Shown here piece after piece: positions 1 through 29,779 of a stretch of 29,779 nucleotides of DNA; positions within the stretch are counted from its first letter, which is position 1; the number at the start of each line of letters is the position of its first letter. The stretch lies in IMG/VR virus record IMGVR_UViG_3300032321_000815, positions 1 through 29,779 of that record; one strand, 5' to 3'. The position numbers were made by a program, and so were the translations under genes. Under the pieces are notes generated by a model, which saw only the letters and a list, made by a program, of their open reading frames with translations, did not search any database and had not been told where the DNA came from. Source of the DNA: a virus (lineage: Duplodnaviria > Caudoviricetes).

Positions 1-88
1 CTTTCCAGTGAATCTCGTACGCGACCGGCTGAGAACCAGCGGATGCAGGAGACGGCTCGGCCTCCCGTTTGGTGTTGTCATCGCTCAT
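1..88 (-). CDS. Small hypothetical cassette-type gene, 5' part only (runs off the left edge)
   Basis: ATG at 88-86 with AGGAG upstream; translates MSDDNTKREAEPSPASAGSQPVAYEIHWK; start lies inside attC-like site 1. Confidence 0.6.
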   Translation of the reverse strand, partial: MSDDNTKREAEPSPASAGSQPVAYEIHWK

Positions 89-119
89 TGTTCGCCGCTC
101 CTGATCCTGCGTGTTCTCA
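30..119 (+). mobile_element. attC-like integron cassette recombination site 1
   Basis: R'' TGAGAAC (30-36), 5-nt spacer, L'' GATGCAGG (42-49) ... L' CCTGATC (100-106), 6-nt spacer, R' GTTCTCA (113-119); one unpaired base in L'' and a second unpaired A in AG-A-CGGC vs GCCGCT; 90 bp. Confidence 0.8.
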
Positions 120-344
120 GCCCAGCCGATCAAGCAATCCCCGAACCACTCGCCCCGTTCTCTCCATCGCCCGGTAGCAAGCGTCGGCCTCAATCGCCAG
201 CAAAACCTCCCGCTCATCGGCGGTGAGCCTGAGCATCACAATTTTGTCACGCAGCCTCTCGTTGTCATGGATGAGCGCCCACGGTGGTCGCTGAGAACCA
301 CCGTCTACACCAGACGGCTTGGCTTGCTCTTGCTGTTCGCTCAT
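117..344 (-). CDS. Hypothetical protein (75 aa), reverse-oriented gene of a putative cassette
   Basis: ORF bounded by the two attC-like sites; stop codon in R' of site 1, start codon in the loop of site 2. Confidence 0.75.
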   Translation of the reverse strand: MSEQQEQAKPSGVDGGSQRPPWALIHDNERLRDKIVMLRLTADEREVLLAIEADACYRAMERTGRVVRGLLDRLG

Positions 345-383
345 CTTTCTCTACTCGCTCGCCGGTGAGACTGATCGTTCTCA
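292..383 (+). mobile_element. attC-like integron cassette recombination site 2
   Basis: R'' TGAGAAC (292-298), 5-nt spacer, L'' TCTACACC (304-311) ... L' GGTGAGA (364-370), 6-nt spacer, R' GTTCTCA (377-383); extra base at L'' position 4; 92 bp. Confidence 0.75.
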
Positions 384-686
384 CCTGTCACCCATCGCCA
401 CCGATCGCCGCGCGAGCCACTCCGCCTGGAGCGCCTCGAAGTAGACACACCAGACGATGTTCGCGTCCTTGCCGTGCCGATCAAGTAGGACCTTCCGAAG
501 GACCTCGAGCTTCATGCAGGCCGCGTTCGTGAACTTCTCGGTGAACGAACACCGCAGGTACGTCGTCGGCGGGTCGGCCTCGGCGAACGTGTCGAGGAAG
601 ATCTGGCCCGGGGCGTGTTTCCACCCGCCAGTCTCGTAGACATCGCGGCAGGCCCGCTGGAGCTGCTCGGCCGTGAACGTGGTCAT
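381..686 (-). CDS. Hypothetical phage protein (101 aa)
   Basis: ATGA overlap with the upstream replication gene; stop codon inside R' of attC-like site 2. Confidence 0.75.
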   Translation of the reverse strand: MTTFTAEQLQRACRDVYETGGWKHAPGQIFLDTFAEADPPTTYLRCSFTEKFTNAACMKLEVLRKVLLDRHGKDANIVWCVYFEALQAEWLARRSVAMGDR

Positions 687-1540
687 GTGGCGGCCTCCTG
701 TGACCTGATCTGCTCCGCGAGCCGTTTCTTCGTCGCCTCGAACGCCGCGGCGTCGCTACCCGACCAAGCCTGGGCAGGCGGACGGTCCTCCTGGCCGCGG
801 AATCCGCCGCGGGCCGGCGCGTGGTCCCGCGGGTTGTCGAACTGGCCCCCGAGGACCTTGTCGACGAAGCCAGCGGTCACGAGCTGCGGCAGCGTCACCG
901 GGTCGCGGAAGTATCGGCACCGCGGCAGGGCCTCGATCGCCGCCAGGGCCTTCGCGTACCAGCCGGGCTCGGCCAGCCGGTCGGCGGCCTTGTCGGGCGG
1001 GTCGGGCAGATTCCACGGGCGGCCCTTGCCGGCCTTCCAGGCCTTCCGCAGGGCCTCCCAGTCGCCCGGCTCGGGGTCTCCCTGCGCAGCCGTCCCGGGG
1101 GAAGAAGAAGAACTTCTCTCTCCTCTCTCTCTGGCGCGCGGCGCCCCGGCCGGGGGCGCGTCGCGCCCCGGCTGGGGGCGCTTAGCGCCCCCGACCTTGT
1201 CGACCTGGTGCCGGACGGTCGCCATGGCCCTGGATTTAGCGGCTTTTGAGAACCTGGCGTCCCATCCGGGGATACCAACGGTCCCATTTTCCGCGTCGAT
1301 CACGAGCCAGCCGACCTCCTGCACCGCGTACCAGAACGCCTCGTCGCCCCCGCAGACCTTCGACAGGAGCCGGAGCGACATCCGGGCCGACCCGTCGGAG
1401 CTGTTCAGCGAGGCCCAGGACCAGAGCATCGCCAGCCGGCCGACGATCGTATCGGCAGCCAGGCCGGTCCTGTCCGCCAGCTCGAGGACCTCTGGCTTCT
1501 GGGACAGGCAGCAGTCCAGTGGAATCCATTCACCGGCCAT
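683..1540 (-). CDS. Putative phage replication initiator protein
   Basis: N-terminus MAGEWIPLDCCLSQKPEVLELA...VGRLAMLWSWA resembles phage replication initiators; low-complexity central linker contains iteron-like repeats; lies downstream of SSB and helicase. Confidence 0.65.
   Translation of the reverse strand: MAGEWIPLDCCLSQKPEVLELADRTGLAADTIVGRLAMLWSWASLNSSDGSARMSLRLLSKVCGGDEAFWYAVQEVGWLVIDAENGTVGIPGWDARFSKAAKSRAMATVRHQVDKVGGAKRPQPGRDAPPAGAPRARERGERSSSSSPGTAAQGDPEPGDWEALRKAWKAGKGRPWNLPDPPDKAADRLAEPGWYAKALAAIEALPRCRYFRDPVTLPQLVTAGFVDKVLGGQFDNPRDHAPARGGFRGQEDRPPAQAWSGSDAAAFEATKKRLAEQIRSQEAAT
1101..1193. repeat. Putative replication origin: iterons plus a purine/pyrimidine-skewed tract
   Basis: GCGCCCCGGC(C/T)GGGGGCGC at 1141-1159 and 1163-1181, partial copy at 1185 (22-bp period), next to GAAGAAGAAGAACTTCTCTCTCCTCTCTCTCT at 1101-1132. 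Confidence 0.55.
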
Positions 1541-2120
1541 CCATGGCCTCCTTCATCGCGTTGACGAATGCTGGCCCGAAGTGCCTCCTGAGTTTCTCCA
1601 CCGCACCTGCAGGGTCGCGAGGGATGTAGACCTGGCGGTTCTCGCGAACGCCGGCCTTCACGAGAGCGGCGTTTGGCGACACCTCACCGGCCATTACTGC
1701 AGCAACCGTGTCCGCGTCGCACTCACGTTGCACGCGGGCAATCGAGTAGGCGCGAGAGTTGCCGTGTTCGTCAGTTATTCCCCTTACATTGTCAGGGGAT
1801 TCATCGTCCGCCCTCGGCCTGCCAGGCTTCCCGAGCATCGCCTCCCGGAACGCGGCCAGCGCCTCCGGGTCGTCGCGGATCACGGCCTCGACCTTCGATG
1901 GGTCTTCGCCCCAGCCGTGCACAGGCTTCGCGGTGATGAGTTCGCGGAGGCTTTTGAGTTCGATCACCTTCCCGCGGCAGACGCGGCGCTCCCACGCCCG
2001 TTCCGCGATCAGCTTTTTGAGCAGAGATGGGAACTGCCGCAGGCCGCCAGTCGCCTCGTACAGCGATTCGATTGTGGACTGGCACAGTTGGCCGCGCTCA
2101 ATCTCGTTGAGGTCAGGCAT
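1530..2120 (-). CDS. Hypothetical phage protein (196 aa), possibly DNA-binding
   Basis: ATG at 2120 overlapping the helicase end; contains KPGRPR and GNSRAY...GEVSPNAALVKAG motifs. Confidence 0.7.
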   Translation of the reverse strand: MPDLNEIERGQLCQSTIESLYEATGGLRQFPSLLKKLIAERAWERRVCRGKVIELKSLRELITAKPVHGWGEDPSKVEAVIRDDPEALAAFREAMLGKPGRPRADDESPDNVRGITDEHGNSRAYSIARVQRECDADTVAAVMAGEVSPNAALVKAGVRENRQVYIPRDPAGAVEKLRRHFGPAFVNAMKEAMDGR

Positions 2121-3867
2121 ACTCTCGCCCCCATTCAGTGATCGTGGCGAGCTTGCTGCGAAGTTCACTCTCCGTCATGCTGGCCTGCGGCTTGAACTTT
2201 CCGTGAACTTCCTTCACGTCAATCTCGGCGAGTTTCGCAAGCCAGTAGGCCTTTTGCTGGCACTTCTTGCGCAGCGAATCCATCACCTCCTCTTTGCTTT
2301 CCACGCGGACCTCTTGCTCGCCAAATCCATGCGAAACGCCGAGGCACGCCATCACCTCGAGCACCTTCTGCATCGGCACCTTCGTGGCTTCTGAAACCCT
2401 CTTGATTTCCCTCGCCTTGTCACACGCAACCGCCTCGCTTCCGATCATCACGACATCAGTGCCGTCGTGTGATGTGGAGTAAGAGTCGATCGGCTGATCG
2501 CGGCGCGGCTCGTCGTCCTTTTCGCGAGGATCGCCGTCGAACTGCTCCCGCAAGGCCTGCACCTGAGCGGCCTCAATGTTCTGGGCACAGCGGATCAGGC
2601 GAGGGTCGGCCGGCAGATAGACGTACCCCTCGCGGTCGTCTCCGTCCCTGTACCTGGAAACCCTTCCGATGAGTTGCCTGAAAAACAGCTCGGATGTCGT
2701 GTTGGTGAGGTAGCACAACACCTGCAGACGCTTGATGTCTGTTCCCTCGGAAACCTTCCTGACGGCCACGAGCCATTCCTTTCGGCTCGTGCGAAAGGAC
2801 CGAACCGTGTCGTTTTCCATGTCCGAGTCGCTCACGATCACGCTCGGGACGCACCCCGTGATGTCGCGGATTGCCTCGGCAACTTGAATGGCGTGAGTCT
2901 GGTCTACGCACGCGGCCAGGGCTGCCGCATCAGGCGTTGTCTCGCGAACCTCCAGGAGCTTCGCGTGAGCCTGCCTGATCTGTTCGCGGACAAACTCTCC
3001 GCGGGCGTCAAGAAGCCTCCAGAGCACACGAGATGCCTCGTCGTCTGACGCATCACTGGAGAGCATCTGCGTGTCGCCAGTGATGTCGTTGGTGATGATT
3101 CCACGAGAGTAGTCAAACACCAGATAGCGAACCACGTTCTCGTTCAGAGCGCGAGGGTAGTCGTATGAAAAATCACCGACCGCAAACCCGTTGCCGTCGT
3201 ACTTCACAAACGGGATCGGAGTGCCGTCAGATCTCCAGGCCGTACCAGAAAGAAGAAGTCGCTCTTTCGCCAACTCAAAGGCGTCGGTGATCCCGCGACC
3301 AAAGTGCGCCTCGTCGCCGCAGTGGTGAACCTCGTCGAAAACAACAATCGTCGGAGCAACGCTGCACAACTTTCGGAACAGTGCGGAGTTGTTGGCGACG
3401 TAGTGGTACGTTGTCACGCCACCCTGAAATCCATCTTTGAAGTTCGTCCCAAACTCCTTGGTCTGCAGCTCGATGCCGAACTTGACGGCCTCCTCTCGCC
3501 ACTGCTCACGAAGGTTGTCTGTCGGCACGATAACGATCATCCTCCGATCGCTTCCAGCGGCCATCCACGTCCTGCAAGCCTCAAGTGCCGCCATCGTCTT
3601 GCCACCGCCTGGGATGACGATCAGCAAGAAAGACTTGCCGCTCCGTGCTTGCCATTGAGCGAAGAACTCCTGCTGCCACTTGCGTGCCTCGAAAGCGAAT
3701 GCCCCCTTCTTCTTGTTGGTGGATGGCGAAATATTCTGACAGTTCTCCACTTTGGTTATTCCTCCGTTGGATGCAGGCATGATGTGATCCCCGTCGCCTT
3801 CGCGTCCGGTAACGATCGCGACGGCCGACTTCTGCTTCTGAGTGAATAACCGCTTTTCCTCGCTCAC
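2113..3867 (-). CDS. SF2 (DEAD/DEAH, ResIII-like) helicase with N-terminal HNH-like domain
   Basis: Walker A PGGGKT, DEVH, LSGT, VSEGTD and QLIGRVSR motifs; N-terminal DHIMPASNGG...ENCQ...N..KG; GTG start at 3867 overlaps the upstream stop. Confidence 0.85.
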   Translation of the reverse strand: MSEEKRLFTQKQKSAVAIVTGREGDGDHIMPASNGGITKVENCQNISPSTNKKKGAFAFEARKWQQEFFAQWQARSGKSFLLIVIPGGGKTMAALEACRTWMAAGSDRRMIVIVPTDNLREQWREEAVKFGIELQTKEFGTNFKDGFQGGVTTYHYVANNSALFRKLCSVAPTIVVFDEVHHCGDEAHFGRGITDAFELAKERLLLSGTAWRSDGTPIPFVKYDGNGFAVGDFSYDYPRALNENVVRYLVFDYSRGIITNDITGDTQMLSSDASDDEASRVLWRLLDARGEFVREQIRQAHAKLLEVRETTPDAAALAACVDQTHAIQVAEAIRDITGCVPSVIVSDSDMENDTVRSFRTSRKEWLVAVRKVSEGTDIKRLQVLCYLTNTTSELFFRQLIGRVSRYRDGDDREGYVYLPADPRLIRCAQNIEAAQVQALREQFDGDPREKDDEPRRDQPIDSYSTSHDGTDVVMIGSEAVACDKAREIKRVSEATKVPMQKVLEVMACLGVSHGFGEQEVRVESKEEVMDSLRKKCQQKAYWLAKLAEIDVKEVHGKFKPQASMTESELRSKLATITEWGREYA

Positions 3868-4226
3868 TTCTTCGCCCTCCATAGCCGCCCACCGCTCGTC
3901 CCGTGGCCCTTGCTCCGCGCGACGAACCCGGCCTCCTCGATCAGCCCGTCCCGCTTCAACTTCCCGAACACAGCCCCGAACGCTCTCGCGTCATGCGGGA
4001 CGATCCCGAGCCGCTGACAGTGGTCGACGAGCTGCTCGCCGCTGCGGGCCTGGCTGTCCGCCAGGACCTCGAGCACCGCGGCCCGGGCCCGGCCGGCGTC
4101 GAAGGCGGTCGTCCGCTCGGCCTTCGCCGCGCAGGCCTCGGCCGCGGCCTGGCCGACGGCCGCCGGCTTCGCCTGGGCGAAGATCGGCATGGCCTCGATC
4201 GCTTCCATGCTCGTCCGCAGTGCCAT
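3864..4226 (-). CDS. Hypothetical protein (120 aa), possible winged-helix
   Basis: ATG at 4226 (MALRTSME) just after the upstream stop; C-terminal SGEQLVDHC...RAFGAVF..L.RDGLIE pattern. Confidence 0.65.
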   Translation of the reverse strand: MALRTSMEAIEAMPIFAQAKPAAVGQAAAEACAAKAERTTAFDAGRARAAVLEVLADSQARSGEQLVDHCQRLGIVPHDARAFGAVFGKLKRDGLIEEAGFVARSKGHGTSGGRLWRAKK

Positions 4227-4228
4227 GG

Positions 4229-4447
4229 TCAGTCCCCCGTCCAGTTGGTGCCGGCCCGTGGCCCGGCGTAGCCGAGCGATTGCGGGCCGTTTCCCCAGCG
4301 CTCGAACCAGGCCCGACGGACGGCGAGCTCGTCGGCGTATGGCCGATTGCCGTCCATCGACTCCATCGCGACGGCGTTCGCGATCTGCATCGCGGCGTGC
4401 CGGTCGGCTGCCGTGTTGATCGCGTCGATCGCATCCGTGATCGTCAT
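4229..4447 (-). CDS. Hypothetical protein (72 aa)
   Basis: GGAGG RBS before ATG; fits the operon. Confidence 0.7.
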   Translation of the reverse strand: MTITDAIDAINTAADRHAAMQIANAVAMESMDGNRPYADELAVRRAWFERWGNGPQSLGYAGPRAGTNWTGD

Positions 4448-4465
4448 CCTGACCTCCGTGTATGG

Positions 4466-4605
4466 GCCCCGTGTCGTGGGGCGGTCGCCTGGTGCAGGTC
4501 GCGAAAGTAAACGTCCTCACCAGGTGCCGGTGTTATGTCGCGACCGCCGGCAGCGCTCTCCCTGTGGCCGAGATAGGCAGCCACTAGCGGCCCGGGAGCG
4601 GGCCG
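4466..4605 (-). ncRNA. Putative structured intergenic RNA (five hairpins, possible kissing loop)
   Basis: Stems 4466-4482, 4488-4524, 4525-4552, 4564-4584 and 4588-4605; loop sequences GGTCGCGA (4497-4504) and TCGCGACC (4538-4545) are complementary. Confidence 0.5.
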
Positions 4606-4616
4606 TGGACGTTAGG

Positions 4617-5012
4617 TCACTGAATCCTGAACTTGACCCCTTCCGCAGTCGTTGAAGTCACGACGCAGTCGTAGCCAGAACCAGTTTCAAGCCCAAAGGA
4701 TGAGAGAGATTGCGGACGGACTGTAAAACGCACGGTGAGGCTGACCGATTTCTTTCCACCGCTACTAAGAGCGTTACCTTCGCCGTTGTTGTTCGTCCGA
4801 GCACAAGTCCACTCCATCAAATCCTCGTTGAAGTCAGCAGTCACTTTGTCGCCGTCGATCCACCGCATCCGAGCGAGCAGCGACTCGCCAAAACGAATAC
4901 CTACGGCTACCCTCTTTGCTCCGCTGCCGGTCGCAAAGACTCGAACGTCTGTGAGTTGGTCGCCTGAACGCCGCCCACCCCTGGCAGACCTACGAAGCTG
5001 AATGATTCCCAT
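4617..5012 (-). CDS. Hypothetical protein (131 aa), visibly lower GC (moron-like)
   Basis: ATG at 5012 with GGAG RBS (MGIIQLRR); more A/T-ending codons than neighbours. Confidence 0.65.
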   Translation of the reverse strand: MGIIQLRRSARGGRRSGDQLTDVRVFATGSGAKRVAVGIRFGESLLARMRWIDGDKVTADFNEDLMEWTCARTNNNGEGNALSSGGKKSVSLTVRFTVRPQSLSSFGLETGSGYDCVVTSTTAEGVKFRIQ

Positions 5013-5095
5013 CTGCGGATCTCCTGTCGTTTGGAACTGAAATGAACCGTTCGCCAACGCGGCGAGCGGCACTGTTTGCCTTCGAGTGACGACGA

Positions 5096-5311
5096 TCAAT
5101 CGTCGCGGCCCGAATGCTCCTCGACGAACTTGATCAGGTCGGCGCCCTTCACGAACCAGCGCTTGCCGTAGCGGAGCGCCCTCAGACCGGCACGACGCGC
5201 GGCTCGCCAGCCGGACGGGCGCCAGCCCATGCGGGCGGCAAGCTCGTCGGATCGGTAGAGTTTCGAGGGGTCGATCGAGGTATCTGGGATACGGGTGACT
5301 GTCACGGGCAT
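5096..5311 (-). CDS. Helix-turn-helix DNA-binding protein (excisionase/MerR-like)
   Basis: LYRSDELAARMGW...GLRALRYGKRWFVKGADLIKFVE; AGGAG RBS. Confidence 0.7.
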   Translation of the reverse strand: MPVTVTRIPDTSIDPSKLYRSDELAARMGWRPSGWRAARRAGLRALRYGKRWFVKGADLIKFVEEHSGRDD

Positions 5312-5347
5312 GGGTGGCTCCTAGATGTTTTGGAGGTAGCGTGGATC

Positions 5348-5872
5348 TCAGAACGGAATGTCGTCTTCCGGCATCGACGCCGCCGCGTCGGCCTTCTTCG
5401 TCGGCGTCCGATTGGCGGGCGGCCTCGAGCTCGGCGGCGCGACCGCTCGCTCGACGGCCGGCTTCGCGGTCGCGGTCTCGACTGGTGCCGCGCCGGCCCC
5501 CGGCAGGAACTCGGCCACATTGACGAACGTCCCTCCGCTGGTCCCGGCCTTGTGGTAGACGCGAGCCTTCACCCGAAGGCCCTCAAAGTCTTTCAGCGTC
5601 GTTCCGGCCCAGGCCTCGCGTGTGATCCCGAGCGATGTCCTGAACGTCGAGAGGATCCGCTTCGCCCAGTTTGCCGTCTTCGGCATCCGGGCAAAGACCC
5701 AGCCGAAGCGTCGGTCGTCGTGGGCCAGGCGGATCTCGACACGCTCGGGCGAGTCGATAACGGCCTTCACCGTGAACTCGTGATCGCCCTCTGGGACGAG
5801 CTCGCGTTCCGGTGCCTTCGCGTCGGTCGTGGCGGTGTCTATGAACTCTTCGTCGATCCCCCAACTAGGCAT
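5348..5872 (-). CDS. Single-stranded DNA-binding protein-like (DUF669-type)
   Basis: LVPEGDHEFTV N-terminal motif, low-complexity linker, acidic EDDIPF tail; close to the AAA recombination ATPase. Confidence 0.75.
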   Translation of the reverse strand: MPSWGIDEEFIDTATTDAKAPERELVPEGDHEFTVKAVIDSPERVEIRLAHDDRRFGWVFARMPKTANWAKRILSTFRTSLGITREAWAGTTLKDFEGLRVKARVYHKAGTSGGTFVNVAEFLPGAGAAPVETATAKPAVERAVAPPSSRPPANRTPTKKADAAASMPEDDIPF

Positions 5873-6119
5873 TTTCGATTCCTTTCGTCGTCATGGATTC
5901 CGCGAACTCGATCACGGCGATCAAGTGGTCGCGGCCGTAGTGGTTGTGGCCGTAGGCCTTCTCCGGCTTCGGCAGGTGAGCGATCGCCGTCCTGATCTCG
6001 TAGCGCGTCATCCGGTAGCCGGCGGCTTGCGACGCGTCGACAAGGTCAGAACATCGGAACCAGTCGCGGTCGTGGTCGCCGCGGAGGCCCGAGAACGTCA
6101 GGTGTTCGAGGATGGTCAC
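5865..6119 (-). CDS. Hypothetical protein (84 aa)
   Basis: GTG start overlapping the ATPase stop (GTGA) with GGAGG RBS. Confidence 0.65.
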   Translation of the reverse strand: MTILEHLTFSGLRGDHDRDWFRCSDLVDASQAAGYRMTRYEIRTAIAHLPKPEKAYGHNHYGRDHLIAVIEFAESMTTKGIENA

Positions 6120-7117
6120 GAGGCGACCTCCTCGACTGGGTCGATTTGCTTGTGCCGATCGTTCAGACGGTCGGTGAGCTGCGACCACTCGTCGGCCGTG
6201 ATCTGGTCGGTCGAGACCAGCTCGTCGAGCCGGTTGCCGATCTTCCCGAGCGTCCGCACGTTCGCCGCCTGGGCGATGAACAACGCGATCTGAGCGTAGA
6301 GCGGCAGCTCCTGTGTCTCAAACTGCTCAACATGCGCCACCGTCAGGCCTGGGGCGACAGCCTTGACAGATTTGGTCAAGGGTCGGCCATCCCCGTTCAG
6401 ATTGGCTGCCGGCTCGGCCTTCACGGCCTCGCCACCCGCAAGCCATTCGGCCAGCCTCTTCCCCGTCTCGGCCGTGATCGGCTTCGGGTCTCCGCCGAAG
6501 ATCCCTGTCCGATCCTTCGATACGGTCGCGTAGTGGCCGTCGTGGACCAGGTCAAGAACGGTCGTGAACTCGTACTCCAGGCCGTCGCGGGCCTCGAGCT
6601 TCATCCCGAGCTTTGTCACCTTCTTCCGACCGTGGTCCTCGACCTGGGCGGTCTCGGTCTTACTGCGGCCCGTGCAAATCACATGGGCCGACGACCGCAG
6701 GATCGCGTCGACGAATGCCCGCCACCGAGGCGTGATCACTGAGAAAGCCGACCAGGTGTTCCCGCGGAACTGTGCCTTCGCGATGTCGTCGACCAACTCC
6801 AGGCACCCGCCCTTGCCGCTCCAGCAGTGGGTGACGGAGTCGATGACGATCACCTCGTAGCCCGCGGCCTCGGCCCCCGAGATCGCCTCGACGTACCTCT
6901 CCGGCGTGAACGGCGGCTTCAGGTCGATCACGTCGAACTCGTGCAGCTCGTCGTAGAGGTCGCTCGACCCTTCCTCGGTGTCGATGACGACCGTCTTCCC
7001 GCCGAGGCCCTTCGCCAGGAGCAGGGCTCCGAACGTCTTCCCGCCGCCGCTCGGGCTGGTCAGCAGGATCCGGAGCTTCGTTGCCGATCGCTTCGCCTTC
7101 CTGATGGAAATCGTCAT
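6116..7117 (-). CDS. AAA_24 / Sak4-like phage recombination ATPase
   Basis: Walker A SPSGGGKT, VIDTE, Walker B VIVIDS, YEFT..LDL and KDRT motifs. Confidence 0.85.
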   Translation of the reverse strand: MTISIRKAKRSATKLRILLTSPSGGGKTFGALLLAKGLGGKTVVIDTEEGSSDLYDELHEFDVIDLKPPFTPERYVEAISGAEAAGYEVIVIDSVTHCWSGKGGCLELVDDIAKAQFRGNTWSAFSVITPRWRAFVDAILRSSAHVICTGRSKTETAQVEDHGRKKVTKLGMKLEARDGLEYEFTTVLDLVHDGHYATVSKDRTGIFGGDPKPITAETGKRLAEWLAGGEAVKAEPAANLNGDGRPLTKSVKAVAPGLTVAHVEQFETQELPLYAQIALFIAQAANVRTLGKIGNRLDELVSTDQITADEWSQLTDRLNDRHKQIDPVEEVAS

Positions 7118-7383
7118 ACCCCATACCTCCTCACATTGTTTGCAGACATCCAGCCCGTCTCGCGGAACACCCGCGAGGCGACGGCACGGGCGGGATCCTC
7201 CGCCCGTGCCTCCTCGACTCCGTCCAGCCCGGCCTCCAGCCGGTCTCCCTGCCGCCGCCGTTCCGTGGCCTCGGCCTCGTCCGTGAATGTGTGTAGGGCG
7301 AACACGATCGCGACCATCGCGAACGCGGCCGACAGGATTGACGACCCGACGATCCAGGCCGCGAGGAACTGCTCCAGCGTCAT
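7114..7383 (-). CDS. Small membrane protein (89 aa)
   Basis: N-terminal hydrophobic helix FLAAWIVGSSILSAAFAMVAIVFAL; ATGA overlaps on both sides. Confidence 0.7.
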   Translation of the reverse strand: MTLEQFLAAWIVGSSILSAAFAMVAIVFALHTFTDEAEATERRRQGDRLEAGLDGVEEARAEDPARAVASRVFRETGWMSANNVRRYGV

Positions 7384-7640
7384 TTCCAGATCTCCCCGTC
7401 GGCGTCCTCGAGGTAGGGCATCGCGTGTTCCAGGGCCGCCCGGGCCCGAAGGACGGTCACGCTGTTCACCGGGGCCTGTGTCCGCTCGACCTCGTCAAGC
7501 AGGTCCTCCAGGGCCCGCAGCGGCCGCCAGGCCGCGATCACCAGATGCCGTGCCAGGCGGGCTCCGCGAGCCATCGGGTGATTCCGGTCGTTCGTGTTCC
7601 GATGGAGCGCGGTGTCGTTGCGTGAAGTCATGCGTGCCAT
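7380..7640 (-). CDS. Hypothetical protein (86 aa)
   Basis: GAGGAGGA RBS; operon coupling. Confidence 0.7.
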   Translation of the reverse strand: MARMTSRNDTALHRNTNDRNHPMARGARLARHLVIAAWRPLRALEDLLDEVERTQAPVNSVTVLRARAALEHAMPYLEDADGEIWK

Positions 7641-7652
7641 GTGTCGTCCTCC

Positions 7653-7934
7653 TCAGAAGGGGAGGATCGAGCCGATCGGCCACGGCCGACCGTCGATCAC
7701 GCGGACGGTTTTCTCGTCGTCGGCCTCGACCACTACGAGCGGCCGGTCCCCTTCCTGGATCCTGATCACACGGCCGGCTTCCCATTCGGTGTCCGTGTGA
7801 AACTTCAGCCGGTAGGCGATCCGGTCGCCTACGCTCGGCAGGTTGCAGGCCTCCAGACGGCCGTAGGTCTCGGCCATTCCTGCAACGGCACCGGAGTATT
7901 CGCGATCGTGTGGGTCGTTGTCGTTGGTCATCAT
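7653..7934 (-). CDS. Hypothetical protein (93 aa), beta-rich C-terminal half
   Basis: AAGGAG RBS before ATGATG at 7934; first gene after a putative promoter. Confidence 0.7.
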   Translation of the reverse strand: MMTNDNDPHDREYSGAVAGMAETYGRLEACNLPSVGDRIAYRLKFHTDTEWEAGRVIRIQEGDRPLVVVEADDEKTVRVIDGRPWPIGSILPF

Positions 7935-7958
7935 TCGCTCCTTCGTTTGGGTGTCCTG

Positions 7959-7986
7959 ACTGTACAAACGATCAGCAGTTGGTCAA
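7959..7986 (-). promoter_or_regulatory. Putative sigma70-type promoter of the early operon
   Basis: TTGACC-N16-TACAGT on the minus strand; overlaps the palindrome GTCAAA-N5-TTTGAC (7982-7998). Confidence 0.45.
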
Positions 7987-8075
7987 ACGTTTTTTGACGC
8001 GTGGCGCTCGGGCGATACAAGCAGTTGGGGAGTCGAAATCTTCCCGTGTCTCGTTTCCGTGAAATGGGATACAGG

Positions 8076-8147
8076 CTAAGTGTCTAGGCCAACCGAAAGA
8101 ATCTTCGCCAGGACGATCAGCAGCTCGAACCACAGCTCGGCGTTCAT
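8076..8147 (-). CDS. 23-aa hydrophobic peptide (absent from the ORF track)
   Basis: AAGGAGG-N6-ATG; MNAELWFELLIVLAKILSVGLDT*. Confidence 0.6.
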   Translation of the reverse strand: MNAELWFELLIVLAKILSVGLDT

Positions 8148-8204
8148 GTCGTGCCTCCTTGCACTGGTGACCACACCGTCGAAGTCATCCATGACGCGAC
8201 GGGG

Positions 8205-8259
8205 AGGATAAACACGTTATCGTGAAATGGTCAAGAGGGAATCCAGAAAATCGTGAAAT
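8205..8259 (-). promoter_or_regulatory. Putative promoter with operator-like direct repeats
   Basis: TTGACC (8234-8229)-N18-TATCCT (8210-8205); ATCGTGAAAT at 8219-8228 and 8250-8259, CGTGAAATGG also at 8058-8067. Confidence 0.45.
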
Positions 8260-8290
8260 CCCATGGTTCAGGCCGGAAAGACGGGCTTCG

Positions 8291-8536
8291 TCAGTCTTGC
8301 TGGGTGCCCTTGCGTGGCCGGCCGCCGCGCTTTTTCTTGGTCGCGGAGGCTTCCTTGTTCCGCTTCTTGATCTCGTGGAGGAAATAGTAGACCCGCCTGG
8401 GCGACTCCACGATCTTCGTCAGCTCTCCGCGTCGGCCCCAGTGCCGAATGTTGCTCGGGTCGATGTCGAGCAGCTCGCCCGCCTCGTCTGCGGTCAGCAC
8501 GGGCTTGCGGGTGCCTGGGTCGATGAACACTGCCAT
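8291..8536 (-). CDS. MerR/excisionase-like HTH protein with AT-hook-like tail
   Basis: VLTADEAGELLDIDPSNIRHWGRRGEL; C-terminal KKRGGRPRK; divergent from the integrase across attP. Confidence 0.75.
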   Translation of the reverse strand: MAVFIDPGTRKPVLTADEAGELLDIDPSNIRHWGRRGELTKIVESPRRVYYFLHEIKKRNKEASATKKKRGGRPRKGTQQD

Positions 8537-8570
8537 ACCTCGAAGGTAGTCGGGCCAACCTCCGAATCAA

Positions 8571-8599
8571 CCGGCCGGCGTTTGCCTTCGCCGGGCCGG
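8571..8599 (-). terminator. Putative terminator hairpin downstream of the tRNA-like att core
   Basis: CCGGCCCGGCG-AAGGCAAA-CGCCGGCCGG followed by TTGATT on the minus strand. Confidence 0.4.
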
Positions 8600-8628
8600 C
8601 TGCGGAGAGTTGGAGATAGGGAATGTCG

Positions 8629-8662
8629 AGTGGAGGCGAGGGGAGTCGAACCCTCCCCTCGC
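8629..8662 (-). mobile_element. Putative attP core: 3' end of tmRNA/tRNA-Ala (T-arm plus acceptor strand)
   Basis: Minus strand GGGTTCGACTCCCCTCGCCTCCA; perfect 10-bp inverted repeat GCGAGGGGAG (8636-8645) / CTCCCCTCGC (8653-8662) around a 7-bp spacer; immediately upstream of the integrase. Confidence 0.75.
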
Positions 8663-8719
8663 GTGTGTGATGGCATTCAGTACACTACAAGGCATGGAAG
8701 CCATGAAAGGAAGAAAGCC

Positions 8720-9637
8720 ATGCCGATGCCGATCCGCGATCTATTCGATCGCTACACCGTCCTAAAGAGGCTCGACTCGAAGACCGTCTCGCTCTACTCA
8801 CAACTCGCTGACCGACTCGACCGATTCTTCGGGCGACCGGCGACCACGTCCGACCTGGATGATCTAGCCGTGAGCCGGTATCTCCGTTGGCGAACCGACA
8901 CGCTGGGGTTCCGCGGACGACTGCCGTCGCCGGCCACCGTGCGGAAGGATCAGAACATGATCCAGGCTGCGTGGAGGTACGCGGCCCGTAAGAGAATCGC
9001 ACTGGAGTTTCCCGACCTCGCGCCCGTGAAGGTGCCGAAGAGGATCCCGACGGGCCGGGCCTACACGATCGCCGACGTGTCAGCGTTGGTCCGCCGCGCC
9101 AAACGTCGATACGGGAAGACTGGCGGCCTGCCGTCGTCCTGGTGGTGGTCGACGATCATCTACGCCGCAGTCACGACGGGCGAGCGGTTCACCGCCCTTT
9201 CGAGTGTCCGCTGGGCCGACGTGGACCTCGAGCGGCGTCGGATCATCTTCCGAGGCGAGAACAGAAAAGGACGGACGCGAGACATCGAGCGGCAGATCAC
9301 CGCCGAGCTTGCCGACATGCTCGCCCAGCAGCGACGCGGACCTGGCGACCTGGTCTGGCCGTGGGACCGCCGCAGCCGCAGCCAGTGGGCCTCGCTCCAG
9401 GTTCTGTGTCGGACGGCTGGCGTCCAGTATCGAGGCTTCCACGGGTTCCGCCGGACGGCCGCCAGTTACGCGGCCCTCATGGGCGGCCGGGCCGCGGCGA
9501 CGCGGCTCCTAGATCACTCCGACCCTAATCTCCAGGCCGTCTACGTTGACCCGTTGATCTGCCCGAGCGAGGAGAGCTCTTGCTCGGCGTTGCCGCCGCT
9601 CGACCTGGAGGAGAAGGCCCCGACCCCGGCGGTCTGA
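8720..9637 (+). CDS. int: Tyrosine recombinase / phage integrase (305 aa)
   Basis: Catalytic set TGER, RKGR, FHGFRR, LDHS, AVY; ATG at 8720 with purine-rich RBS. Confidence 0.9.
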   Translation: MPMPIRDLFDRYTVLKRLDSKTVSLYSQLADRLDRFFGRPATTSDLDDLAVSRYLRWRTDTLGFRGRLPSPATVRKDQNMIQAAWRYAARKRIALEFPDLAPVKVPKRIPTGRAYTIADVSALVRRAKRRYGKTGGLPSSWWWSTIIYAAVTTGERFTALSSVRWADVDLERRRIIFRGENRKGRTRDIERQITAELADMLAQQRRGPGDLVWPWDRRSRSQWASLQVLCRTAGVQYRGFHGFRRTAASYAALMGGRAAATRLLDHSDPNLQAVYVDPLICPSEESSCSALPPLDLEEKAPTPAV

Positions 9638-10051
9638 TCACCGGGCCGCGACCCGGCACTCCTGGTGGCAGGCCGCATATCCCGCGATGTCGATCCCGCC
9701 GTCGTCGGTGGCCGCTGCCCCGAGCTGCCGCGAGACCTTGTCGAGGATCATCACGAGGGCCCAGTCGGACGCCGTGAACTTCGTCCCAAAGGCGGAGTTG
9801 ACCATCGCAGCCGTCCTGGCGAAGTGTTCCGCCGGCGGCCCGTACTTGCCGTGCCGGTCGCGGACGGCGGCGATCGACTGCTCCAGCATTTGCTCGGCCG
9901 CTGTTCTCGTTTCCATCATGTGTCGCTCCTTCAGTTCTCGGATCATGGTCAGAGCGAACGAGGCTAGAGAACCTCCCGTGCCAGTCCAGCAGTTTGCCGA
10001 ACCGAGCCGGCGGCAGAGCTGCTCGGCGGCCTGGAGGTCGGCTTCAGTCAT
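9638..10051 (-). CDS. DUF6378-like protein with N-terminal extension
   Basis: RHGKYGPPAEHFARTAAM...VMILDKVSR...DIAGYAAC pattern. Confidence 0.7.
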   Translation of the reverse strand: MTEADLQAAEQLCRRLGSANCWTGTGGSLASFALTMIRELKERHMMETRTAAEQMLEQSIAAVRDRHGKYGPPAEHFARTAAMVNSAFGTKFTASDWALVMILDKVSRQLGAAATDDGGIDIAGYAACHQECRVAAR

Positions 10052-10331
10052 GGAGTCGATACGTTAGCGACCACAGGATCCGCGAGAGGTCACGACCGGC
10101 AGAGAGGACGACGGACTCGTCTAGGTCCGGGAACAGTTGGTGGAGGGCCTCGTGACACTCCGTCTCCAGCCGGGCCCGGCCGCGGAGCCGCGAGTCGATC
10201 AACACCTTCCGCTCGAGGTGTGGGCTTCGCTCGTCCGGCGTGATCGACCAGCCAGCGGCCCGGCCCCGGAGGCGAGCGTAGCGCCACAGGACGCGGACGC
10301 CGCGGATCAGGAAGTGGTGATCCTCGCTCAC
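10044..10331 (-). CDS. Small HExxH (zinc metallopeptidase-like) protein (95 aa)
   Basis: GTGA overlap with the upstream gene; VLIDSRL...ETECHEALH motif. Confidence 0.65.
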   Translation of the reverse strand: MSEDHHFLIRGVRVLWRYARLRGRAAGWSITPDERSPHLERKVLIDSRLRGRARLETECHEALHQLFPDLDESVVLSAGRDLSRILWSLTYRLHD

Positions 10332-11557
10332 GCCAACCTCCCGAGCTCGACCGGAGGCCCGGCGACGTGCATCGCGTGGAGTCCTCCGTCGGGCCTGTAG
10401 ACGTAGAGCTCCATCGCACGCCGGCTGCCGACGAATCCGCTCACCGCGTGCCAGTCGTCGGCAGGGCATAGGGCCGGGGCGATCCGCACGAGGACCCCGT
10501 CGATCGTCTCGATCGGCCGCTGCCACTCGGCGGCCTGGTGGTGAAGGTGGCCGGTGTGGATCTCCCGGTATGGGCAACGCGACCAAGCGGACGCGGCCTC
10601 GTGGCTCATGAGCTGCGGCAGCCGCCGCTTGGCCCGGTGGCCGTGAACGAACCCAAGGAGGTTTCCGCCCTCGGTCAAGTATTTCCGCGGGGTGAACGTC
10701 GAGTCGACGGAGACTCGCTTACTCTTCGCGTAGCGTTCGACTGCGATCCGGTGGAATGCCCAGGTCAGCGTCTCGTCGTGGTTCCCGTTCACGACGAGCA
10801 CGTCGGCCGGAGCCACCGAGGCCGCTCCGTCGACGACCTGGAGGAGAGCCTCCGTCCCGACGCTGATCATCTTCTGGATCCGGCCGTCGCGTTCAAGCGG
10901 CGTCCCCGATGTCGTGGTCCCAGACGGAGTGTCGTAGTGGAAAAGGTCGCCGAGCCCGGCGACGGTGATCCTGCCGGGCGAGTAGCCGGTCGCGACATCG
11001 AGCAGCTCGGCCGACGAGTCGCCAACCAGCCGGGCCGCGATGTCGAGGTCGTAGTCGGCCTCGCCGGTCGACTTGCCCCAGGCGTACTTCCCGAAGTGGG
11101 TGTCGGCGACGACCAGGACGGCCCAGGGCTTGTCCGCGGTTCGCGAACTGCGAACGTGTTTCCATTTTCCAGAATGTGGAACAGGTCGCCGGATCGTGTC
11201 GCCGGCGGCGACGATCATCGCCTCGACCAGCTCCTCGGCCTTCGGCCCGGCCTTCGGCCGCAACCGCACGAACACCCGGAAGAGCTCGGTCACGACCGGA
11301 TCGCCGGTCTGCCTGTCTGCCGTCAGCCCCTCCCACTTTGTCGCCTCGGAGGCCGCGACCTCGAACCGCGTCAGGTCTGCTTCGATGTGGCGGAGAAGAT
11401 CCTCGACCGTGCGGATCGTCCGCGAGACGCTGCGGGCCTCCAGGTTGTCGCCTGCGGCCTTCTTCGTTACCTCCTCGATCGTCAGGCCGTCGCCGCCTGC
11501 CGCCTTCGTGGCGGCCTTCCTGGCGACGCGGTCGGCTAGTCTCGACGGGCGAGCCAT
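10328..11557 (-). CDS. Calcineurin-like metallophosphoesterase
   Basis: DTHFG, GDLFH, GNHD, HGH and GHLHH motifs in canonical order. Confidence 0.85.
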   Translation of the reverse strand: MARPSRLADRVARKAATKAAGGDGLTIEEVTKKAAGDNLEARSVSRTIRTVEDLLRHIEADLTRFEVAASEATKWEGLTADRQTGDPVVTELFRVFVRLRPKAGPKAEELVEAMIVAAGDTIRRPVPHSGKWKHVRSSRTADKPWAVLVVADTHFGKYAWGKSTGEADYDLDIAARLVGDSSAELLDVATGYSPGRITVAGLGDLFHYDTPSGTTTSGTPLERDGRIQKMISVGTEALLQVVDGAASVAPADVLVVNGNHDETLTWAFHRIAVERYAKSKRVSVDSTFTPRKYLTEGGNLLGFVHGHRAKRRLPQLMSHEAASAWSRCPYREIHTGHLHHQAAEWQRPIETIDGVLVRIAPALCPADDWHAVSGFVGSRRAMELYVYRPDGGLHAMHVAGPPVELGRLA

Positions 11558-11784
11558 ACGCGTAGCCCTTGGGGTCCGCAGAGGTCGTATCCGCTCGCCG
11601 CGGCTTCCTCGATCAGCAGGTCCGCCAGGGCGGACGCGGAGGTCTGAATCTCGCCGGAATGAAACCGGCGGCGTACCTCGAGGAGCTCGGCCTGGGCCTC
11701 GGGGGAGAGGCGATCGAAGAACGACTTTGGCCCAGGCCTGAGAGACGCGACGCGGTCAGCGAGACGGTCGGCGAGCGACGGCAT
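11536..11784 (-). CDS. Hypothetical protein (82 aa)
   Basis: GGAGG RBS; overlaps the start of the phosphoesterase. Confidence 0.7.
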   Translation of the reverse strand: MPSLADRLADRVASLRPGPKSFFDRLSPEAQAELLEVRRRFHSGEIQTSASALADLLIEEAAASGYDLCGPQGLRVWLARRD

Positions 11785-11839
11785 ACGGGCCTCCGTGTCA
11801 CGAGCGGCGGCCGTCCTGGGCCGCGGGCCTTACCCTACG

Positions 11840-12175
11840 CTATGGGGTCCCCGGATCAATCTCGGCCGGGGCCGTAGTTCCGGGCGGCAGGCCGAGCCAT
11901 TTCGCCCCGGCCTCGTTCAGCCAGGCGGCCCGCTCGCCGCAGCCGCAGGGGCCGCCGACCACGGCCTCGACTCGCTCCTTCGTGATCCCGATCGCGGCGA
12001 GCCCGGAGGCGACGTAGTCGCCCAAGCCGGGCTTGGCCCTCGGATATGCCGGGTGATGCTCGTCGACAGTGAGCGTGTCGCCGTCCTGCCTCACGATGCA
12101 CGTTCGCACATCGTGGAGCGTATATCCTCGTTCGCGGCAGCGTTGTTCAAGGTGTGAAACGTGACAGATGATCAT
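11840..12175 (-). CDS. Hypothetical phage protein (111 aa) with GLGD...CGC..R motif
   Basis: ATGA coupling to the upstream gene; GLGDYVASGLAAIGIT...CGCGERAAWLN. Confidence 0.7.
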   Translation of the reverse strand: MIICHVSHLEQRCRERGYTLHDVRTCIVRQDGDTLTVDEHHPAYPRAKPGLGDYVASGLAAIGITKERVEAVVGGPCGCGERAAWLNEAGAKWLGLPPGTTAPAEIDPGTP

Positions 12176-13056
12176 GGAAGCGGATTTAGGTCACGGCACT
12201 GCCTGCGGCCAAATCGTATGGTCGTGGCGAAGGAGTCCGACAAACAGTCGAAGTTGCTTAGGCCGACCGAATAAGAAGGGTCCGAGGTGTTGTTCGAGTT
12301 TTCGTCTAGCTCGCTCTCCCATGCGCCAAGGCTTGTTCCTGACTGCGAAACGGTCAGGTCGAGCGGAAAAAAATCGGCGGGAGGAAGTAGCCGGACGGCG
12401 TTGTCAGATTCGTAGTCGCACTTTCTGTCCAACTGCTCGACACCACAAACCCTGTCTATCGGAAAGAGTAAACTTCGCGTGCGTCGACGAAAGTAAACTT
12501 GCCCTGCGCTCTGCCTGTAGATTGTCACAAACGTGATAATTCTAGCGAACAGGTCCATCTGAACTGTCGGAACACTTGAAATAAACCTACACTGTAATCC
12601 TGATATTACGGTGGCCCCGTTGTACCGAGCCTCTGGGTATCCCGAACAGTTGGCGTAGCCAAAGCTACCAACCGCCATAGATAAACCGATCCCGAGGTTT
12701 CCAGTAGAAGTATAGAACCCTGACTGGTTGTTTATGTTTGCGTCACTCAGTCTTTTCTCTCGCGTTGCTATCACGTCTACGCCAAAACCACCGAGCGAAC
12801 ACGAGGAGTCGCATGTGTCAAACCGACAAATGTCGTGAACGTGAGACGTGTTAGTGTATGACTGCCCAGGACAAACTCCGTAGGTCTTATTGAAAAGCGT
12901 CGCATTTTGTCCGTTGCATGACTGATTTACCGAAGCCCCAATCCAGACGTCACTTGCCAGAACCTGCGGCGACAGGATCTGCATTGTGTAGCTACACCAG
13001 TCCGGGCAGATCGTGCAGTTGCTCGGGCAGCAGCCACACCCAGGCAGTAAGACCAT
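12172..13056 (-). CDS. Cysteine-rich, low-GC protein at the end of the tail module (candidate receptor-binding protein)
   Basis: TGATG overlap at 13056; begins MVLLPGCGCCPSNCTICPDWC; body visibly more AT-rich than the genome. Confidence 0.65.
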   Translation of the reverse strand: MVLLPGCGCCPSNCTICPDWCSYTMQILSPQVLASDVWIGASVNQSCNGQNATLFNKTYGVCPGQSYTNTSHVHDICRFDTCDSSCSLGGFGVDVIATREKRLSDANINNQSGFYTSTGNLGIGLSMAVGSFGYANCSGYPEARYNGATVISGLQCRFISSVPTVQMDLFARIITFVTIYRQSAGQVYFRRRTRSLLFPIDRVCGVEQLDRKCDYESDNAVRLLPPADFFPLDLTVSQSGTSLGAWESELDENSNNTSDPSYSVGLSNFDCLSDSFATTIRFGRRQCRDLNPLP

Positions 13057-13397
13057 CACGAGCACTCCGCGGCGATCAGATAATATGACCCGTTCACGCC
13101 TCGCGCCACGATCACCCACTTCCCGGTCGCCACGTTCGCGAACTTGTTGACGCATCCAGTCAGCGTCGCGCCGGAGGTCTGGGTCTCGCTCCCTGCCGTG
13201 CCGCTTTCCCAGACGTTGATCGTCGCGGTCGTGCCCTTCGTCCAGGTGGCCGAGGTCTTTCCGAGACGCACAGGATCGTCGTCCCCTACATCGCGAAACA
13301 TGATCCCAGGCATGTCGCGATTACCGGCCTCGTAGGCCTTCGTCGCCGCGATCACGCGACGAGCGCCGTCTTCGGAGAATGTTACGGGCTTGGTCAT
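13056..13397 (-). CDS. Putative tail-tip protein (113 aa)
   Basis: Coupled to neighbours; beta-rich; ends YYLIAAECS. Confidence 0.6.
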   Translation of the reverse strand: MTKPVTFSEDGARRVIAATKAYEAGNRDMPGIMFRDVGDDDPVRLGKTSATWTKGTTATINVWESGTAGSETQTSGATLTGCVNKFANVATGKWVIVARGVNGSYYLIAAECS

Positions 13398-14287
13398 GCG
13401 ATGAAGACCGGCGTCCCGAAACCGGTCGTGAAGTCGGCGGTCTCGTAGATGTCGACGCCAGCGCCTCCGTTTATTACGCCTGGCTTCTGTCCCGCCGTCT
13501 TCTTCGTTCCGTCACTGTTGAGCGCGACCGGCTGCTTCACCGGCCTCCCGTCGGATCCGGTGATTGTCTTCCGCTCACCGCTAACCAGCTCCGTAAATCC
13601 AACGTCCCACGGCTTACACTTCCAGGTGTCGGGTTCGTAGCGAAACTCCCAGTGGGCCTCGATGTAGTCGAGCGTCGTCCCGTCGTTCGCTCCGTCGAGC
13701 TTTGAGACGCTGACCTTCTTCGCGCTCTTCAGATAACACTTGACCGTTTTTGCAGCGTAGTTGCTCCAGCTCGCGCTGTTCACTTTGCCGGCGTATGCCC
13801 CAGCCGCGGACCCGAATGCCGCGTCCGTCGCGTAGCACTTCACCAGCGACCAGGCGACCTCCTCTCGCTCTCGCTCCAGGCCCTCGAGCGGATCGCCTGC
13901 CGCGTTTGTGATCGACACGTTGCTCGTGTCGCGGAACACGGGGACAGTCGAGGTCCCGCCGCTTCTCTCCCAGGAGTCCTTCGGGATCCCCGAGGACTGC
14001 GGCGTCTTCGCGGCAGGAGGAACGTAGTATCTGACGGTGAACATCCACCGCATCCCCTCGCGGCCTTCGGAGTCAAGCGTGAACTCCATCGCCTTCAGCG
14101 CGGAGAACTCGGGGTGCGAGGCACCCCAGACGATCCCGCCGGTCGCGAGCGTCTGAAGGATCTCGAGGCGGGTCGTCGTCGGCGAGTCGACGCGGACCTG
14201 CCAGCGTTCCGTGGCCTGGAGCGATTCGGCAAACTTGCCAGACAGGCTCGCCCCGTCGAGGATCCGCTGGTAGGAGACGACAGCCAT
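13394..14287 (-). CDS. Putative distal tail / tail-tip protein (297 aa)
   Basis: Immediately follows the tape measure gene; call is based on position only. Confidence 0.6.
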   Translation of the reverse strand: MAVVSYQRILDGASLSGKFAESLQATERWQVRVDSPTTTRLEILQTLATGGIVWGASHPEFSALKAMEFTLDSEGREGMRWMFTVRYYVPPAAKTPQSSGIPKDSWERSGGTSTVPVFRDTSNVSITNAAGDPLEGLEREREEVAWSLVKCYATDAAFGSAAGAYAGKVNSASWSNYAAKTVKCYLKSAKKVSVSKLDGANDGTTLDYIEAHWEFRYEPDTWKCKPWDVGFTELVSGERKTITGSDGRPVKQPVALNSDGTKKTAGQKPGVINGGAGVDIYETADFTTGFGTPVFIA

Positions 14288-14289
14288 GG

Positions 14290-15810
14290 CTAGTTGAAAT
14301 CCGCGACTGAGAAGGCTTCTTCACCCGTATTGGCGGCGATCTCCTGGAGGACGGAGAGCTGCTGCTCCTGCACGTCACCGGCTCCGCCTCGCATGATCCG
14401 GAACATCTCGGCGATCCCTTCGGTCGACCTCGAGTCGATACCCTTGATCGCCTGGGCCACGTCGACAACGACGGTCTGATTCAGCTCGACGGGCTTCTTC
14501 GACGCTTCGTCGACGGAGTTTGCCGCGGCCTCCGCCGCCGCGATCGACGCGTCGAGCGATGTCACCAGCGGACCGGCAATAGCCTGTCCGACGTTCGGAG
14601 CGTTGTCGGCGAACGCGGCATCAAAACCGGCTTGCATCTGCTCGACGTTCGTCGTGATCCCGTCAGAGATTGATTGATTGAATGCCGAGGCCCCGGCGAC
14701 GACGGCGTCGAGCGTCGACGTGTCGAATCCGAGATATGAGCCGATCTCCTTCGCCACCGTGGCGAGACCCTCAAAGGCCCCACTGAATCCGAGGACGATC
14801 ATCCCGAGCCCGGCCTGGGCTCCGTTGAACACGCCTGACAGGAAGGAGGCCGTCCGATTCATGAGGTCGCCAACGCCGCCCCACTGCTGGCCGACCTGCG
14901 ACAGATAGGAGAACGTCGATCCGAAGTTAGCGATCAGGTAGTCGCCGATCCCGGCCAGGAATCTTGCCCCCTGAAGGATCCCGTCGCCGATCGCCTGCCC
15001 GATGTTCGCCCCGCCAATGTCTCCGACCAGGGTCGTAAACTGCTCGGAGATCGCGGTGATCGCCGGGGCGAGGTACGCGACGACCTGTTGGACGACTCCC
15101 TCGATCGACTTTGCGACCATAGTGAACGAGTCGTTCATCGCTTCAACATTCTGGCCCTGGGCGTTTGTGAGCGTCAGACCAAGCCGCTCGGCCTGCTCTC
15201 GAGCGGCCGCGATCCCTTCGGCTCCGCCGGAGAAGAGCGGAAGCAGCTCGGCCCCGGCCTTGCCGAATATCCGGACGGCGGCCGCGGCACGCTGAGCCTC
15301 GGTCGGCAAGGCAGCGATAGACGCCGCGATAGCGTCGAACCGTTCAGACGCCGACATTCCGTTGAGCTGCTCGACCGACAGGCCGAGCCCGGCGAAGGCG
15401 GCCGTCGCCACCTTCGATCCGCCGGCCGCGTTCGCGAACGCGATCTCGGCCTTCTGTGAGGCCTTGCCAATCGTATCCATTGAGACGCCGGCGAGGTCGG
15501 CCGCGAGCGACAGGCCCGCAAACTCCCCGTAAGTCATGCCCAGACGGGCGGCGAGTTTGCTCGCGTTGTCGACTACGTCGGCCTGGGCCTGCCCGAACGA
15601 GACGAGACTCCGCACGCTCGAGATCGCCGCGGAGGCGACCGAGGCGAAGAGCTGCGTCGCGTTGATCGCGACGAGCGTCCGCATTGAAGACTCCAGACCC
15701 TTCGTGTCGGACTGGAGGCTACGGAACGACGAGGAGGCGGCCTTCACTCCGGACGTCAGTCCGGACGTGCTCGCGGTGAATACGGCTGACACTTTTCCGA
15801 TCGACGCCAC
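14290..15810 (-). CDS. Tail tape measure protein (506 aa)
   Basis: Ala/Gly-rich helical protein after the chaperone pair; IFGKAGAELLPL motif. Confidence 0.85.
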   Translation of the reverse strand: MASIGKVSAVFTASTSGLTSGVKAASSSFRSLQSDTKGLESSMRTLVAINATQLFASVASAAISSVRSLVSFGQAQADVVDNASKLAARLGMTYGEFAGLSLAADLAGVSMDTIGKASQKAEIAFANAAGGSKVATAAFAGLGLSVEQLNGMSASERFDAIAASIAALPTEAQRAAAAVRIFGKAGAELLPLFSGGAEGIAAAREQAERLGLTLTNAQGQNVEAMNDSFTMVAKSIEGVVQQVVAYLAPAITAISEQFTTLVGDIGGANIGQAIGDGILQGARFLAGIGDYLIANFGSTFSYLSQVGQQWGGVGDLMNRTASFLSGVFNGAQAGLGMIVLGFSGAFEGLATVAKEIGSYLGFDTSTLDAVVAGASAFNQSISDGITTNVEQMQAGFDAAFADNAPNVGQAIAGPLVTSLDASIAAAEAAANSVDEASKKPVELNQTVVVDVAQAIKGIDSRSTEGIAEMFRIMRGGAGDVQEQQLSVLQEIAANTGEEAFSVADFN

Positions 15811-15811
15811 A

Positions 15812-16135
15812 CTAGCCTCCTTCCCTGGTCCAGCCCTTCAGCTTCTCCGCGATCTCGTCCTGGGTCATCTCCCGGTCCGGGTCATAGTTCGGCAGGAAGA
15901 GATCCACAAAGTCGGACCCCGGCTTCGCACCGAGGGCCGCGATCGTGAACATCGTCTCCCTTGCCGTCCGGAGCCAGTCCTCGCCGAATGGCTCGACGCG
16001 GTAGTACGCGATCCACTTGTGGAGCTGGTCGAGCGTCAGTTCGCGTTTCCATTGTTCGACGTTCCCGATCCCTAGGTGGGCCGCCAGACGGTAGACGAAT
16101 CGCTCGACTCGTCCCGTCTGGCTTCTTAGTTTTTT
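15812..16135 (-). CDS. Tail assembly chaperone extension (gpGT-like), reached by -1 frameshift
   Basis: -1 frame open from the slippery site; WIAYYRVEPFG motif; ends 1 nt before the tape measure start. Confidence 0.75.
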   Translation of the reverse strand, partial: KKLRSQTGRVERFVYRLAAHLGIGNVEQWKRELTLDQLHKWIAYYRVEPFGEDWLRTARETMFTIAALGAKPGSDFVDLFLPNYDPDREMTQDEIAEKLKGWTREGG

Positions 16136-16452
16136 TCCATGTCTCCCACGACCTGGTCGTCGGAGAGGAGGACCGTCGCCCAGGCCTTCTTGTAAAGCCA
16201 CATTACGCGACGGTGAGCCGCGAGCAGGACCTTCGACGCCTCGGCCCCGAGCGGCTTTCCGCTCGCGTCGCAAAGGCAGGTGGTGAGCGTCTTCGCGATC
16301 AAATCGGCAGGAGGAGCTGCGGTGCCAAGGTCCCGGTGAGCCATCGCCAGGCCGTGCCATTCGGCGAAGGTCGGATAGCGGAAGTAGACCGGCTCGCTAT
16401 AGCCTGGCGGATTCACTAGGACCGTTTCGGAGATGTTGTCGAGGAGCGTCAT
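16126..16452 (-). CDS. Tail assembly chaperone (gpG-like)
   Basis: Ends ATG GAA AAA AAC TAA; lies between tube-like genes and the tape measure. Confidence 0.8.
   Translation of the reverse strand: MTLLDNISETVLVNPPGYSEPVYFRYPTFAEWHGLAMAHRDLGTAAPPADLIAKTLTTCLCDASGKPLGAEASKVLLAAHRRVMWLYKKAWATVLLSDDQVVGDMEKN
16129..16135 (-). other. -1 ribosomal frameshift slippery heptamer A AAA AAC
   Basis: X XXY YYZ pattern directly before the chaperone stop codon. Confidence 0.8.
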
Positions 16453-16835
16453 GATCCTTCACCTGTGAGTTTGAAGACTGCCTGTCCGACCAGGAACTCG
16501 CCGACGCTGCCGGTCACATCGAACGACTCGAGGTAGGCCGGCTTCGTCAGCGACACGCCATCCCCGAATACCGACACACTGGAGCGAAACCCGATGTCGG
16601 CATTCACATACGGAGGGCATCCGTAGAGTGTGACCTCGACCGTCCCCGGATCAATCGCGATGCAGTCGTATACCTTCACGATCCTTGCGTTCGGTCCATA
16701 GCCGACGACCTCGCTCGTGATGTTCGTCTTCTCGACGAACACGGCGTTGCCAGGGGAGACTCGCCAGCGAGTGATCCGGCCAAGATTCTGCCCGTTGAAC
16801 GAGCAGGTCGAGCCCTGCGACGAAGGAGTCGGCAT
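16449..16835 (-). CDS. Tail tube-like protein, paralog 3 (128 aa)
   Basis: Position before the chaperone; C-terminal LESFDVTGSVGEFLVGQAVF resembles the two upstream genes. Confidence 0.55.
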   Translation of the reverse strand: MPTPSSQGSTCSFNGQNLGRITRWRVSPGNAVFVEKTNITSEVVGYGPNARIVKVYDCIAIDPGTVEVTLYGCPPYVNADIGFRSSVSVFGDGVSLTKPAYLESFDVTGSVGEFLVGQAVFKLTGEGS

Positions 16836-16853
16836 CGAGTCGGCCTCCTACGG

Positions 16854-17219
16854 TCAGGCCGCGTAGTCGCTTGTGTAGTTGGCGGTCCACTTCTTCAGCT
16901 CGCCGACCGCGTCGTCGCTCGTGGAGTCCATGCACTTACAGACCACGCCTTCGGCCGTGATCGTCGTCCCCTTCGTGGGCTTCGTTGATCCGAGGCCCTC
17001 GATCGTGACGGTGACGACCATTCCGGTGGCAGAGTTTTGGCCGTAGTCCGTCAGGCCGTTTTCGTAGACCCGCGTCCCGCCGTCGGCGATCGACAGGGTC
17101 GAGGCGTCGAGCTGCGGCGTCACGTCAGACTGTCGCGCGACCTTCACGGTGACCTTCGTAGCGCCGGAGACGCTATACGCTGCGAACCCTTGCGAACTTG
17201 TGAATGTTGCTGCGGGCAC
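16854..17219 (-). CDS. Tail tube-like protein, paralog 2 (121 aa)
   Basis: AGGAG RBS, GTG start; TPQLDASTL...RVY and AVGELKKWTANY. Confidence 0.55.
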   Translation of the reverse strand: MPAATFTSSQGFAAYSVSGATKVTVKVARQSDVTPQLDASTLSIADGGTRVYENGLTDYGQNSATGMVVTVTIEGLGSTKPTKGTTITAEGVVCKCMDSTSDDAVGELKKWTANYTSDYAA

Positions 17220-17234
17220 GTCGTCTGCTCCTGG

Positions 17235-17576
17235 TTACGAGGCCGGGTAGAACGAGAACTCGGCCGACCAGGTGGCGTACTTGCCGACCTCGTAGCTCTT
17301 CTCGTAGCTCTCACAAATCCAGCCGGTCGTCGTGGCGGCCGCCGTGATCGCGAGCGTCGTGTCCGACTTCAGATTCCCGGAGACGCTGCATGTCTTCGTG
17401 GCGGTCTTCGTCCCGCCCTCGATCAGCGGAGGGGCCGCATACTGTCGCGTCGAGTCGCCGAGGACCGTCACGTCTTCCTTGGGAGTCGCCCCGGCCGTTT
17501 CGATATCCTTCAGTGAGATAGTCTTCGCGCCGGACGGGATCGTCGGGCCTGGCGATGTCAGCGTGGAGATCGGCAT
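17235..17576 (-). CDS. Tail tube-like protein, paralog 1 (113 aa)
   Basis: AGGAG RBS; TPKEDVTVL...RQY and EVGKYATWSAEF; follows the terminator-like gene. Confidence 0.55.
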   Translation of the reverse strand: MPISTLTSPGPTIPSGAKTISLKDIETAGATPKEDVTVLGDSTRQYAAPPLIEGGTKTATKTCSVSGNLKSDTTLAITAAATTTGWICESYEKSYEVGKYATWSAEFSFYPAS

Positions 17577-17603
17577 GGTCTGCTCCTGTGTCGGACGTGG
17601 TCG

Positions 17604-17634
17604 ATTTTATGGGGTGACGTGCGGGGCGAATCTC
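17604..17634 (-). promoter_or_regulatory. Putative late promoter (GAGATT-N19-TAAAAT)
   Basis: Same motif and spacing recur upstream of the capsid and portal genes. Confidence 0.5.
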
Positions 17635-18046
17635 ACTCAGCCCAGCGGACCTCGACCGACAGCTCGACCGTATAGGTCGGCGTCTCGCGGCCCTCGAGGT
17701 AGTCTGGCTGGCCGTCTCGCTCGTCGAGAACCAGGCAGTGTTCGACCGTCGTCCCGTCGGCGGTGCCGGCGAACTTGTGGATCGCCGCGGTGATCTGGCC
17801 GGCGAGCGTCCAGGCCTGGACGTAGTCGTCGGCGTAGACCGCCACCAGGAACCGGGCGACCGGGTTGACCTGGTCGGCGGCCGGCGTGTCGTCGAACGTG
17901 TCGGCCAGGACCTGCTCGCGGCCGGTCGCCTCGCGGGCGTAGATCGTGAACGGCGGCGACTGGGTGCCGGTCATGCCGACTGGCCAGGCCGTGGCCGACG
18001 TGGCGTCCTCGATCGCTTCCTTCAGCCAGACGTGGGGCGTGGGCAT
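17633..18046 (-). CDS. Tail terminator / tail completion protein (DUF3168-like)
   Basis: Size, position after the gp10-like gene, and PPFTIY...VYADDY..AWTLA pattern. Confidence 0.7.
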   Translation of the reverse strand: MPTPHVWLKEAIEDATSATAWPVGMTGTQSPPFTIYAREATGREQVLADTFDDTPAADQVNPVARFLVAVYADDYVQAWTLAGQITAAIHKFAGTADGTTVEHCLVLDERDGQPDYLEGRETPTYTVELSVEVRWAE

Positions 18047-18054
18047 GGTGGCTC

Positions 18055-18597
18055 CTACTGTGGTGCGATGCCGGCCGCGACGCCGCGTTTCGACATGCCG
18101 GGCCGCATGGGTGAGTTTGCCTCGTTGACGGCCTTCTCCAGGGCGGCTGCCATCTCGGCCTCTAGCCGACTTCCGACAATTGCCTTTGAGGCCGCGAGCG
18201 TCTTGTCGATGATCTTCCGCGGCTCGATCCCGCGACTAGTTCCAAACTCCAGCCAGATAGCTTTCCGCGATTCGTATCCGTACTTGTAGCCGAGGGCACC
18301 GAAAACCACGCCGTCCTTGTTTGTTCCCTTGTAGCGTGCCGTGAACGTCGCGGCCTTTCGGAGCGAGCCGCCTCGCCGCTTGTAATTCATCTTCAGCTCA
18401 CCGCGAACGACCGCGGCCTTCACGCGGCGGCCGCCACCCTTCGGCGTGTTCGCCTTCAGGATCGGAATCGCGTCCTTTCCTGCCCGCTTCATCGCGGCCT
18501 GAAGATGTTTCTTCGCCACGCTGCGGGGGAGCTCGGCGTATCGCTTCATCAGCTCGCCGATCTGCCCTTCGACGTTGTTCCATCCGAGGACGATCAT
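18055..18597 (-). CDS. HK97 gp10-like neck protein
   Basis: Basic protein with KANTP, GSLRKA and WLEFGT motifs. Confidence 0.75.
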   Translation of the reverse strand: MIVLGWNNVEGQIGELMKRYAELPRSVAKKHLQAAMKRAGKDAIPILKANTPKGGGRRVKAAVVRGELKMNYKRRGGSLRKAATFTARYKGTNKDGVVFGALGYKYGYESRKAIWLEFGTSRGIEPRKIIDKTLAASKAIVGSRLEAEMAAALEKAVNEANSPMRPGMSKRGVAAGIAPQ

Positions 18598-18926
18598 GCC
18601 GCCTGCTCCTCGACGGTCAGCTCGAGGTCGTCGCGGTTCCCCTGCTCGACGACGGCCGAGACGTAGAGGAGCCGGTCGCCGCGGCTCGGCCAGCGAAGAC
18701 GCTGGTCACCTGCTACGTCGCTCCGGTATCTCGTGTAGACCGTGGCCGAGATCCCGCCGCCGACCTGGCGGCGGCGGGCCTGTTCGTTGTAGCTCGTGGC
18801 CTCGTAGGACCCGAGGATCGTCGCGACCGTCTCCCAGGTCTCGACGGTTCCGCCGGCCGCGTTGCGGCTGCGGACTGGCCGCTCCAGGACGAAGACCTCG
18901 CGGTAGCGGCCGGCAGCTCGTGCCAT
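18594..18926 (-). CDS. Head-tail adaptor / head closure protein
   Basis: AGRYRE...RNAAGG.VETWETVAT...RYRSDV pattern; TGATG overlap at 18926. Confidence 0.8.
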   Translation of the reverse strand: MARAAGRYREVFVLERPVRSRNAAGGTVETWETVATILGSYEATSYNEQARRRQVGGGISATVYTRYRSDVAGDQRLRWPSRGDRLLYVSAVVEQGNRDDLELTVEEQAA

Positions 18927-19486
18927 CACCAGCCTCCGTTCCACGAGCTCGCCGCGAGGAGCGTCTCGAACGCCTGGGGCAGCTCGCCGCCGCCTTCGGT
19001 GTTGAGGACGCCGCGATTCTCAAACTGGTGGTTCACATAGGCCAGGATCGCCGAGCGGACCATCGGCTCGATCGTCGAGCCCGGAGCGACGCCGGCCCAG
19101 TAAGTGACGACGATCTTCTCGGTCGTCTCATTGTCGAGCGTGACGATAGCCGGGAACGCGTCCTGGTCGACCTCGTAGTCGGACGCCGACAGGGCAGCCC
19201 CGTCGACCGTGATCGTGATCGGATAGGTGCCGGAGATCAGCACGGGCGGGGCCGGCAGGTAGAGAACCTTCCCGCCCGTCCGCCAGGTCGCCCGGTACTG
19301 TGTCGCGACGAGCGTCACAGAGAGTCGGCTCTCGACCAGACGCCGGGCCGCGGCGACTTTGTCGAGGAGGAACCGATCGTGTTCGGCCTGGTCCTGAGAG
19401 ATCGAGACCTGGGCCTTCGCCTCGGTGAGCGAGACAGGCTCGACGAGAGGCCACTGGAGAACGCGGATCGTGTCGGGCTTTGCCAT
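18926..19486 (-). CDS. Head-tail connector (HK97 gp6-like)
   Basis: EPVSLTEAKAQ, AARRLVE and AIL..V.HQFENRG motifs. Confidence 0.85.
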   Translation of the reverse strand: MAKPDTIRVLQWPLVEPVSLTEAKAQVSISQDQAEHDRFLLDKVAAARRLVESRLSVTLVATQYRATWRTGGKVLYLPAPPVLISGTYPITITVDGAALSASDYEVDQDAFPAIVTLDNETTEKIVVTYWAGVAPGSTIEPMVRSAILAYVNHQFENRGVLNTEGGGELPQAFETLLAASSWNGGW

Positions 19487-19516
19487 CGGTCGCTCCGTGG
19501 TCCAGATAGGCGAAGA

Positions 19517-19546
19517 GCCGGGGCCGGCATCCCTGCCAGCCCCGGC
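19517..19546 (-). terminator. Putative terminator/stabilising hairpin after the capsid gene
   Basis: 13-bp stem GCCGGGGCTGGCA / TGCCGGCCCCGGC with GGGA loop, followed by TCTTC. Confidence 0.55.
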
Positions 19547-19570
19547 CCCCGTGAATCACATCGACACGGA

Positions 19571-20797
19571 TCAGGAGGTCGCCTTCGCCAGCCGACCGAC
19601 GAACTCGGGGCCGTGATTCAGCACGCCGAGGCGGCTGGATCCGACGAAGAGCGTCTGACGGCTGCGGACGAGCAGCTCCTTCGCGACCGTGATCTGGATC
19701 CCTTCGGCAGCGAGACCGACCGCAGTCGACTTGCTGAAGTCACCGTAGAGGGCCAGCGTGGTCGCCGGCATACCCTTGGCGAGGTAGACCGGAGCACCGT
19801 ACACCGTCGGGACCACCCGACCGCCACCGACCGTCATGGTCGTCTGCTGGGCTGCCCACAGCTTCATCAGGTCGACGTAGCCGGCTTTCGAGCACACCCA
19901 GGCCCCGGTTCCCATGATCGTCTCGTCGACCTTGCCGACCACGTCCGCGAGGTTTGCGGCGGTCGTCGAGGAGGCGAGGGCCACGGTCACGGTGTTGGGA
20001 TTGCTCGCGATAGCGGCGACCGCGGCCGGGAGGCCGGAGATCGTCGGGCTCGACGAGTTGCCGGTGAGCCACTTCTGGTCGTACCAGACAGCGAACCCGT
20101 AGGACATGCGGTCTACGAGCAGGCCAGCCACGTCGATCGGCGAGTCGTTCAGGAGGGCGTTCGACACCGCGACCGAGCCGCCGGCCTCGTAGAGGGTCAG
20201 CGTCGGGCCGCTGGTCGACAGGTCCTGGTCGGTGAACGCCGCGTTCTCGGCGGCGAACGAGACCGTGAACTCGCCGCTTTTCGGCAGGTTGATCGACTGG
20301 CCCCGCGGCCGGAAGATGCTCGCGAGCTGCATCGCCACCGACTGGTACTGGAGGCGGTTGATGATCGCGTCGTAGAGCTCGGTCACGACGTACGAGTCGC
20401 CGTAGCCGCTGACGGTCTCGCCCATGGCTCGCTTTTCGCCGCTGGCGAGACGGACCAGGAACTCGCCGACATCGGCCGCGACCTGCGCCGAGCGGAACGC
20501 TCGAACGCCGGCACGGATGTCGGGCCGCGAGAAGTCTTCGGGCTGGGCCACTTCGGCCGGCTTTGGCGAGCTGGCCGACTCGGTGACGGTGCGGAGGCTG
20601 GCGAGCTTCTCGTCGAGGGCTCGCTCGGCGGCCGCTTCCTTCGCGATGTTGTCGGACTGCTCCGACAGGGCGGCGAGCCGCTCCTCGACCCGGGTCCGCT
20701 CGGCATCGTCGGTCGTCTCGACTGCGCGGAGATCGGTGATCTCGGCGGCGACCTTGGCGGCGTCATCCTGGAGGCGGGCGAGCTTGGGCGACGGCAT
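19571..20797 (-). CDS. Major capsid protein, HK97 family
   Basis: N-terminal coiled-coil delta domain, then GDSYVV.EL...II, VSNALLNDS.ID and LYGDFS motifs. Confidence 0.92.
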   Translation of the reverse strand: MPSPKLARLQDDAAKVAAEITDLRAVETTDDAERTRVEERLAALSEQSDNIAKEAAAERALDEKLASLRTVTESASSPKPAEVAQPEDFSRPDIRAGVRAFRSAQVAADVGEFLVRLASGEKRAMGETVSGYGDSYVVTELYDAIINRLQYQSVAMQLASIFRPRGQSINLPKSGEFTVSFAAENAAFTDQDLSTSGPTLTLYEAGGSVAVSNALLNDSPIDVAGLLVDRMSYGFAVWYDQKWLTGNSSSPTISGLPAAVAAIASNPNTVTVALASSTTAANLADVVGKVDETIMGTGAWVCSKAGYVDLMKLWAAQQTTMTVGGGRVVPTVYGAPVYLAKGMPATTLALYGDFSKSTAVGLAAEGIQITVAKELLVRSRQTLFVGSSRLGVLNHGPEFVGRLAKATS

Positions 20798-20842
20798 GGG
20801 CGATTCCCTTCGTGTGTCTGTGTGGTGTCCTTACCGCACGCC

Positions 20843-20873
20843 ACGATATGACCGCCCGCCGTGGCAGAATCTC
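20843..20873 (-). promoter_or_regulatory. Putative late promoter (GAGATT-N19-TATCGT)
   Basis: Shares GAGATTCTGCC with the portal upstream region. Confidence 0.5.
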
Positions 20874-20896
20874 TCCGCCGTCCTACGGTAGGACGA

Positions 20897-21196
20897 TCAG
20901 CGGTCGGGGCCCGCCGATCCGATCCGCGTGATGATCTGGCGCTGCCCGGCCGCGATCTCCTGGAGCGTCTCGGCCTGGCGGACCTGAGTCTCGCCGAGCG
21001 AGCGGAGCGTCGCCGATGTTTGCTGGAGGTACTCGGTGTGGCTCTCGACGATCGGGACGACGACCGTCGAATGCAGCGAGGCGGCTGCCTGCCAGAACAT
21101 CCAGAGGATCACGGCCAGGATCCCGGCCGGGATCCCGATCGTGTTCAGTAGGGCCCCGGTCGGACCGAGGGCCTCGACGATTTCGCTTCGCGTCAC
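20897..21196 (-). CDS. Holin-like single-TM protein with coiled-coil tail (99 aa)
   Basis: LLNTIGIPAGILAVILWMFW then a heptad-like tail; GTGA coupling. Confidence 0.55.
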   Translation of the reverse strand: MTRSEIVEALGPTGALLNTIGIPAGILAVILWMFWQAAASLHSTVVVPIVESHTEYLQQTSATLRSLGETQVRQAETLQEIAAGQRQIITRIGSAGPDR

Positions 21197-21516
21197 GATC
21201 CGCTCATACTGTTCAGCCACCGAATCACGAGGGCCTGGACGATCGCCGAGATCGCCCAGACGAGGATCAACGTCATAAAGGCCATTCCGCATTGTTCGGC
21301 GTAGACGGTCCTGACACGCCGCTCGACGCGGCGTCGGATCGCGTCGACGTGATGATCGCACCAGCCGGCGGCGAGCTCGCCCTCGACGGCGTCGAGCTGC
21401 GACAGGGCGACGCGGACGAGCGCGTCGCACCGCTCGCGGCCGAGCATCGACCGCCGCAGCGGCCGATCTGCCAGGGCCTGCCAGACTTCCTCGCGAGCCT
21501 GCTCGAGGTCGGTCAC
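21193..21516 (-). CDS. Hypothetical protein with C-terminal TM helix (107 aa)
   Basis: GTGA coupling; FMTLILVWAISAIVQALVIRWL. Confidence 0.65.
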   Translation of the reverse strand: MTDLEQAREEVWQALADRPLRRSMLGRERCDALVRVALSQLDAVEGELAAGWCDHHVDAIRRRVERRVRTVYAEQCGMAFMTLILVWAISAIVQALVIRWLNSMSGS

Positions 21517-22283
21517 GGTTGCACCTCGCAGAGCGTCGCGACCGGTGCCTTCCGGTCGGCCTCGGCCAGGAACAGCGCTATCCGCGTCGAGCAAGATCCG
21601 ATCGTCCGGTTCCGGGCGGCCCCGAACAGGACGCCGGCCAGCTCTCCGGCCTGGTCGAAGATCGGCCCGCCTGAGTCGCCATGCCGGGCAGCGCCTTCGA
21701 GCTCGACGAACTGGGCGGGGTGTTTCCGCGTGGGCGACCCGTAGTCGGTCACCTTCCCCGTTTGCTCGCGGTAGACGCCGGCCGGACCGTAGCCGGCAAT
21801 CGTCAGCGGGTCACCGAGCCGCGGGGCCTGGGAGGCGATCGCCACGGGCTCGGCGTCTGGCCTGCCGACGACCAGGGCCGCGAGGTCCCAGTCCTGGTCC
21901 CACGCGACAACGCGGGCCCGGGTTGTCAGCCCGTCCGGGAACGACACGTCGACCGCGTCCCGGTTGCTGCGGACACAGTGCCACGCGGTGAGGACTAGGC
22001 CCGACGTGCCACTGACGCGAACGAGAACGCCGCTACTGCATTCGAGCGACGCTCCGACTCCGCAGACGACGCGGCAGACGGACGGCCGCGGCTGGCCCGG
22101 CTTTCGGTCAGGAATACTGCTAGTTTTTTCTGACGAAATGTTGACGGCCGTGCCTGTGCCCTGGCAGGCCTGGCACGGATAGAACAGCGGCACCCGGCCG
22201 ACGGTCCGCGTACCTTGGCAGACGCCGCAGTCAGCCGCGAGGGCTGACGCCGCGAAGATCATCCAGACGATGGCGGATCGCAT
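21513..22283 (-). CDS. Secreted trypsin-like (S1) serine protease
   Basis: LTAWHC, DLAAL and GDSGGP triad motifs; signal peptide ending ALA; two CxxCxG repeats. Confidence 0.9.
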   Translation of the reverse strand: MRSAIVWMIFAASALAADCGVCQGTRTVGRVPLFYPCQACQGTGTAVNISSEKTSSIPDRKPGQPRPSVCRVVCGVGASLECSSGVLVRVSGTSGLVLTAWHCVRSNRDAVDVSFPDGLTTRARVVAWDQDWDLAALVVGRPDAEPVAIASQAPRLGDPLTIAGYGPAGVYREQTGKVTDYGSPTRKHPAQFVELEGAARHGDSGGPIFDQAGELAGVLFGAARNRTIGSCSTRIALFLAEADRKAPVATLCEVQP

Positions 22284-22286
22284 GTG

Positions 22287-23162
22287 TCATCCGGCGGGCC
22301 GGCTCCAGTCGTCGGGGAGTGTGACGGTCGCGATCGCGAACGAGCCGCGCCACGCGGAGCGGGCGGTCTGGTCGGAGTCGTAGCGAGTGACGTTGTAGGA
22401 GTCGGGGTAAGCCATGAGCCGCTGATCGGCGACCCACCGAGCCCACGGCACCGCATGGCCCCGGCGGCCCACGCTCACGACGAGGCCTCGGAGGACACAG
22501 CAGACGGCCTGCTCGTAGCTCTTCGGGAAGATCACCTCGAGCGCCCGGAAGTGGCGGGCCGTTTCCTGCCAGCCGTCGGGGAACCGCGAGACCGAGACCC
22601 ACTGTCCGCCGGACTGGTTCGAGTTGCCCTCGCCGCTCGTGCCGGTGAGCGTGTGGGCGAAGTGATACTCGGCCGGCTGGATCGTGTCGGGCAGCATCCC
22701 GCGGCGGACCGCGATCTCCAGGACCGCTCGGACGTTCGCCCCGCCCCAGCGGTCGGGATTCGCTTCGGCGTAGACGGAGAGAGGCGACAGCCAGACCGAG
22801 CCGAAGAGCGACGACTCGCCGTAGCGGTAGGCCTTCTTCGGGCCGTCCTCGAAGATCACCGACCGAGCGCGGTTGCGGGCCGCTTCCATGTTCGCCCGCA
22901 GACTGTGGCAGGTGCATTCATGGGTGGGATTCTGGTTCGTGTATCGGTCGATGAAGTTGATCGGCCAGGTGTCGTAGCGATCATTGTCGCGGGCCGCGTC
23001 GGCCCAGTCCCGCGGCTCGATCCAGAGCGAGTCCGGGAACTCGCGGGCCGCGTTGCCGCAGGCATCGCGGAGAACGTCGTCGGTGTCCTCGGCCGCCAGA
23101 TGATCTGGGTAACCGTCGTGCTCGTCAGGGAAGTAGTCGATCAGCTTCGGGTCGATGCTCAT
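22287..23162 (-). CDS. Papain-like (C1-type) cysteine protease
   Basis: NQNPTHECTCHS (Q..C), LSPLSVY, GG..V, GHAV and DSY in papain order. Confidence 0.7.
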   Translation of the reverse strand: MSIDPKLIDYFPDEHDGYPDHLAAEDTDDVLRDACGNAAREFPDSLWIEPRDWADAARDNDRYDTWPINFIDRYTNQNPTHECTCHSLRANMEAARNRARSVIFEDGPKKAYRYGESSLFGSVWLSPLSVYAEANPDRWGGANVRAVLEIAVRRGMLPDTIQPAEYHFAHTLTGTSGEGNSNQSGGQWVSVSRFPDGWQETARHFRALEVIFPKSYEQAVCCVLRGLVVSVGRRGHAVPWARWVADQRLMAYPDSYNVTRYDSDQTARSAWRGSFAIATVTLPDDWSRPAG

Positions 23163-23536
23163 GGGACTGCCCTCGCGATCGCGTCGGGGTCGGTCGGGGC
23201 CTTCACGATCGACAGGACCGTCGAGCCCGACAGGACGACAAGGGCGGGCAGGCCGTCGACCTGCGCGGCCGCCAGGGCCGGCCGGTACTGCTCGGGGATC
23301 TCGCCCGTGCCGTCGACCGTGTCGGCCTCGAGGAGCGTCGCCACGATCCCGCGGTCGCGGTTGAGTCTGTTCAGCGCGACGACGACGCCGGTCGGGACGG
23401 CCGTCTGATCCTTCTCATAGACGTAGACGGCCGCGGTCGCGACGGGCGGCGCCACGATCGGAACGGTCCACGGGATCGTCGGCAGCGGCCCCGCGAGCAG
23501 GAACAGCCCGGCGGCGAGGAGGACGAGCGGTCTCAT
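23159..23536 (-). CDS. Exported or membrane-anchored hypothetical protein (125 aa), possibly thioredoxin-like fold
   Basis: ATG at 23536 (ATGA overlap); hydrophobic N-terminus, Pro-rich linker, GLPALVVL. Confidence 0.65.
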   Translation of the reverse strand: MRPLVLLAAGLFLLAGPLPTIPWTVPIVAPPVATAAVYVYEKDQTAVPTGVVVALNRLNRDRGIVATLLEADTVDGTGEIPEQYRPALAAAQVDGLPALVVLSGSTVLSIVKAPTDPDAIARAVP

Positions 23537-23772
23537 GCCCGCGGCTCCTCGGGCTTCAGGAGCTCGGCGTGGAGCTGGAGAGCGATCGCGACGGCCGGGG
23601 TCTTCCCCTGCTCGCGGAGCCGGGTCGCAAGATCGCTCACGATCCGAACGTCGTCGGTCGGGATCTTCGAGGACGAGCCGAAGGCGCGGAGCCCGCGGGC
23701 CCACTGGACGACGAGGTAGAGGGCGTAGACGACGAGGGCGATCCCCACGGCGGCCTGGGCGTACTGCATCAC
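23533..23772 (-). CDS. Small membrane protein (79 aa)
   Basis: AAVGIALVVYALYLVVQW TM segment; AGGAG RBS. Confidence 0.7.
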   Translation of the reverse strand: MMQYAQAAVGIALVVYALYLVVQWARGLRAFGSSSKIPTDDVRIVSDLATRLREQGKTPAVAIALQLHAELLKPEEPRA

Positions 23773-24053
23773 GAGTCGGTCTCCTGTGGCATGGTGTCGG
23801 CGATCTGGTCAGCGATGGCGACGACCTCGCGGACGAGCTCGACGCCTTCGGGTGTCTTCAGGACGGCGGCGACCCGCGAGGCGAGCCGGTCGTCGAACTG
23901 CGTGTTCGTCTTCTCCGCGAGCCACTCGGCCAGGTCGCCGAGGACCACGGCCCGCTCCCGGGCGTCGAGCGTGGTCGAGATCCGCCGCATGTAGCCGAGG
24001 AGCGGCGACCACGCGTGGAGCGTTCTGATCTGGTCGACGACCGGGATCGGCAT
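23769..24053 (-). CDS. Hypothetical protein (94 aa)
   Basis: Operon coupling; KTNTQFDDRL motif. Confidence 0.7.
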   Translation of the reverse strand: MPIPVVDQIRTLHAWSPLLGYMRRISTTLDARERAVVLGDLAEWLAEKTNTQFDDRLASRVAAVLKTPEGVELVREVVAIADQIADTMPQETDS

Positions 24054-24057
24054 CGCA

Positions 24058-24432
24058 TCACCTGCCGCGAAGGACGGAGAGGTACTGCTCGAGGACGCCG
24101 CCGGCGATCGCCAGGACGAGCGTCCGGACGGCGGGCCGGGCGAATAGCCAGATCGGGTAGACGGTGGCCGGGATCGCGTAGTCGGCCACGGCGTCGAAGA
24201 GACGGCCGACCGCGTCGAGCGCGAACTCCTTTTTCTCGGGGCCCGACATGGCCTTCACGTTGTCGAGGAACGGCACGACGAGACGGAGCATGGCGAGCAG
24301 GAGCTCGCCGAACTCGCCCCACGTCAGGCCGTCGGCGGCCCGGGCCTTCGCGGTCTCGATGAACGCGTAGACCTGGTCGAGGAGTCCGTTTTCCTTGTCG
24401 GCTGCGGCAGTTGCGGCGGCGGCGGTCGTCAT
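24058..24432 (-). CDS. Hypothetical amphipathic protein (124 aa), possibly holin-like
   Basis: ATG at 24432 (ATGA overlap); SGPEKKEFAL motif and hydrophobic helices. Confidence 0.65.
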   Translation of the reverse strand: MTTAAAATAAADKENGLLDQVYAFIETAKARAADGLTWGEFGELLLAMLRLVVPFLDNVKAMSGPEKKEFALDAVGRLFDAVADYAIPATVYPIWLFARPAVRTLVLAIAGGVLEQYLSVLRGR

Positions 24433-24584
24433 CGTTTTCTTCTCCAGACGGCGTTGGCGGGGACGACCTGGCGGCGACGTTGCCGGCAGGTCTGGCATTC
24501 GACGTATCGGACCTGGCGGTCGCCGGCCCGCTTGCTCGACTCGACGCGGCAGCGGCCGCCGCAGGTCAGGCATGTGGTGGTCAC
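24429..24584 (-). CDS. Ogr/Delta-like zinc-finger protein (51 aa)
   Basis: GTG at 24584 (GTGA overlap); CLTCGG...VESSKR...VRYVECQTC. Confidence 0.6.
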   Translation of the reverse strand: MTTTCLTCGGRCRVESSKRAGDRQVRYVECQTCRQRRRQVVPANAVWRRKR

Positions 24585-25261
24585 ACGAGCACTCCGACGA
24601 CAGAGACCTCGACGACCGCGACCCACTGGTAGGTGAGCGAGACGGCCGAGCCGGTGGCGGTCGCCGCGGCGGAGAGAACGACGGCGGTCCCGCTCGTGAT
24701 CTCGGTGACGGTTGTCCCGGCCGGGATGCCGGTCCCCGAGACAGCCATACCGACAGCCAGGCTGGCCGTGGAGGAGATCCCGGAGACGGCCGTCGACCCG
24801 TTGGTGGTGTTGCCGGCGGTGACGACAGCGGTCGCGTTGTTCGTGACGCGGAGCGTCTTCGACGTGGTCGTCGTCGGCAGGCCGGCGACAGGGGCGTAAT
24901 GGACCGCGACGCCGCTCGCCCCGACCCGGTAGGCCGTGACCTGTGTCCATCCATTCGACGTACCCTGGTCGATGGTCAGCGTCGCGCCCGTCGACGAGTT
25001 GCTGATCGTGATCTGCTTGATCGCGGAGAATGCCGTGGTGACGGTGGTACCGAGGATCGTCGACTCCAGGGCGCGGAGGTCGAGCGTGGTCGCGGCGGCG
25101 GCCGCCAGCGTCAGCGTTCCGAACCAGAGCCCGTTCGCCTGCCCCGAGGCTGTGCCGTTGATCAGGTCGGTCCGGAGCGTGGCGTCGCGGGAGATCACCA
25201 GGTTGCCGTCGGAGTAGACCGAGCGGATCTGGACGGCGCTATTGTGGGTGAGCGTGGGCAT
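24581..25261 (-). CDS. Thr/Ala-rich beta protein (226 aa), possible virion decoration protein
   Basis: GGGAG RBS; directly after the prohead protease; LAVGMAVSGTGIPAGTTV module. Confidence 0.65.
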   Translation of the reverse strand: MPTLTHNSAVQIRSVYSDGNLVISRDATLRTDLINGTASGQANGLWFGTLTLAAAAATTLDLRALESTILGTTVTTAFSAIKQITISNSSTGATLTIDQGTSNGWTQVTAYRVGASGVAVHYAPVAGLPTTTTSKTLRVTNNATAVVTAGNTTNGSTAVSGISSTASLAVGMAVSGTGIPAGTTVTEITSGTAVVLSAAATATGSAVSLTYQWVAVVEVSVVGVLV

Positions 25262-25273
25262 GTCGTCTCCCTG

Positions 25274-26269
25274 TTAGCCGGCAGTGATTCGCATCCGTGC
25301 CACGGCGGCCGCGGCTGCGGCCCGAGCCCCAGCAAGCGACGAGACCTTCACGGACCGCGACGGCGTTCCGGTGGCCTCGGTGGCCGAGACGATTCCCTCG
25401 GGGTAGTCGTCGACCCACACGTCCACCGCCAGGCCGGCGGCTGCCGCGGCGTCGCGCTTCTGAGTAGCGGCCCCGCACAGGATGAGGTCCGAGACCTCGA
25501 GGTCCGCGAACGCGAGCCGCAGCTCCTCTCGGTTCGCGTCGTCGTTCTCGCGTCGCGAGATACACACGACGCGGTTCCCGGCGTTGGTCGCCATCGACAC
25601 GAACGACCGCCACAGGCCTGGGGCCGCGGTGAACGTCCGGTCGTAGTCGAGCGAGATCAGCAGTCCGCGGCCTTGCTCTCGATGCTTGACGAGCCCACGG
25701 GCTGCCTTCCAGGCAGTGAGAGAGCGAAGGCCGACGGAGCTGTTCGGGTAGGCTGCGTGGGTGACCGGCGACACGTCAAAGATCGCCGCCTCGGAGATCG
25801 TCCGCGTGACGTTCCCGGCGGGATCCTCGTCCCACGACTCGCCCCGGGCGTCGGTCAGCGAGAACGCGAAGGACGACCCGAGGATGTAGCGATCGCGGAC
25901 CAGCGGCAGGACCTCGGCCGTTGTCGGCGTGCCGACGGGCGGAACGGCCCGGTACATGAGGCCCTTCGGAGTCTCTTCGAGCGTCAGGGTCCCGTTCGTC
26001 GTCCGGCCGAGGACCGAGGAATCCTGGTGGTTGTACTTCGCGACCACGTCGGCCTGACCGCGTGGGTCGTTCGGCGAGCGGTCCAGGTACTTCCGGAACG
26101 CCCCCGGCATGAATCGCTCTTTGAACCCGCCGAGGTCCACCGACCACTTGTTCCATGGTGGAGCCATGCCGACGATCACCGGGCGGCCGTCGTCGCGAGT
26201 CTCCAGCCTGAGCTCGACATCGGGGTCGTCGGCCTGGGAGAGGTAGCGGGTCTCGATCTGGTGCGACAT
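25274..26269 (-). CDS. HK97-family prohead protease fused to a C-terminal HAD-like domain (331 aa)
   Basis: ATG at 26269; DLGGFKERF.PGAF, YNH, LGRT, SSFAF and DVSPVTHAAY motifs, then LDYDRT...ISRR...QK...WVDD. Confidence 0.88.
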   Translation of the reverse strand: MSHQIETRYLSQADDPDVELRLETRDDGRPVIVGMAPPWNKWSVDLGGFKERFMPGAFRKYLDRSPNDPRGQADVVAKYNHQDSSVLGRTTNGTLTLEETPKGLMYRAVPPVGTPTTAEVLPLVRDRYILGSSFAFSLTDARGESWDEDPAGNVTRTISEAAIFDVSPVTHAAYPNSSVGLRSLTAWKAARGLVKHREQGRGLLISLDYDRTFTAAPGLWRSFVSMATNAGNRVVCISRRENDDANREELRLAFADLEVSDLILCGAATQKRDAAAAAGLAVDVWVDDYPEGIVSATEATGTPSRSVKVSSLAGARAAAAAAVARMRITAG

Positions 26270-26271
26270 CG

Positions 26272-27633
26272 TCAGGTCCCCATCGTGGCGTCGGGCGTCG
26301 TCTGCGGATCGGTTGGAGTCGTGTCGGCCGTCGGCGGCGTGGTCGTGTCGGCAGTCGGTGGCATCCTGCCTGCGGCCCCGGCCTGGGCGGCCGCGGCGTC
26401 GAGCGTGGAGAACCCGAGCTGGACGTAGGTCTGGTTCGCGGCCTCGGTGTCGAGCAGCTCGAAATCTTCGCGGTCGCGGATCTCGTTCGGCGTGATCGCG
26501 CCCATGTTCCAGAGCGACTGATAGAGGGCGGCCCGGCCCGCGGTGTCGGCCCGCAGGATCCCGCGGGTGTCGAGCTTCGCGTAGGTGTTCTCGCCATAGA
26601 CCGGCTGGAGCGCCATGTCGATCGGCGATTCCATCCGGCGAGCCCACGGCAGCAGGCACCAGACCTGGGCGGATAGGTGCTCCTGCTCGACCGTCGAATA
26701 TTTGTTCATCTTCGCATCACCGAGAAGCGTCGAAGGGACGCCCCAGTGTCGGCATACGTCAGGAAGGATCGCGTCCCGCAGCTCCTGGAACTGCGACGCC
26801 TCCATCGAGTTACTCTCGATCGGCTTCAGTCGCGTCTTCTTGGGCAGCACGGCAGCCCGGCCGCGGTTCGCGGCTCCGCCGTAGGCTTCCTGGAGAGCGT
26901 CGCGGATCGCGTCGACAGCCGCGTCGGGGATCTTCTCGTCCGTCTCGAGGACCATGTCGGGCCTCGCGCTGTTCGACCAGAACGCGGTAGCCGCGGTGTC
27001 GAGCTGGCGGGCCAGGTTGATACTCGTCGCGTTCATCTCGGCCGGAGCGTGACCGACGATCCCGTTGTCGGAGATCCACCGCCAGTGGAAGACCTGCTCC
27101 TGGGCGAGCGGCTCCCAGATTCCCTTGTCGTTCCAGAACTTGTAGGCGAGCGAGTAGTCGGCGTTCTGTTCGACCACAACTCGCGACGGATGGAGTGGAA
27201 TGAGTTGAGTCATCCAGCCGCGGTCGCCCGGCATGATCCTCGCGTAGCCGTTGCCGTGAAGCGCGGTCCAGTACGCTTGGAGCGTGTAGAAATCCCACGC
27301 CGACTGCCAGCGGTTCGGCCGCTTGCGGAGCGTGTAGGCACAGGGCAGATCGGCCTTCTGCCGGCGACCGTCTGGCCGCTCCTGCATGATCTGCATGGGG
27401 CAGATACCGACGGCCTGGGCGATCCAGCGGACGACGCCGAAGATCGCCGACACGCGGACGGCGGTCTCGGGGCCCACAGCCGACGGCAGGATCGAGCCCC
27501 AGCTTCCGGGCGACGAGAGCGACGTACCGCGGACCTGTATCACGCGCGGGGCCGCGGCGGCCTTGGCCGGAGTCCGGCGGCGGCTGCCGCGGCCTCCAGT
27601 GGTAGACGGGCGGCGATTCTTGGGGCTGGGCAT
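26272..27633 (-). CDS. Portal protein, HK97 family
   Basis: KRPN.WQSA, LHGNGY, LIPLHPSRV, WGVP..LLGD and ITPNEIRDRE motifs. Confidence 0.93.
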   Translation of the reverse strand: MPSPKNRRPSTTGGRGSRRRTPAKAAAAPRVIQVRGTSLSSPGSWGSILPSAVGPETAVRVSAIFGVVRWIAQAVGICPMQIMQERPDGRRQKADLPCAYTLRKRPNRWQSAWDFYTLQAYWTALHGNGYARIMPGDRGWMTQLIPLHPSRVVVEQNADYSLAYKFWNDKGIWEPLAQEQVFHWRWISDNGIVGHAPAEMNATSINLARQLDTAATAFWSNSARPDMVLETDEKIPDAAVDAIRDALQEAYGGAANRGRAAVLPKKTRLKPIESNSMEASQFQELRDAILPDVCRHWGVPSTLLGDAKMNKYSTVEQEHLSAQVWCLLPWARRMESPIDMALQPVYGENTYAKLDTRGILRADTAGRAALYQSLWNMGAITPNEIRDREDFELLDTEAANQTYVQLGFSTLDAAAAQAGAAGRMPPTADTTTPPTADTTPTDPQTTPDATMGT

Positions 27634-27640
27634 GGTAGCC

Positions 27641-27671
27641 AGTTTCCCCCGCGATCCCCCGGCAGAATCTC
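27641..27671 (-). promoter_or_regulatory. Putative late promoter (GAGATT-N19-GAAACT), probably leaderless
   Basis: Motif ends 7 nt before the portal ATG, which has no obvious RBS. Confidence 0.4.
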
Positions 27672-27673
27672 GA

Positions 27674-29317
27674 TCAGATGATCCGGATCTTCCAGTCGTC
27701 GATGTTCACGGCCTCGCCCGTGTCCTCGTCGGTCGAGGCGAGGGCGAGCGCGTTGACCAGGGCCGCGATGCCGTCGATCTTCTCGTTGCTCTTCGCCTTG
27801 TCGGGCTTCACCATTCCAGTCGGGTCCGTGTAGACGCAAACATTGTTTGCGTTCCACGTTGCGACCGGGTTCGCCCCGTGCCGGAGGCGGCCCTCGACGA
27901 CCAGGGCCTCGAGCAGTTTGCACGGCGCGTTGAGGTAGCTCGTCCGCTGCGGGATGTCCTTCGTCGTGATCCCCTCGCGCTGGAGCAGCGTCTCCAGGGC
28001 TCCGGCCTGCCACGGGTCGCAGCCCACGGCCTTGATCTCGTGGGTCTCGCCATACGCGATGATGTCGCGGGCCACGGCCTCGTGATCGAGCCGGTGGCCG
28101 TCGGTCACCGTGACCCAGCCGTCGCGGATCCAAGAGTCGTATGGGATCCCCTCGCGGACGCGATCGGCCACGGTCTCGCGTGGGACCCAGTACTTCCACT
28201 CGACAGAATATGAGCCGTCCGACTCCTTGAACACGAACGCGGCCGCTGTCATGTCGAGGTTGCTCGCCAGGTCGACGCCGACCCAGCATGGGCGGCCGGC
28301 GAGCGGAGCAAGCGGTCCCGCGCTGCACTTCGCCCAGTCGTCGCCCTGGAAGAAACGGGAATCTCCGGCCTGCCAGACGTTCAAGGAATATCTGAGGAAC
28401 TTCGACATCTTCCGCGGGTCGGTTTGCGCGTCCTGGTAGTCGGCCGCGAACTCGTCCTCTGGGAACGCGATACCCATCGACGGATTAGCTTTCCGCCAGA
28501 CCTTCGGGTCGGAGAAGTCGTCGTCCTCGTCGGCCGCGTAGATCAGACCGTAGAAGGTCGGGTTCGCCTTTGGATCTTTCAGGACCAGCTCGCAATCTTG
28601 CCACCAACGCCATCCGATTCCGTTTCGATCGGAGCCGGCCGTCGAGATCGAGATCACGAGGCCGTTCGCCGTGCCACGGGTCGCATAGATCAAGGCGTCA
28701 ACCAGGTCGGGCGAGCGGAAGCTATGGATCTCGTCCAGGATCACCGAGCCGTTCAGGCCTTCGTTCCGCCACGAGTCGGAGGACAGACAGCGGATCTCCT
28801 TCCCGGTCTCGCGGTTCCGGATGATGCTCCGCGAGTCGACGACCTCGAGCCGCTTCGATAGCTGCGGGCTCGCCTCGACCGACTGCCGGACCATGCGATA
28901 CATCGTCCGAGCCTGGAGGCGGTCGTTCGCCGCGAGGAACACGTCCTGGGCCGGGGCGTGACACGTCGCCATGTATTGAGCCAACTGGCTCATAAGGGAA
29001 CTCTTCCTATTTTTCTTGGGGACGAAGATCCCGGCGCGACGGAACCGGAGGCGGCCGTCGTGTCGACGCCAGCCGAAGAGCGGACGAAGGACCTTCTCGG
29101 CCTGCCACTCGATCAGCTCGATACGCTTTGGATCTCCGCCGCGTTCGTCTGGGTGTCGACACAGCCCCTGGACGAAGTCGACCGGAGCCTGGGCCGCGTC
29201 CTCGTCCCACTTGTAGCCTGGCAGATACTCCGGCCGCCTCTTCGGGTCTAGCGGCTTAGCCGCGGACGGAGAGCTTCGCGAGGATCGCGGCTTCGGGGTC
29301 GTCTTCTTCTTCGCCAT
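27674..29317 (-). CDS. terL: Terminase large subunit
   Basis: WQ, PKKNRKS (variant Walker A), ILDEIH, ISTAG, WRKANPS, GVDLAS..D, DPWQA and KIDG motifs. Confidence 0.95.
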   Translation of the reverse strand: MAKKKTTPKPRSSRSSPSAAKPLDPKRRPEYLPGYKWDEDAAQAPVDFVQGLCRHPDERGGDPKRIELIEWQAEKVLRPLFGWRRHDGRLRFRRAGIFVPKKNRKSSLMSQLAQYMATCHAPAQDVFLAANDRLQARTMYRMVRQSVEASPQLSKRLEVVDSRSIIRNRETGKEIRCLSSDSWRNEGLNGSVILDEIHSFRSPDLVDALIYATRGTANGLVISISTAGSDRNGIGWRWWQDCELVLKDPKANPTFYGLIYAADEDDDFSDPKVWRKANPSMGIAFPEDEFAADYQDAQTDPRKMSKFLRYSLNVWQAGDSRFFQGDDWAKCSAGPLAPLAGRPCWVGVDLASNLDMTAAAFVFKESDGSYSVEWKYWVPRETVADRVREGIPYDSWIRDGWVTVTDGHRLDHEAVARDIIAYGETHEIKAVGCDPWQAGALETLLQREGITTKDIPQRTSYLNAPCKLLEALVVEGRLRHGANPVATWNANNVCVYTDPTGMVKPDKAKSNEKIDGIAALVNALALASTDEDTGEAVNIDDWKIRII

Positions 29318-29738
29318 TCTTGGGATCCTGCGGGATACGGGCGGCAGCGGCTGCCGTCAGTCCGAAGTCCCGCGCCAGTGTGACGAAGTCGCGACGCGAG
29401 TCACGGAGCAGTTTCGCGACCGGGCTCGCGGCCTGCCCCTTGTCGGTCGCGGTCACGAAGCCCTCGGCCAGGACCTGGTCCTCGAGGAGGCGGATCTCGG
29501 AGTGGAGCCGGCACAGGATCGCGAACGCGTCGGCCTGCTCGGGGACGAGTCGGCCGTCAGCGATCAGCCTCGGGGCGACGCGGTCCCAGAACGCGGCGGC
29601 CGCCGGCACGAGCTGCACGCTCGCGGGGACGGCGACGCCTCCGACCGGCACGACGGCCGGGGAACTCCGGGTCCTCGTGTTTCGGCCAGCCTGCGAACGC
29701 TGGCTCTTCGGGTCAGGCGTCGGACCTCTACTCCCCAT
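29256..29738 (-). CDS. terS: Terminase small subunit (P27-like)
   Basis: MGSRGPTPDP, FWDRVAP.L and FGLT.AA.ARI motifs; GGAGG RBS; overlaps terL. Confidence 0.88.
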   Translation of the reverse strand: MGSRGPTPDPKSQRSQAGRNTRTRSSPAVVPVGGVAVPASVQLVPAAAAFWDRVAPRLIADGRLVPEQADAFAILCRLHSEIRLLEDQVLAEGFVTATDKGQAASPVAKLLRDSRRDFVTLARDFGLTAAAAARIPQDPKNGEEEDDPEAAILAKLSVRG

Positions 29739-29779
29739 GCGGGCCTCCAGTTTTTTGAAACCCGACAGAAATCCGCGCC

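Follow-up and report, generated by a model that had tools for sequence, protein, structure and literature searches.

What are two imperfect palindromes resembling integron attC sites doing in the early operon of a phage, and whose recombinase might act upon them? These questions are raised by a virus record of 29,779 bases, which was analyzed in its entirety and is referred to below as the window. Its contig starts at base 1, a mere 29 bases to the left of the first palindrome. Matches to Pfam and PHROGs identify the virus as a temperate tailed phage and, on the minus strand, an early operon whose products include a replication initiator, a helicase and an annealing protein of the Sak4 type. 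An earlier, sequence-only reading of this DNA had likewise located the array in a phage early operon; both sites lie at the severed left end of that operon. The features on which the argument rests are the following:

1 to 113, plus strand: partial next cassette, whose gene runs on the minus strand from 88 to beyond base 1 and starts inside site 1
30 to 119, plus strand: attC site 1, 90 bp, with R'' at 30-36, L'' at 42-49, L' at 100-106 and R' at 113-119
114 to 377, plus strand: gene cassette of 264 bp, from the G^TT of site 1 (G113^T114) to the G of site 2
117 to 344, minus strand: 75-aa cassette gene, with its ATG (344-342) in the loop of site 2 and its TGA stop in the R' box of site 1
292 to 383, plus strand: attC site 2, 92 bp, with R'' at 292-298, L'' at 304-311, L' at 364-370 and R' at 377-383
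381 to 686, minus strand: 101-aa gene, upstream in the operon, whose TGA stop (383-381) is part of the R' of site 2
683 to 1540, minus strand: replication initiation protein, a landmark for the place in the operon at which an array is present or missing in relatives
6116 to 7117, minus strand: Sak4-like single-strand annealing protein (phrog_124, E 7e-9)
8222 to 9637, plus strand: tyrosine integrase of phage type, not an integron integrase (profile and alignment searches)
minus strand: terminase, portal, capsid and tail genes (Pfam and PHROGs)

The integrase frame, given as 471 aa, opens with a GTG, and its family matches begin at residue 136; its true start may lie downstream of that GTG. A gene for a trypsin-like serine protease (21513-22283) is situated between those for the prohead protease and the major capsid protein. 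The replication protein found weak matches alone, in 5 of 401 Planctomycetota genomes, and promoter and terminator scans gave results near chance.

We scanned both strands for attC geometry, namely R'' ending in AAC, 5 nt, an 8-nt L'' with base 4 looped out, a 7-nt L', 6 nt and R' beginning with GTT. The window yielded exactly two matches, both on the plus strand and each with seven of seven R pairs and seven of seven L pairs; no such match turned up in 100 dinucleotide-preserving shuffles, which averaged 0.1 matches (at most 2) at the 6-pair level. Thus, the two palindromes to which the sequence-only reading had ascribed full attC geometry were recovered with their boxes as described, and its finer points likewise hold: a second unpaired A at the equivalent place in both sites (A52 and A314, each 22 bases past the start of R''); L boxes that differ between the sites yet pair internally, the changes in site 2 being compensatory; and R boxes that depart from the RYYYAAC/GTTRRRY consensus while keeping AAC/GTT and complementarity. 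Because the chromosomal sites of hosts beside intI deviate from that consensus likewise, only the AAC/GTT triplets, rather than the full R boxes, are taken as defining, as they are in the account of attC in PMC5371416. A close variant of site 2 occurs in another phage (L248), and a single low-depth contig (4.89) carries changes at 305-309 that destroy the L pairing of this site.

In terms of predicted folding, the minimum-energy structure of site 1 is the attC fold, with a probability of 0.75-0.84, and that of site 2 differs from it, the attC fold having a predicted probability of 0.12-0.13; the median probability of the recombinogenic fold over 235 phage sites is 0.60, and values above 0.1 are regarded as high by Loot et al. 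2017 (PMC5371416). The extrahelical bases of the bottom strand are T-N6-C in site 1 and T-N6-T in site 2, neither being the commonest T-N6-G. The former is a pair excised well by both IntI1 and IntI3, and the latter is not among the pairs named in the consulted portion of the same work (Larouche and Roy 2011, PMC3053210). Both sites share with canonical and class 1 attC sites the R''-L''-L'-R' hairpin, the unpaired central spacer and the two extrahelical bases six apart; they differ from them in their R boxes and in the gene that they bound, which in the canonical case lies on the top strand for expression from Pc. Rfam returned no match for either site. With two attC sites close together and no intI nearby, the locus is a CALIN as defined by Cury et al. 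2016 (PMC4889954), who also define the IntI-specific domain and name the inverted-integrase layout; the intI gene of a complete integron is lacking from the window.

The sequence-only reading missed the orientation of the cassette gene and the translation signals within attC, as well as the attI-like site of relatives and the second, off-GTT route of shuffling described below. The 5-nt spacer and the 8-nt L'' come first on the plus strand, which is hence the attC top strand; since the genes are on the minus strand, the cassette gene is antisense to the usual layout, in which a top-strand gene lies upstream of its own attC. Cassette genes must face with Pc according to Nivina et al. 2016 (PMC5027507), and orientation is not discussed in the accessible portion of PMC8618304. 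In agreement with the previous description of a 264-bp unit with exactly one gene, the interval from G113^T114 to G377 holds the 75-aa frame. A plus-strand frame of 85 aa (111-368) was considered as the cassette gene and rejected as a shadow frame upon comparison with a homolog: synonymous changes account for 6 of 11 changed codons in the minus frame as against 2 of 11 in the plus frame. The same arrangement recurs in the partial neighboring cassette, as site 1 contains both a Shine-Dalgarno-like AGGAG (98-102, overlapping L') and the ATG (88-86) of the gene to its left. Neither the 75-aa nor the 101-aa protein belongs to a family in Pfam, PHROGs or NCBIfam, and an Atlas search with the proteins of the cassette locus gave no usable feature match and weak structural look-alikes.

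Sites of this family are not peculiar to the window. The family pattern matches 53 stretches in bacterial genomes, mostly of Planctomycetota, and at least 137 stretches among the matches listed in viral contigs (an estimated ~230), the bare R-box pattern matching ~4,100 stretches; the geometry scan misses the published TJE1 sites, so divergent attC sites escape it. A replication-gene relative is present in 63 loci, several of them ending near that gene; 15 of these carry family sites, always downstream of the gene and in the orientation seen in the window. Bacterial arrays of the family adjoin IntI genes, and 4 of 5 such genomes have an IntI above the TIGR02249 cut-off. The sedentary chromosomal integrons of Planctomycetota have attC sites of the same family, with GAAC/GTTC R boxes and lengths of 88-92 nt, and a G at L'' position 4 is seen in 91 of 99 cassettes of the bacterial set and in 117 of 120 from phages. 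The 5- and 6-nt spacers and the looped base 4 are kept, and the loop is variable, across sites of 49 to 93 nt. The sites at 30-119 and 292-383 are thus members of an attC family found in chromosomal integrons of Planctomycetota; an attC model for Planctomycetes is listed in Ghaly et al. 2021 (PMC8352920).

Adjacent sites delimit 275 cassettes, of which 220 are unique: 120 viral (from 57 loci, some of them parts of the same contig), 99 from the bacterial set and the one in the window. The longest open frame is on the bottom strand in 97 viral cassettes and on the top strand in 22, with one tie; in the bacterial set, these numbers are 27 and 72. Before the chromosomal counts, nine loci (10 cassettes) were set aside from the bacterial set: five with phage hallmark genes (L191, L196, L204, L205 and L233), three short contigs lacking decisive markers (L185, L190 and L208) and one of mixed character (L217). 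Defining a reversed cassette as one of at most 650 bp, with a bottom-strand frame that covers half of it and stops within 12 nt of G^TT, we find 82 of 98 in viruses as against 0 of 53 in chromosomes (Fisher p 9e-27, the cassettes not being independent); a long top-strand frame is also present in 41 of the 82. Across all 106 reversed frames the stops cluster at two offsets, shared by 52 and 27 frames, and an in-frame ATG lies within the loop in 55 of 68 reversed cassettes with long sites. Phage cassettes further differ from those of Planctomycetota integrons in their lack of an intI, in their median length (363 versus 620 bp) and in that their arrays point against the promoter that would express them. 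A Pfam family is recognizable in 16 of the 106 frames: 12 DUF551, two DNA methyltransferases, one HTH_17 and one zinc ribbon. The methyltransferase genes (L267:5084-6172 and L269:497-1201) are likely anti-restriction cargo. In certain phage arrays (L130, L133, L137, L262 and others), sites with these boxes are as short as 49-58 nt, and the genes following them start outside the site.

Were such arrays built by IntI, the bases after G^TT would belong to the next cassette and pair with the R'' of that cassette. Neighboring R' boxes differ for 90 phage cassettes, and in 73 of these the preceding R' is the better partner of R'', as against 9 in which the cassette's own R' is, and 8 ties; for chromosomal cassettes, it is the preceding R' in 60 of 69 and their own in 7 of 69. 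The test is conservative because site calling favored own pairing. The window itself is uninformative here, its two R' boxes being identical. We read this preference as the mark left by crossover at G^TT. Five homologous cassette pairs were found among 99, and they behave in a comparable manner: the next cassette differs after the 3' GTT in all five (6-16 of 24 identical), and four have 26-27 of 27 bases identical directly after the 5' G. The attC sites that homologous cassettes carry are themselves often different (10-19 of 20).

A comparison of the window locus at 90% likeness with contigs from 6 of 20 listed runs provides a glimpse of variation in natural samples. Contigs in three other runs, from three studies, join 376/377 to 111/112 and thereby skip the 264 bp, with short sides (21-30 nt) of a kind that may derive from other organisms. 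The best of them (X9, 275 nt) has 27 identical flank bases, followed by an attC like site 1 with 12 differences and a different gene body; the junction therefore holds another cassette instead of recording excision of the 264-bp one. A different attC arm at 376 is found in X2. These contigs suggest that the cassette adjoining the 101-aa gene varies at the 376/377 junction.

Not all variation falls on these junctions. Breakpoints at 227-228, inside the 75-aa gene, recur in L331, X2, X4 and X7, and the last 36 codons of the gene recur in an L331 cassette gene with a different front half and a different attC. An LT-x-x-ER motif is common to 23 of 106 cassette proteins, and a C-terminal module of ~35 residues (LT-x-x-ER ... 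LRGLL-x-R) is shared by the window (117-228), L331, L145, L183, L262 and others, with differing front halves and no Pfam family for the module. On a larger scale, a module of one detected attC, four genes and an attI in L123/L124 constitutes a 1,126-bp insertion relative to L126; it lies (L123:2731-3856) at a 3-base TGA overlap at a gene end (L126:2153-2155) rather than at GTT. Recombination by IntI at a secondary site was weighed as the origin of this insertion and rejected, its ends not lying at GTT. Hence, homologous or illegitimate recombination also acts on these arrays, the Sak4-like protein being a candidate for the homologous off-site shuffling. The sequence-only reading had proposed a shuffleable array of small accessory genes with units exchanged at G^TT and had named breakpoints unrelated to GTT as evidence against it: the R'' pairing and the change of neighbors uphold the exchange, and off-GTT breaks do occur, at 227-228 and at the TGA overlap.

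The arrays of relatives also bear on where cassettes might be inserted. At their top-strand start they display a conserved attI-like motif, which ends in an L box, five bases and GTT, with direct repeats upstream. A matrix built from 41 rows, two of which were attC arms included by mistake, and applied at a score of at least 14, places it on the expected side for 31 of the 49 arrays (the training set did not include 11 of the 31) and on the opposite strand for one; among the 63 loci with a replication-gene relative, it accompanies 9 of 15 arrays and 2 of the 48 other loci. An exact form of the pattern, used solely for the IntI search and the blast database, matches four viral stretches. The best matrix score in the window is 5.6, and the attI of this phage would lie beyond the contig end, in the missing part. 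As for the earlier expectation that the array extends past the left edge, the relatives' arrays alone speak for it, the window contig itself ending at base 1; an exact 26-base search of metagenome contigs for a left extension found none, and, when the 75-aa and 101-aa genes served as queries, one of 48 candidate stretches matched the former, weakly, and none of 5 in viral contigs matched the latter.

The same motif is found behind host intI genes. In the family of a freshwater Pirellulales genome (G005), 76 of 176 genomes encode an IntI, and of 33 intI loci, 17 have the motif no more than 450 nt behind intI and on its strand, none has it on the opposite strand, and it was not picked in the remaining 16; the matrix also missed the attI of seven intI regions in four other Planctomycetota genomes (L389-L395). 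In 4 of 5 checkable host arrays, the bases after the motif's GTT pair with the R'' of the first attC, which argues that the motif marks a working attI. In many integrons of the freshwater Pirellulales family (L396-L430), intI is followed downstream, on its own strand, by attI and the cassettes. Another attI-like type, which has an inverted repeat, was noticed by eye in phages L237, L284, L167, L289 and L304, as well as ~430-440 nt upstream of divergent intI genes in hosts L405 and L408, a hint that phages match two host IntI clades. Integron attI sites are mostly specific to their own integrase (PMC8946536). The terminase large subunit of the window is 74-76% identical to proteins in 3 of the 176 genomes of this family (10 matched at E 1e-60); four aligned contigs match the phage's genes, and this host link rests on binning. 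Taken together, the terminase, attC and attI matches point to a freshwater Pirellulales bacterium as the likely host. SOS control of the host intI was considered and found to be unsupported, given that LexA in Planctomycetes fails to recognize the usual box (PMC3108266).

Traffic in the opposite direction is suggested by phage-type cassettes within chromosomal integrons. In one genome (G545), ABC transporter, rhodanese and ROK genes lie beside intI (L420/L462), and a reversed DUF551 cassette with a phage-type site (L420:393-821, contig G545:C92) is the first at the chromosomal attI behind intI. The mixed locus L217, from a Cyanobium contig with psbP, recR and intI, holds three reversed cassettes with matched ends between host cassettes; one of these shares 92% identity with phage L248 across 353 nt, the identity beginning directly after G^. 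Among 102 host loci, only these matched, besides attC-sized matches and one of 108 nt (L228). Misassembly may lie behind both captures, though their junctions fall on G^TT. The three reversed phage-type cassettes of L217 (9667-10712) are followed by a duplicated mazEF cassette, and the locus suggests capture of cassettes across phyla. Two further bottom-strand frames are seen in an AT-rich part of the Cyanobium array (L217:8371-9133), and not all the reversed genes there may stem from the same phage family.

In light of these observations, we consider it probable that Planctomycetota-type attC sites bound a reversed cassette at the end of a phage array without an integrase of its own, which is likely shuffled at G^TT by a host IntI acting in trans. 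As far as sequence and comparison with relatives and likely hosts can establish, this reading is secure in the geometry of the sites, the reversed gene, its start codon inside one site and its stop in the R' box of the neighboring one, as well as in the crossover signature, the relatives' attI-like site, the same motif behind host intI and the phage-type cassettes in chromosomes. The mobilization by a host IntI that the sequence-only reading had favored is supported by the attI match, the host IntI, the captures in integrons and the lack of an IntI in the viral loci searched. Alternatively, the sites might be attC by descent and now be mainly portable modules of ribosome site and start codon and patches of homology, reshuffled by the Sak4-like protein with IntI acting rarely or no more, a loss proposed above all for site 2. 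The mosaic junction at 227-228 in four independent sequences, the recurrent LT-x-x-ER motif, the swapping of attC arms between like cassettes, the whole module inserted off GTT, the weak predicted fold of site 2 and the phage's annealing-protein gene would all sit well with such a scenario. However, we deem it unlikely since homologous recombination leaves unexplained the pairing of R'' with the preceding R' (73 versus 9), the retention of an attI-like site matching that of the host and the precise capture in chromosomal integrons.

Given an incomplete genome with a tyrosine integrase, one might instead propose that the sites are recombined by an enzyme of the phage, be it this integrase or one encoded in the missing part. 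This is highly improbable: the integrase neither matches TIGR02249 nor aligns meaningfully with host IntI (E 0.19), and a profile of 24 host IntI proteins, whose best bacterial matches score 247-563 bits, finds no match in the window and never exceeds 21 bits across 205 viral loci (1.42 Mb of partial genomes, the window included). As the sequence-only reading implied, the phage's own integrase is not an IntI. Finally, the ribosome site and start codon within stem and loop might tempt one to see in the palindromes a mere resemblance to attC and take them for RNA hairpins or dispersed repeats by which translation is regulated. Yet, the same site family adjoins intI in bacteria, the loop differs between sites but the spacers and the looped base 4 do not, and Rfam offers no match; with the crossover signature and the captures in integrons largely refuting it, the chance of this explanation is close to negligible.

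IntI recombines the folded bottom strand of attC with double-stranded attI. Under the preferred reading of host IntI acting on phage sites, the chromosomal enzyme would excise cassettes and insert them at the phage attI. With the array pointing against the operon, this attI would be at the transcription-distal end, where new cassettes would join. The attC of each reversed cassette would supply a ribosome site and start codon, and the cassette's first bases a stop, and the phage promoter would probably keep any cassette order expressed; these genes are also reshuffled by homologous recombination where modules are shared. A bolder extension, which we regard as distinctly doubtful, is that freshwater Planctomycetota phages keep a mirror-image cassette pool behind a copy of the host attI and commandeer the host IntI, with host captures yielding an acquired antisense defense: the host cassette promoter would transcribe captured cassettes as antisense RNA, which would cover the attC ribosome site common to many phage early genes.

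Clusters of attC sites in phages have been published previously: a survey of 10,705 phage genomes by Qi et al. 2023 (PMC9892861) yielded 17 CALINs, with 5 of 6 tested phage attC sites recombining with IntI1. As in the window and its relatives, these clusters comprise at least two attC sites without intI and small genes, some encoding methyltransferases. In TJE1, the one of the 17 that we compared, the tested bottom strands are minus and the genes plus, which is the usual layout; in contrast, window-type genes are reversed and start inside attC, and relatives of the window carry a host-type attI. The accessible portion of that paper contains no description of reversed cassettes or a host-type attI, and a literature search of titles and abstract openings, with subscription journals mostly outside its coverage, found no reversed phage cassettes or phage attI without intI. 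Within these bounds, the reversed cassettes and the host-matched attI appear to be new; the window is a short and incomplete example with one strong and one weak site.

These arrays point to site-specific recombination as one way in which early operons of phages acquire their mosaic rows of small accessory genes, whereby a phage could carry attI and cassettes alone and use the IntI of its host. All parts are short and suited to standard attC x attI assays. The reversed design indicates that attC sites can double as translation starts, which bears on how cassettes arise. The captures in integrons of the Pirellulales family and of Cyanobium point to gene flow from phages to chromosomal integrons, in one case apparently across phyla.
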